This document shows positions 1-64,000 of a stretch of 64,000 nucleotides of DNA, piece by piece. The DNA is from a virus (taxonomy: Duplodnaviria; Caudoviricetes). The stretch lies in IMG/VR virus record IMGVR_UViG_3300034157_000065, positions 96,001-160,000 of that record; one strand, given 5' to 3'. A model generated the notes under the pieces. That model did not search any database and was not told where the DNA came from. It was given only the letters and a program-made list of their open reading frames with translations. The translations under genes were made by a program, and so were the position numbers. Within the stretch, counting starts at the first letter, position 1; every line of letters begins with the position of its first letter.

Positions 1-528
1 GTCAAGATTGATAACTTTCACTTTTTGGATAACTCATCTGTGGTCATTGACGACATTGAGTTTATTGGTTCTACTTTGTGGGTAGATTTTAACCGTCAAG
101 ATTTTCACACCATGTATAATGCGTCTATTGAAATCAAAGATTTTCGTAAAATCTTTAATGCTAATAATGATGAATACATCACTGCACAAGAAGTTTATGC
201 AGAGTTTGAACAGTCATATGATTATTTGAAAAACGCTTTGTATGATGAAAATGGCTATGTGAAGGTATTGGTGACTCATTATGGTTTTTCTCACCAAAGT
301 GTTCACCCCAGCTACCGTAACCATCCATCAGATTTAAAGATGAACCATTACTTTACCAATAACTTGGACAACTTCATTGGTAATTCTTTGGCTAAGGTGG
401 CTATTCATGGTCATATGCACACTTCTGTTGATTTTATGTTGGGCGATGTTCATGTGGTGTGTGAGCCTGTGGGCTATCCAGACAACATTAACCCAGAATT
501 CAACTTTAAAGTGGTTGACTTGAAGTAA
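1..528 (+). CDS. Calcineurin-like metallophosphoesterase (5' end outside window)
   Basis: Frame open from base 1; motifs FIGSTLW, VLVTHY, IHGHMH and C-terminal PVGYP typical of phage metallophosphoesterases. Confidence 0.85.
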   Translation, partial: VKIDNFHFLDNSSVVIDDIEFIGSTLWVDFNRQDFHTMYNASIEIKDFRKIFNANNDEYITAQEVYAEFEQSYDYLKNALYDENGYVKVLVTHYGFSHQSVHPSYRNHPSDLKMNHYFTNNLDNFIGNSLAKVAIHGHMHTSVDFMLGDVHVVCEPVGYPDNINPEFNFKVVDLK

Positions 529-559
529 CATTATTACCTTAATTTTTGGAGTATATACA

Positions 560-820
560 ATGATTTCAGAACCGTTGAACTATTATGATGAACAAGTTAT
601 TGCAATGGACTTGACACGTCTTTACAGAAAAGAACAAGAACTGTTGGCCGCTATGATTAAGAATCAATCTTCGGCTACTTCAATGGCTGAGCAAAAACAG
701 ATCATGAAAGAATATCAAGAACTGGATGAGGTGGTTAAGTTTTCTGACCGCAAAGAAGAAATCTTGCGTCGTCAACAAGTGGCACAAGATCGAGCAGAAG
801 TGGCTAAACATCAAGAATAG
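560..820 (+). CDS. Hypothetical helical protein
   Basis: GGAG RBS, 86 aa ORF. Confidence 0.7.
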   Translation: MISEPLNYYDEQVIAMDLTRLYRKEQELLAAMIKNQSSATSMAEQKQIMKEYQELDEVVKFSDRKEEILRRQQVAQDRAEVAKHQE

Positions 821-884
821 TAATTGCCTTATATTCGGATTTTTGCTATAATTAATCACATTCAAACAGAACGAGATACCTATC

Positions 885-1259
885 ATGAAAATTGCACACA
901 TTGTCATTCAAGAAGCGGTCACTCATTTTTTGGCTAACCAACCAATCAACAAGCTGATCACTCAATTGTTTCGTGGTGGCCGACAAGTTCAGGATAGTTT
1001 TGAGCCGGTCAAACATTTTTCTTTCATGAAATATGAAGACGGCGTGGGTACCATGCGTATTCATTTGACCAATGCTCTTCCACGTATTCTTGATAGCATT
1101 GAGACAAGAGAAGACATGGACACTACTTTTACGATTTCTGTAAAAGGTTTGGAAGCCGAAATTGTTGTAAGCTATGATAAACCTTCGATGTGGTTCAACA
1201 TCACCTCGAAGACATTTGATAATCTTTTTGCATTGGCCGGGGAGCGGTCAAAGGAGTAA
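885..1259 (+). CDS. Hypothetical protein
   Basis: ORF after TGnTATAAT promoter. Confidence 0.7.
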   Translation: MKIAHIVIQEAVTHFLANQPINKLITQLFRGGRQVQDSFEPVKHFSFMKYEDGVGTMRIHLTNALPRILDSIETREDMDTTFTISVKGLEAEIVVSYDKPSMWFNITSKTFDNLFALAGERSKE

Positions 1260-1261
1260 GT

Positions 1262-1690
1262 ATGGAATTTAGAGAATTTGTTGAAAAAGCTTTCGAAGTT
1301 GTTACTTTATATAAAGATACTCAGGCTGTTTATGGGACAGTTTCTAGAAAAGAATTTGAATCACTGAGTGATACTGAACTGGAATCTCTTTTGTTTGAGC
1401 GTACTTGGGCTTCTGGTGGGCATACGGGTAAAAGCTGCTGGGGTGGCGAAGGCTACTCACGTAGTGGTGATACACCAGAAGATATCACGCCTGATGTGGC
1501 TAAAGTGCTGCTGGCTGTTGGTAAGTCAGATATTGGCTTTGTGACTTATATGGCAACCGTTCATCCGCTGGTTAAATCGACTTCGTTGAGTGATTCCAGT
1601 GACTATTATGGTAACTACACCAACTATGCACGGCTTTATGTGAATTTGAAAGAGTTGTATGATGTGGTGTATGGCGACAATGATGAGTAA
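1262..1690 (+). CDS. Hypothetical protein, paralog of 1751-2170
   Basis: AGGAG RBS; shares EF.EFV.KA, W.SGG..G..C and DYY.NY..Y...YV.LK.LYD with the next gene. Confidence 0.8.
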   Translation: MEFREFVEKAFEVVTLYKDTQAVYGTVSRKEFESLSDTELESLLFERTWASGGHTGKSCWGGEGYSRSGDTPEDITPDVAKVLLAVGKSDIGFVTYMATVHPLVKSTSLSDSSDYYGNYTNYARLYVNLKELYDVVYGDNDE

Positions 1691-1750
1691 GCAATAACAA
1701 TTAATAATTATATCCTATGAATCTTATGCGATTATATCAGGAGAAAAATT

Positions 1751-2170
1751 ATGATTGAGTTTAAAGAGTTTGTAAAAAAAGCCGTAGTGTTTGCAAATGT
1801 GTCCGTGGATGTTTTAAATTCGCGTGATTACTCGTTAACTGAACAGTGTATTGAAGCGTTAGATGACAAAGTGCTGGAAACTACTGTGATTGAAAAGGTT
1901 TGGGTTTCTGGTGGTGTCTCAGGCAACGATTGCTATGAGTATTTGAATAGAACCGTGGACAGTGAAGGTGAACAAGAGATTACCCAAGAAGTGTTGGGAT
2001 TGTTGAGAAGTCTAGGTCGTGATGACGTTGACAGTTCAGTAATAGAAGCAATGGTTCAAAAGCATTCATTTGACGAAGAACCAGATTACTACTTCAACTA
2101 CTACGAGTATTCAAAAGTGTATGTTAGCTTGAAAGCGTTGTATGATAAGTTTTTGGCGAAAGCTGAATAA
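1751..2170 (+). CDS. Hypothetical protein, paralog of 1262-1690
   Basis: AGGAG RBS; same shared motifs. Confidence 0.8.
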   Translation: MIEFKEFVKKAVVFANVSVDVLNSRDYSLTEQCIEALDDKVLETTVIEKVWVSGGVSGNDCYEYLNRTVDSEGEQEITQEVLGLLRSLGRDDVDSSVIEAMVQKHSFDEEPDYYFNYYEYSKVYVSLKALYDKFLAKAE

Positions 2171-2194
2171 TTTAATTGTAGCGTTCTGTTAGAA

Positions 2195-2223
2195 AAAAGA
2201 CCTCACTTCGGTGGGGTTTTTTA
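2195..2223 (+). terminator. Intrinsic terminator
   Basis: gacctcac-ttcg-gtggggtt followed by T-run. Confidence 0.8.
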
Positions 2224-2295
2224 TTGTTTAATTATTGTGGTTCTGTTATAATGAGGCTAATGACTTGCATTGCTTTGAAGCAAAGGAGATAACAC

Positions 2296-2529
2296 ATGAG
2301 TCGCGGCGAATCCACTGAAATGATTTCAACCACCTTCTATATTGGATGGTATTACCTGCGAACGGTTCGTCAATACTTGGATGATATTATTGAAAACAAG
2401 GGCTGGCCTATTCAATATCAAGAGTCCATGTGGATTTTCGAAAACAAGTTTGTTTTGTATGGCCCACAAAGTGACATTATGTATGTTAAGACAAAAATCG
2501 AAAAATATTTGAGTGAATTACAATTTTAA
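2296..2529 (+). CDS. Hypothetical protein
   Basis: AAGGAG RBS. Confidence 0.7.
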   Translation: MSRGESTEMISTTFYIGWYYLRTVRQYLDDIIENKGWPIQYQESMWIFENKFVLYGPQSDIMYVKTKIEKYLSELQF

Positions 2530-2572
2530 ATGAAAAAAAGGAGTGATTGAAACTCCTTTTTTATTTTACAGC

Positions 2573-3634
2573 TTATTGTTTGTTATTTTCATTTGAACTG
2601 CTTTTATCCATATCTTGATTATCCTCTTTTTTCGACTTGACTATGTGTATAAACATATTAATTAAACTTCGCTTTCTATTTTCATCTAAATTCTGCAATT
2701 CAATCATTGCTTCATCTAACCCTTTTCTTTTATAGATATCTAACAAGTATAAATCATTTTCTTTGAATTTAATTATTTGATTATATCTATCTAGCATTGT
2801 TGCTGTATAAAGTTCACCTAATTTACTTTTTATATACGTGTCATCTTGTGGTTTATAATTTGAATAAATCTTGTCAGTCAATTCAAAAATTTCTTTATTT
2901 GATGGTGTATTAGTGCCCATATATACTACCATATACATAAGACTTTTATAATTTTTAGTTGATCTTTCAAATGATGTAAATCCATCAGGTATAATTTCTA
3001 TATTAAAGACATTTGGTTTTAATTTTATTAAAGGATTGCCGTCTGGTATGTAATGACTTTGAGCGTCTATTACTCTATTAATCATTTCCGCTCTATGAAT
3101 GTTAGAATGAAAATTTGTTAAGCCTAATACAATTAAAGAAGTCAATAAAACAACGCTTACTATTTTTATATTCTTAATATCCTTTCTCATCACAAATAGT
3201 ACACTTAATATTAGAATAAAGAAATCATAATATCTAAAAAAACCTTCTTTTATTACAGGAATCAATTCCAAATTGTATTCTGTATAGTATGTCTCAGTTT
3301 TAACTTTTAAAATATTAAATACTATATTAATTAAAATAAATGATATGATCTGTATTTTTAGTGATAATGCTATTTTTTTTGTAACATCACTAGATCCTTT
3401 ATATAAAAGAATAGTTATGATATTTAATATAGGAAGCATTAAGTAAGTTATACTGTAATAATAACTTAATGTAACTTTCCAATATTCTGATGGTGTTCCA
3501 TTTACGATTCCATCATAATAGTTATGAACACCTAAATATCCTGTTGTATCAAGTATGCCAAAATATCCGATAATAATGTATATGATATTGATAGCTAATA
3601 AATTGCACATCACTTTATTACCTATTAGTTTCAT
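2573..3634 (-). CDS. Polytopic membrane protein (about 5 TM) with soluble C-terminal domain
   Basis: Hydrophobic segments in N-terminal half; extremely AT-rich; start overlaps the DUF1643 stop. Confidence 0.7.
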   Translation of the reverse strand: MKLIGNKVMCNLLAINIIYIIIGYFGILDTTGYLGVHNYYDGIVNGTPSEYWKVTLSYYYSITYLMLPILNIITILLYKGSSDVTKKIALSLKIQIISFILINIVFNILKVKTETYYTEYNLELIPVIKEGFFRYYDFFILILSVLFVMRKDIKNIKIVSVVLLTSLIVLGLTNFHSNIHRAEMINRVIDAQSHYIPDGNPLIKLKPNVFNIEIIPDGFTSFERSTKNYKSLMYMVVYMGTNTPSNKEIFELTDKIYSNYKPQDDTYIKSKLGELYTATMLDRYNQIIKFKENDLYLLDIYKRKGLDEAMIELQNLDENRKRSLINMFIHIVKSKKEDNQDMDKSSSNENNKQ

Positions 3635-4119
3635 TCTTTACCCCCTAAGTTAAATTCTATGAATGGCTGATCGCCTTTTATGTACAATGGGTGTTTCGGC
3701 ATACCGGCTTTTGTTGTGCCTAAACAATACATTTCAACACCTAACTCACTCAGCATGTTGTAGACTTCAATCACTCTATTCATCTTGGCATTTACACCCC
3801 AAGCACAAATAATCTTTTTATTCTGTGTGAACAGGTTTGTTAAATATTCATCATTTTCAGAACCCACAGGATCTTCTGTTAACCAAAGGCTTTTTGGTGT
3901 TGGTGAACGATACGCATAAAGATTGACTACTTTGAGAGAATCGTATCCATTATCTTTTGCAAATTGAATACATCGTCTAATCGTGGGGTCATCAAGCATG
4001 GCATCAGCAGTACTTGGATTTAGCATACAAAATATTGCTGGATTACTGGCGTTTTCTACGAAGTCTCTACCTAATTCATAACGGTATTTTTGACACTGAC
4101 TAATGATGGCTGTTTTCAT
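3631..4119 (-). CDS. DUF1643 family protein
   Basis: Motifs YRY.L.R, MLNPSTAD...DDPT.RRC, VNLYA.R, AWG, PKHPLY. Confidence 0.9.
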   Translation of the reverse strand: MKTAIISQCQKYRYELGRDFVENASNPAIFCMLNPSTADAMLDDPTIRRCIQFAKDNGYDSLKVVNLYAYRSPTPKSLWLTEDPVGSENDEYLTNLFTQNKKIICAWGVNAKMNRVIEVYNMLSELGVEMYCLGTTKAGMPKHPLYIKGDQPFIEFNLGGKE

Positions 4120-4306
4120 ATTTAAATTCTCCTTATCGCATAATATAACAAAGAAAACTTAAGTCAAAAATTCAGGCTATATTTTATTAAATAATGTTGA
4201 TTTATAAGGAGTACACAATGTTTCATCATTATAGTATATATACACAAAGTATGATTGCTTTATTTATTTTAATACTATATAATGTCTTGTAAAATAGGGG
4301 GACTTC

Positions 4307-4816
4307 ATGAAATATTTTCTAATCCTGATTATTGTGCTATTGAGTAGTATGCTGGTGACGGCTAATGACCCTGATATAGTATCCCCTAACTATGACATCA
4401 CAGTCACTGATAAATATAAAACGGTTAATCTTATTATTCCAGCGAGCCTTGGAAAAATATCCTATGCTTCTATCGGAGAAGGTAAAGAAGACACCTTGAT
4501 AGACTGTCTGGTCAGTTTAGGTGAAATTGATGATTTAAATGTCAAAACATCTGTTTATAATATTAAACGAATTGGTGCTGATATATCTATTTATACTTTA
4601 TCTAAGAATAACGATCAGTTTAAAGTTATGGTGGTTTACACAAAACCAGAAATAAGATTAGAAGATAATTTAACCAATAACAATCATCGTTGTGATTTCT
4701 TAAACAGTGTCTCTCCCACCACTAAATGGCTTGGTAATCTTAATATTGGACAAACAACTATTATTTTTACACCTGATGGCAATGAGTTATATTTACAGAT
4801 AAACAAATCTAAATAG
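4307..4816 (+). CDS. Secreted protein, tandem family member 1 of 3
   Basis: Signal peptide; two conserved Cys; W.G...G....I...GN.L C-terminus shared with next two genes. Confidence 0.75.
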   Translation: MKYFLILIIVLLSSMLVTANDPDIVSPNYDITVTDKYKTVNLIIPASLGKISYASIGEGKEDTLIDCLVSLGEIDDLNVKTSVYNIKRIGADISIYTLSKNNDQFKVMVVYTKPEIRLEDNLTNNNHRCDFLNSVSPTTKWLGNLNIGQTTIIFTPDGNELYLQINKSK

Positions 4817-4876
4817 CTATCCATTGTATATTTAAGTTAAGAGAGTATAATACTTGTAAACTTCGGAGACTTCATT

Positions 4877-5395
4877 ATGTTTAAATCATTATTGGCTATT
4901 GGTGTATTGTTGAGTTCAGGATTACTTCATGCGGCAGAAATACAACAGACTGACTATACGGTTAGCTTTACTGACAAACATAACAAGATTACAGGATTGC
5001 AGTTGCTTAATGTGGGCAGTATTTCTTATGGTGCTGCAGGTTCAATGAAAGATAGTAATAAGATTTCTAATTGTGTTATTGACGTTGATGATCCTTTAGC
5101 TCCACCTATGCCTATTGAAATTTATTCAGCAGCCGACTCAGATACTTTCGTTTCTGTTTTTACGATTTCAAAAATTAGAGATACATTTCATGTGATTATC
5201 TCGCTTAAATATGAAGAAGACTTTTCCACTGAAAACGCTATTAAAATTAATGATAAATGTACCATTGCTAATAATGTAGCCACTTTAATTGACGTGAACT
5301 GGGCTGGCGATATTAATGTAGGTGAAAAGAAAACTATAAAACTTCCTAATAATAATGAGCTTTATATGGAAGTCCTCGAAGGTTATCCAGAATAA
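4877..5395 (+). CDS. Secreted protein, tandem family member 2 of 3
   Basis: Signal peptide ending LHA-A; same Cys pair and C-terminal motif. Confidence 0.75.
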   Translation: MFKSLLAIGVLLSSGLLHAAEIQQTDYTVSFTDKHNKITGLQLLNVGSISYGAAGSMKDSNKISNCVIDVDDPLAPPMPIEIYSAADSDTFVSVFTISKIRDTFHVIISLKYEEDFSTENAIKINDKCTIANNVATLIDVNWAGDINVGEKKTIKLPNNNELYMEVLEGYPE

Positions 5396-5468
5396 TTAAA
5401 TCTATATTTTAATATGATTGTATTTCTCCTTTTTAAAGATATAATTTATACTTTATAGGAGAATTACA

Positions 5469-6002
5469 ATGTTAAAACAAATTTTTATTGCAGGATCTTT
5501 GCTTATAGCATCCATGTCAGCTTATGCCGTTAATGAAATACCAAAATTGTATAACTTTGATTTTAGAGATGCCAATGGCACTGTGGCTTTTTCTTTGATA
5601 ACGCCTATTGGTAAAATAATGCCTATTCAGGTTACACAAGAAGATAAAGAAAAAGCGACCACCTGTTCAATTACATTAGATGATGTAGATGGTAAGACAA
5701 AATTTGATGTTAAACAAGAAGTTAATATTGGCATTACGGCTACAATTTATCCAGTTACTATTAAAGATGATGAGATTAAATTGATGTTAGTTTATAATAA
5801 AAAAGACTATCTTGATTCTGAAAATCCACATGACCCCTATAAACTTAGCGAAACATGTGATTTTTCAAACAGTCTTTCTGTTTTAGAAACCACTGACCTT
5901 CAATGGATTGGCGATGTTAAACTTGGCAAACAAGTGAAAGTTAAGTTGTCGGATGGTAATGCACTTTTTATCGTAGCTACAGAAGTTAAACCTGAAGCTT
6001 AA
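5469..6002 (+). CDS. Secreted protein, tandem family member 3 of 3
   Basis: Signal peptide ending AYA; same Cys pair and C-terminal motif. Confidence 0.75.
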   Translation: MLKQIFIAGSLLIASMSAYAVNEIPKLYNFDFRDANGTVAFSLITPIGKIMPIQVTQEDKEKATTCSITLDDVDGKTKFDVKQEVNIGITATIYPVTIKDDEIKLMLVYNKKDYLDSENPHDPYKLSETCDFSNSLSVLETTDLQWIGDVKLGKQVKVKLSDGNALFIVATEVKPEA

Positions 6003-6007
6003 TTCTC

Positions 6008-6661
6008 GTGAACGAGCATATTTTTAAAATTAAACAAAATCTTCTTCAGTTAGGCTTTCTACAATCATTTGTTGATTGCCTACGATTTAACCATCTCTAT
6101 CCTGATGATAAATATTCCCGCATAGTTGAAGAAATAATTGACAAAAATGGTATTAAATTAGGCCATTTAAATATTAGCTGTGCTCCTGAAAAGAATACAA
6201 GATATATTTCTTTCTGTTTTGCAGAATCTCAAGTATTCATTCAAAACATTTCTATAACGACTTACAATAAAGAAAGACTATACACTTATTGTTGTGTTGA
6301 ATTTGATCTTGATTTTAATTTTTTATATTTTTCATTATTTGATAATCTATATATGAAAGCAGAACAACTCAAGTATCCTTATAATATGGATATATGGTTT
6401 TATTTTGACATCAATTTAGATTTGTTAAAATTTAATATTCAAGGATATTCTGATATAGGTCAGAATTTATTTTGTATTGAGAAAAACAAAGAAAATTTTC
6501 TGCCAACATCAGATGAACTATTGTTAATTGAATTTCTTCAATATCAGTACAATCCTGCCATTGTGGCCTATGTTCCTGAGTTCTATATACCATCCGCTTA
6601 CGATTTCAATTCAGATGAATTTAAAATTCGTATAGATTTAACTAAAATGATTACTATTTAG
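6008..6661 (+). CDS. YDF-tail family protein
   Basis: Ends VPEFYIPSAYDFNSDEFKIRIDLTKMITI. Confidence 0.75.
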   Translation: MNEHIFKIKQNLLQLGFLQSFVDCLRFNHLYPDDKYSRIVEEIIDKNGIKLGHLNISCAPEKNTRYISFCFAESQVFIQNISITTYNKERLYTYCCVEFDLDFNFLYFSLFDNLYMKAEQLKYPYNMDIWFYFDINLDLLKFNIQGYSDIGQNLFCIEKNKENFLPTSDELLLIEFLQYQYNPAIVAYVPEFYIPSAYDFNSDEFKIRIDLTKMITI

Positions 6662-6669
6662 GAGAAATA

Positions 6670-7302
6670 ATGCAAGAAAATATAATTAAAATTAAAGAAA
6701 CCTGTTTGAAGCTAGGCTTTCCAGAAGACTTTATAAATTGTTTACATATTACTGATGATGAAATGGATTCTGTTTTTTGTTCTGTTGTAATCAATGATTC
6801 TTCTGGACTCCCATTGTGTTCTGTTAATTTTATTAACACATCACAAGATGATTCTAAAAGTTTCTTGATGACATTTGACTTTATACATCAACAAGAGTTC
6901 TTAAAAAAACTATGGAATAATGATCATTCTTGTTCTATTATGTTTGATGGTGATTTAAATTTTGTAAATTTACAATCTAGTTCTCATTTAAATATCACAA
7001 ACGAAAAAACAGGAAAAAAATATTATTTAATAACGACCTTTCAATTTGATATTAATTCAGAACTACATACCATCCATAGTTCAGAAGTCAGTAATGGTGA
7101 TGAAGAACCATTCCATTTTAATAGAATTAAAGAAAATATGTTGTCAATTGATGATGAAACCATCTTAATTGAATTTATTAAATATAGACATAATCCATCT
7201 ATTATCGAGACAGTTCCTGAATTTTACATTCCTTCTGCCTATGACTTTAATTCAGAAGAATTTAAAAGCCGTATTTCATTAGCTAAAATGATGATGATTT
7301 AA
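6670..7302 (+). CDS. YDF-tail family protein
   Basis: AGGAG RBS; ends VPEFYIPSAYDFNSEEFKSRISLAKMMMI. Confidence 0.8.
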   Translation: MQENIIKIKETCLKLGFPEDFINCLHITDDEMDSVFCSVVINDSSGLPLCSVNFINTSQDDSKSFLMTFDFIHQQEFLKKLWNNDHSCSIMFDGDLNFVNLQSSSHLNITNEKTGKKYYLITTFQFDINSELHTIHSSEVSNGDEEPFHFNRIKENMLSIDDETILIEFIKYRHNPSIIETVPEFYIPSAYDFNSEEFKSRISLAKMMMI

Positions 7303-7412
7303 AGGATATTATTTTATTTAAAGTGGTAATTTTGATTTCTTAAAAAATAGGTTGCTTTAAAATCCTCATTTTGGTATACTAAGTCAATTGAAAACAACGG
7401 AGATACACGAAC

Positions 7413-8567
7413 ATGAATCTTTTTCCAAACATCGAACACATCAATGATATTTTGCCAGCTTTGGCAGGTAAAACCTATATCGGTGTGAACAAGCAATCTA
7501 ACGGTGCAACCGTTCTTTGCTACAACATCAGCAACGGTGAATCCTTTGCTACGCCTTTTGAAAAAGAATGCCGTGGTATCACCTTTGACCGTGATGGTAA
7601 AATTGTAAACCGTCCTTTGCACAAGTTTTTCAACTTGGCAGAGCGTGAAGAAGTATTGCCACACAACATTAACTGGGATGATGTGGTTGCTGTCTTCGAT
7701 AAGATGGATGGTTCCATGATTACTGCTGGTGTGTTTCATGGAGATGTTTTTGTAAAATCCAAAAAGTCTTTTGAATCTGATGTGGCTGTGTCGGCTTTGG
7801 CGTATGTTAAAGCAAACCAGAAATACGAAGATTTTATTAAGCATTGTGCATCCTTGGATTTGACACCAATCTTTGAATACACTTCGCCAAACAACCGTAT
7901 CGTGTTGCGTTACGATGAAGAAAAAATGACGTTGTTGCATGTGCGTCATACCATTACTGGTGCTTATTTTATGCCAGATGAAGTCGCAGCTTTGGCAAAA
8001 GAGTTTGATATTCCAGTTAACGTTCCATTGTTTGGTAAAGGTTTCGACTTGAAAGCATTGTTGCATTCGTTGGATACTGTAGAAGGGATTGAAGGTTACG
8101 TTATTCAGTTCTCTAACGGTAATATGGTTAAGGTAAAAACGACTTGGTATGTTAACTTACACCACGCAGTAACATTCGTGCGTATTCGTGACATTGCTCG
8201 CTTGGTTTTATCCGAGAAAATTGACGACTACATTGCATTTGTTGCATTACATGCAAAAGACGCTGATTTGACTCACATCCATTACATCAATGATACGATT
8301 AAAGCAGAAATTGAAGGCATTAAGAAAGACGTTGCAGATATTTTGGCTCAGCATGAAGGTGTTGATTTCAAAACCTTGGCAACCACTTACTTGGGTCATC
8401 CATATTTCTCTTTCATCATGACTACCGCTCGCGGTAAAGAAGTTGATTACTTGGATTACTATGAACGCAACCGTTTGAAAGAAGTCTGGTCTTTGGAGCA
8501 AGTTGACTTGGGCAACTTCACAGGGATTGATGATTCTGATGATGAAGTTCCCGTAGACGAAGATTAA
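7413..8567 (+). CDS. rnlA: RNA ligase, T4 Rnl1-like
   Basis: ECRGITFD, RPLHKFFN, motif I DKMDGS, FEYTSPNNRIV, EGYV, VKVKTTWY. Confidence 0.9.
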   Translation: MNLFPNIEHINDILPALAGKTYIGVNKQSNGATVLCYNISNGESFATPFEKECRGITFDRDGKIVNRPLHKFFNLAEREEVLPHNINWDDVVAVFDKMDGSMITAGVFHGDVFVKSKKSFESDVAVSALAYVKANQKYEDFIKHCASLDLTPIFEYTSPNNRIVLRYDEEKMTLLHVRHTITGAYFMPDEVAALAKEFDIPVNVPLFGKGFDLKALLHSLDTVEGIEGYVIQFSNGNMVKVKTTWYVNLHHAVTFVRIRDIARLVLSEKIDDYIAFVALHAKDADLTHIHYINDTIKAEIEGIKKDVADILAQHEGVDFKTLATTYLGHPYFSFIMTTARGKEVDYLDYYERNRLKEVWSLEQVDLGNFTGIDDSDDEVPVDED

Positions 8568-8583
8568 TCACTAGCATCAATAT

Positions 8584-8609
8584 AAGACGTTCTTCGGAAC
8601 GTCTTTTTT
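8584..8609 (+). terminator. Intrinsic terminator (cUUCGg)
   Basis: aagacgttc-ttcg-gaacgtctt plus T-run. Confidence 0.85.
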
Positions 8610-8643
8610 AATCAATTCATTTCTATGATTGGAGATACACATT

Positions 8644-9162
8644 ATGGAAAAAGTTAACGATAGTTTCAGTTCTGTTATGATGTCATGCACAAAAAATGTA
8701 TTGTTAACCATAGCAGGTATTTGTTTGGTTTATTTTTCGTTCCTATTTGTAACTGATAATTGGACTTCTATAAGTAACAATTTCATGTCTTTTTTGATGA
8801 TTTTTAAACCTCTTAAAACGTTCCTATTTGAACACTTAGGTAAAATATTTATAGGTTGGTTAATTCTTTCAGTTTGGAGTTGTTGCATTCTCTACAAAAT
8901 TGAAGTCTCAGATGTTACAATTAAGACTCCTGCTGCTTTAAGTGCCCTCGCATTCATGCTCATACCTACTGGCAGTTTGATCTTATTTATGTCAGCTACG
9001 GTTTTGGATTCATGGTTTATCAGTGCAGTCTGTGTTATTATTGCTTTCCTAATGTTATTCACTTTTTTGATTATATCTTCTTGTCTTTTGTTTCCGGGGA
9101 CACTAACCCCCGTAGAAAGTAGTCCAGAACAGTTAGATTTATTCAACAATACACCGCAATAA
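8644..9162 (+). CDS. Four-TM membrane protein with C-terminal QLDLF
   Basis: GGAG RBS before ATG 8644; paralog of 9287-9820. Confidence 0.8.
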   Translation: MEKVNDSFSSVMMSCTKNVLLTIAGICLVYFSFLFVTDNWTSISNNFMSFLMIFKPLKTFLFEHLGKIFIGWLILSVWSCCILYKIEVSDVTIKTPAALSALAFMLIPTGSLILFMSATVLDSWFISAVCVIIAFLMLFTFLIISSCLLFPGTLTPVESSPEQLDLFNNTPQ

Positions 9163-9168
9163 TTGATA

Positions 9169-9196
9169 AAAGGCATTCTTCGGAATGTCTTTTTTT
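9169..9196 (+). terminator. Intrinsic terminator (cUUCGg)
   Basis: aaggcattc-ttcg-gaatgtctt plus T-run. Confidence 0.8.
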
Positions 9197-9286
9197 GTTT
9201 TAAGATAAATGTTTATTTACACGACCCATTGTTGACTTTTTTTTTATCAATAATATTATATAGTCAACTTATTGGAGATATAATAT

Positions 9287-9820
9287 ATGGATGAAGTTAA
9301 AAAGAGTGTCACTTCTGTTATGCTGTCATGTACAAAGAATGTATTGCTGGCAGTGGCTGGTATTTATTTATTTTATCTTTCTGTTGGCTTTATTGCTAAC
9401 AACTGGTCTTCAGTTGCTAATGTTTGGTCAATTATTGTAACTAATGTCAGTTCTTTTATGACTGTTTTCGTTCCATTTAAAGATTTCTTATTTGAACACT
9501 TGGGTAAAATTTTTACAGGCTGGTTAATTCTTTTTGTTTGGACTCTTTGTATTATTGTTAAATTGGAGTACCACAATACTGATGTACCCACCGTATTTCC
9601 TGTTTTATTTTTTATGCTAGTTCCTGTTGGAAGTATTATTTTATTTATGGTAGCCAGTGCTTCAACCGATGACGCTCTAACAGTATTTTCCATTTTTTTT
9701 GGAATTTTACTCTCTTGTTTTTTTCTATTGCTTTGTGGTGTTTTCTTAAATCCTGATCCTGTTGTTCCAAAAAAACAAGTGAATTCTCCAAAACAATTAG
9801 AATTGTTTGATAAAGATTAG
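9287..9820 (+). CDS. Four-TM membrane protein with C-terminal QLELF
   Basis: Paralog of 8644-9162 (SVM.SCTKNVLL, FLFEHLGKIF.GWLIL). Confidence 0.8.
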   Translation: MDEVKKSVTSVMLSCTKNVLLAVAGIYLFYLSVGFIANNWSSVANVWSIIVTNVSSFMTVFVPFKDFLFEHLGKIFTGWLILFVWTLCIIVKLEYHNTDVPTVFPVLFFMLVPVGSIILFMVASASTDDALTVFSIFFGILLSCFFLLLCGVFLNPDPVVPKKQVNSPKQLELFDKD

Positions 9821-9911
9821 TTCTGATTTATAATAAATTGACGCTTTCCTAGCGTCTTTTTTTTGCTTTATTGGTTTTGACATGCTATTATAGCGACAAT
9901 CAAAAAATATT

Positions 9912-10541
9912 ATGAGGTCTTCAATAGTGATTAATTTAGTTACCGACAAACCAACCATTAAAACCATTAAATCAGGTTTGAATTCAGAACACATTGAACA
10001 TCATGCCGTTCGGATTGATCACTGGGTGTATAATGCTCAAATCTTCCGCGATTTGCAGATGGATAATAATGGGTTCAAACCCCCTGCTGACATTCTTAAT
10101 TATCTTTATTGTGCTTCTTACAATGACTTTTTAAAAGCCTATAACATTACCAAGAGTAGTTTTGTTTTTGATACCTTCAGACGTTACAAACATTACGCCT
10201 TGGAATACCAAAAAGGATCAGATACCTATTACTTTACCGTTAGCTATAATTCTGAGCGTGGCATGGATATCATCTTTTATCCACACATGATACCTTCTGG
10301 TTTTGATGCTAGGGCTTGGAACGAGTTTGAGGGTGAATTGTATTTACAATATGCAAACCTTATGTATTATTTCTTGTCAGAGTTTTATGCATCAATTTTG
10401 AATCATTTGTTTGATACTTATGATGTTAATTCAATTATTGATAATTTCTCAAAATCATACCGCAATTCAGCCGGTGCTGTTGCTATTTTGACTGAGTTTG
10501 AACAAACTCGTGATATTACTTTAATCATGCCAAAATTGTAA
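9912..10541 (+). CDS. Hypothetical protein
   Basis: 209 aa ORF followed by UUCG terminator. Confidence 0.7.
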   Translation: MRSSIVINLVTDKPTIKTIKSGLNSEHIEHHAVRIDHWVYNAQIFRDLQMDNNGFKPPADILNYLYCASYNDFLKAYNITKSSFVFDTFRRYKHYALEYQKGSDTYYFTVSYNSERGMDIIFYPHMIPSGFDARAWNEFEGELYLQYANLMYYFLSEFYASILNHLFDTYDVNSIIDNFSKSYRNSAGAVAILTEFEQTRDITLIMPKL

Positions 10542-10640
10542 CCAATATGATTCATCAATGACGTTCTTCGGAGCGTCTTTTTTTTGCCTTATTTTTTAGA
10601 TTATGGTATAATAACTCATCATTTTACAGAGATTATCAAT

Positions 10641-11018
10641 ATGCAACCAAAAACAGAATGGACAGACTCGCAAGTGAATGCGAACATTGCCCTTCGTGGT
10701 AGACTTTATGTCTCAGGCTTTCTGTTGTCTGGTGTGCTTAAAGATATTCGTGCTGGTATTTTGGAAGCTCGGGTTAACCTTCATTACGAAGATGATATTC
10801 CAGTTGGTGTTGCTGTTCTTATCACGGATGGCGTTCCTACTAACTATTTATCATCTTATTATGATTTGATGATCTTTGTCCGCACCAGTTATCGTAATCG
10901 TGGCATAGGTAAAAAACTCATTGATGAGATGAAAGTATCCACTAGCTTGAAAGTGGGTCGTGGATCTCGTTATAGCTGTAATTTCTGGCACTCACAGGGG
11001 TTTTACCCATATGAATAA
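10641..11018 (+). CDS. GNAT family acetyltransferase
   Basis: Motif A IFVRTSYRNRGIGKKL and FW...GF; start moved to ATG 10641. Confidence 0.8.
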   Translation: MQPKTEWTDSQVNANIALRGRLYVSGFLLSGVLKDIRAGILEARVNLHYEDDIPVGVAVLITDGVPTNYLSSYYDLMIFVRTSYRNRGIGKKLIDEMKVSTSLKVGRGSRYSCNFWHSQGFYPYE

Positions 11019-11559
11019 TACCAATCAAATTATCAATATTATTATTAGCAGTTTTGTGACTGCTTTTAAAAACAATCGACTCAATGGTTTAGAATTTAAC
11101 TTTGATTTTGAACCCATGAAAGAAGTGTGTGCGTATTTCGACGCTAAACCTGTTGGTGCTTATGGCTGCTTTACTTTTGAACTCGATGGGAAGACTATTT
11201 TTGTCTACAGCACCTATGGCGATTCTGATGCTGCAGAACATGATGAAGAAGAAAACGAAGATGGTATGGTCTTTGGTATTGTCAGTATGGGTTTTTGTTT
11301 TTACCTCGATAAGTTCATTTATTGTTTCGATTTAGACGAATGTGGCACTATTATTCGTTTTTTCAAAACAGTTCAACCGTTCAATGGCACACCGGATATG
11401 TTTAGTGGTAAACGTCCATTCTATCATTATCGGGATAAACAGTCTTTGTCGATGCAGGGGTTTGATAAGAATCTTAATCTTGATGAGCATGAAGAAGCCC
11501 GTAAGTGGACAAGTGGCCCAAGAACTCAGTTTAATCTTGAAGAATTTTCCATTTTGTGA
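11011..11559 (+). CDS. Hypothetical protein
   Basis: ATG overlaps the end of the upstream GNAT gene. Confidence 0.7.
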   Translation: MNNTNQIINIIISSFVTAFKNNRLNGLEFNFDFEPMKEVCAYFDAKPVGAYGCFTFELDGKTIFVYSTYGDSDAAEHDEEENEDGMVFGIVSMGFCFYLDKFIYCFDLDECGTIIRFFKTVQPFNGTPDMFSGKRPFYHYRDKQSLSMQGFDKNLNLDEHEEARKWTSGPRTQFNLEEFSIL

Positions 11560-11591
11560 TATCATTAGTTAAATAATTTGAGGACGCCCCA

Positions 11592-11897
11592 ATGAAAACT
11601 CATTATCTTTCTATTTTCAACCGTGACACCACTACACTTAATCGCACTTGTGTGACTGACCCTACAACCAGCCTGCTTAAAGTCAATGGCGAATTGTCTG
11701 ATGTCGTCTATGCTGCAGCTAAATTCATTGTAACGGATGGTGTGTTGGTTAAAATCAATGAGGGTGGTCGCTATCCTAAGTGCAACATCAACGAAGCACT
11801 CACACCAGAACAGCTTGAAATCATGGAATCTAACTACTCAAAGACAACCACTAAGCATTTGGATACGTCAGATAAAATTGAGGCTATTTTGTCATGA
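11592..11897 (+). CDS. Hypothetical protein
   Basis: GAGG RBS. Confidence 0.7.
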   Translation: MKTHYLSIFNRDTTTLNRTCVTDPTTSLLKVNGELSDVVYAAAKFIVTDGVLVKINEGGRYPKCNINEALTPEQLEIMESNYSKTTTKHLDTSDKIEAILS

Positions 11898-12325
11898 ATA
11901 CCAAGCTCAAAAAAGAAGAAGTGCAACTCTACAAACCGAAGTTTCGGAATAGAACCCATGCACGAATGGAATTTTCTGATTGGCAGAAAGAACTCAATCG
12001 GAAAATTAGACAACAAATGCCCACTGAGCTTTGTTTTCGTGTGGCTATTCGTGATCACTTTCTTGATCGTTTGATGGATCGAGAAGCTGATCCTCGGCAT
12101 ATCAAAAAACTGATTGAAGACACCATTCAGAAAAAAATGTGTGAAATTCTTTTTTTTGGTGCTTTAAATAAAGATTTTCCACGCATGGTTTTTACGGATA
12201 CGATTCACCATGTGATGACAACGTGGTCAGAACATGACCGAACTATCATTTTACGTTCTTATGTTCTTAATAATGATCGCCATGTGGGACTTAATCCAGA
12301 GTTTACCTTAAACCCTCATATTTAA
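11894..12325 (+). CDS. Hypothetical protein with HFLDR motif
   Basis: ATGA overlap with upstream gene; IRDHFLDRLMDR. Confidence 0.7.
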   Translation: MNTKLKKEEVQLYKPKFRNRTHARMEFSDWQKELNRKIRQQMPTELCFRVAIRDHFLDRLMDREADPRHIKKLIEDTIQKKMCEILFFGALNKDFPRMVFTDTIHHVMTTWSEHDRTIILRSYVLNNDRHVGLNPEFTLNPHI

Positions 12326-12392
12326 ACATTTTCATTGCATAAACCATTTTTTACTGGTATAATCTTGCAATCATACTATTGGAGATTTAACA

Positions 12393-12785
12393 ATGTTTAA
12401 AGAAATGTCTCAACCAACTCAAGCTCTTATCGTGGAATCACTTAACAGTGTTGTTACTAAGCTCACTTGTTTCAATGGTGATATTGCTGTTCTGATGGAA
12501 GATGGTGCTGAACCCTACCAACGTATCAATGATGCTGTGACTGATAAGCTTGAAAGCGTTATTGAATTGTTTACCGAAGAAGGCCATGTGATTGATGAAG
12601 TCGATGCCTACGCCAAAATGGTTGTTCTGAAAGCTCTGAACGACCGTATTAAAGAACTTGAAACTTCCATGACTTACTTTGCTCAGTTTGGCGATACTTT
12701 GCCAGTTGAAGAAGTTATTTATGCTTATGAAGGCAAAATCAAAGCTCTTTTTGGTGCTCAGATGGAATTTTTGACTGCGACATAA
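12393..12785 (+). CDS. Hypothetical protein
   Basis: TTGCAT-17-TATAAT promoter, GGAG RBS, UUCG terminator. Confidence 0.75.
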   Translation: MFKEMSQPTQALIVESLNSVVTKLTCFNGDIAVLMEDGAEPYQRINDAVTDKLESVIELFTEEGHVIDEVDAYAKMVVLKALNDRIKELETSMTYFAQFGDTLPVEEVIYAYEGKIKALFGAQMEFLTAT

Positions 12786-13031
12786 TAGACGACACATTGT
12801 TTAAAAAGACCATCTTCGGATGGTTTTTTTATTGTTATTTTTCATAAGGTGTATTATAATACAAGCCTAAATCACAACCATGAGTTTAAAACTATGCCTA
12901 ATTTTAATGTAGATGACGTTGTTGCTGATTTGACCGTTTGTATGAAGAAATTGCAGTATAATTTTGTTGACGAATATTGTTAAATTTGATAATATTGACA
13001 CGTAAACAACCAATCAATAAAGGTGAATAAA

Positions 13032-13169
13032 ATGCAAGGTTCATTTGGTGATGCAACAGAACGTTTTCGGGGTGGTAAGAAAAAAGACACCGAAAAGGCT
13101 AAACATAATCGTCAAGATCAAAGCTTTCGCAACAAACGCCGTAAACGCCACGCTTCGCTTGAGGATTAA
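13032..13169 (+). CDS. Small basic protein (45 aa), not in ORF track
   Basis: AAGGTG RBS; MQGSFGDATERFRGGKKKDTEKAKHNRQDQSFRNKRRKRHASLED. Confidence 0.65.
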   Translation: MQGSFGDATERFRGGKKKDTEKAKHNRQDQSFRNKRRKRHASLED

Positions 13170-13172
13170 ACA

Positions 13173-13457
13173 ATGACTAAACGTGTAATTACTATTAAAA
13201 AAGTTGGCAATGCCAATAATGTCATGTATCGAGATGTGCTTGTTGGGTGTTTCGAAGATGGTGATACAGAGACGCTGGCTATGATTATTGATGGAGCCAT
13301 TGATATCTATATTGCACGTCAAACTTCAAAAGCAGACTCTATGGCAATTGTTCGTGAAGCGTGCGAAAAAGTGGCCGACATTGCTTATGAAATGGGCCAG
13401 AAAGGTCATAACAAGTCCATTTTGAAACGTTTTATTGCTGAAAAATGCACCTTGTAA
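13173..13457 (+). CDS. Hypothetical protein, paralog of 13489-13752
   Basis: V.Y.D...G...DGD..T......A.D shared. Confidence 0.75.
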   Translation: MTKRVITIKKVGNANNVMYRDVLVGCFEDGDTETLAMIIDGAIDIYIARQTSKADSMAIVREACEKVADIAYEMGQKGHNKSILKRFIAEKCTL

Positions 13458-13488
13458 GTTTTTCCCCACTTTCAACTGAGGCTGAATA

Positions 13489-13752
13489 ATGAACCTTATC
13501 ACAATTACACATTTGCCTATGCAACAAGTCAGTAGTGTTTATTACAAAGATGCGTTTATCGGCCTTGTACAAGATGGTGATTTTGTTACTATGCAGCGAT
13601 TGATGAACGAAGCAATGGATCGTCATGTTAAAAAAGAAAAAGAGAAAGGAACTACAGCTCTTTTGAAAGTGGCTCGTGCTGTTTATCGTCTTGATCAAGA
13701 TGAAGTTTCTGAGGCTAGAATGCTTGAAATGGTTAAGGAAGCCTTCGCATGA
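13489..13752 (+). CDS. Hypothetical protein, paralog of 13173-13457
   Basis: GAGG RBS; shared motif. Confidence 0.75.
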   Translation: MNLITITHLPMQQVSSVYYKDAFIGLVQDGDFVTMQRLMNEAMDRHVKKEKEKGTTALLKVARAVYRLDQDEVSEARMLEMVKEAFA

Positions 13753-14222
13753 AGTATATTTCGCTGTCTAACAATGCACAAGCAGTGGCTAGTGCATTGG
13801 GCATTCAAAGTTATAAAATCAAAGATACTATTCTTGATGTCTTCAAAACGATGGAAATTAAATATCCTAATTTTGACGACTGGTTTGGGAAAATCTTCGT
13901 TGAAGTTTTAATGGAAGACGTTCGTCGTGACATTATTCTGGCTATGGATGGAAATAAGATTGCTGGCATCCTTATTTTGAAAGATATGGATGGCGAAAAG
14001 AAAGTTTGCAACATTGTTGTGCTTCCTGAATATCGTAAACAAGGCGTTGCTACTGAGCTTTTTGAGTTGGCTTTTGAATACCTTGGCACTAGAAAACCGA
14101 TGATTTCGATGTCCCAAGATCTTGTTCCAAGTTTTGCAGCATTGATTCGGAAATACAAATTTAAATTGACCAACATTGATTACACCTACAATAAAAATAA
14201 GATAGAATTTTACTACAATTAA
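13749..14222 (+). CDS. GNAT family acetyltransferase
   Basis: Motif A VLPEYRKQGVATEL. Confidence 0.85.
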   Translation: MKYISLSNNAQAVASALGIQSYKIKDTILDVFKTMEIKYPNFDDWFGKIFVEVLMEDVRRDIILAMDGNKIAGILILKDMDGEKKVCNIVVLPEYRKQGVATELFELAFEYLGTRKPMISMSQDLVPSFAALIRKYKFKLTNIDYTYNKNKIEFYYN

Positions 14223-14270
14223 AAGAAAATGGTTGACTTTGTGTTGGTGTTACACTATAATTATCAAATC

Positions 14271-14354
14271 GCGGAAATGGTGGAATGGCAGACACTCTGG
14301 TTTTAGGTACCAGTGCCGCAAGGCGTGTGGGTTCGAGTCCCACTTTCCGCACCA
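14271..14354 (+). tRNA. tRNA-Leu(TAG)
   Basis: GCGGAAA/TTTCCGC acceptor, CTGGT-TTTAGGT-ACCAG anticodon arm, long variable arm, GTTCGAGT T-loop, ACCA end; TTGACT-17-TATAAT promoter. Confidence 0.95.
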
Positions 14355-14432
14355 GTTTATATAAGGCTCACAGTTGTGGGTCTTTTTTTTAACTATTTGT
14401 TGGTATCTTCAATAATTTAAGAGGTTGTTATT

Positions 14433-14642
14433 GTGCCTAAAACCATTCCACTAACCAGAAAGAAAACTAATCAATTACTTTTTGTAGCTGTTTTTTCTTT
14501 TGTTGGTATTTTTATTGGTATGATGATTTTTGGGATTAGTGTCCATCATTTCAACAATCAAAATTCAAGGTATAACACCAATTCTGACAAATCTCAGGAC
14601 TTGATCAAATCTTTCTTTTTTCAAAAAGGAAGTGGTAAATGA
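14433..14642 (+). CDS. Small single-TM protein
   Basis: GAGG RBS, GTG start, one hydrophobic helix. Confidence 0.6.
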   Translation: MPKTIPLTRKKTNQLLFVAVFSFVGIFIGMMIFGISVHHFNNQNSRYNTNSDKSQDLIKSFFFQKGSGK

Positions 14643-15142
14643 TTATTCCTGTCTATCATGATTTTGTCGAAAAATACAAACCCGTAAACCCATTTGAAAG
14701 AGATCCTTATGGTGCCGGTGGTTGGATGACTAATGACAGCTATTATGCTATTCATAAAAAATCCCGTTTCATTGATGTTCATGAAATGTTAAATAGCTTA
14801 TATGAAGATAAATTAGTCAGTTACATCCGTACAGATACTCGCTTAATGTCTGTTGAGCAATTTGAGGATCGATTTTCTATTTTTGATTCCATTGCTAACT
14901 TATGTTTCAATGACAAAGCTACTATGCGATTGTTAATGAAAATGGATATGAACTTGATGAAGCCGGGTCACTGGGTAGACGATTTAAATGTCCCGCACTA
15001 TGCATTAACTCCAGTAGCCTGTCCTATTGATATGAATATGGATATTTATTTTAATACCAGTAGACGACCTTATGAGGAAGTCCGTAAAAACATTTATCTC
15101 GATATTTGTAAAGCCTACATCAATCTCTTCATTCCAGATTGA
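14639..15142 (+). CDS. Stand-alone DNA topoisomerase IA active-site domain fragment
   Basis: LNSLYEDKLVSYIRTDTR (cf. LYE.G.ITY.RTDS), PHYALTP (cf. AHEAIRP), IYLDICKAYI (cf. LYELIWRRF); no Toprim domain. Confidence 0.7.
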   Translation: MIIPVYHDFVEKYKPVNPFERDPYGAGGWMTNDSYYAIHKKSRFIDVHEMLNSLYEDKLVSYIRTDTRLMSVEQFEDRFSIFDSIANLCFNDKATMRLLMKMDMNLMKPGHWVDDLNVPHYALTPVACPIDMNMDIYFNTSRRPYEEVRKNIYLDICKAYINLFIPD

Positions 15143-15191
15143 GTCTTTTCTTCGTTTGTGTTATAATCAACGAAATCTTAGAGGAACTACC

Positions 15192-15770
15192 ATGACCAGT
15201 CTTGATCTCATTTTGAAAAATATGATCCTTTCTGCACCCCATCTTTATCCAACGACTTGGCAGTGTTATGCCTCTATTTTCCTTGATGTGAACTCTGGAT
15301 TTATGTTTGCTAACTCCGAAATTCAATGCCCCTTTGAAGTCAAAGAAAGTCCTGTTATCAATGAGCGATATCTTGAACTCTACAAAACGCTGGCTGTCAC
15401 TGAAACAGGTGAACTGGATTATGGCATGAAGTTGTTGATGAATGATTTCATCAAAGAAAATATTGATGTGATTGTTAATACAAAATGTGTCTATATCGAA
15501 TACCTTAAGCCCTCTCTTGATGATTTAGCTTTATGTTTGGATGAATCCCCTGTCTGGTTGATTGATGATTCTTATCCTGTCGATGTCTTTAAAGCCGCTA
15601 TTGATGTCTTGGAGAAGGTGAAACATTTGCTTTGGAATCATTATGGCCTACATCATTGCCTTACACGTCCTATTGAGCGTGCATCGTGGCAAGAAGTGTG
15701 CTATCATACAGCCTATGTTAAAGTCTCTGAGCGACTTGAAACCCTTAAACCACAAAGGATTCCAGCTTAA
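15192..15770 (+). CDS. Hypothetical protein (family A, paralog of 35988-36572)
   Basis: GAGG RBS before ATG 15192; K.MILS.P and FI..NID.I shared. Confidence 0.75.
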   Translation: MTSLDLILKNMILSAPHLYPTTWQCYASIFLDVNSGFMFANSEIQCPFEVKESPVINERYLELYKTLAVTETGELDYGMKLLMNDFIKENIDVIVNTKCVYIEYLKPSLDDLALCLDESPVWLIDDSYPVDVFKAAIDVLEKVKHLLWNHYGLHHCLTRPIERASWQEVCYHTAYVKVSERLETLKPQRIPA

Positions 15771-16354
15771 TGAAAGCCATTACTGTCATTAACTCTATCA
15801 TTGCTAAATATAACTTGTCCTTTTCCACTCGTTGGCGAGTAATGGAACACCTTTTTCTGGTGAATGGCAATGGCTGTTATTGGACATCCGATGGGTGTCT
15901 TGAAGGCAATGCTGAACATTATCAAGAAACTGATCTGGGTGAGAATAGAATTATTCAGTCGATGAATGAAATGCTGGAACTCACAAAAGATTATGACATT
16001 CCTCAGATGACAGATGCCTATCATTTGCAAATCAGATTTGAGCAAAGTCTTGATAAATTCAAACAAGCCAACATGAAGAAAATTGCGGCTAATCAATTCT
16101 TTTTCTTTGACAGTCAGATCCCTACATTTCAAGACCTGTCCCGTGCTTCGTTTAACCATCTGTTCTATGAAGTGCCTGATAACGTTCAACCTGACTGGAA
16201 AGCCTTGATTGTTGAAACGGCTTGTATTGTCCAGAAAGGCATTAAGGGCAGTTACTTTGTTTCTGGCCCTTTGACTGAACCAGAATCGTGGAGTAACCCA
16301 CAAGCATTTGCCGTTTACATGGCTGCAGAGAATCAGCTAAAATCTCTAAAATGA
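15770..16354 (+). CDS. Hypothetical protein (family B, paralog of 36578-37216)
   Basis: YN..FSTRW.V..H.F...G.G..W and DW..AL..T shared. Confidence 0.8.
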   Translation: MKAITVINSIIAKYNLSFSTRWRVMEHLFLVNGNGCYWTSDGCLEGNAEHYQETDLGENRIIQSMNEMLELTKDYDIPQMTDAYHLQIRFEQSLDKFKQANMKKIAANQFFFFDSQIPTFQDLSRASFNHLFYEVPDNVQPDWKALIVETACIVQKGIKGSYFVSGPLTEPESWSNPQAFAVYMAAENQLKSLK

Positions 16355-16423
16355 TTTCTTAGTCTATTGATTTTTCGTCCTACTGTGTTATAATGGCCTT
16401 CTTAATTAGGGAGGGTCATTGTC

Positions 16424-16915
16424 ATGTCGAAAAATCATGAAATCGAAAATCTTGAAGATAAAATTTTCACGACCTTACGCCGTCATGGGAACTATTCTAT
16501 CCCTAAAAATGCGGTGAGCATCTACGCACCTATCCTTACTCTGCTTACTAAAATGAGTGAAGATGGCTTGGTAGTGCAAACTGAAAACCCTAATAACATT
16601 ATTTTCAACACGACAGAAAAAATGGATCAAACAGTTGTTATTCGTGGTGTGACTGCAGATAAAGTCCGTACAGGATTCCACCTTTGCCGTCAAAAGAATG
16701 ATGAAGTTGTTGCACAGGTTAATTCTCGCAACCGTGAAGTTTATATTAAGGATATTGACTTTCTTGGTGTTGTTCAGTCTGTGGAAACAAAAGAAGTGCC
16801 TGCTAATATTTGGGAAAAGCTTACTTTTAGAAAAAACAGCTTGAAAACAGTGATTAAATTCAAATACAAAACACTGGTGGTGTCTCCTGAAACTGAGTTG
16901 ATGAAAGTTCGTTAA
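16424..16915 (+). CDS. Hypothetical protein
   Basis: AGGAGG RBS. Confidence 0.75.
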   Translation: MSKNHEIENLEDKIFTTLRRHGNYSIPKNAVSIYAPILTLLTKMSEDGLVVQTENPNNIIFNTTEKMDQTVVIRGVTADKVRTGFHLCRQKNDEVVAQVNSRNREVYIKDIDFLGVVQSVETKEVPANIWEKLTFRKNSLKTVIKFKYKTLVVSPETELMKVR

Positions 16916-17048
16916 TTCTTATGATATCGTCATAATATCAATATAATTAAAATATAAAAAAATGATGGCAATTCATCTAGAACAAGCATTTCGGTGCTTG
17001 TTTTTTTTTAAATGCATAGTTATACTATTTTAATTATGGAGATTTACA

Positions 17049-17369
17049 TTGTTTAAAATTATTAGTTTATTTGGCATTATAGCCTTCTTATCTGGGTGTG
17101 GTGGTGATACTGTAATCAGTGAAGCCCCGCGTGAATTTATCGTTTTGGAATACGATGAACCTTATGGTTTTAGTGTTACGCTTGAAGACCTGATTACTCA
17201 TGAGATCTATAAAGATGTTTCAGTTTCCAGAACGTGTGATGATTACGCAAAGCTAAAAATTGATTCCATCTGGTCATTCCCTGTGACGACTTATGTGGAC
17301 AATTCTGGCACATCCTATTCCGTTGTAGATGCTACTGATTTATGCGATAAACTAGAAAAAATGCTGTAA
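17049..17369 (+). CDS. Lipoprotein
   Basis: Lipobox LSGC; GGAG RBS with TTG start. Confidence 0.7.
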   Translation: MFKIISLFGIIAFLSGCGGDTVISEAPREFIVLEYDEPYGFSVTLEDLITHEIYKDVSVSRTCDDYAKLKIDSIWSFPVTTYVDNSGTSYSVVDATDLCDKLEKML

Positions 17370-17416
17370 AAACTTCTATATTCATGGTATAATTAGGCAT
17401 TCTTCATGATAAAAGG

Positions 17417-18103
17417 ATGTCTACCATGATTTCACTTAGCCCTCAATTAAACGGTCCTTTGAGTAAAATTAAAGAACTCATCAAACGTTATAAACTTTCA
17501 GAGTTTATTATTTCAGCATTTGTCCATGAAACCATTTGTATTGTTGTTATGGCCGGAGTTTTTGCCTATGGCCTTGATGTTCAAAGCCGTGAGATTATCA
17601 CCTTTACTGCTTTTAATGGTATCACCTCCTTTTGTTTGTTTTTGTTCATTCTTTGGATGACAACTAAAGCTCAGCTTCCCGATCATTATTACAGTTGGTC
17701 AACAGCTATCAATTATGGGGCTGCTATTTTGCTGTTACCTTATGCTTTGTTTATTGACCATAAGGCTATGATAGCTATTTCAATGATCTTTTTCTTTGTG
17801 AATATTTTTAACTTGTGTGTCCTGTTACACATTTTGAACTTTCGATCAAACTATTCTCATGATTGGAGTGCTTTGCGAAAACTTACCACTGTTAAAAATC
17901 ATTTTAAGTTCAAGCTTTCAATGGGCCATAAATTAAATGTTATCATGCCTAATGGTTTCGTGACTATTTACTTTGATACACTTTCCTTTAATGGTGTAGA
18001 TTATGATTTGTATCATCTCACCAAATACTTTGAAACCCATGATCTAGATTTATACACCGCCACGGATGATGATTTTAAACTGTTTGAAATGATCCGATAT
18101 TAA
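17417..18103 (+). CDS. Four-TM membrane protein, tandem family 1 of 3
   Basis: YYS..., IFN, LRKL and C-terminal T.DD.K..EM shared. Confidence 0.75.
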   Translation: MSTMISLSPQLNGPLSKIKELIKRYKLSEFIISAFVHETICIVVMAGVFAYGLDVQSREIITFTAFNGITSFCLFLFILWMTTKAQLPDHYYSWSTAINYGAAILLLPYALFIDHKAMIAISMIFFFVNIFNLCVLLHILNFRSNYSHDWSALRKLTTVKNHFKFKLSMGHKLNVIMPNGFVTIYFDTLSFNGVDYDLYHLTKYFETHDLDLYTATDDDFKLFEMIRY

Positions 18104-18126
18104 TTACGTTAACTAAGGGTTTACCT

Positions 18127-18789
18127 ATGAATAAAATTATATTTTTTTGTCAACGTTTGTTTGTCTCATATTCTGTGTCTTTGATGGCTATTATTTTTTC
18201 TATTTTTTTTGGAATAGCTAACTCAGGCATTGTAGAATCTGATATCATTGGAATTGTGGTAACAGGTTGCTTAGCCTTGGTTATGCTTGTTATGTGTGCG
18301 GATGGCCGTACAGAAATCAAAAATATTACTTACTATTCAAAAGTGGCGAGTCTAAACTATCTATTCAGTCTTTTTTTGATTGTGTATACTGTTTTAATGA
18401 AAGGCTTTCATATATATTTCATGTTGGCACCTGCTCTATTATTAAGTATTTTTAATATATATCTGTGTTTTAAAATGCAATCAAACCTTTCTAATCTAGT
18501 TGTGGTTCCTGAACTGCAAAAGCTCCGTAAATTGCTACCTGATGTCAAACACATCAAGATTGATTATGATTACACTTTTTTGAAACCCACTGATTCCCCA
18601 CGGTATGAACCAAGAGCTTATAAAATTATCACGACGCTTGGAAATCTACTTTTTGATGGAAAATTCTTTTATCTGAATGGTAAGACTTATGAGATAGCTA
18701 ACTTTATTTCTGGTTACCGATCTTGCGAGATTGACATGGATACATCAACACCAGAAGATGCGAAAGTTTTGGAAATGTTTTGTGTCTAG
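18127..18789 (+). CDS. Four-TM membrane protein, tandem family 2 of 3
   Basis: LSIFNI, LRKL.PD.KH, ends TPEDAKVLEMFCV. Confidence 0.75.
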   Translation: MNKIIFFCQRLFVSYSVSLMAIIFSIFFGIANSGIVESDIIGIVVTGCLALVMLVMCADGRTEIKNITYYSKVASLNYLFSLFLIVYTVLMKGFHIYFMLAPALLLSIFNIYLCFKMQSNLSNLVVVPELQKLRKLLPDVKHIKIDYDYTFLKPTDSPRYEPRAYKIITTLGNLLFDGKFFYLNGKTYEIANFISGYRSCEIDMDTSTPEDAKVLEMFCV

Positions 18790-18878
18790 AAGCATTGAAA
18801 CATGCTATTTTGAGCTATTAAATTAGCTAGTAATAGTGTATAATCAAGTTCTATTTTAAATAATGCCATGAGGTATTT

Positions 18879-19541
18879 ATGAAACCGCTAAACATCTTAC
18901 GTCAATTAAACCTCGCTTCTTTCATTATGTTGGCGTGTGCTATTTATTGTGCTGTGGCTTCCTTTCAGTATGTAACAGTCAATAGCAATCAGTTTTTCTT
19001 TGCTGTCGGTGGTGTCACTTCGGTGATGTTAGGTTTTGCAGTGGTCTTGAATGTATTGAATATTTTCATGATGCCGCGAGATAAGTTCTATTCCAACGGT
19101 GCATGGACATTCCATTTGCTCAGTGTGCTGCTATTGTTTACATCGTTTACAGCACCCGAAGAATATTTGATCAACTTTATCAGTATCGGTGTGCTTTCAA
19201 TTTTCAATATTGTCGTCTTTTTAAGCACGATGTCATTTCGTTCTCGTGAATCGACATTGATTAATCAACTCCGCAAACTGTTTCCTGATGAAAAACATTT
19301 TAATTTCGATATTGATTTCAAATTTAAGAAAGATTTTATTGAAGAAGCTGACCATAGTTATTTTTCGGCTATTCGTGTCTTAACACCCTTTGGTAAAGTT
19401 GTCTTTGTGGGGGATGATTTCTATTTTGATGAACGTTTCCATGAAGCTAAACGCTTTGTTACTAGCCTTAAAGATTGTGGTTTTAAATTTAACAAAGCGA
19501 CACCCGATGAAATGAAAGTTGTTGAAATGCACGTTTATTGA
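18879..19541 (+). CDS. Four-TM membrane protein, tandem family 3 of 3
   Basis: LSIFNI, LRKL.PD.KH, ends TPDEMKVVEMHVY. Confidence 0.75.
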   Translation: MKPLNILRQLNLASFIMLACAIYCAVASFQYVTVNSNQFFFAVGGVTSVMLGFAVVLNVLNIFMMPRDKFYSNGAWTFHLLSVLLLFTSFTAPEEYLINFISIGVLSIFNIVVFLSTMSFRSRESTLINQLRKLFPDEKHFNFDIDFKFKKDFIEEADHSYFSAIRVLTPFGKVVFVGDDFYFDERFHEAKRFVTSLKDCGFKFNKATPDEMKVVEMHVY

Positions 19542-19582
19542 ATTTTACATAATCATTTAACCATTTTAAATTAGGAGTTCCT

Positions 19583-19771
19583 ATGCCCACTATTACACAA
19601 CGTTCAAAAGATGATTTGCTACACGATATGATTTGTTTTTATCGGGATGACTATGACGAACTAGCCAGTCTTATCAGGAACGGCCTCAAAGGCATGAATG
19701 ACATGGATGAAGCTGAGTTGCTGGCTCTGTTTCGAGAGTATGGCGTTGAGCCTGCTTTTGAGGTGGAATAA
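19583..19771 (+). CDS. Hypothetical protein
   Basis: AGGAG RBS. Confidence 0.65.
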   Translation: MPTITQRSKDDLLHDMICFYRDDYDELASLIRNGLKGMNDMDEAELLALFREYGVEPAFEVE

Positions 19772-20043
19772 TGGCTAAGTTGAGTTCGTTATTCAGTTGG
19801 ATTAAAAAGCCTCGGGATAACCTGTATGAGCTTCGTAGCGAGGCTCAATCGCTTATTAGCCAAATCGAATCTCGCTTGTATGCACAAGAAACTCGGGAAG
19901 GATATCTTAACTCCATGAGGACTCTAAGATCGAGTCGAGAACTGTTGCAAATGCTTGATGGCACCAGTGAGGCTAATCAAATTCTATTCTTGAAAAAAAT
20001 GATTAAGCGATTAAAGCCTATTAGCAAAATAAAACATTGTTAA
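19771..20043 (+). CDS. Hypothetical protein
   Basis: TAATG coupling to upstream gene. Confidence 0.65.
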   Translation: MAKLSSLFSWIKKPRDNLYELRSEAQSLISQIESRLYAQETREGYLNSMRTLRSSRELLQMLDGTSEANQILFLKKMIKRLKPISKIKHC

Positions 20044-20120
20044 ACATCATAACATTCTTGCAATACAATAGAAATTATGTTATTATTGCGGTCTTAACAG
20101 CTAAACATATAAGGTGAAAC

Positions 20121-30220: not shown

Positions 30221-30281
30221 TTGTTATCACAGCTTGTACGTGTTAAAATAGGGCATTGCATAAGCTTATTAGGTGAAAACA

Positions 30282-30431
30282 GTGCCCAAAATTTCTATCG
30301 AACAGATTCGCTCTGCCAACCAAAAACTCATCGCAGGTAAGGCTTGCGATGTTAAACCCTATTCAGATAAGCTTTCCAAACACGACATCAATGAGATGTT
30401 AAAGAAAGCTTTCTACTCAATCTCTCACTAA
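30282..30431 (+). CDS. Small protein (49 aa), not in ORF track
   Basis: AGGTG RBS, GTG start; MPKISIEQIRSANQKLIAGKACDVKPYSDKLSKHDINEMLKKAFYSISH. Confidence 0.55.
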   Translation: MPKISIEQIRSANQKLIAGKACDVKPYSDKLSKHDINEMLKKAFYSISH

Positions 30432-30443
30432 GTGGAGGTCACT

Positions 30444-30770
30444 ATGACCAAGCAAAAAGTTTTCGAATCTATTTTTAATGCCGAAGGTAATTTCGTGGTT
30501 CTTGGTTATGACCCTCATTATTGCCAAGTGGACAATCCAGCTCAGATGGCACTTCATCACATTCTTTTTGATGCTGACGGTAATCTCAATGAAGAACTGG
30601 ATGGCAACCTGACTGATGATATTCAAGACCTTGGCGAATATATTGAAGAACAGTCCAAAAACAACCCATCATTTGGTCCATTGTGTGATGCTGTTCATCT
30701 TTACTTTGCTGAGATGGCTTCCAGTGCTACCAACCAACAATATTCAGTGGCAAGTCTCTTTAAGCGTTAA
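30444..30770 (+). CDS. Hypothetical acidic protein
   Basis: GGAGG RBS before ATG 30444. Confidence 0.7.
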   Translation: MTKQKVFESIFNAEGNFVVLGYDPHYCQVDNPAQMALHHILFDADGNLNEELDGNLTDDIQDLGEYIEEQSKNNPSFGPLCDAVHLYFAEMASSATNQQYSVASLFKR

Positions 30771-30849
30771 CACTTATAGATCTCTTTATTTTTCAAGGCA
30801 TCTCGTGATGTCTTGATTAGCCATTAGAATTAAACCGCATGAGGATGAA

Positions 30850-31788
30850 TTGATGAAAGAAGCCTATTTCGAACAATTTGGTAAAATATTCTGTGATGAT
30901 CATGAAAATTTTATTCAACATTTAAAAGATACAAAATTTTATAAAGAAATTAAAAGCAAGAAATACAATAATAAGGATTTGAAATCTTATATTTCTAATA
31001 AAGAATATAATGGTGTCTCCTATATTATTCAATTGAGAAATACACCGTTCTCCAGTCCATTGACTATTTATTCAGGTAAATCTGATTATTTTACGTCTAA
31101 AAGTGAAGGTGGATCTACTCTTAGTCGATTGTTTTCTATTGATATGCGAGTTATTGATATTTCCAAAAATTTTGGGGTTATAGATGCGTTTAAAAAATTA
31201 GGGATTGAAGAATCACATGAAGTCCCCAATGTGCTTTCAGTCAGTGATATGGATGGCATGAAACAATTTTTTATTGATGCTAACTATGAGTTAGGTGTCA
31301 ATAATTTCGATAAACTCATTGAAGATTACAGTGAATATGATGACGAATTTCTGAGTAAGCTCAGTTTCATTTGTGATATGTATAGCCATAAAAAGTTTAG
31401 TAAAAAAATGATGTTAAATGACAGCTATCATTATATCAAATGTGATGTTGCAGATAAGGAAGTGTTTTCTTATTCCAATGATGCTTCGGATGACTACTTC
31501 TTTATTTTTGAACGAGACATCAATACAAAAAATATTCGTGTCTTCTTTGATTTCATGAGTAATGTTGATAAAGCAAAATTTAAGTTTTCAACCTGTGTGG
31601 TAGGCAATCATCCAAAAATTGTTCATGATTATTTGGAAAATAAAACACCTTGCTTTATTTCCACAGATGGCAATACAAAAGTTATTAAAAACACTCAAAC
31701 TTACCTGCTTGATGATATGGAATACATTGCTGCTAACTTAGCTGAACGCTTAAAAGTGAAATTACCATCTGAGTTCTCTATTTTTTGA
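30850..31788 (+). CDS. Hypothetical protein
   Basis: 312 aa ORF; GAGG RBS. Confidence 0.75.
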   Translation: MMKEAYFEQFGKIFCDDHENFIQHLKDTKFYKEIKSKKYNNKDLKSYISNKEYNGVSYIIQLRNTPFSSPLTIYSGKSDYFTSKSEGGSTLSRLFSIDMRVIDISKNFGVIDAFKKLGIEESHEVPNVLSVSDMDGMKQFFIDANYELGVNNFDKLIEDYSEYDDEFLSKLSFICDMYSHKKFSKKMMLNDSYHYIKCDVADKEVFSYSNDASDDYFFIFERDINTKNIRVFFDFMSNVDKAKFKFSTCVVGNHPKIVHDYLENKTPCFISTDGNTKVIKNTQTYLLDDMEYIAANLAERLKVKLPSEFSIF

Positions 31789-31819
31789 TGTCTACTTGAA
31801 AAAAAGATTAAAAAAGGTC

Positions 31820-31848
31820 TTGAATAAGGCTGAAAGGTTTGCTAGAAT
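31820..31848 (+). promoter_or_regulatory. Sigma70-like promoter of the RNA island
   Basis: TTGAAT-17-TAGAAT with TG extension; promoter-leader resembles that of tRNA-Cys. Confidence 0.7.
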
Positions 31849-31896
31849 GGCTACATTGAATGAGACGACAGCTTCAAAGTCACTCAGGATTGTAAC

Positions 31897-32021
31897 GCGG
31901 GTGTGTGAGTATAATAGGAGAGTTGGCCTTCCGTCCTTTGAAATATAAGGTTGCTCTACCGTTAAGGCGTGAGTGCCTTGCTACATCGGTAACGTAGGTT
32001 CAAGTCCTACCATCTGCACCA
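31897..32021 (+). ncRNA. Enlarged (125 nt) tRNA-like RNA ending in ACCA
   Basis: GCGGGTG/CATCTGC acceptor, T-arm GTAGG-TTCAAGT-CCTAC, ACCA; interior has two non-canonical stems instead of D and anticodon arms. Confidence 0.7.
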
Positions 32022-32159
32022 AATTGTTCTTGTTTTTAAAATGTTTTTATGCTACAATGATGTTGTTGTAAAGTTGAGAATTAATCGAAATGCTGGATCA
32101 TTTCCGTTAAAAGTAGGTGATTCAGGTAGACCTAGCTTATTCTCTTACTCTGAACCAAT

Positions 32160-32233
32160 CGGTGAAACGCTCAAATGGTGAGCAAATGGTGTTGTAACCA
32201 TACTCGTGGGTTCAAGTCCTACTTCACCGGCCA
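32160..32233 (+). tRNA. Atypical or pseudo-tRNA, anticodon undetermined (Asn-like G73)
   Basis: CGGTGAA/TTCACCG, D-arm GCTC/GAGC, T-arm GTGGG-TTCAAGT-CCTAC, GCCA; anticodon loop is 6 or 8 nt, never 7. Confidence 0.7.
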
Positions 32234-32286
32234 AATTGCTTGATTGTTGTGATGACTTGTGGTATAATCATCCCATCAAATGAATT

Positions 32287-32517
32287 CGGAGCCTTCGCCA
32301 TAGAGGGTTGGATAGCAGCGGTGTCGCGGGCAAGCTATCACGAAAGGTGAGAATCAACTCCCTTTCATAGTAATGAAGTGCATCAGAGCTGAGTTTTGCT
32401 CTTGATTAAAACGCTTGGGTGAAGCGGCCTTTATTACGAACTTGATTGTCAATTAGCGAAGGAATTATAGTCCTAGTGGCTATGATTAAAACGGTTAGGT
32501 GGACTGGCCTTCGTTAA
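32287..32517 (+). ncRNA. Unassigned structured RNA, copy 1 (two tandem three-way-junction modules)
   Basis: Homologous to 32582-32735 with compensatory changes; upstream TGGTATAAT. Confidence 0.75.
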
Positions 32518-32581
32518 GACCAAATTAAAAGATTGTTATTTACAGGTGGTTGATGTATAATAGCGGTCAGTTAAACGAATA

Positions 32582-32735
32582 CGGAGCAGCAGTTAAATGT
32601 TGCTGAATGGTAGCGGTGGTCGGGCGAGCCATTGTAAGAAGGAGAGGTGATTTCTTAGTCCCTCTCTTAGCAATAAGAGCATTGAGGGTGCTGTTTTCCT
32701 CGATTAAAACGGTTGGGCGAACCGGCTCTTGTTGC
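32582..32735 (+). ncRNA. Unassigned structured RNA, copy 2
   Basis: Same conserved loops (CGGAGC, AGCGGTG..CGGGCRA, GATTAAAACG, GGGYG) with covarying stems; upstream TATAAT. Confidence 0.75.
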
Positions 32736-32798
32736 AAACCCTATTCCAAAGAGTTGTCGATGACAGCTTTTTTCTTTTTAACAGTGATGGAGAGTGTC

Positions 32799-33011
32799 AT
32801 GATTGAGAATAACGAATTTGCAACTGAGTATGCTGGTCAGCTTGTTTTTTATATGACTGCTGAACAACGCCAAGCTGTCTTTGCTCATATTGAAACGTTG
32901 TTTGATAAAGACGCCATTGCTTGTATGAAGGCTGATGCTCAGCAGATTGTTGAAATGCGTGCAGATATGGATCGTCGTCTTGCGGAAATGGACGCAAAAA
33001 CCGCAGTATAA
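32799..33011 (+). CDS. Hypothetical protein (70 aa)
   Basis: GGAG RBS before ATG 32799; the longer upstream start overlaps the ncRNA. Confidence 0.65.
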   Translation: MIENNEFATEYAGQLVFYMTAEQRQAVFAHIETLFDKDAIACMKADAQQIVEMRADMDRRLAEMDAKTAV

Positions 33012-33026
33012 GCTACACCTTTTTAT

Positions 33027-33100
33027 TGCCGAATAATCTAGATGAATCAGGTAACTGTGTAATCTATGATGTCGTAGGCTAGATCCTACTTCGGCGGCCA
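33027..33100 (+). ncRNA. Degenerate tRNA-like element (74 nt, GCCA end)
   Basis: TGCCGAA/TTCGGCG acceptor, D-stem ATCT/AGGT, GTAGG/CCTAC T-stem with abnormal loop CTAGAT; no proper anticodon stem. Confidence 0.55.
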
Positions 33101-33103
33101 GAT

Positions 33104-33216
33104 TTGCTGTAGGCTCTTGTAGCCTGTCCGACCGGGTTGTGACCGGGCAGAACCAGACGGTTCCCGCTTTCGGGTGGAGTCGATAAGGCATAGGTAATCG
33201 GTTCCTATTGCAGCAA
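33104..33216 (+). ncRNA. Multibranch structured RNA of unknown family
   Basis: Closing stem TTGCTGTA/TGCAGCAA; inner CGAC/GTCG enclosing three hairpins, one with UUCG loop; ATAGG/CCTAT hairpin. Confidence 0.6.
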
Positions 33217-33308
33217 TGAAATTATTAACATTATTGAGAGAATATTATGCCTACATACGAGAGAATCTGGACACGATTATAAAATGTTAGCCCTAGGAGG
33301 GTCAAGTT

Positions 33309-33479
33309 ATGTCCAGAAGTGTAAAAGGTAGTAAAGGTGGTGGTTATGAATATTGGTCTAAAAGACCTATGTGCTATTCTTCTCCCGGTCGTTGGGCCAA
33401 ACAGAAGTGCCATCGCATTGAAAGACAGCAAGACAAAGATTTGATTAGATCTGAACTTAAAGATTGTCACGATCTTTAA
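33309..33479 (+). CDS. Small basic protein (56 aa), not in ORF track
   Basis: AGGAGG RBS; MSRSVKGSKGGGYEYWSKRPMCYSSPGRWAKQKCHRIERQQDKDLIRSELKDCHDL. Confidence 0.7.
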   Translation: MSRSVKGSKGGGYEYWSKRPMCYSSPGRWAKQKCHRIERQQDKDLIRSELKDCHDL

Positions 33480-33494
33480 TCGTTCAAACAGAGC

Positions 33495-33633
33495 AAGACC
33501 TGCATTAAGCGAAGACTGGCAGCTTGATACGGGAATTATACCGGCCCAGCGGTTTAGCAGAGCGATAGGAGTAATCCTTGACCGTAGAAGCAGTGATAAT
33601 CGGTGACTTGGTGGTGGAAATAGATTAACCACT
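33495..33633 (+). ncRNA. Putative structured RNA with possible pseudoknot
   Basis: CTGC/GCAG enclosing ATTAAGC/GCTTGAT, GGG/CCC and GCGGT/ACCGT with AGGA-GTAA-TCCT; loop TACCGG complementary to downstream TCGGTG. Confidence 0.5.
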
Positions 33634-33640
33634 TTAGTAT

Positions 33641-33670
33641 AAAAAAAAGACTTCTTCGGAAGTCTTTTTT
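33641..33670. terminator. Bidirectional intrinsic terminator (cUUCGg)
   Basis: A-run, gacttc-ttcg-gaagtc, T-run between convergent units. Confidence 0.85.
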
Positions 33671-33676
33671 GTTTCT

Positions 33677-34309
33677 TTACATTTTAAATTTTCTCTTGTT
33701 TTCACTTTTTGGCTTTGGTGTCTCTCTGTTGGCTAACAGGTTAATCCACTGAGTGTCTTCCCGGCCTTGTTTATCAGCCCCATGATACAATTTCACGTCA
33801 CCAAACAATTTCGAATCTTCAAGTATTTTTGATAATTCTGGTATGGTGTAGTAGCTGAAAAATCTTCCTTTTGGATCACTTGATTCACCTTCACCACTTT
33901 TGAAGCTGGCATAAATCTTTCCACCTTCCTTCATACTGTCAGCAATTTTCAATAATGTAGTTTTTAATTCTTCTTTGTTCAAATGAAGTAACGAAGCCAT
34001 ACACCACACACCATCAAATTCACCCTTCCAGTTTATTTCTGAGAAGTCTTTGTGTTCAACCTTTACACCAGAATTGCTTTTTGCTATTTCAACTAGTTCT
34101 TTGGAAGCATCCATGCCTTGCACATTGAAGCCAAGATTTTTGAAAGCAATTAAATCACGTCCTGAACCGCAACCCGCATCTAAGATCTTTGCATCAGCAG
34201 GCATATTCTTGGTAAATTCCTTGTGCAGATCGGATATGTCCAAGTTGATAGTGCTTTGAGCATACTCATCAGCATTCTTATTGTAGTAATCTATTGTCTC
34301 TTTATTCAT
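33677..34309 (-). CDS. Class I SAM-dependent methyltransferase
   Basis: ILDAGCGSGRD, GMDAS, FDGVWCMASLLHL. Confidence 0.9.
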   Translation of the reverse strand: MNKETIDYYNKNADEYAQSTINLDISDLHKEFTKNMPADAKILDAGCGSGRDLIAFKNLGFNVQGMDASKELVEIAKSNSGVKVEHKDFSEINWKGEFDGVWCMASLLHLNKEELKTTLLKIADSMKEGGKIYASFKSGEGESSDPKGRFFSYYTIPELSKILEDSKLFGDVKLYHGADKQGREDTQWINLLANRETPKPKSENKRKFKM

Positions 34310-34416
34310 AATTATCTGTCTTGTTGATTATTTACATTGTATCACATTTTTTTGTTGTTTAAAGTTGTGAGAAGTGCTATAATCTACGCATACAAACACA
34401 CAAAGGTGCTTTAACC

Positions 34417-34683
34417 ATGAAAAGTGAACGAGTTTCGGTTGATAACTATGTAGTTCGCTTCTACACTTCCGTAGAGGACGCACGAGATGCTGCAAAATAC
34501 GACCACATGCAAGTGTGCCAGTATGGTCAGGATAAACGTTTTGTTATCACCCCAGACAAAGATGTTGAACACCCAGAATTGATTGATACCACGGGCGTCA
34601 TTTTCAGCCAACGTTCGCAAGAAAATGATGGTCAGGTAAAGCTTTGGATGACTGAGTTTGTCGCTGAACTCACTGTTGTCTAA
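34417..34683 (+). CDS. Hypothetical protein
   Basis: TGCTATAAT promoter, AAGGTG RBS. Confidence 0.7.
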   Translation: MKSERVSVDNYVVRFYTSVEDARDAAKYDHMQVCQYGQDKRFVITPDKDVEHPELIDTTGVIFSQRSQENDGQVKLWMTEFVAELTVV

Positions 34684-34843
34684 GTAAGACCCGCTGGGGA
34701 GCGGCAGTAAGACCATTAGGAGCTGTTGTAAGAACCTCGCACATGAGAATGTCCGGGGTTTTTTGTTACCTATAAATAAGTAATGACATTTAAAAATACC
34801 TTTGATATACTGCAACCACACTAATGTATTCGGAGTAACTAAC

Positions 34844-35065
34844 ATGACCAGCAAACTTAACAAAAAAATTGATGAAGAAATGGCAACCTTTATGGCTAAG
34901 ATGGAAGCGGGATTCACGCCGGACGCTGCTTTCAAAGCAGTGCTTCGTAGACTTCTTAAAGAGCAAGATCGGGATACTCGCCATGCGTGTGCCGAAGCTG
35001 TTCTGCAGACTTATAGCACAGGTGAAGCTCATGATGCTTGTATAAATTGCAATACATTTGATTGA
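34844..35065 (+). CDS. Hypothetical protein
   Basis: GGAG RBS before ATG 34844; LLKEQDRDTRHACAEAV. Confidence 0.7.
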   Translation: MTSKLNKKIDEEMATFMAKMEAGFTPDAAFKAVLRRLLKEQDRDTRHACAEAVLQTYSTGEAHDACINCNTFD

Positions 35066-35182
35066 TATAAGCACACAAGATAATGTCTAGATTAAAAGAG
35101 CCGACGAAAGGCTCTTTTTTTCGTTTAGCCCTTTTATTTGTTAGTATTTGATATATAATAGTTGCAAACTAAGGAGTGTATT

Positions 35183-35866
35183 ATGTTTAAATTAATGGCG
35201 GTTCTTTTCTCGGGATTATTCCTTACTGGTTGTGCCGTTCATGACATCGGTAAAACATTGGACAGAAAGAAAGATAACTATTCCATTCTTGAAACTGTTT
35301 ATGAGCCACAAAATAATTTGAACTATGTCAGGTTTGAAAGTCGTAAAACAGATGGAACAGACACCTATTTTACTGTTTCCAGTGGCGTTCAGTGGAACGA
35401 TGATTATGTGGTCGCATTAAAAACGACTGAAAGCGAAAATGATAAATTTGCCTGTCTTGATGCATGTGGGGTTGTCTTTATCAAGAAACATAAAACAGCA
35501 CCCGTGCCTGAATGGCGTCACCGTGTCAGTAACGAGCCTGTTATTCTGTTAGGGGCTTCTGATGAAGTTGATGATACTTTCGTCTTTAAATCAATGGATA
35601 TCGATGTTTCGGCTATCAGTGCTGACATTACACCTTATCCAGTTTATGCTGTTCCCACACCGATTGTTGAGAATAATGCAGAAGGTGGCCCTGTTTATGG
35701 AACGGATGGTAAAGTGATTGGTATTATTTCTGGATTCGTTAACACTGTTGATGATACAGGTGAACGATTGACGTATCTAGATGGTTTTGACTCAGGTTAT
35801 TTCGCTTTGTATATTCCATACAGTGAATTGATTCGAGCGTGGGATTTAGTCAAACCTGTTAAATGA
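35183..35866 (+). CDS. Trypsin-fold lipoprotein, catalytic triad lost
   Basis: Lipobox LTGC; aligns with 22648-23229 (QWN..Y.V, EWR, GGPVY) but has VALKT, CGVVF and NAEGGPV. Confidence 0.75.
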   Translation: MFKLMAVLFSGLFLTGCAVHDIGKTLDRKKDNYSILETVYEPQNNLNYVRFESRKTDGTDTYFTVSSGVQWNDDYVVALKTTESENDKFACLDACGVVFIKKHKTAPVPEWRHRVSNEPVILLGASDEVDDTFVFKSMDIDVSAISADITPYPVYAVPTPIVENNAEGGPVYGTDGKVIGIISGFVNTVDDTGERLTYLDGFDSGYFALYIPYSELIRAWDLVKPVK

Positions 35867-35987
35867 TTAATCTGTATTTATTAAAGGACTATCAAGTCCT
35901 TTTTTATTGCCTGAATTTTGTTTTTTATTTACTTATTGAGTGCTTTATGGTATGATAAGCCATCTAAATCACTAGGTAATCGAGCAA

Positions 35988-36572
35988 ATGAACCCAATTC
36001 CATCCGATATCTACAAATCCATGATTCTTAGCAATCCTTCCATTCATAAGTGGCGTATGGATTGTTTGTTTACTATTTTCTTTGATTCGAAATCACCCTT
36101 TTCGTTCTCAGCAGATGGTCATATCGTGCCAGCCTTTGATTTGAAACCGAATAAAGCCATGAACCATGATCCTAAACCTTATGCGAAAACCTTGAAGGGT
36201 TCGAAGCTGTCTAAAAAAGAAATTTCCATTCGCAAAGAGTATGAACAAAAGCTTTGTCTTTTTATTGAAGCTAACATTGATGAGATTTCAAAATCTCCGG
36301 CTCATTTCAATGAACGTCATCGAAGCTATGATAACAACTATCCAGCAATCGTTATTACAAAAGACTCACTGTTTTTCAATTTGCCTAAAAAGGTTGCCCC
36401 TGTTTGGATTGAAGAACTAAAATTCATTGCTCAAAATGGTTCGGCAGCGTTGTGGAAAGAGTTTTGTGGTGAGTATGGTGCGACTGATGATGACACTATT
36501 TGGACAAGTCAAGAAGCTCATGATCTGCACCGGAAAATTTGGTCGATTGTTAAACAACTTGAGAAGGCATAA
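35988..36572 (+). CDS. Hypothetical protein (family A)
   Basis: Paralog of 15192-15770. Confidence 0.75.
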   Translation: MNPIPSDIYKSMILSNPSIHKWRMDCLFTIFFDSKSPFSFSADGHIVPAFDLKPNKAMNHDPKPYAKTLKGSKLSKKEISIRKEYEQKLCLFIEANIDEISKSPAHFNERHRSYDNNYPAIVITKDSLFFNLPKKVAPVWIEELKFIAQNGSAALWKEFCGEYGATDDDTIWTSQEAHDLHRKIWSIVKQLEKA

Positions 36573-36577
36573 TTAAT

Positions 36578-37216
36578 ATGACAACTGTACATGATTGTGT
36601 TAAAGATTCTATGATTAACTATAATTCAATTTTTTCCACTCGTTGGCATGTGCTTAAGCATGTATTCTTTTGTATTGGGACAGGCTATCAGTGGTCTGGC
36701 GATAGTATCTATTGCACCGCTCAAAGCTCTGACCGACGTTGGAAGGCAAGTCGCAAAGCACCACTTTCGGTTCGTGATTTCATGGTTTTTTTTGATGAAC
36801 AAGAAAGTAAACGAAAAAATAATAAAAATTATCCATTTCAAAAAGATGATGCTGTTGTTGCTTTGAATCGTAAATTTCTGGCATTTCATGCTAGTTTCTT
36901 GGTTGAGCATATAGATGAATTGGTTGACAACCAGATTGCTATCACTGATGATGATTTGCCTAAAAAAATTCACATTGATGGAGGCAATAGTTTGTTTTGG
37001 AATCCGCCAGAACAAATGGCAAAAGATTGGCGAGACGCTTTGGTCGATACCGGTACCATTATGTTGGAGCTTATCAAAAACCATTATGCTAATGGTGATG
37101 ACAGTGATACGGCTGTTTGGTCTTGCAAAGTGACCAAGAAAACTTACTTTCAAATGAAAGAACATGTTGAACTGGTCAAAACAAAAAAATATAAAGCTAA
37201 AAAGAAAAAAGCTTAA
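36578..37216 (+). CDS. Hypothetical protein (family B)
   Basis: Paralog of 15770-16354. Confidence 0.8.
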   Translation: MTTVHDCVKDSMINYNSIFSTRWHVLKHVFFCIGTGYQWSGDSIYCTAQSSDRRWKASRKAPLSVRDFMVFFDEQESKRKNNKNYPFQKDDAVVALNRKFLAFHASFLVEHIDELVDNQIAITDDDLPKKIHIDGGNSLFWNPPEQMAKDWRDALVDTGTIMLELIKNHYANGDDSDTAVWSCKVTKKTYFQMKEHVELVKTKKYKAKKKKA

Positions 37217-37376
37217 TCATTGAATATTAAAGGACTGCAAAGTCCTTTTTTGTTGCTTATTTTTTAGTTTTTAAAAAAGAGTGAGATAAATTTAAACTAT
37301 CCCATTAATACTTGATAGTTGATGAATTGATGTGGTAGTATACAGTCTACTTTTTAACTTATTAGGAGCAATCATA

Positions 37377-37589
37377 ATGCATACAAAACTTAAAGAATTT
37401 GAAGAAGTATCTGACCGTTTTCGAGTGTTGGAACTTGAAATTTTAAAAGACATTCAAGCTACTGGTAAAAATAAAGGCTATAACTGGCCGCTCCATTCCA
37501 TTTCTAACCTGTTCATTGGTAAAGATTATGTGACTTTTAAAATGAACGGTGTTCCGAAACGATTGGATATTCAAGAAATCTATCCATAA
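37377..37589 (+). CDS. Hypothetical protein
   Basis: AGGAG RBS before ATG 37377. Confidence 0.65.
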   Translation: MHTKLKEFEEVSDRFRVLELEILKDIQATGKNKGYNWPLHSISNLFIGKDYVTFKMNGVPKRLDIQEIYP

Positions 37590-37701
37590 GGCGTTTAATT
37601 TTTTTAAACAAGCCCATTGGCATTCACCAGTGGGTTTTTTGTTGCTTAAATTAAAGCAATAGCGTATAATTCAGTCTACTAAAACCAATGAGGTTACTCC
37701 A

Positions 37702-38238
37702 ATGAAAACCAGTCTTCGCCTTCTTCTGTCTGTTTTGGCTATTACATCGACAATGGCTCTTGCAGATGAACCTGTTGAAAAAGAACTGAGCCTTGAAAAA
37801 TTTAGCTATCATGGCGTTGGTTTTAAAGACAGCAAAACAGATCTTGTTGCCAAACTTTTTGAATGCAATGCCATGTCTTGCAAACGTAAAGAAAAAGACA
37901 CCAATATTGATGTTGTGTTTACAGATGATAGAATTCAAATTATTGATGCGAGAACTCGCTATAACAACCGCATTGACTGCACCGTTAATCAGCGTGAAAT
38001 TAAAAAGTTTTTGACGGACACCTATAATTTTGAATATGTGAATCAAGATAGCACTTTCTTGGGCATGAATATGACCAGTAATGATGTGGGTGGCAATATC
38101 AAAACCACAGATGGATCAATTTTTGTTAACGTTTCTTGCATGAACGACTCTAAAATCAATATGGGGTATGTGAATACTCGTTTTAATCTCAAAGACATTT
38201 CAGCTCAGAGTTTCAAGGACGCTTTCAAATATGAATAA
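37702..38238 (+). CDS. Secreted protein
   Basis: Signal peptide ending ALA; four Cys. Confidence 0.75.
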   Translation: MKTSLRLLLSVLAITSTMALADEPVEKELSLEKFSYHGVGFKDSKTDLVAKLFECNAMSCKRKEKDTNIDVVFTDDRIQIIDARTRYNNRIDCTVNQREIKKFLTDTYNFEYVNQDSTFLGMNMTSNDVGGNIKTTDGSIFVNVSCMNDSKINMGYVNTRFNLKDISAQSFKDAFKYE

Positions 38239-38770
38239 GATCACTAGCAATGGTTCAGTGCATCATCTTATTGATTTGAAATCAAGGGAGGCTATGCACC
38301 TTTACTACGGTTTAAAGAACAGGTTTGAATATACTGTTGAGAACCGTGAAGAAGTCGTCAAAACCATTGCTGATGATATTCGTGACTTTGTATTGCAATA
38401 TGACTTTGTGGTATACCCAGAAAGCAGTGCTTCGTTTATCAGTGATGTGTTGTATAAGATTGATATTCCAACGTATCAAGTGGTCAAAAACTCTATTGAG
38501 AACGTCAGAGTATTTTCAAACACACTTAACCTGCAGAAGAAAGAACGCGAAAGCCATGAAGAACGTTTTGCATTGATGGGGCCAAAGTTCAAAATCAACC
38601 AGATGAAGTCAACTCAACGTGTTAAATACGAAGCCGTTATTTTTGATAAACTTGACTTACCAAAAGGTCGAGGGCTTATTGTAGATGACAGCCATTTCTC
38701 AGGCACTACATACCGAGCGTTGGCAACTGTTACTGGCATTACCGATTTCTTGGCTATTTTTTCAAAATAA
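38231..38770 (+). CDS. Phosphoribosyltransferase-fold protein
   Basis: PRPP-binding loop LIVDDSHFSGTT; VYPESS. Confidence 0.7.
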   Translation: MNKITSNGSVHHLIDLKSREAMHLYYGLKNRFEYTVENREEVVKTIADDIRDFVLQYDFVVYPESSASFISDVLYKIDIPTYQVVKNSIENVRVFSNTLNLQKKERESHEERFALMGPKFKINQMKSTQRVKYEAVIFDKLDLPKGRGLIVDDSHFSGTTYRALATVTGITDFLAIFSK

Positions 38771-38911
38771 ATTGTCTTAAACCAACAAGAGATCTCCAGA
38801 ACTCTTTTTTATTTAATACCGCTACACTCTGCTAACAGTTAATTAACCTCTATTTGACAGCATTTTTAAGTGGTGGTAGCATGATAGCAATATAACATTA
38901 GAAGTATAACT

Positions 38912-39508
38912 ATGAACAAGTTATTATGTATACCAGCTTTGTTTGTTTTAATGACAGCAACACCAGTTAACGCCGATTACAGAATGGTAGTTGGTTTAGA
39001 ACAAAACTCTGGTGGTGGACTTGCTAATGATTCTATTGTGTTCAAAAATGGCATTACACCACCCGATGGCAATACACCTACTAATGATTACTCTATGTTT
39101 GGTAGTTATGAAACAGTAGCCAGATCTATTGTCAACAATCCAAATCCAAATGTTAAAGTGACTTATGATGATGTTAAAGAGATCTTTAATGCTGGATATG
39201 ATCTTAATGAATATAAAAAATTACAAGATTTTGGTTACGGATTAGGATTACTTGAAGCTTTTGTTTTTGGAACGAGTCTTCATTTGAACAACCTGATTGA
39301 ATTACATAATGAAGGTTATCAGTTAGATCGATTAGGACAAGCGGCTTATTATCTCCAAAATATATACGATATGCCATTTGATGCGGGTATTGCTAAAATA
39401 ACAACCTCGTATAAAGCTAGTTGTTGGAATACACTGGATGAAGCCTTCATGCTTATTGATATTTCTGAATGGGACAATTATGCTTCACAACAAAATTGCT
39501 TAAAATAA
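38912..39508 (+). CDS. Secreted protein (ADY-motif family)
   Basis: Signal peptide then ADYRM...SIVF. Confidence 0.75.
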   Translation: MNKLLCIPALFVLMTATPVNADYRMVVGLEQNSGGGLANDSIVFKNGITPPDGNTPTNDYSMFGSYETVARSIVNNPNPNVKVTYDDVKEIFNAGYDLNEYKKLQDFGYGLGLLEAFVFGTSLHLNNLIELHNEGYQLDRLGQAAYYLQNIYDMPFDAGIAKITTSYKASCWNTLDEAFMLIDISEWDNYASQQNCLK

Positions 39509-39565
39509 ATTGAATCTAGTCAGTTGGTTGTGATATAATAAGGCCACACACAGAGGATAAATATC

Positions 39566-39712
39566 ATGTTGAAATGTCTGTTTGGTTTGAATTGTAACTT
39601 TGTTTATTTTAAAGACGCCATTGTGGGTGGTGGACTTGATGGGAGTGTTGTCATGTCAGTTTACAAATGCACAGTTTGTAACAGAGAGAAAAATCAAGAA
39701 TATTCTCGTTAA
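39566..39712 (+). CDS. Small Cys-rich protein (48 aa), not in ORF track
   Basis: GAGG RBS; MLKCLFGLNC...YKCTVC. Confidence 0.6.
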   Translation: MLKCLFGLNCNFVYFKDAIVGGGLDGSVVMSVYKCTVCNREKNQEYSR

Positions 39713-39751
39713 CATTAAAAAAGGTAGCCTAGGCTACCTTATTCGTTTAAC

Positions 39752-40054
39752 TTATTCTTTCTTCATGTCTTCGACATTATCTTGGAGATATGTCTGTTTT
39801 CTGCTGGCTTTTAATTCATCCCATTTTTTATTCTGGTCTGCATTTAATACGCCTTGTATGTCTTTGTCTTCTGCGAGACGATGTTTTTCATGTATGTCTC
39901 TAAGCTGAGTTTTTTGACTTTCTGTCAACTTTAAATCTTGATAATACTTACCAAAGAATCCTTCAAACCAGTTGTCACTTGTGCTTGGTCCAGCGAAAGC
40001 AACTGATGATGTAAGTAGTGCAGCTCCCATAATAGCGATGAGTGATTTGTTCAT
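39752..40054 (-). CDS. Spy/CpxP-like periplasmic protein (LTxxQ motifs)
   Basis: AGGAGG RBS before ATG 40054; signal peptide; LKLTESQK and VLNADQ repeats. Confidence 0.65.
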   Translation of the reverse strand: MNKSLIAIMGAALLTSSVAFAGPSTSDNWFEGFFGKYYQDLKLTESQKTQLRDIHEKHRLAEDKDIQGVLNADQNKKWDELKASRKQTYLQDNVEDMKKE

Positions 40055-40224
40055 AAACAACCTCCTAATTATTGGTCTAACTAATATTATCATAGAAAAA
40101 CAAAAAGTCAATAGTAATCATTCGCATTTATGCTGTTCTATTTCCTATCTCAGAGGCAAAAATGTTGAACTTTTCCTTGTTTTTTGGTATAATACAAACA
40201 CTCAACAAATTGGAGATAAATATT

Positions 40225-40548
40225 ATGGTTAGCTTCTTGAAATACGCTTTCACCATCAAACCAGAATTCGTTCCCGAATTGAAAGAATCCTTTAAAGAAT
40301 TTGAATGGTTGGAGAATTTTATCTCTGTAGAAGATTCTGGTGCGGTTACGCTTTTTGATCTTGCTGATGGTCAAACAGAAGATGCGATTACTCAGGTGAT
40401 GGGTTCGTTGTCACCAGAAGGTGTTGCTAGTATCTCTTGTGACATCATTGCTTGTGAAATGAATGAGGTGGTTCGTTGCCGTGTTAAAGATGGTCAAGTT
40501 GTGAAACAGTATGCTTGCGACTTCGTTTGGAGTGCAACTCCTGCATAA
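40225..40548 (+). CDS. Hypothetical protein
   Basis: GGAG RBS before ATG 40225. Confidence 0.7.
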   Translation: MVSFLKYAFTIKPEFVPELKESFKEFEWLENFISVEDSGAVTLFDLADGQTEDAITQVMGSLSPEGVASISCDIIACEMNEVVRCRVKDGQVVKQYACDFVWSATPA

Positions 40549-40655
40549 TTAGTCTACTCAATCAAATAAACCGTCATTCAGGCGGTTTTTTTCTTTCTTA
40601 TGGTTGAAAAACTCAAAAGTTATGATAATTTATTCATTTCAAATGAGGATTTTTT

Positions 40656-41018
40656 ATGGCTTTAATTTTATACAGCAATGGTGAAGCTTCCTTCATCAAA
40701 AAAAACATTAACCCAGAATATTTTGAAGACGATGGTAGGTTAAATCTTGTATTCCTTCAAGCGACTCTTGAAGCAGAAGATATCAACACAATCTTTATAG
40801 ATGACCCTGAGACTGTTCTAACCATCGGTGAAGGGGATATGGAAGGCCATTATACGATGTTTCTTTTTGACAATGAAGCCGACTTCAAATTCCTGCCTGT
40901 TAATCAGTTCATGACCGATATAGCATTGCAAGTGGGCATGATTCCACCTGACACTGATATTAAAGGCACCGTTATCTGTTTAGAAATTGATGAACTGGGC
41001 ATTCCATTACCTTTATAA
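40656..41018 (+). CDS. DUF3846-like protein, paralog of 41088-41432
   Basis: DNEA....LPVN...T...I.G.V. Confidence 0.6.
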   Translation: MALILYSNGEASFIKKNINPEYFEDDGRLNLVFLQATLEAEDINTIFIDDPETVLTIGEGDMEGHYTMFLFDNEADFKFLPVNQFMTDIALQVGMIPPDTDIKGTVICLEIDELGIPLPL

Positions 41019-41087
41019 TTTGACTAGCATTTGTTGAATTTACATTATGTTATGTTATTATTTAAGTAACAACATGGAGTTGAACCA

Positions 41088-41432
41088 ATGGCTTTAGTCA
41101 TTTTTGAAGACGGCACAGCAAATAGTGCAAACGCAGTAGAACAACCAGAATTTTACGATGAGCTTGGCAGACCTAATCAAATGTTCATGCAAAGTGTTTT
41201 AGAAACATCAAACATTGGTGCATTATTTTTCGAAGATCCAGAAGCTGTTATTCATTATCATGGAGTCGCTTACTCATTATTGCTGATTGATAATGATGCA
41301 GAAGAAAAAGGTTTAAGAGTTAATAAGTTTGCTACTGAGATAGCTGTACGACTAGGATTAATCACATCAGATGAAGTTATATTAGGTTCAGTTATGTTTG
41401 TAGCAGTTACAGAATTAGGTCCAATGGAATAA
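41088..41432 (+). CDS. DUF3846-like protein, paralog of 40656-41018
   Basis: DNDA...GL.VN..AT...I.G.V. Confidence 0.6.
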   Translation: MALVIFEDGTANSANAVEQPEFYDELGRPNQMFMQSVLETSNIGALFFEDPEAVIHYHGVAYSLLLIDNDAEEKGLRVNKFATEIAVRLGLITSDEVILGSVMFVAVTELGPME

Positions 41433-41447
41433 TTTTTTTAATAGGAG

Positions 41448-41708
41448 ATGTATATGAGTGTGTTTAAAATTGAAGCAGATGGTAAGATGCATGTGTTTAA
41501 TTTAGTAAAGTTTAATATGTATGACAATCGTGGAAATGGATATGTTTTACATACCGATAATTCAGAACAGTTGGCTGTCTTATCTGTGGGACAAAATATT
41601 GACAAATTAGATATTCAGGAAGGAGCTGGACAAGTTGCCAGAAACCTTATGGTAAAAGAGATAAATGATAAAACATTGACACTTGTACACCACTACGTTG
41701 TAAAATAA
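41448..41708 (+). CDS. Hypothetical protein
   Basis: AGGAG RBS. Confidence 0.65.
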   Translation: MYMSVFKIEADGKMHVFNLVKFNMYDNRGNGYVLHTDNSEQLAVLSVGQNIDKLDIQEGAGQVARNLMVKEINDKTLTLVHHYVVK

Positions 41709-41826
41709 TAACAATAAATATATAAAAAAAAAGGCCATGTGGTCTTTTTTTTGTTTAGTTTACCTCTAAAATTGACATTTAAAAGATTCACATTATAATA
41801 CTTGTATAAAACTAATGTAAAACATT

Positions 41827-42375
41827 ATGAACAGTAAAATATTTTTATTTGTCCTCGTTGGTATTTTACCGATGTCTTCGTTTGCGGAGTATCGAATGAA
41901 TGTTAAATTTTCTGACCCTAGCTCTATTTCTTTCGGAACAGTCTCCAATCCCGGTGAAGACACTCCTGAAGAACCAACCGAACCAACAGATACTTGTCCT
42001 ACTAATATGCCAATGCCCACATTTGCGAGTGGATATCCATCTATTCAAAAAACGGTGAATTCAGTTTCCTATAGCGTTCAAATAACTGCAGCCGGTGGTT
42101 ATTCAACCTATGCAGAAGTCGCGGCTGGTCAAGCTACTGGAACGCCTCGTTTTGTTAAAATGTTGATGACACAAATTTCTGGTAACTCGTATCCCGCGAA
42201 CGGCGGTCTTTATGCTGGCACACTTCAAGCTTGGGTGATTAACTCAGGTCAGTCTTTGAATGTTACCATGATTCCTATAGTCTTTGATAACAGTGATGGT
42301 AGTGTTTGTGCCACTGGAACACCTTTTCAGTTAGTGAGTAAAACATATGCTCAACTCTATTCGGAAGCTCCTTAA
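41827..42375 (+). CDS. Secreted protein (ADY-motif family)
   Basis: Signal peptide then AEYRM...SISF and a Pro/Glu/Thr linker. Confidence 0.75.
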   Translation: MNSKIFLFVLVGILPMSSFAEYRMNVKFSDPSSISFGTVSNPGEDTPEEPTEPTDTCPTNMPMPTFASGYPSIQKTVNSVSYSVQITAAGGYSTYAEVAAGQATGTPRFVKMLMTQISGNSYPANGGLYAGTLQAWVINSGQSLNVTMIPIVFDNSDGSVCATGTPFQLVSKTYAQLYSEAP

Positions 42376-42487
42376 TTTAAATGATTACATTTAAGAACCT
42401 TTCAAGGTTCTTTTTTGTTAATTCATAGACTTTTATTTTAGTGTATGTTATAATTCAGTCACCATACACAGCCAGAGAACTTTTAAA

Positions 42488-42826
42488 ATGATGGATCTTA
42501 TGCTTAGTTTCGACCAACAACGTACACGTTTTGAACGTCATCATAAGAAAATATCACCTATTGCTTGTGATTATACTTGGGCTGACAATGGTTTTTCTGA
42601 TGTCCATATTAATGCCACTTTTCTGGGGTGGATGATGGCTGTTCAGGCACATAGAGATGATGAAGTTAAGCTCTCTTACACTCACAATTATGGTTGGAGG
42701 TTTGAGTATCTAGCGACTGGTTTTTCTGTGACTTGTCCTTTATTTTTCTATACCTATTCGACATTGGATCAGGCTATTGAATGGGGTAAAGAACAAGGTC
42801 TTGTCATTACTGAAATTGAAGATTAA
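42488..42826 (+). CDS. Hypothetical protein
   Basis: ORF with promoter and terminator. Confidence 0.65.
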   Translation: MMDLMLSFDQQRTRFERHHKKISPIACDYTWADNGFSDVHINATFLGWMMAVQAHRDDEVKLSYTHNYGWRFEYLATGFSVTCPLFFYTYSTLDQAIEWGKEQGLVITEIED

Positions 42827-42882
42827 TAGCTTACTCTCAACGTAGATAACAAAAAACCCGGCTATTGCTGGGTTTTTCTTTT

Positions 42883-43392
42883 CTATTTAATGTTCCATTT
42901 CTCTCTGCAAACATGCCTTATTCTTTCAATTTCATCTAAGAACCATTGATAATCAGTGGCTAGGTAGATCTTGTATTTACCGTTCTTCCCATACCAGTTG
43001 AAGTGAATAAATGGTAATGTTGAATGAACCAGTAAATCGAGAAGGTCTTTGTTTTGTCTAAGCTTGCATCTCAGACCTTCTAAGAGGTCTTCAACTTCTT
43101 CGGCAGTCAATCCAGTTGTTCTTGGGTTAATTTTGTCGAGTTCATCGCCGCGTGTTTTAGCTTCATAGCCATACAACGAACGCAATTCATCATATTGTTG
43201 ACCTGTCCAAATCCAAGCCCAGTAAGACTCAAGTGATTCGAAATGTCCGTGTTTTGGATGGTTGAATGGATAGTGTGAGAAATTGCTTAATGCCTTCCCA
43301 AGTTTTGTCTTTCCTTTGGAAGCTGCATTGATGAATAGAATGCCATCATTATCTGGCGAAATGTCTTCTTCGTGTAAAATAGTCAATGTCAT
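42883..43392 (-). CDS. NADAR (YbiA)-like protein
   Basis: LSNF...PF......F.SLE.YW and L..KL.QN..L..LL resemble the NADAR signature. Confidence 0.55.
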   Translation of the reverse strand: MTLTILHEEDISPDNDGILFINAASKGKTKLGKALSNFSHYPFNHPKHGHFESLESYWAWIWTGQQYDELRSLYGYEAKTRGDELDKINPRTTGLTAEEVEDLLEGLRCKLRQNKDLLDLLVHSTLPFIHFNWYGKNGKYKIYLATDYQWFLDEIERIRHVCREKWNIK

Positions 43393-43468
43393 TGTTAATA
43401 ACTCCTAATCGCTTTACTAACAATAACACAGATTTTACTCTTTTCAATTTTGAGAGTTTGGTTCAAAC

Positions 43469-43960
43469 TTATTTTTGTGTTGTGTCTTTTTGAGTTTTCG
43501 CTTCAAACTTTTTGAATTTATTGATGGCAACATTCATTTCATCTTCAAGTTTCTTACGATTTTGTTCATCAATGATGTGTTGATCAAGTTTTAATTTTGG
43601 TCTTTCATTGAGGTCTTGAATGCAATCGGTAATCCAAGGGATGAATACACCATGTCTGACAGCTTTAATAGCATTCCAAATGAACAACAATGTCATTGCA
43701 CCTGCACCCACGCAACCCAAGGTAAACAGCACAGTAGACGCAAGGAAGTAGAGTGGGAAAAAGAAAGCAGACTCAGCCACATAGCTGATACGGATAATGA
43801 ATTGCAGCATGAAGCCAATCACCATCATTGCCATTGACAGACAAAAGATAGTGCTTTTTACTGAATTGTCTACCAACATGCATTCCGGTATTTTTGATTT
43901 CAGGTCTATACTCATTTTTCGATCCTCGTTAAATACTGCAATTGTATCAAATAGAAACAC
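43469..43960 (-). CDS. Two-TM membrane protein
   Basis: Two hydrophobic helices; true start may be the internal MSID. Confidence 0.65.
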   Translation of the reverse strand: MFLFDTIAVFNEDRKMSIDLKSKIPECMLVDNSVKSTIFCLSMAMMVIGFMLQFIIRISYVAESAFFFPLYFLASTVLFTLGCVGAGAMTLLFIWNAIKAVRHGVFIPWITDCIQDLNERPKLKLDQHIIDEQNRKKLEDEMNVAINKFKKFEAKTQKDTTQK

Positions 43961-43986
43961 TTATTGCAATAGATTATAACAATATA

Positions 43987-44499
43987 TTATATAACTAACA
44001 TGTTGGCGAGAGTCAACCTTTGATTGAAATCAATACTGTTGAAATCATACACACCAATGACATCTAATTCTGGTAGTAAATCTCTCATGTCTTGGCCTTC
44101 TGGTTGTTTTGAACGCATGTAAATATTTAACAAATTTTTATCAACACTCGGATAAAAATGACTGATATAGCCATTTCTATCTCTTACATAATGATAAATG
44201 ACCTTAGACAGTTCCAAATGATTTTCTTTTTTTACATCAGCATAAAAAATCCATAACACATCGCCATTGAATTTGTTGTAAAAGGAAAACCTTAAACTTT
44301 TAAATTTTCCATCATCAAAAAGAGCATCACAGTCCTTAGACATACCGTCAAAAGACAGCTTTAATTTAATGGTATTGAAATTAAGTGTTTGTTTTAAAGG
44401 CATACCATTAGCATCCTGTTCGCACAAAACTTCAAAATAACCGGGAAGTCCCCATTTATTTTTGTCTTCGAAATCAGTGAGTGTAAATTTTTCGTACAT
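43987..44499 (-). CDS. YDF-tail family protein
   Basis: Ends LPELDVIGVYDFNSIDFNQRLTLANMLVI. Confidence 0.8.
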   Translation of the reverse strand: MYEKFTLTDFEDKNKWGLPGYFEVLCEQDANGMPLKQTLNFNTIKLKLSFDGMSKDCDALFDDGKFKSLRFSFYNKFNGDVLWIFYADVKKENHLELSKVIYHYVRDRNGYISHFYPSVDKNLLNIYMRSKQPEGQDMRDLLPELDVIGVYDFNSIDFNQRLTLANMLVI

Positions 44500-45011
44500 T
44501 AGATTAATACCATATTAGCGAGGGATACTCGTTGTTTAAAAGATTCACTGGCAAAGTCATAGACTCCCGTGATGTGTAGTTCTGGCAATAGTTCTTCCAT
44601 GACAGCTTGATGACCAGTATGGATTGCCATCAGCACTTTTAGTAAATCTTCTTCTAGAATGGCTCCGAATTGGTGCTTGTCAGCCTCTTGAATGCGGCCA
44701 CCTGTTTTACTGCAGCCAAATAAAGCTTTAACGAAATTGAGTTCTTTATCAAACAATATACTGAGCTTATGTGTAAAATGTTTATTGTGAAAATAAAATT
44801 TAAGTGATTTAAATTCAAGTTCGTCAGAAAATGTGGCAACACATAACTCAGTTAAACCATTAAATGAGAATCCTGTCTTAATATCAAGTTTTCTTATTTC
44901 TTTGTATTTGTGATTAGGCGTAATAATTTCTTTCGCCAATGCTTCAAGATTCGCCACTAATCCAGTTTTGTCGGCGTTCAGAAAATTTGAAATAACAGGA
45001 GCATTAGACAT
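44499..45011 (-). CDS. YDF-tail family protein
   Basis: Ends LPELHITGVYDFASESFKQRVSLANMVLI. Confidence 0.8.
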   Translation of the reverse strand: MSNAPVISNFLNADKTGLVANLEALAKEIITPNHKYKEIRKLDIKTGFSFNGLTELCVATFSDELEFKSLKFYFHNKHFTHKLSILFDKELNFVKALFGCSKTGGRIQEADKHQFGAILEEDLLKVLMAIHTGHQAVMEELLPELHITGVYDFASESFKQRVSLANMVLI

Positions 45012-45214
45012 AGAGAATACCTTTTAAAAAGTAATCATTAGCATATCACATTTCAATTATTAAAATCAATCATTATCGAAATTTTGATGGATACCTCTCC
45101 TATAACAAGAATATTAATACCGTGCTCATTGATACAGCTCTATTTAAATAAGGCTTGTGGTTGATTGAGAAAAGCATTATAATGAGCCATCTTAAATTAT
45201 GAAGGATAATTTCA

Positions 45215-45763
45215 ATGACGACTGCTATGAAACTTAAAAAAGATGACCTTTTCGTTGTGACCACTAACATCGCTGGTTCGGCTATCAAGGCTGGTCATAT
45301 TGTCTTTGTGCATAAAGGTGGTGCTAATCCGATTATGGCACGCTTCGATGAGGTTACTAGTAAAACGGTTTCTTACAAGAAAGAAGCCACTGCACACTTC
45401 ATGAAATATCTTCGTCCAGCCACAGCGGCTGACATCAAAGGCGATTTTGCTGATTGCGTCATTTTGAAGAACGATGAACATGAAACCCATCGTGGCGTTG
45501 CTTTCAATACCGTAGTAGGCATTAATAAAAAACCTGTCTTTGCTATTGCTAACACGGGTGTGGGTGGAATGACGACTGTTGAAGTTCATGATACAGTCAA
45601 AACCACTGAGATCATGGCGAAGTTTCGCCAACTGTTGAATGCACATTCGCCTACTGGCAAAGATGACTTGGATGAGTTTGTTTACGAAGGGTTTGTGAAC
45701 TTTCTTATGCATGACAGTAAAATCATGAATGTCGAAACCTACGTTAAGCATCGTTATACCTAA
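45215..45763 (+). CDS. Hypothetical protein
   Basis: AAGGA RBS; terminator downstream. Confidence 0.75.
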   Translation: MTTAMKLKKDDLFVVTTNIAGSAIKAGHIVFVHKGGANPIMARFDEVTSKTVSYKKEATAHFMKYLRPATAADIKGDFADCVILKNDEHETHRGVAFNTVVGINKKPVFAIANTGVGGMTTVEVHDTVKTTEIMAKFRQLLNAHSPTGKDDLDEFVYEGFVNFLMHDSKIMNVETYVKHRYT

Positions 45764-45848
45764 TAATCAACCATTTCACGAACCAAAAGAGGATGTCTAA
45801 GGATGTCCTTTTTTTTTAAAAGACATAAATCCGTTTTAGCCACATACC

Positions 45849-45865
45849 ATGATGTTATATTACAT
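45849..45865. promoter_or_regulatory. Possible Zur-type operator upstream of the CDF gene
   Basis: ATGATGTTATATTACAT, imperfect TGTTAT-N3-ATAACA palindrome 15 bp upstream of TTGATC-17-TATAAT. Confidence 0.4.
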
Positions 45866-45936
45866 TATCTTAAATTTCCTTTGATCTATGTCAATAAATA
45901 GTGTATAATTTCAAATATCATTAAGGTACCTAAATT

Positions 45937-46935
45937 ATGCATAGCTTCCATTCTCATCACTCTCATGACGAACATGCCCATGACACTGTTAATGTGGCAA
46001 ACCATGATCATTGTCCTAGTCTTCACATTCATGAAATCAATAAGCAAAAAGCCAGTGGCCGCAAAAAGCTTGCCATTATTATGGGTATTACCTTTGCTTT
46101 TGCGATTGTTGAAATGATTGGGGGTTGGTTTTCTGGATCATTGGCTTTGATTTCTGACGCATTCCATATGTTAACTGACTCATCTTCATTGATGTTGGCT
46201 TTAATTATGGCAATTCTTGCCCAAAAGCCCGCTGATGATAGATATTCCTATGGACATGGCCGTTGGGAGATTATAGGGGCATTACTGAATGGTTTGTTCA
46301 TGATTGCTGTGATTGTCTTCTTGGTCTATGAAGGCATTGACCGAATCCTTAATCCCAGAGCGGTTGAACCGACTACCATTATTTGGATTGCCTCTATTGG
46401 ATTGGCTATCAATATCTTTGCAGCATGGTTATTGCACTCACACAGCCACTCATTAAACACCCGAGGTGCCTTTCTCCATGTGCTTGGTGATTTACTGGGT
46501 AGCGTTGCCGCTATTGCTGCTGGTGTGATTATTTATTTCACTGGCATGACTGTCTTTGACCCGATTATTTCTATTGTTGTGGCTCTTATTTTGGTTGTTC
46601 CTACTTACAACTTGTTGAAACAAACAGCCAGAATCATCTTAGAAGGTGTTCCAGAACATATTGATTATGTCGAAGTCGGCAAGAACTTGAATGACATCCC
46701 TAATGTTATCTCAGTGCATGACCTCCATATTTGGTCAATGACTTCTGAACATATCTCATTGTCTGCACACGTTGAGATTTCTAGCATGAACGAATGGGAA
46801 ACAGTGTTAGCTGATATTCAATTGATGTTATCTGAGAAGTTCCAGATTAACCACATCACCTTACAGCCCGAAGTGCATAAAGAAGAATTAGAAGAAAAAG
46901 CTGACGATCATCATCACAGTCATCACGCTCATTAA
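45937..46935 (+). CDS. czcD: Cation diffusion facilitator zinc exporter (CzcD/ZitB family)
   Basis: SLALISDAFHMLTD, YSYGHGRWE, NTRGAFLHVLGDLLGS, VHDLHIW, HITLQPE; His-rich termini. Confidence 0.95.
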   Translation: MHSFHSHHSHDEHAHDTVNVANHDHCPSLHIHEINKQKASGRKKLAIIMGITFAFAIVEMIGGWFSGSLALISDAFHMLTDSSSLMLALIMAILAQKPADDRYSYGHGRWEIIGALLNGLFMIAVIVFLVYEGIDRILNPRAVEPTTIIWIASIGLAINIFAAWLLHSHSHSLNTRGAFLHVLGDLLGSVAAIAAGVIIYFTGMTVFDPIISIVVALILVVPTYNLLKQTARIILEGVPEHIDYVEVGKNLNDIPNVISVHDLHIWSMTSEHISLSAHVEISSMNEWETVLADIQLMLSEKFQINHITLQPEVHKEELEEKADDHHHSHHAH

Positions 46936-47000
46936 ATAACGCTTTTAACTGTCCGTTGTTTGTGGTATAATCGCTGTATTATCAATAACGGACTTTTAAC

Positions 47001-47279
47001 ATGAACCTTTTGAAATACTTGTTTGACTGGAACAACCATCCCATTCGCATTCTTTATACTCTCATTCCCATTGTTATCCTTAAATTTGGCTATTTACTAG
47101 CCTATTCCGTTGCACAGATTACTGTGAATAACGACTGGTTTTATCTGTCAGTTACCATCCTTGGTTTTATTATTCTTATTGTTTGTGTATGGCCTCTATT
47201 TCGTATTATTCGTGATAAGGAAGCCGAAAACAAATTAAAAGAACAGCATAAAAAAGATGAAAATGATCAAAAAAATTGA
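47001..47279 (+). CDS. Two-TM small membrane protein
   Basis: Hydrophobic helices with charged tail. Confidence 0.65.
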   Translation: MNLLKYLFDWNNHPIRILYTLIPIVILKFGYLLAYSVAQITVNNDWFYLSVTILGFIILIVCVWPLFRIIRDKEAENKLKEQHKKDENDQKN

Positions 47280-47372
47280 CCTTTTTATTTTTTATTGATA
47301 TACTAACAACCTCAATTAGACAGATAGACCTGTTTAAAACTTAACAGCCAGCAACATCTTGGAGTTCATTAA

Positions 47373-47705
47373 ATGACTAACGCTACTATTAAAATTGATA
47401 ACAAAGAAATCTCGACTCTGGCAGCAGAATGGCTTGATGCTATTGAAACCATTCCAAACGAAAGTATTTATTCCAAAATGAAGGTTCGTGAAGAGTCGAT
47501 GAATTTGTGGAACATGTTCCGTAACAACTGTGATGTGCTGGTTAATGGCGATGTTTCCATTGTTGTGACCGAAGTTGACATCATGCAAAAATCCAAGGCG
47601 TATGCGGTGTTTGTTCACTCTTTACCAGAAAACATTCGAGAGCTGTTTAATAGTAAGTTTGAAAACTTTTGGGACGCTGTATGCACCCATATGGTTCTCA
47701 AATAA
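47373..47705 (+). CDS. Hypothetical protein
   Basis: GGAG RBS. Confidence 0.7.
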   Translation: MTNATIKIDNKEISTLAAEWLDAIETIPNESIYSKMKVREESMNLWNMFRNNCDVLVNGDVSIVVTEVDIMQKSKAYAVFVHSLPENIRELFNSKFENFWDAVCTHMVLK

Positions 47706-47716
47706 AATAGAACTCG

Positions 47717-47748
47717 AAAAAAAAGCCTCTTCGGAGGCTTTATTTTTT
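47717..47748. terminator. Bidirectional intrinsic terminator (cUUCGg)
   Basis: A-run, gcctc-ttcg-gaggc, T-rich run between convergent genes. Confidence 0.8.
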
Positions 47749-48642
47749 GAAGATTAAATCTAATTGACCTTCATAATCATTGATGTTAGGCAAACCATCA
47801 CAATTATAATCAGCATTGAAACTACTGCCAATGTTTGAGAAGTATCTTCTTTCCATTACACACTCATAATCTTTTGGTGATTTGGTTGTTCTTACAATGA
47901 CTACATTAGGCACATTGAGCAATGTGGTAGAATGCACACCATCCATTCTAAATTTTAAGGTTTGAGACAAGCTTTCAATAATATAGTTTTCTGGATAAAC
48001 ATCGTTTTCTTGACTTCTTATTGAACCATTGACTTTATAGATGTCTCTTTGTGATTTATACACGTCATCACTGTAATCAAAATCAATAGAAATGCTCAAG
48101 TTACCCATTGAGCTTGCTAATTCTGTTGTGTTTGTCAACATTGTGATATCTTTATTCTTATTCACACCTTCATATTCAATTCCATATCTTTTATGGTTTC
48201 CACTTTCTATCAAAGGTGGATTGGTATTCAATTCAATTGATATCATGGGTACAGAGTATGATGGTTTGTTTTCGACCATCTCATAGTTTTCATTAGGTAA
48301 TAACGACTTCAATGCTATACTTGTTTTTGTTTTTTCCATGTCTGATGTGATTACTCTTCTCAGTGGTGGAGTAAAACTGTTATCAATCGTATAACGTCTG
48401 CCTTGTAAAAGTTTCTGTTCCTTTTGTCTATACAACTCAGGATCAATTTTGTCGATGGCGGTACTGAGCAATTCGTCTTCAATACCCACAAAAGATTCTT
48501 TTTTTACTGTTTCAACGGTTTCAACTGGTTTTGAATGATTGATACCTTCAATTTCAATTTCTTTCTCTTTGCTGATGCTGTAATACAAAACAGCGGCTAC
48601 AATTATTACTGGTATCCATATTAACACGTCCTTCTTTGCCAT
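47740..48642 (-). CDS. Membrane-anchored exported protein
   Basis: Single N-terminal TM; C-terminal Cys pair. Confidence 0.75.
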   Translation of the reverse strand: MAKKDVLIWIPVIIVAAVLYYSISKEKEIEIEGINHSKPVETVETVKKESFVGIEDELLSTAIDKIDPELYRQKEQKLLQGRRYTIDNSFTPPLRRVITSDMEKTKTSIALKSLLPNENYEMVENKPSYSVPMISIELNTNPPLIESGNHKRYGIEYEGVNKNKDITMLTNTTELASSMGNLSISIDFDYSDDVYKSQRDIYKVNGSIRSQENDVYPENYIIESLSQTLKFRMDGVHSTTLLNVPNVVIVRTTKSPKDYECVMERRYFSNIGSSFNADYNCDGLPNINDYEGQLDLIFKK

Positions 48643-48945
48643 CTTAAATTCCTATATGTGCTCTTTAAATAAGACCATATATTCATTATAATGTCAATAT
48701 ATTATTATTTATATAAAGTCATTTTTGACCATTATATTAGTGATTAAATGGTATGCTTTGCAATAAAACTGTCATCTTACAAATTTAACTTTTCTTATTT
48801 AATTGAGGATTAACGATAGAATTGCTTTTGATGGTTATTAAACGATTAATTATTGAAAATATTTTTAAATTTATTTTTGTTTAATTCGTTATATATCCCA
48901 TTTATTAAATTTAAAACAAAAAAAAGAGCCATCAGGCTCTTTTCT

Positions 48946-49203
48946 TCATTGTTTTGGTATGTAAACTGGAACTGGTAATGTTTTACCATCAAAGCAACGA
49001 TGTGGTCCAGCCAAATGCCAAACCTTTTCGTCATCTTGTGTTCCAATGTATTCGCAATTTTCTATCTGGAATTTCTTGTAGCTGAAGCCATATCCCGTTT
49101 TTTCTAATTTTGTGTCGCTGAAACTGCTGTCATTGATTGCGTTAGCACAACCTGTCAATAAAATACTGCCTGCGATCAAAACTCCATACATTAATTTATT
49201 CAT
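48946..49203 (-). CDS. Lipoprotein
   Basis: Lipobox LTGC; AGGAG RBS. Confidence 0.75.
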   Translation of the reverse strand: MNKLMYGVLIAGSILLTGCANAINDSSFSDTKLEKTGYGFSYKKFQIENCEYIGTQDDEKVWHLAGPHRCFDGKTLPVPVYIPKQ

Positions 49204-49313
49204 TAAAACTCCTTTTAGTCGTTAACAACTTTATATTACAATTAAAGATTTAAGTCAACTACTAATCAAAGTTTTAATGAACAGTTTCAATGATATATTG
49301 TTAATAACAGTCT

Positions 49314-49760
49314 TTAACTAGCGAGTTTTTGAGACTTTCGAATTTCTTTCAACTTATGTTCGATTTTCCCTTTTTCAAAATTGCAGATCATGCACATGGT
49401 CTGTGTGTTGGCAATATTGTCAGCCCCACCCAAAGAACGTGCCAGAATATGGTCGTGTGTCATCAAGACTTGTTTTCCATTGGGGGCAATAGCCCAAAGG
49501 TTGAGATGATAATTCACATCACCTTCATGACGTTCCATTGCAAAAAAGGCTCCTTTAATGCCACAGTCAACACATTCAATCCCATGCGTTGCAAAGGTGC
49601 GAAGACGCAACGAAGACAACTTCACTTGTTGACCAGAAAATTCTACACGTTTGGCTTTACCCTTGTGTTCAGGATCAAGAGGGCGTTCGTTGTATTCTTT
49701 GATAGCGTTAAGGGTTTCTTCCAGTTCGCATTTTTTCAGTCGTAGATAATTAGTGGACAT
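49314..49760 (-). CDS. HNH endonuclease-like protein
   Basis: CVDC, THDHILARSLGGAD...N.QTMC..CN..KG. Confidence 0.85.
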   Translation of the reverse strand: MSTNYLRLKKCELEETLNAIKEYNERPLDPEHKGKAKRVEFSGQQVKLSSLRLRTFATHGIECVDCGIKGAFFAMERHEGDVNYHLNLWAIAPNGKQVLMTHDHILARSLGGADNIANTQTMCMICNFEKGKIEHKLKEIRKSQKLAS

Positions 49761-49858
49761 GAGATAATTCCTTACATTTGTTCAATTTAAACAATTATAA
49801 CAAAAAACTGACCGTAAAGCCAGTGATTAATAAACAAAAAATCGCCATTAGGCGACTT

Positions 49859-50206
49859 TTAAGGTTTTGCTGGTTTCCATCTTGGATTTATATCTTCAAG
49901 CTTACTTTCAGTGATAGTTTTAGGTTTGTAAGACTCAGTGATGAATACACCCATTTCTTTACCATCAAGTTTGTAATTAGTTTTGTTCGCCACTTTTTCA
50001 GCGTCAACTTTGTATTCTTGTCCTCTGAACTCAACTCTTGCAGCAACTACTGGACTTTTTTCATCGTATTTAAAGCCTTCGATTTTTACTTTACCTACCT
50101 CGATAGCCCCTGTTTGAAGGTCAACCAAGCATTCTTTCTGGATGTTTTTGCCATCTGCTCTTGTTTCAACAAATGAAGCCTTCTTTTTAACGTCAGTCTC
50201 TTTCAT
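49859..50206 (-). CDS. Hypothetical protein
   Basis: 115 aa ORF. Confidence 0.65.
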   Translation of the reverse strand: MKETDVKKKASFVETRADGKNIQKECLVDLQTGAIEVGKVKIEGFKYDEKSPVVAARVEFRGQEYKVDAEKVANKTNYKLDGKEMGVFITESYKPKTITESKLEDINPRWKPAKP

Positions 50207-50322
50207 TTTTCAATCTCTTGTTTTTTATCATTATAGCATATTTAAAATATTCCTCAAATCACCTTGCCGATTTTTTACGTTTCTGTTATAATCCATTCAT
50301 TAAATCACATGAGGCTTTACCC

Positions 50323-50811
50323 ATGAATACTGTACGTCTCGAAGTCGTTGTTAACGCCTTTCAAAACACTCCTGATTTTGATACCAAAGATAGTGATAAT
50401 TTAGCCATTATCTTGGATTCAGTTTCACGCAAGAATTTCTCTGGGGCTGCTTATAGCTTGAAAAGTCTATCGTCTGGTCAGTTCTTCTATCCAGAAGAAT
50501 ATCGCGTTCAAATTGCTTTTTGTAAAGCGATTAAGCTTGAATTGATGGCTCTTGGTAAAGAACATTACCATGAAGAAATTGCTAAACGCATTGATTTTCT
50601 TTTCAATAGCACCTATTTCAAACCTGATATGGCTATTCTTCTACCAGCACTCAGCTATGACAATAAAAAAGTGTTGAATGTTGAAAAACTTGAAGAAGCT
50701 GTTGCCTTTTATGACAACCGTAAAGAAGAGTTTGATCCTGTTATTTCTCGTATTCTTCAAGAAATTGATCTTAATCATAACTTGATGAAAAATTATTTGA
50801 AGGATGTCTAA
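50323..50811 (+). CDS. Hypothetical protein
   Basis: GAGG RBS before ATG 50323. Confidence 0.7.
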   Translation: MNTVRLEVVVNAFQNTPDFDTKDSDNLAIILDSVSRKNFSGAAYSLKSLSSGQFFYPEEYRVQIAFCKAIKLELMALGKEHYHEEIAKRIDFLFNSTYFKPDMAILLPALSYDNKKVLNVEKLEEAVAFYDNRKEEFDPVISRILQEIDLNHNLMKNYLKDV

Positions 50812-51262
50812 TATGGATATCACCACACAAAAACTTAAAGCACAACATCTCAAGAGTTTCAACGAAGCTCTTGTGATTGCTGAATCTATTGCAAAAGAAC
50901 GAACGGCAAACATTTGTTTTTATGCAGGATCTAATCGGGTTGAAATGAATCGGATGATTGCAGCCAACAATGCGGAATGTTCAAAGTTTAATGCGGTCTA
51001 CGGAAAATTCTTTGACCATTTTGAAGCTCAGTTTCTGGATGATGTTGATATTGAACCGTTTACACAAGACGACATTAAAAACATGGAACAGTTGTTTCAG
51101 ATTAAAATTGATTCCATGAATAAAGCTAAAGATGACTTAATGCGTTACAGCACTGACAACATGGTTTCTTTCAGTGTCTCCACAGAAGTCAGTCGAATTA
51201 CATTTGTGTTTAAAGACATTGTTGATATTATTAAAGAACATTACATGGCAAAACATGAATAA
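50804..51262 (+). CDS. Hypothetical protein
   Basis: Overlaps its neighbours in an operon-like run. Confidence 0.7.
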   Translation: MSNMDITTQKLKAQHLKSFNEALVIAESIAKERTANICFYAGSNRVEMNRMIAANNAECSKFNAVYGKFFDHFEAQFLDDVDIEPFTQDDIKNMEQLFQIKIDSMNKAKDDLMRYSTDNMVSFSVSTEVSRITFVFKDIVDIIKEHYMAKHE

Positions 51263-51803
51263 AAATATTGAAAAAATAAAAAGACAGATGAATAAACCCC
51301 TAGCAAGCAATGGTGTGTCCCTTGTTCGCTGGGGTGGTTTAACGATGGTTCGCCAGAAAGGCAACTATGGTCGAGACACATTCCATGCCGCACCAGAACG
51401 CTATGGGTTTTATGCTTTCTTATTTCCATTCATCGACTTATTTCTTATCAGTTCCACTAAAAAAACTGAGTTTAATGCCGGAGTTCGAAAAGAATTTCAT
51501 GCTATCGGTGGTGTTATCTGGACGCATATTAAACCTGATGACGCTTCTATGATTCTGGATGTTCATGGCGATTGGTTTAAAGTGGATGTGTCTAACCTGA
51601 ACAAAATGGTTCAGAAGGCGTTTGCGGTTGAAAGCTCAGTTGTTCAATCTGATTACTTCTTTGAAAATCATGAAACCAGAACCCCTTGGAAGTGTTATCA
51701 AGGCAAAGAATTAAAGGTTCAAAGGGTCAATGCTTATGGTGGTTATGGCCGTATGACTGACAATTTGGAGGTTTTTGTTTGCCGAGATACCAAAATTTCT
51801 TAA
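51255..51803 (+). CDS. Hypothetical protein
   Basis: ATG 51255; VRWGGL, FHAAPE..G.YAF. Confidence 0.7.
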   Translation: MNKNIEKIKRQMNKPLASNGVSLVRWGGLTMVRQKGNYGRDTFHAAPERYGFYAFLFPFIDLFLISSTKKTEFNAGVRKEFHAIGGVIWTHIKPDDASMILDVHGDWFKVDVSNLNKMVQKAFAVESSVVQSDYFFENHETRTPWKCYQGKELKVQRVNAYGGYGRMTDNLEVFVCRDTKIS

Positions 51804-51890
51804 TTTTTTCTAGAAAATTGATGAAGGCTCTTGTCTGTTTATAGTTTTTTTGCTATACTACACTCAATCAAACAGAAAAGAGAGTTTATC

Positions 51891-52199
51891 ATGAACCGTC
51901 TAAATATTTTTGAAATACCACTCTTTGATAATCCAACTCCACAGCCGGTTCAGTATCTTGAAGTTCGTGTTCAGTTTAAGGACACTAACTTTATTGAGAC
52001 GGTAAACTTTCAAAGCCTTAATGTTTTCAAGTTTGTGGCAGATGATGTGACTGTTCTTCGTTGGAAGCATATTTCCGAACTTGATGACTCGAAGGAAATT
52101 GAAGGCGAAGGCACTAGTTTTGAAACAATGAGCAACTACTTCTCTCAACTGGAAGCTGATGCTCTTAAAGCTGAGAAAGCTAAAAAAAATAAACGCTAA
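51891..52199 (+). CDS. Hypothetical protein
   Basis: ATG 51891 after promoter. Confidence 0.65.
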   Translation: MNRLNIFEIPLFDNPTPQPVQYLEVRVQFKDTNFIETVNFQSLNVFKFVADDVTVLRWKHISELDDSKEIEGEGTSFETMSNYFSQLEADALKAEKAKKNKR

Positions 52200-52212
52200 G
52201 AAGGAATATATT

Positions 52213-52407
52213 ATGACGCCAGAACAACGTATCCTGCATGGTCAACGTGAAAGCGACGATGATGGCTTTACTTATGTAGCCGGTAAGCACAAGGCTGGTC
52301 GTGTTAAACGCACTCGTAACCGTAACTCTACTGCTCGCAATATGCGTAATGACAAGCGTTCTGTTAAAGCTGCTGAAATGAAACGCATGTTGAAAGAGTC
52401 CTTCTAA
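52213..52407 (+). CDS. Small basic protein
   Basis: AAGGA RBS before ATG 52213; Arg/Lys-rich. Confidence 0.65.
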   Translation: MTPEQRILHGQRESDDDGFTYVAGKHKAGRVKRTRNRNSTARNMRNDKRSVKAAEMKRMLKESF

Positions 52408-52466
52408 ATACAAGGCTTTCGGGCCTTGTTCTTTTCCCATTATTATTTTATTGAGGATTCATCTAT

Positions 52467-52976
52467 ATGTCAAAAACTATCGCGTTTACTGAAATCCCTG
52501 TCGAATCTAAAAAAGTTAGATCCTTCAGACTATCTGATATTAAAGTGATTTCAGAAACTGACCGTGCTGATATTGAACAATTGGCCGCTGTTAAAGTCAA
52601 CGAACCTTTTTTTGCGGTTGTGGAAGGTGATAGACATTACATTTACTCTTTCTCCAAGGTTTTTGAGGGGATCAAAAAAGAACATGAGAACTTGAAAGAA
52701 CGTAAATTTACAATGATTCTGTTCTGTGTTGTTAGTCTGATTGTCGCTATTGGATCTCTTCTTTTTTTAAAGTTTAATGGTCATTCTGTAACTCCTGATA
52801 TGTTAGGTTACGCTGCTTTTTTTATTTTCTTTGTCTGCTTGTGGGATTTGATTACAACACGCTATACAAAAATGATTAATATTCTTAATGACAAGAAGAC
52901 CTATGTGTTAACGGAAAGTCAGGATTATCTACAACAACTCAAAGAAGAAGCTCAAAAACCAGTACTCATTATCTAG
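52467..52976 (+). CDS. Two-TM membrane protein, paralog of 53038-53559
   Basis: R.YIYSF.K and QDY....KEE..KPV shared. Confidence 0.75.
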   Translation: MSKTIAFTEIPVESKKVRSFRLSDIKVISETDRADIEQLAAVKVNEPFFAVVEGDRHYIYSFSKVFEGIKKEHENLKERKFTMILFCVVSLIVAIGSLLFLKFNGHSVTPDMLGYAAFFIFFVCLWDLITTRYTKMINILNDKKTYVLTESQDYLQQLKEEAQKPVLII

Positions 52977-53037
52977 CAGATGTGTTAAAATAGCTTAAAT
53001 GTTTAGCAATTCCATCTATTCTTTGAGGCTTAAATTT

Positions 53038-53559
53038 ATGAAAAATATTACCGAATTGTCTATTGAACAAGTTATTCCAGAACCAACGCCAGAAATTCAT
53101 TCGTTTGTTGGTTACAACATTCAGTTGCTCGGGGAGCTAGATCGTGAACGCTATGCTGACTTGGAAAATTTGGATGACAAAGAACCTTTGCTTTCTGTTT
53201 CTAATGGTAAACGCAATTATATTTATTCTTTCACGAAGGCTGTGAAAGTCATTGAAAAAGAAATACTATCATTAGAAAATAATTTTATTAGTTCAATCGG
53301 CATGGCTGTTTGTTCTTTTATGCTTTTCGTTGGTGTTTGTGCAATGCTCTTATCCGCAAGTAGGGTTCCAGAATTCGCACCAATGTTTGGAGTCGGATTT
53401 GGAGGACTGACTGTTTATTCAATCATTCATTTGATTAGGTTTAAACATCTTAAAAAAATTAAAGAACTTAAAAACAAAAAAACTGCAATTTTTACTTATG
53501 GTCAAGATTACATTAAAACGAAGAAAGAAGAATACAAAAAGCCAGTGGTTGTCGTTTGA
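53038..53559 (+). CDS. Two-TM membrane protein, paralog of 52467-52976
   Basis: GAGG RBS before ATG 53038; shared motifs. Confidence 0.75.
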   Translation: MKNITELSIEQVIPEPTPEIHSFVGYNIQLLGELDRERYADLENLDDKEPLLSVSNGKRNYIYSFTKAVKVIEKEILSLENNFISSIGMAVCSFMLFVGVCAMLLSASRVPEFAPMFGVGFGGLTVYSIIHLIRFKHLKKIKELKNKKTAIFTYGQDYIKTKKEEYKKPVVVV

Positions 53560-53693
53560 TTTTATTGCTTAATTTTTAAGCCACTTCGGCGGCTTTTTTA
53601 TTGACTATTTTTTTTTAAATGGAGAATGTTATATCTTTGTGGTTGATTTTTTTGTTGTTTTCTGTTAGACTTAATAATCATCGGAGCCATTTT

Positions 53694-55184
53694 ATGTCAA
53701 AAATCACTACTGAAGATTGTAAATCATTCCTTTTGGTCGCCTATCCAGATAAAAAAAACGTCGAATGGAAGCGAATTCGTAAATTTAAAGATGAAAATGG
53801 TGATAGCTGTCGAGAATTTTCACATTCGGATGGCTCTCATATATCTTTAGTTGAAAAAAATGGTCAATTATCCGTTATAACTACCATCTCAAGGACATTT
53901 GATAAAAAAAAATCTGTTACAACCACTGATAAAACATCAAATACTACAATAGCTACCAGTAATGAACAAGATAAAATTAATTGTAAAAAAGCCGTATTTA
54001 CAATGTTTGATGACAATAACAAGAAAGCGGCTAAACGATTAGTGAATGCTTTCGTAAAACCAAAAGAAGACCCAGTTGAACCAGATTCGAGTTCGAAAGG
54101 ATTTCAAGCGATTCCCAACCTTATGTATTTCTCTTTCCTTGAAGATGCCAATCCAGATGAATCCGAATATTTGGAAGAAATTGCTGCAGAGATGAATTTT
54201 AAGGCTCCAATGAGAGAGATTGCTGTCTTTTTTATGCCCAGCACCGTTAAATCATTTTGTGACCATATTTCACCTTTGATAGAATCTTTTCTGACACTTC
54301 CACTGTATGAAGTCGAAGAGATGTCTTTTAAAATTAATGATTGTGATACACCCCTAAGCGTTGCCGATGTATTTGAACAATTGAGCAAGGAAGGCTTTGT
54401 TTATAATCCAGATGGTTGTGCTTTGAGATCTTTATTTGAACAATATAGCTTTATCAATATTGAACCCATTGTTGATCCTAATGACAGAACTGCTGAATAT
54501 AAAAAAGACTTTCTTTCTGCACTGAAAAAAGATGACGTTAATAAAATGAAAGCATTAATTGATTCAGGAATGCCACTTAATTTTAAAGTAGGTGGTCAAT
54601 CTCTATTAGGTAAAACCATGCATGAAAATAAACTGGAATGTTTTAAGTACCTTTTACCACTCTATTCCAACACGGCTAATACCGGAAATGGTGCTGTTGA
54701 TCAGGTTTGGGACAATGCTTGGTGGCCTAATGATTGTTCTCGTTACTTTATGGAGAATGCTTTTTATGATTTTACACGTTCCAATAAAAATGCACATCGT
54801 CATTTAGTGGTGACATTAGTTCATCATACTTCATATTTCGACAGAATGGAGAAGATAGTCAATCTAGAATTTTTCTCAGTGGCTTGTCTCGAAGCTACAT
54901 TAACTCATGACAGGGCGTATCATGTTTTTAAAGATTTTGTCAAAAAAGCAATAAATGAATATCCGTCCAGTGTGTCAACCAGTAAAGAGTTGTTGGAGAG
55001 ACTTGAATATGGCTTTATCATTCCACCTATTTTAGAGCTTTTAGCTGGCAGTTCTTGCACCTTTGACAATAAGACTGTCTTTGAAGTTGTTCAGGCTAAA
55101 ATTGATGAAATCGGCCATGATCCAAAAGGATATCGGGATAAGATTGAAATCTATAAAGCATTCTTGAAGAAGCATGGTCGTTAA
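53694..55184 (+). CDS. Multidomain protein with ankyrin-like repeat
   Basis: GGAG RBS before ATG 53694; ALKKDDVNKMKALIDSG.PLN...GQSLL....ECFKYLL. Confidence 0.65.
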   Translation: MSKITTEDCKSFLLVAYPDKKNVEWKRIRKFKDENGDSCREFSHSDGSHISLVEKNGQLSVITTISRTFDKKKSVTTTDKTSNTTIATSNEQDKINCKKAVFTMFDDNNKKAAKRLVNAFVKPKEDPVEPDSSSKGFQAIPNLMYFSFLEDANPDESEYLEEIAAEMNFKAPMREIAVFFMPSTVKSFCDHISPLIESFLTLPLYEVEEMSFKINDCDTPLSVADVFEQLSKEGFVYNPDGCALRSLFEQYSFINIEPIVDPNDRTAEYKKDFLSALKKDDVNKMKALIDSGMPLNFKVGGQSLLGKTMHENKLECFKYLLPLYSNTANTGNGAVDQVWDNAWWPNDCSRYFMENAFYDFTRSNKNAHRHLVVTLVHHTSYFDRMEKIVNLEFFSVACLEATLTHDRAYHVFKDFVKKAINEYPSSVSTSKELLERLEYGFIIPPILELLAGSSCTFDNKTVFEVVQAKIDEIGHDPKGYRDKIEIYKAFLKKHGR

Positions 55185-55276
55185 TTGTAGTGTTTTTTAT
55201 TAAAACCACTTCGGTGGTTTTTTTATGCCACAAAAAAGCCCCACCGTTGTGAGGCTTTCTGTTTTAGGTGACTTGA

Positions 55277-55993
55277 TTAAAGGAAGTGAGCAGAACTTTT
55301 TGGAGTCAGCTCATAACCATAGGATTTCAAAAACTGCTTATCGAATGCAATGATTTTATCGCGGGTTTCAGCGAAATGTTCAGGCTCTTCAATTTTGTTG
55401 GCTGGTATTGCCGTTGCACTGAAGATGTTGCCATACAGTTCAACCAGTGCCATTTGATTCGCATCAATGGTACCGATCATGTGAATAGGTGTTGGGTCGA
55501 TTTTTTGTTCCCAACCAATAATATCAGTTTGACCGTTAACCAATCCAGACATCGAATCAATGGCTGCTACCATCAGAGCAAAAGCATTTTCTGGCATAGA
55601 GCTTGTTTCGTCTGTCATGTAACCGAACAGTGACACCTTTTCACCCTCGTTGGGCACCAGAGTCACTTTCTTATGAGATTTTGCGACACTACCATAACGG
55701 TATTTGCGATAACCAGCGATCATGTTCTTATAAGCATTGGTTGGTTTTCCGTCACGATGATCTTGAAAGATTTCCAAATAAGCAGGAATATTCTTCATCA
55801 TCTTGTTGGTCACACCCAAACAAACGTGATCAGAAGAGTGGTGATAGTTAGACACGATAATTTTGTCAGTTAGGTTGTAGTTCTTAGGCACTCGCTCAGC
55901 ATCATGCAGACCAAGACGGTATTGTTCTTGAAACAATGGAATATTATTACGGTCAATGTCGTGACGGATGGCGATAAGAACTTGATTACCCAT
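55277..55993 (-). CDS. Hypothetical protein
   Basis: GGAG RBS; paired terminators at 55200-55260. Confidence 0.75.
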   Translation of the reverse strand: MGNQVLIAIRHDIDRNNIPLFQEQYRLGLHDAERVPKNYNLTDKIIVSNYHHSSDHVCLGVTNKMMKNIPAYLEIFQDHRDGKPTNAYKNMIAGYRKYRYGSVAKSHKKVTLVPNEGEKVSLFGYMTDETSSMPENAFALMVAAIDSMSGLVNGQTDIIGWEQKIDPTPIHMIGTIDANQMALVELYGNIFSATAIPANKIEEPEHFAETRDKIIAFDKQFLKSYGYELTPKSSAHFL

Positions 55994-56145
55994 TTTTGTA
56001 TCTCCGTTGGTTTTGATGTGCTTATTATAAGTGATTTCAAGAATGTTGTACAGCCATTTTTACGCTATTTTATTTGTCTTTTATTTTCAATGCCAATGTG
56101 ATATACTTGGCTTTCAATGTTAATTCTTTAATATAGGATATTCAT

Positions 56146-56802
56146 ATGTTTGACAACAAGGCCATACTCAATGTCACTGAATATATTCAAGAACATCAAG
56201 CTTCTTTTCAAACGGTTAAAGATCAGTTACATAACAAAATATTGGATGCTTTTAAACGAGTTGAAGATTATTTTGATGTCATACTTCAATTTAACTTTAA
56301 TGATAATAAAAATGTTGTTTTTAATTTTTTTGAAATCGAATTCACGAAATATGAATCATCCAGTTTTTGTGGCTTTGTTGCAACATCTGTTCACGATACT
56401 ATTTCTTGTGATGTGGGGTATTTTCCATTTTCAATCACCCCTACAAATACAGCTTTTTCTTTAAAGTTTAATTCTGACTTTGAGTTGAGTTCCGTGATAA
56501 TTTCATCCAGAAATTTCAGTATGTTAAAACCAACGTCATCTGCCAATCGACTTGATCTTGTTTTTGATGATAATTTTAAATTAAAAGAAATATCACGTAC
56601 ATTTCAAAATGAAGTTATTTTAAAGAAAACTGAATCGAATTTATCTTCCTATGAAGAAGAGTTGAAACTTTTTCAAATCAGTGAAAGCAATATAAATAAT
56701 TTCATTGATTATCTTCCTGAATTCTATATTCCAGCAGCTTATGATTTTAATAGCATTGATTTTAAAGATAGAATGTCTGTGTATGATATGAGTTGTCTAT
56801 AA
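56146..56802 (+). CDS. YDF-tail family protein
   Basis: Ends LPEFYIPAAYDFNSIDFKDRMSVYDMSCL. Confidence 0.8.
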   Translation: MFDNKAILNVTEYIQEHQASFQTVKDQLHNKILDAFKRVEDYFDVILQFNFNDNKNVVFNFFEIEFTKYESSSFCGFVATSVHDTISCDVGYFPFSITPTNTAFSLKFNSDFELSSVIISSRNFSMLKPTSSANRLDLVFDDNFKLKEISRTFQNEVILKKTESNLSSYEEELKLFQISESNINNFIDYLPEFYIPAAYDFNSIDFKDRMSVYDMSCL

Positions 56803-56814
56803 AGGTGTATTAAT

Positions 56815-57519
56815 ATGCTAACTGTTACGAAAACTGACATCAAAGATCAAGAACTTATGAAAAAGTTCTTGATGCCACCAGACTATTCATCTTATGACCA
56901 GTTCATTGATCACTGCCTCAATGAGATTACTATAAAAGTTCAATCTATCATGGATGACCTTAGTATTAAAATGAACGCTCGATTAAAGTTTGGCTCGCAT
57001 TCAATTTTAGATGGACTTAATGATTTTCTTGTCATCGCTTTAATGAAAATCTGTTTTAAAAAAGAAGTTGTTGATGAACAGACTTTTTGTACTGCCACTT
57101 TCAATGGAATTTTGTCATTTGAATGTGGAACATTTGATTTCAAATTTAATCAATCCTATTCTTATTTCCATGTCATAGTTAATGAAGAACTCAAATTAAC
57201 TGCTTTCGAATATTCATCTGTCGTCTATGACAATCAAAATGTTAACAAGCGAGTTAACTTAAAATTCGATCAGGATGCGAACCTTACTGAATATTTATAT
57301 AAAGTGGACTCTACTTTTTTTGGATGGTCTGTTGAACGTTTAAAGAGTAAAGACATGTTGTGTACTTATGATGATGAATTGTTTCTACATAATTCAATTG
57401 CTCACCGAACAGCCCTGATGGATGAACTATTTCCAGAATTGTCTGTAATGGGTGTCTATGATTTTTCGTCACCTGAATTTAAACGTAAACTAACTTTATT
57501 TGAAATGTCATTGATTTAA
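56815..57519 (+). CDS. YDF-tail family protein
   Basis: Ends FPELSVMGVYDFSSPEFKRKLTLFEMSLI. Confidence 0.8.
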   Translation: MLTVTKTDIKDQELMKKFLMPPDYSSYDQFIDHCLNEITIKVQSIMDDLSIKMNARLKFGSHSILDGLNDFLVIALMKICFKKEVVDEQTFCTATFNGILSFECGTFDFKFNQSYSYFHVIVNEELKLTAFEYSSVVYDNQNVNKRVNLKFDQDANLTEYLYKVDSTFFGWSVERLKSKDMLCTYDDELFLHNSIAHRTALMDELFPELSVMGVYDFSSPEFKRKLTLFEMSLI

Positions 57520-57630
57520 CTTTTAAATATTATTGACGAAATATGCTATCGGGGTATGATTTTAAGATGGAAGACTTTTCATCTAGAGGCGTGTCTTCTC
57601 AATACTTACTTTTTAAATTAAGGAAAAATT

Positions 57631-64000: not shown

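Follow-up and report, generated by a model that had tools for sequence, protein, structure and literature searches.

The window, a stretch of 64,000 nucleotides from a huge phage-like element, contains between positions 31790 and 33670 an island with a GC content of 0.41 versus approximately 0.35 elsewhere. Coding density had been predicted to collapse here to two small ORFs, and this was borne out. Only ORF70 and ORF56 (70 and 56 aa) were found to be real, being open in four relatives and showing a substitution bias towards third codon positions, and all longer ORFs were disrupted in relatives. Two minus-strand ORFs of 137 and 133 aa and a plus-strand ORF of 134 aa contained 3-9 stops or frameshifts in three diverged relatives; because their reading frames are broken in this way, the long ORFs lying over the RNAs were rejected. 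Along the island we counted nine structured elements (E1, the E2 hairpin, E3, RNA A, A', RNA B, E6, E7 and E8), at least eight having been claimed.

Three of the four proposed promoters, those near 31820, 32240 and 32535, were recovered by a promoter scan, and the one near 32030 was read from the sequence and is weaker. Promoter P1 (31820-31848, plus strand; TTGAAT-17-TAGAAT with TG) kept its hexamers in the relatives L002 and L006 although 10 of 17 spacer bases had changed, and its cassette, GGTTTGMTAGAAT..CTACATTGAA, is shared with a tRNA-Cys unit at 28884. P3 (32240-32268, plus strand; TTGATT-17-TATAAT with TG) precedes RNA A and is 94-97% conserved, and P4 (32533-32561, plus strand; TTGTTA-17-TATAAT) precedes RNA B. 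The weaker P2 (32030-32058, plus strand; TTGTTT-17-TACAAT) fell below the scan threshold; its -35 element TTGTTT matches at 3 of 6 positions and it has an extended -10 element (TGcTACAAT). Only the closest relatives showed this promoter, and its cassette is missing from L002 and L006. With 12 promoter-like sites against 9.9 expected, the raw count did not exceed chance. The pattern TTGnnn-17-TAnAAT occurred at a constant distance upstream of 15 of the 16 full-length members of the RNA family described below, in diverged genomes and with differing spacers.

Two intrinsic terminators were found. A weak one (32748-32782, plus strand) lies directly 3' of RNA B and is kept in relatives. The other (33643-33670) closes the island and is bidirectional, as had been proposed: its 12-bp stem is flanked by an A-run and a T-run, and it can therefore work both ways. 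It is common to the island and a convergent methyltransferase gene (33677-34309, minus strand), and 26 nt of it (33645-33670) recur unchanged 3' of tRNA-Cys in G002, a 437-kb relative.

Three of the elements are shaped like tRNAs. E1 (31897-32021, plus strand) was identified by comparison as a 125-nt expanded look-alike of class II (Leu)-type tRNAs. Its 7-bp acceptor stem carries G3.U70 and A73 and is joined by a T arm and a long extra arm; the CCA is encoded, and a 4-bp mini arm with a 5-8-nt loop replaces the anticodon arm. Acceptor stem, mini arm and T arm were 100% paired in relatives, with double changes at five pairs. The E1 of L162 has A3-U70 and ends in CCG instead of CCA. For G002, the E1 model matched ordinary tRNAs only and no orthologue was found.

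E3 (32160-32233, plus strand) is an altered tRNA-Asn (Rfam tRNA 34.2 bits versus a cut-off of 29; z -3.3). It retains the cloverleaf and an encoded CCA, and its anticodon loop has either 6 nt on a 5-bp stem or 8 nt on a 4-bp stem. Its orthologue in G002 is tRNA-Asn(GTT), and two acceptor pairs have changed in a compensatory manner. The segment upstream, E2 (32064-32159, plus strand), forms its 5' leader and contains the 11-bp hairpin (32093-32103/32115-32125) that had been put forward as an RNA of its own. The stem does exist, but neither folding energy (z -0.75) nor covariation in relatives supported an independent conserved RNA, and this is the weakest element of the island. In the 437-kb relative the 3' half of E2 is conserved upstream of tRNA-Asn, and there a different small hairpin covaries (UAGG/CCUA versus UGGG/CCCA).

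E6 (33027-33101, plus strand; z -2.8) is a tRNA-like minihelix between ORF70 and E7, composed of a 7-bp acceptor stem, a T-arm-like hairpin and GCCA, with a single irregular hairpin in the middle. Three of its acceptor pairs covary, and L002 and L006 have lost 22 nt from its middle. Its 6-nt T-like loop lacks UUC, so that recognition by RNase P is not assured. In the window, all three elements stack a 7-bp acceptor stem onto a T arm and carry a 3' CCA; their acceptor and T stems are compensated in relatives, and their middles are rebuilt or deleted. None is a canonical tRNA: ARAGORN called none of the three, none has a 7-nt anticodon loop, and E3 alone passed the Rfam tRNA cut-off. The tRNA look-alikes of the island cannot read codons.

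RNA A (32268-32447) and its paralogue RNA B (32563-32745; z -3.7), both on the plus strand, belong to a modular RNA family. The two copies show 78% column identity, with 13 of 41 pairs compensated between them. Family members measure about 180 nt (150-185 nt). The head consists of P1, P2 with an invariant loop (AGCGGUG..CGGGC) and an optional P3; the body is a three-way junction of P4, P5 and P6 with a UAAAAC linker and a GGGYG loop, followed by the tail AACYUNAUU. The junction also occurs as a free-standing module, A' (32451-32519, plus strand; z -3.8; 76 bits; 96-100% conserved), with ACCAAAUU downstream of it. The three module copies of the island are spaced 80 and 218 nt apart, and each record holds exactly 3-4 copies.

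The covariance model recovered 17 members in 10 loci. Across these, 97.6% of cells were paired and 27 of the 41 pairs had changed on both sides. In 500 shuffles, pairing, the number of double changes and the covariation score all stayed below the values of the alignment; slid controls reached only 40-49% pairing. On its own, the junction module showed compensation at 16 of 22 pairs. The G.U pairs identify the plus strand as the RNA strand. Loops were invariant across members whose stems differ. Inspection of the variants by eye revealed no complementarity or covariation between loops; a helix joining the conserved 5' GAAUNNGG to the 3' tail was also looked for by eye, and the positions concerned were either invariant or inconsistent in register. 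No Rfam family matched A or B at E<=10 in cmscan, riboswitches, T-box, GOLLD, ROOL, manA, Y RNA and ribozymes included. Rfam thus lacks the family to which A and B belong, whose covariation is clear and whose modules are reusable.

In the downstream half, ORF70 (32799-33011, plus strand) is open in all relatives, with 16, 16 and 28 substitutions by codon position, and had no Pfam or PHROG match. E7 (33102-33225, plus strand) is a multibranch RNA recognised by comparison that starts right after the CCA of E6. Its identity is 92-94% versus 72% for ORF70; one hairpin pair appears as A-U, C-G and U-A, and the closing helix is retained through G.U changes. ORF56 (33309-33479, plus strand; phrog_7399) encodes a small basic Cys/His protein that is widespread in jumbo phages. 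Its homologue adjoins tRNA-Asn in G002, and ORF56 is probably a passenger in the island. E8 (33480-33642, plus strand) is a conserved structured RNA with the motifs CUUGACC, GAAGC and GGUGGUG and eight pairs with double changes, a long-range helix among them. A homologue is found 3' of the third family copy in G002.

In folding energy, B, A', E3 and E6 clearly outperformed shuffled sequence (z -2.8 to -3.8). A was a borderline case (z -1.9), and E1, E2, E7 and E8 did not fold better than their shuffles. The backing for E1, E7 and E8 is therefore comparative, and for these as well as for E6 it comes from 4-5 sequences, mostly of close relatives. Identity to L002 and L006 was 86-99% in the non-tRNA RNA parts (A, A', B, E7 and E8) and 71-72% in ORF70. 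A cmscan of positions 31500-34000 against Rfam at E<=10 gave tRNA and tmRNA matches and noise, nothing else, and the relatives gave tRNA matches only. In a blastn search of the whole island against cultured phages, the sole match was the ORF56 region in Pseudomonas phage D6. Purifying selection acts on the folds, the promoters have been conserved as well, and the modular RNA stands as a separate family. These comparative data support the originally proposed dedicated island of separately promoted non-coding RNA genes, and from its sequence we regard the region as a conserved non-coding RNA gene cluster of a lineage of huge phage-like elements.

The family was found only in this lineage, by exact-motif scans that would miss diverged members. 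The pattern AGCGGTG..CGGGCNAGC was rejected as a probe because it is too unspecific. Matches to a combined pattern in viral contigs (L122-L130) and GTDB genomes (L204-L264) contained no members, so that none was found outside the lineage; among those in metagenome contigs (L143-L203), seven loci were members. In G002 the family is located among ordinary tRNA genes: two copies lie directly upstream of tRNA-Cys, which follows the family RNA 3 nt downstream, and seven tRNA genes occur within 8 kb. In L198 and L174 the 3' neighbour is a tRNA-shaped gene with a D-loop insert of about 100 nt, A-type copies are followed by the free module A', and B-type copies and L196 by an intrinsic terminator. No conserved neighbouring protein gene was found as a partner of A and B. 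Two candidates were rejected, the convergent methyltransferase, absent from G002, and ORF56, which is not tRNA-adjacent in PhiPA3 or D6.

The comparison with the RNAs of the T4 tRNA region in the original prediction proved apt, given the place of the family among tRNA genes in the 437-kb relative and the tRNA shape of T4 rnaC. T4 RNA C and RNA D (species 1 and 2) are small stable non-tRNA RNAs at the end of a tRNA cluster, with no role assigned (PMC3014915). Like them, the RNAs described here belong to a phage tRNA region and lie only a few nucleotides from a tRNA; G002 contains such a set of non-tRNA RNA genes among its tRNA genes, the stability of the RNAs being predicted. A canonical T arm and a closing stem are present in the fold of T4 rnaC, as in E1. 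Since the E1 model gave rnaC 21.1 bits and T4 tRNA-Leu 21.3 bits, this score reflects generic tRNA likeness and not homology. The A/B model reached at best 5.7 bits in T4 positions 69000-75000, which does not indicate homology to rnaC or rnaD. Unlike in T4, each RNA here has its own promoter, and the putative cargo family is modular and duplicated.

Other known RNAs share single aspects with the island. In plant mitochondria, tRNA-like t-elements define mRNA ends (PMC1920247), and the E6 minihelix is similarly placed between two cistrons and directly before another structured RNA; here the setting is a bacterial virus-like element, and the likeness is one of layout and acceptor/T-arm geometry. 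Bacterial Y RNAs (YrlA) and tmRNA, in its tRNA-like domain, keep an acceptor/T-arm/D-arm module without decoding (PMC4201824). The G3.U70 and A73 of E1 are as in tmRNA and tRNA-Ala. However, Rfam gave no Y RNA match, and the tmRNA model (RF00023) scored 18.6 bits against a cut-off of 47 with only the model ends aligning; ARAGORN called no tmRNA, and a tag frame is lacking.

The explanation we favour, with moderate confidence and on the basis of sequence comparison, is that the island would derive from a tRNA region and encode stable trans-acting RNAs whose tRNA-shaped parts serve as processing and stabilising handles. It would descend from the tRNA region of the element and remain linked to it. 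Four sigma70-type promoters would give four transcripts: E1; the leader E2 with E3; RNA A followed by A'; and RNA B, with read-through of the weak terminator into ORF70, E6, E7, ORF56 and E8. Of a tRNA, the tRNA-shaped parts may retain no more than the acceptor/T-arm stack and the encoded CCA, the features that host tRNA-processing enzymes require. We infer, in line with the original prediction, that they could act as cutting marks, for RNase P on the 5' side and for RNase E and exonuclease trimming on the 3' side, and they might also provide nuclease-resistant ends. In E. coli-type tRNA processing, RNase E and exonucleases are likelier than RNase Z to mature the 3' end of a tRNA with an encoded CCA, and we favour them here because the CCA is encoded. 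Such handles would release and stabilise the adjoining RNAs, and the layout agrees with this, a tRNA or a tRNA-like element being the immediate neighbour of the putative cargo RNAs. Cleavage at E6 would split the mRNA between ORF70 and ORF56, like tRNA punctuation in organelles. RNA B terminates at its own terminator and does not need a tRNA-like handle. As putative cargo, A and B may work in trans through invariant single-stranded motifs; candidates for partner binding are GAAUNNGGAG, the P2 loop, the UAAAAC linker and the GGGYG loop, and the partner would most plausibly be a protein or a component of the tRNA or translation apparatus.

Phage tRNA regions are known players in conflicts with host defences that target tRNAs or sense RNA. 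The island might accordingly be an anti-defence set of decoys, sponges or substitutes acting against PrrC, RloC, PARIS, retron-type or type III toxin-antitoxin systems together with an Rnl1 repair ligase, a reading we consider unlikely. The RNAs are conserved and each is separately promoted, and an Rnl1-type ligase is encoded in all five records that carry them. The link to Rnl1 in the original prediction found no specific support, however, as the ligase lies about 24 kb off (18-28 kb distant) and its co-occurrence is only lineage-wide synteny. Moreover, E1, E3 and E6 lack the normal anticodon loop that is the substrate of anticodon nucleases, the spacing of the module copies is unlike a tandem ToxI-type antitoxin array, and no defence or toxin gene is adjacent. 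It seems slightly less probable still that A and B represent a new class of phage effector RNAs that would dock onto tRNA or the ribosome via their G-rich loops, with the tRNA-shaped neighbours as natural scaffolds and the whole as a transferable toolkit for reprogramming host translation or tRNA metabolism.

We hold it improbable that ORF70 and ORF56 are controlled by RNA B and E7 as riboswitch-like cis-acting leaders or attenuators, RNA A being a tandem copy. The order of promoter, RNA B, terminator and ORF70 does resemble a classical riboswitch, and E7 lies upstream of ORF56. However, the 3' neighbours of the 16 full-length members were tRNA or tRNA-like genes, A', another RNA or ORF-free terminators, and a constant 5'-UTR position before a coding gene was not found among them. 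ORF70 follows B-type copies only, beyond a terminator, RNA A precedes the next promoter, the ORF56 homologue of G002 lies between tRNA genes with neither E7 nor E8, and no Rfam riboswitch matched.

Multimers and particle scaffolding have been reported for some large phage-associated RNAs. An assembly in which A and B multimerise or scaffold a particle, as RNA alone or with protein, would give the three-way junction a role as assembly module, and its reuse in several contexts as well as the invariant G-rich loops, suited to tertiary contacts, agree with this. The phage and tRNA-adjacent setting is shared with GOLLD and ROOL, ornate structured RNAs of phages and prophages with no function assigned that often lie beside tRNA genes (PMC5737381). 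Those RNAs, however, are rich in junctions and pseudoknots and, at about 580-800 nt, far larger than A and B, and as loop-loop pairing and Rfam homology were both lacking we find this proposal equally doubtful. It is highly improbable that the island is evolutionary debris, a former tRNA cluster now functionless and decaying to pseudogenes and recombining repeats: descent of E3 from tRNA-Asn and of E1 from a class II tRNA, cassette turnover (E2-E3 are absent from L002 and L006), an extra tRNA-like gene in L006, a 110-nt insert in L005 and only three canonical tRNAs left in the 193-kb record would suit it, but compensatory changes that maintain stems, invariant loops, retained promoters and non-tRNA RNA parts mostly better conserved than the adjacent ORF70 contradict it, already so for A, B, A', E7 and E8.

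That phages encode small stable RNAs in their tRNA regions has been known since the T4 era; to our knowledge, none has been given a role. The island is a compact and comparatively well-constrained example of such RNAs, in which several tRNA derivatives appear to have retained just what processing enzymes recognise, and the invariant loops of A and B offer concrete targets for pull-down and mutagenesis. If the tRNA-shaped parts are indeed handles, they would be a natural counterpart to the engineered 'tRNA scaffold' and would explain why tRNA look-alikes that do not decode persist in phages. If A and B act as effector RNAs, they may open a route towards explaining RNAs of the T4 RNA C and D type.

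Our analysis showed that the stretch between 31790 and 33670 is a real, conserved island of non-coding RNAs. The predicted collapse of coding density to two small ORFs was borne out, with only ORF70 (32799-33011) and ORF56 (33309-33479) behaving as genes. Both are open in 4/4 relatives, with substitutions that cluster at third codon positions (against the island-bearing relative L002, 16/16/28 and 6/0/16 by codon position, respectively). Three overlapping long ORFs, two on the minus strand (137 and 133 aa) and one on the plus strand (134 aa), were rejected because of frameshifts or 3-9 stops in three diverged relatives. As these longer RNA-overlapping ORFs are broken and the two small ones remain, coding density is about 20%; GC content rises to 0.41. 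ORF56 belongs to phrog_7399, a small basic Cys/His protein with homologues encoded in 40 records of cultured phages, almost all of them jumbo phages (including PhiPA3, PA1C, Psa21, phiRSL1 and D6). No tRNA genes were found beside the homologue in PhiPA3 or D6. The island ends, as foreseen, in a bidirectional terminator (33643-33670, a 12-bp stem with an A-run on one side and a T-run on the other), which also closes a convergent methyltransferase gene.

Two plus-strand RNAs, A (32268-32447) and B (32563-32745), were defined by pairwise alignment and covariance model as paralogues of a modular family of about 180 nt. They show 78% column identity and like folds, with 13 of 41 pairs compensated between the copies. 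A covariance model built from these two copies recovered 17 members, across which 97.6% of cells were paired and 27 of the 41 pairs had changes on both sides. The observed pairing, double-change counts and covariation score were reached by 0 of 500 shuffles, and slid controls gave merely 40-49% pairing. The frequent G.U pairs identify plus as the RNA strand. Members begin with a conserved single-stranded GAAUNNGGAG and hairpin P1; helix P2 closes an invariant loop (AGCGGUG, 2-3 nt, CGGGC), and helix P3 is optional, being absent from two copies in the 437-kb relative G002. A three-way junction (P4 of 9-10 bp, P5 of 7 bp, linker UAAAAC, P6 of 5 bp with loop GGGYG) and a 3' tail AACYUNAUU, also conserved, complete the RNA.

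The junction also occurs free-standing, as A' (32451-32519, plus strand; module alignment and module-only model) and as one solitary copy in G002. When it was aligned alone, 16 of 22 pairs were compensated, and the module-only model found exactly three copies per smaller record and four in G002. The solitary module lies at the end of a unit that runs from promoter to terminator over about 450 nt (L142:1110-1620, at about 408 kb of G002). Because the 5' part of this unit does not resemble the A/B head, other RNAs may carry the module as well. No Rfam family matched A/B at E<=10, none of the cultured phages carries the family, and 0 of the matches in an exact-motif search of 185,579 species genomes were members.

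Three elements on the plus strand are derived from tRNAs, and all of them encode CCA in the window. E3 (32160-32233) is an altered tRNA-Asn by orthology to tRNA-Asn(GTT) of G002, relative to which two acceptor pairs are changed on both sides. Its rebuilt anticodon arm has a loop of 6 nt or, drawn with a 4-bp stem, of 8 nt; E3 lies above the Rfam tRNA cut-off (34.2 vs 29 bits), and ARAGORN returned no tRNA call for it. The G002 tRNA cluster holds an ARAGORN tRNA with a four-base anticodon (agaa; L003:7866-7941) and thus an 8-nt anticodon loop, comparable to the alternative drawing of E3. E1 (31897-32021), a tRNA look-alike defined by its fold and a diverged homologue on metagenome locus L162, keeps a 7-bp acceptor stem, T arm and ACCA, has a 4-bp stem and a loop of 5-8 nt where the anticodon arm would be, and bears a long extra arm. 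In the homologue, acceptor stem, mini arm and T arm are still paired, with five double changes. Nearest to E1 by model score are class II tRNAs, e.g. the window's tRNA-Leu(TAG), whose 5' end and GCACCA 3' end are the same as in E1; a tmRNA hit was weak (18.6 bits), reflected acceptor and T arm only, and was rejected. E6 (33027-33101), a tRNA-like minihelix supported by fold and covariation in the island-bearing relatives L002 and L006, is reduced to an acceptor stem and a T-arm-like hairpin; both relatives have lost 22 nt from the middle but show compensation at three acceptor pairs.

E7 (33102-33225, plus strand) starts directly after the CCA of E6 and was recognised by identity and covariation: it is 92-94% identical in three more diverged relatives (ORF70: 71-72% in L002 and L006), the first 50 nt do not vary, and one hairpin pair occurs as A-U, C-G and U-A. 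One close relative carries a purine-rich 110-nt insertion (L005:3964-4073) between E7 and the conserved spacer, equivalent to window 33223/33224. In G002 the third family copy is followed by a homologue of E8 (33480-33642, plus strand), and eight pairs of E8 are compensated, a long-range helix among them. By folding energy alone, E1, E7 and E8 could not be told from shuffles. For the hairpin RNA E2, expected at about 32072-32150, the 11-bp stem exists, but its folding energy does not stand out from that of shuffled sequence (z -0.75). L002 and L006 lack both this hairpin and E3; in G002 the hairpin is not conserved either, and a conserved leader part there supports a different small hairpin. 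A collection of decaying tRNA pseudogenes is at odds with the compensated stems in relatives. Taken together, the results exclude random decay for A, B, A', E7, E8 and the acceptor/T-arm cores of E1, E3 and E6 and uphold the reading as a dedicated RNA island.

The case for the putative promoters is comparative and is not helped by site counts, as the 12 promoter-like sites in the region do not exceed chance (9.9 expected). Of the recurrent promoters in the original prediction, those at 31820, 32240 and 32533 were recovered by consensus scan; at 32030 the -35 is poor and the -10 extended, and this site is visible in the closest relatives only. Three begin 7-12 nt after the preceding CCA, in agreement with the prediction. 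Promoter P1 upstream of E1 (31820-31848) has unchanged hexamers in L002 and L006, with 10 of 17 spacer bases differing. TTGnnn-17-TAnAAT stands at constant distance in 15/16 full-length A/B members from six diverged contexts, the exception being the second copy of a tandem pair. A stand-alone tRNA-Cys(GCA) (28884-28957; unit 28810-28995) has its own promoter, 45-nt leader and terminator. The cassette TAGAAT..CTACATTGAA, comprising promoter and initial transcribed sequence, is common to this tRNA-Cys, E1 and family copies in G002 and metagenome locus L198; the source genome thus habitually uses transcription units with a single RNA gene. The best promoter match of the region (TTGACC-18-TATAAT, 11/12) lies on the minus strand at 33276-33305, within a 91-94% conserved spacer (33226-33308) and overlapping the ORF56 ribosome-binding site. 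If active, it would yield RNA antisense to E7, E6 and ORF70.

Judged from what lies downstream, a stable structure of some kind, often a tRNA or tRNA derivative, closes the 3' end of every family RNA. In G002 a tRNA-Cys follows after 3 nt, and then the same terminator as at window 33645-33670. In L198 (6400-6545, minus strand) and L174 a tRNA-shaped gene with a D-loop insertion of about 100 nt directly follows an A/B-type RNA; the ORF upstream ends in what we take to be a Lar-like ...WNKRP motif. All A-type copies are followed by the free module A', and B-type copies and L196 by an intrinsic terminator. Cassettes were gained or lost at common T-arm/acceptor/CCAAAUUG repeats. L006 has one more tRNA-shaped gene, some 180 nt long (12650-12830) and not in the window, between B's terminator and ORF70. 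CCA and the acceptor stem, D arm and T arm are all present in it; its 'anticodon' loop has 6 nt, and its variable region runs to about 95 nt.

The source record (192,830 bp, GC about 35%, mostly small ORFs without known domains) is classed 'provirus' and estimated 59% complete. The same island was found in four IMG/VR records (64-179 kb, 80-99% identity) and in G002, which is rated 98% complete. Additional family members occur on metagenome contigs of 1 kb, 112 kb, 678 kb (L174) and 1.86 Mb (Ga0308158_10000001, with L175 and L198), and 'huge phage-like element' is therefore the safest label for the carrier. Several IMG/VR records are 'provirus' cuts out of very large contigs, which may be concatenated assemblies, giant elements or host chromosomes.

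A riboswitch reading of A/B fails, since members are not consistently in front of genes. The suggested link to the RNA ligase Rnl1, encoded about 24 kb away, came down to lineage-wide co-occurrence. The best reading of A and B is as trans-acting cargo that would bind a putative partner through the invariant loops. The tRNA derivatives retain the parts recognised by RNase P and 3'-end maturation enzymes and have lost decoding, which fits a possible role as processing and stabilising handles. On the 3' side RNase E and exonucleases would be likelier than RNase Z because CCA is encoded, as in E. coli-type tRNA maturation. Precedent for tRNA-like processing handles exists in the t-elements of plant mitochondria (PMC1920247). 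The closest analogues are RNA C and RNA D of phage T4 (PMC3014915), which in the T4 record follow tRNA-Arg with 1-6-nt spacers, rnaC folding with a canonical T arm. The likeness is of kind and not homology, because the E1 model matched rnaC no more strongly than T4 tRNA-Leu and the T4 region contained no match to the A/B model. A phage setting next to tRNAs is also known for GOLLD and ROOL (PMC5737381), but these RNAs are far larger and, by Rfam search, unrelated to A/B. This kind of phage locus, though unexplained, is already known; what is new here is the A/B RNA family together with the variants derived from tRNAs.

Follow-up and report, generated by a model that had tools for sequence, protein, structure and literature searches.

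The locus examined here raises the question of what kind of gene a duplicated and apparently structured stretch of DNA in a phage tRNA island represents, and of what its product might do. The stretch lies in a window of 64,000 nucleotides (bases 96001-160000 of a 192.8-kb IMG/VR virus record) with a G+C content of about 35% and many small ORFs. Within the window it occupies a G+C-richer island (41%) that holds several tRNA-like genes. One of these elements (32160-32230) scores 34 bits against the Rfam tRNA model, another (31897-32021) has a weak match to the tmRNA tRNA-like domain of Rfam and a 3' end CCA, and a third, seen by eye, has its 3' end at 33100. The phage encodes a T4 Rnl1-type RNA ligase of the tRNA-repair type (Pfam E 1e-31) whose nearest cultured relative, at 44% identity, is that of the 344-kb Ralstonia jumbo phage RsoM2USA. 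The IMG/VR virus record, the T4-type RNA ligase and the jumbo phage as nearest cultured relative support the assignment of the source to a giant-phage genome. Used as a handle toward more distant phages, the ligase retrieved only four close relatives.

Two adjacent RNA genes in a tRNA island

Judged from its sequence, the + strand at 32276-32780 is two adjacent paralogous structured non-coding RNA genes, here called RNA-A and RNA-B. A duplicated modular RNA of no known family had been proposed for this locus, and a search of 32270-32780 with Rfam 15 (4227 models) was in line with that proposal, giving no match at the gathering threshold or at E<=10. The stretch is evidently not coding, as indels among homologues are not multiples of three and modules come and go, up to the loss of the whole H3 hairpin in some homologues.

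RNA-A (about 255 nt, 32276-32530, + strand) is predicted to comprise a head, a hairpin H3 and two three-way junctions (3WJs), closed by a helix P0. Its putative promoter at 32240-32268 (+ strand; TTGATT, 17 nt, TG-TATAAT) agrees with the consensus at 10/12 positions and carries an extended -10 TG. The 5' strand of P0 (GAAUUCGG, 32282-32289) is matched by a 3' strand at 32520-32527 (CCAAAUUA), 6/8 positions being paired. Enclosed between the two strands are H1 (32290-32309; 7 bp, loop GYNAWA) and H2 (32311-32339), the latter with a 6-bp stem, an A / RA internal loop, invariant G-C and C-G pairs and the G-rich loop GGUGUCGCGG. They are followed by the optional module H3 (32342-32366; bulged U, word AGGUGA), by the first junction (32370-32437), which is built from P1, P2, UAAAA and a P3 with a GGGUG loop, and by the second junction at 32453-32517. 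There is no terminator after RNA-A, and the promoter of RNA-B comes next (32533-32561, + strand; TTGTTA, 17 nt, TATAAT; 10/12 consensus).

RNA-B (32569-32780, + strand; about 200 nt with its terminator) would have a head, H3 and a single 3WJ, and is likewise closed by P0, whose 5' strand at 32577-32584 (GAAUACGG) pairs at 7/8 positions with 32739-32746 (CCCUAUUC) in the minimum-energy fold. The head (32585-32633) consists of H1 (32585-32604) and H2 (32606-32633, loop GGUGGUCGG), H3 (32640-32668) again shows the bulged U and AGGUGA, and the junction lies at 32670-32735. An intrinsic terminator with an 11-bp stem and a T-run is predicted at 32748-32780 (+ strand) and is kept in three close relatives (L002, L005 and L006).

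The individual elements of the original prediction were all recovered at their positions. TATAAT precedes each copy (32263-32268 and 32556-32561) and is accompanied in both cases by a -35 box 17 nt upstream. Both copies have CGGAGC and its hairpin, the stem gatagc/gctatc (copy 1) or aatggt/gccatt (copy 2) around AGCGGTG..CGGGCRA, and the hairpin gaaagg/cctttc or gagagg/cctctc. All three junctions carry the invariant GATTAAAAC and a 5-bp P3.

Fold, covariation and the closing helix

Minimum-energy folds of the three pieces match the drawn helices and reach z-scores of -2.5, -4.9 (RNA-B) and -3.5 (second junction of RNA-A) against dinucleotide shuffles. A 25-nt junction pattern occurs three times in the window, 0.00 occurrences being expected. 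Covariance models of the 3WJ (R1) and of the head (R2) score 72-88 bits three times (72.4, 72.6 and 87.6 bits from the first junction to the third) and 77-84 bits twice (77.2 bits for the head of RNA-B), respectively.

The covariation analysis drew on 22 distinct sequences of the junction and 16 sequences of the head, taken from relatives. The effective number of independent sequences is small (3.3-4.7), since the known members all derive from a handful of related phages. In the 3WJ, 85% of 484 cells are standard pairs, compared with 29-50% once the 3' partners are shifted by 1-3 columns. Both sides changed in 17/22 junction pairs, and the observed values were reached by 0/500 shuffles. The head (H1 and H2) is paired in 100% of 240 cells, with changes on both sides in 11 of its 15 pairs (5/7 in H1 and 6/8 in H2). 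The claim that stems change compensatorily whereas loops stay fixed therefore holds on this wider set. While the stems drift, the 5' GG stays constant, and so do the loop of H1 (GYNAWA) and the apex of H2 (A, G-C, C-G, a G-rich loop of 8-10 nt, RA). In the 3WJ the constant positions are both ends of P2 (AUY...GAU), the UAAAA linker and, within P3, its loop GGGYG and its first two pairs. Altogether about 35 unpaired or helix-end nucleotides are fixed (GG; GGYG..GRGG flanked by A / RA; AUY..GAU-UAAAA-CG; GGGYG), and about 20 invariant nucleotides fall within the 65-nt 3WJ module. Among the relatives the H2 loop is invariant or nearly so, and the junction linker GAUUAAAAC is invariant. P2 varies in sequence and length, and its loop L2 is variable. 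The junction linkers measure 0, 5 and 1 nt, and the 3' strand of P3 runs directly into the 3' strand of P1.

The alignments also bear on the strand, and on the suspicion that the stretch might not encode an RNA at all and instead be a chance repeat, a mobile repeat element or a set of minus-strand terminators. P3 followed by TTTTAATC does score as a minus-strand terminator. However, compensatory changes are present in five helices, and 87 G-U cells (53 in the 3WJ and 34 in the head) pair only on the + strand, since they become A-C mismatches on the opposite strand. The + strand is fixed by these G-U cells together with the promoters, which lie on the + strand, and stems vary between the copies of one genome, which would not be expected of young mobile repeats. 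Because of the covariation and the strand asymmetry we regard this explanation as refuted and give it practically no weight. The comparisons show two paralogous RNAs that are constrained in structure and specific to one strand.

P0 had not been part of the original prediction. The 5' word GAAUNNGG and the 3' word CCNNAUUY are both conserved and complementary to each other, except for a 1x1 mismatch that is always present next to GG/CC. The helix is formed in the minimum-energy folds of RNA-B and several homologues, and its GG/CC part was recovered unprompted in the RNAalifold consensus. In register, 78% of P0 positions are paired, compared with 19-56% when slid. Between lineages P0 shows two exchanges, U-A to A-U in one case and G-C to G-U in the other. 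Because it is short and AU-rich, and with few covarying positions, we rate P0 as probable and not as proven. In RNAs of the copy-1 type the 3' motif RACC-N-AAUU (GACC-N-AAUU) sits after the second junction, not after the first, and the junction at 32453-32517 therefore belongs to RNA-A. The "third junction after copy 1" of the original prediction is thus real, but it is the second junction of RNA-A and not a free-standing module. The transcription units would accordingly span about 32276-32530 and 32569-32780, slightly wider than the 32287-32735 first flagged.

With this probable P0 in place, the fold models show each RNA as a closed four- or five-way junction with the arms P0, H1, H2, an optional H3 and the 3WJ. 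The order P0/H1/H2/(H3)/3WJ is the order of acceptor, D, anticodon, variable and T arms in tRNA. Two copies in a 437-kb phage (copies a and b of L003), which are devoid of H3, are plain four-way junctions.

Distribution and modularity of the family

The 25-nt junction-core pattern led to four close phage contigs (L002, L004, L005 and L006) and to a divergent contig of 437 kb that carries four copies and is 98% complete. One scan each of a metagenome and a genome collection added L206 (112-kb contig), L207 (177-kb contig), L214 and L216. L209 and L217 share one 1.86-Mb contig, L211 is identical to a copy of a 437-kb contig, and L220 is a junction on its own, located on a contig that was binned with a Flavobacteriaceae MAG. 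Members score 45-89 bits with R1, and the window itself combines R1 and R2 matches with compensatory changes, upstream promoters and a tRNA-island context. Looser DNA patterns returned more than 200 loci in IMG/VR, all of which were chance matches by R1/R2 except for contigs already known. BLAST against 50,697 phage records gave no match, and R1 found no family member in 150 other Flavobacteriaceae genomes, in the T4 tRNA region or in three cultured jumbo phages (Ralstonia phage RsoM2USA, Xanthomonas phage XacN1 and Agrobacterium phage Atu_ph07). Taken together, the R1 matches and the R1 negatives indicate a family that is real but narrow. Its members come from about ten contigs of giant phages, where they invariably lie among tRNA or tRNA-like genes, and they are apparently restricted to one lineage of uncultured giant phages (about 200-440 kb).

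The modules differ in how freely they occur. R2 matches the head only directly upstream of junctions, and the head was never seen without a 3WJ. The 3WJ occurs alone (L007 and L220) as well as doubled (RNA-A). H3 is absent from copies a and b of the 437-kb phage, L207 and L217 have unrelated hairpins in its place, and the second RNA of L206 has a decayed P3. As the 3WJ is found alone and doubled, the head never alone and H3 is dispensable, the junction looks like the essential module.

A sigma-70-type promoter is predicted 8-25 nt upstream of every full-length copy. The downstream ends are also marked: a terminator lies 1-3 nt beyond P0 in RNA-B and L216 and a few nt beyond P1 in the lone 3WJ of L007, and in L207 and in copy b of L003 the RNA is followed by a tRNA at a distance of 3-8 nt. 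What follows differs between loci. In the window and in L002 and L005 the terminator is followed by a small conserved ORF. In the window this ORF starts at 32799, 27 nt past the terminator, encodes 70 aa and has a Shine-Dalgarno sequence. It lacks a promoter of its own and would have to be transcribed by read-through from the RNA-B promoter. L006 has the same RNA-B and terminator, but a tRNA-like sequence takes the place of the ORF. In the 437-kb phage and in L214, another conserved non-coding stretch of about 300 nt comes after the RNA. L003 and L220 have 7-8 tRNAs each, including one with an amber-suppressor anticodon, and in L207 one tRNA abuts the RNA. No protein gene is a constant neighbour among the loci, and no conserved gene for an RNA-binding protein adjoins. 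In RNAduplex calculations the G-rich loops would pair with a GC-rich RNA at 33110-33150 at -16 to -18 kcal/mol, a pairing that carries no weight in what follows.

Rfam gave no match on the element at gathering or E<=1 in five relative loci, and a literature search found no described equivalent. The family is undescribed, being absent from Rfam 15 and from the literature searched. A catalogue of 10,006 candidate viral structured RNAs (PMC10690425), reportedly compiled in 2023, may include it. Beyond the original prediction, the analysis adds the P0 helix, the reassignment of one junction, covariation on a wider set, the cloverleaf-like arm order and the limits of the family.

Possible roles and related RNAs

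We tentatively favor, with somewhat less than even confidence, the reading that RNA-A and RNA-B are stable trans-acting structured RNAs of an undescribed family that serve as a scaffold or decoy. The RNAs appear to be discrete genes because they have their own promoters, terminators after P0 or P1, and tRNAs starting 3-8 nt after them. It is from such signals only that we infer discrete, stable transcripts, which might be released by the terminator or by an RNase P cut at the following tRNA. Action in trans rather than in cis is suggested because the downstream element differs (ORF, tRNA, another RNA, terminator). The 3WJ would be the module that does the work, with a binding surface for one shared partner formed by its G-rich hairpin and invariant junction, and the H2 loop may assist binding. 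Since there is no complementary conserved single strand inside the RNA, the G-rich loops must contact something else, most likely a protein and possibly a pyrimidine-rich RNA. Two to four copies per genome would multiply the binding sites, as might be expected of a scaffold or decoy. The partner may belong to tRNA metabolism, to translation or to a tRNA-directed host defense, because the RNAs are constantly placed among tRNA and tRNA-mimic genes. Against this reading count the missing terminator of RNA-A, the read-through into the ORF at 32799, which also fits a cis-acting leader, the lack of a conserved neighbouring gene for an RNA-binding protein, the shortness and few covarying positions of P0, and the small effective number of sequences. 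A bolder proposal, possible but one we would rather bet against, is that the 65-nt 3WJ represents a new functional class of RNA that manages the phage's arrays of untranslated RNA genes or disarms a host system aimed at tRNA. It could act, for example, as a decoy for a tRNA-directed defense nuclease, as a polymerase- or Rho-directed antitermination element, or as a new aptamer or ribozyme, and the head would then be an accessory domain. Some of the alternatives that follow overlap with the scaffold or decoy reading as special cases of it.

Every copy sits directly downstream of a promoter and is first in its transcription unit. This is what one would expect from a cis-acting leader of untranslated RNA-gene operons, either a riboswitch or attenuator acting on the terminator at 32748-32772 or a put-like processive antiterminator that would allow RNA polymerase to pass terminators and Rho sites in tRNA arrays. 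The order of RNA-B, terminator and conserved 70-aa ORF with a Shine-Dalgarno sequence and no own promoter would suit such a leader, as would the tRNAs that come after the RNA in L003, L207 and L220. We nevertheless consider it unlikely. The downstream element is not conserved, given the tRNA-like sequence in L006, and RNA-A has no terminator to control. By inspection, no antiterminator pairing between the 3' strands of P0/P1 and the terminator is conserved in the window, L216 and L007. Neither a conserved class of downstream genes nor a competing expression platform was found among the loci. The conserved loops are not confined to the junction, unlike in a typical small-molecule aptamer, and the variable L2 leaves no room for a loop-loop lock like that of purine riboswitches. 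The arm order invites another explanation, in which the RNAs are tRNA-derived mimics that decoy a tRNA-binding enzyme or a tRNA-cleaving defense nuclease. The minimal copies a and b of L003 are four-way, H3 takes the position of a class II variable arm, and the passage of the P3 3' strand into that of P1 resembles that of the T stem into the acceptor stem. Moreover, the RNAs always lie in tRNA arrays beside RNAs with true T-arms and CCA ends, in a phage with a T4 Rnl1-type tRNA-repair ligase. Yet the Rfam tRNA and tmRNA models are silent on all copies (window at E<=10, five relative loci at E<=1), and ARAGORN in standard mode predicts 0 genes in 9 sequences, with sporadic and inconsistent calls in its -mt and relaxed modes. 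There is no 7-nt T-loop, anticodon-like loop or encoded CCA, stem lengths differ from those of tRNA, and neither a Ro/TROVE protein nor a CCA-adding enzyme was found in five phage records. We hold such a tRNA-derived mimic to be quite unlikely.

Counter-defense by RNA mimicry, be it of a CRISPR repeat (an RNA anti-CRISPR) or of a type III antitoxin RNA, seems very unlikely. The idea draws on the resemblance of the P2 hairpin and GAUUAAAAC to the Cas13a repeat end GGGGACUAAAAC, a string attested in the Cas13a literature. Several copies per genome, each with a strong promoter, would also be in keeping with it. Inside H3, the word AGGUGAUUU is presumably the one that also begins the ToxI repeat, and we counted it in favor as well. 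But the Cas13a likeness (GAUUAAAAC compared with the GACUAAAAC end) amounts to an A-rich word of 6-8 nt only, and P2 changes in both length and sequence, where a repeat mimic would keep the repeat entire. Conservation extends to P3 and its loop despite their 'spacer' position, and H3 is dispensable. No CRISPR repeat ending in GATTAAAAC was found in the literature searched, where the word turned up inside spacers in two CRISPR papers. We give still less credence to a self-cleaving or catalytic RNA that processes tRNA-array transcripts, even though about 20 invariant nucleotides surround a three-way junction that adjoins tRNAs. No Rfam ribozyme family matches the window or the homologues. On inspection, linkers of 0, 5 and 1 nt misfit the hammerhead core (CUGANGA, GAAA, UH) and there is no sign of a double pseudoknot. 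The module also lies upstream of the tRNAs rather than at their 3' ends.

Giant phages carry large tRNA arrays and translation genes of debated purpose, and their tRNA islands also hold unnamed RNAs. The present family provides a compact and testable case, with a 65-nt module, clear covariation, variants with one, two and zero heads, and sigma-70 promoters expected to work in E. coli. If the partner belongs to host defense or tRNA handling, the RNAs would represent a new RNA-based way for a phage to take over or protect the translation apparatus. Otherwise they are still a solid new family for RNA databases.

Several resemblances to known RNAs were considered and dropped. The double T-loop dock for the tRNA elbow, which is found in the T-box Stem I apex, RNase P and the L1 stalk, is defined by the pentads AG..A and UG..A, and the L1 stalk is built from three helices (76-78) (PMC3664808). 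This dock shares the three-helix build (L1 stalk) and the link to tRNA with the present family. The likeness is not supported because the T-loop pentads have no place in UAAAA or in the P3 loop. An anti-Shine-Dalgarno sponge was suggested by GGUG, AGGUGA and GGGUG, but by inspection H3 is dispensable and GGGCG variants break the match. For a CsrA sponge, GGA lies outside the conserved hairpin loops. The SRP Alu domain has GGUAGCGGUG, and this likeness (GGUAGCGGUG) was set aside as no Rfam SRP model matched.

The tRNAs, the tRNA-like domain of tmRNA and Y RNAs of the YrlA type are alike to the present RNAs in having a closing helix formed by the ends, a cloverleaf-like arm order and an association with tRNA. 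The present family differs from them in that it is devoid of a T-loop, D-loop, anticodon loop and CCA. A tRNA proper was rejected because the Rfam tRNA model and ARAGORN were negative on the element, and a Y RNA because there is no T-arm and PF05731 is absent from five phage records (one 98% complete), the control genomes being positive. The pRNA of phi29 (RF00044), likewise a phage ncRNA, is transcribed from a promoter of its own; its 5' and 3' ends pair, and a three-way junction at its center presents loops for intermolecular contacts. The present RNAs have no Rfam match to it, both of their conserved loops are G-rich and cannot pair mutually, and the type of phage and the genomic location differ.

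The closest parallels in setting come from other phage RNAs. Species 1 and 2 of T4 (rnaC and rnaD) are likewise small stable phage RNAs in a tRNA cluster, co-transcribed or adjacent, whose function is unassigned according to annotation. As read from its sequence, rnaC ends in a tRNA-type T-arm and acceptor stem, neither of which the present family has. Conversely, rnaC and rnaD lack both a 3WJ module and a head, and R1 run with filters off on the T4 tRNA region found nothing at either gene, its best hit there (12 bits, E 0.13) lying elsewhere in the locus. GOLLD (RF01998) and ROOL (RF03087) are structured phage and prophage RNAs that are often located beside tRNA genes and have no assigned function. 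They are 3-5 times larger and have no Rfam match here, whereas the RNAs of the present family are small, reusable modules. Although homologous to none of them, the present RNAs join T4 species 1 and 2, GOLLD and ROOL as phage RNAs located beside tRNA genes.

A conserved stretch behind c-type copies and a contig with two kinds of copy

Downstream of those copies of the family that belong to the c type, one of the types on the 437-kb phage contig, lies another conserved stretch, non-coding and about 300 nt long. It occupies positions 1580-1895 of L192, a locus of the 437-kb phage, and about 900-1240 on the minus strand of the relative locus L214. The blocks common to both stretches include AGTGGAGCGAT and CTGACCTT.GAAGCGATGAC, and in L192 the stretch ends in a terminator. 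Rfam held no match for the stretch. It may represent an RNA in its own right, or else the main part of a longer RNA that carries the family as its 5' domain.

Two further loci, L209 and L217, both lie on the metagenome contig Ga0308158_10000001 (1,859,102 bp), which combines an RNA-A/RNA-B pair like that of the window with a copy resembling the c copy of the 437-kb phage. Since both kinds of copy occur on one 1.86-Mb contig, the 'provirus' records may be parts of something far bigger; alternatively, the assembly of this contig may be chimaeric. Only small ORFs surround L217, a pattern also seen in phage accessory regions.

The region downstream of RNA-B

A conserved 70-aa ORF (window 32799-33011, plus strand) with the Shine-Dalgarno sequence GGAGAG starts 27 nt past the RNA-B terminator. 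Because no promoter of its own was recognisable, the ORF could be expressed only via read-through of this terminator. Pfam contained no family for it. Further downstream lies a GC-rich RNA (about 33104-33216), and RNAduplex predicted pairing, at -16 to -18 kcal/mol, between its site 33110-33150 and the G-rich H2 loop in the head of either RNA-A or RNA-B; G+C content may have produced this predicted pairing by chance.

tRNA-like genes and possible tRNA-related functions

Arrays bearing the family in relatives (L220 3096-3171; L003 7866-7941) contain a tRNA with a CTA anticodon (amber suppressor), which is the second gene 3' of the lone junction, as well as a tRNA whose anticodon loop has 8 nt. 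The window itself encodes a T4 Rnl1-type RNA ligase (7413-8567, plus strand; Pfam E 1e-31). It also encodes a SAM-dependent methyltransferase (33677-34309, minus strand) that PHROG links weakly to tRNA methyltransferases, and the two genes together suggest an investment in tRNA repair or modification.

Three tRNA-like genes flank RNA-A and RNA-B in the window. In one (31897-32021), which matches tmRNA weakly, an 86-nt insert is framed by an acceptor stem, a T-arm and an encoded CCA. Another (32160-32230) reached 34 bits against the tRNA model of Rfam but was missed by ARAGORN, and the last (33027-33100) has a T-arm and a GCCA end. All three resemble in design T4 rnaC, a small stable RNA encoded in the tRNA cluster of that phage.
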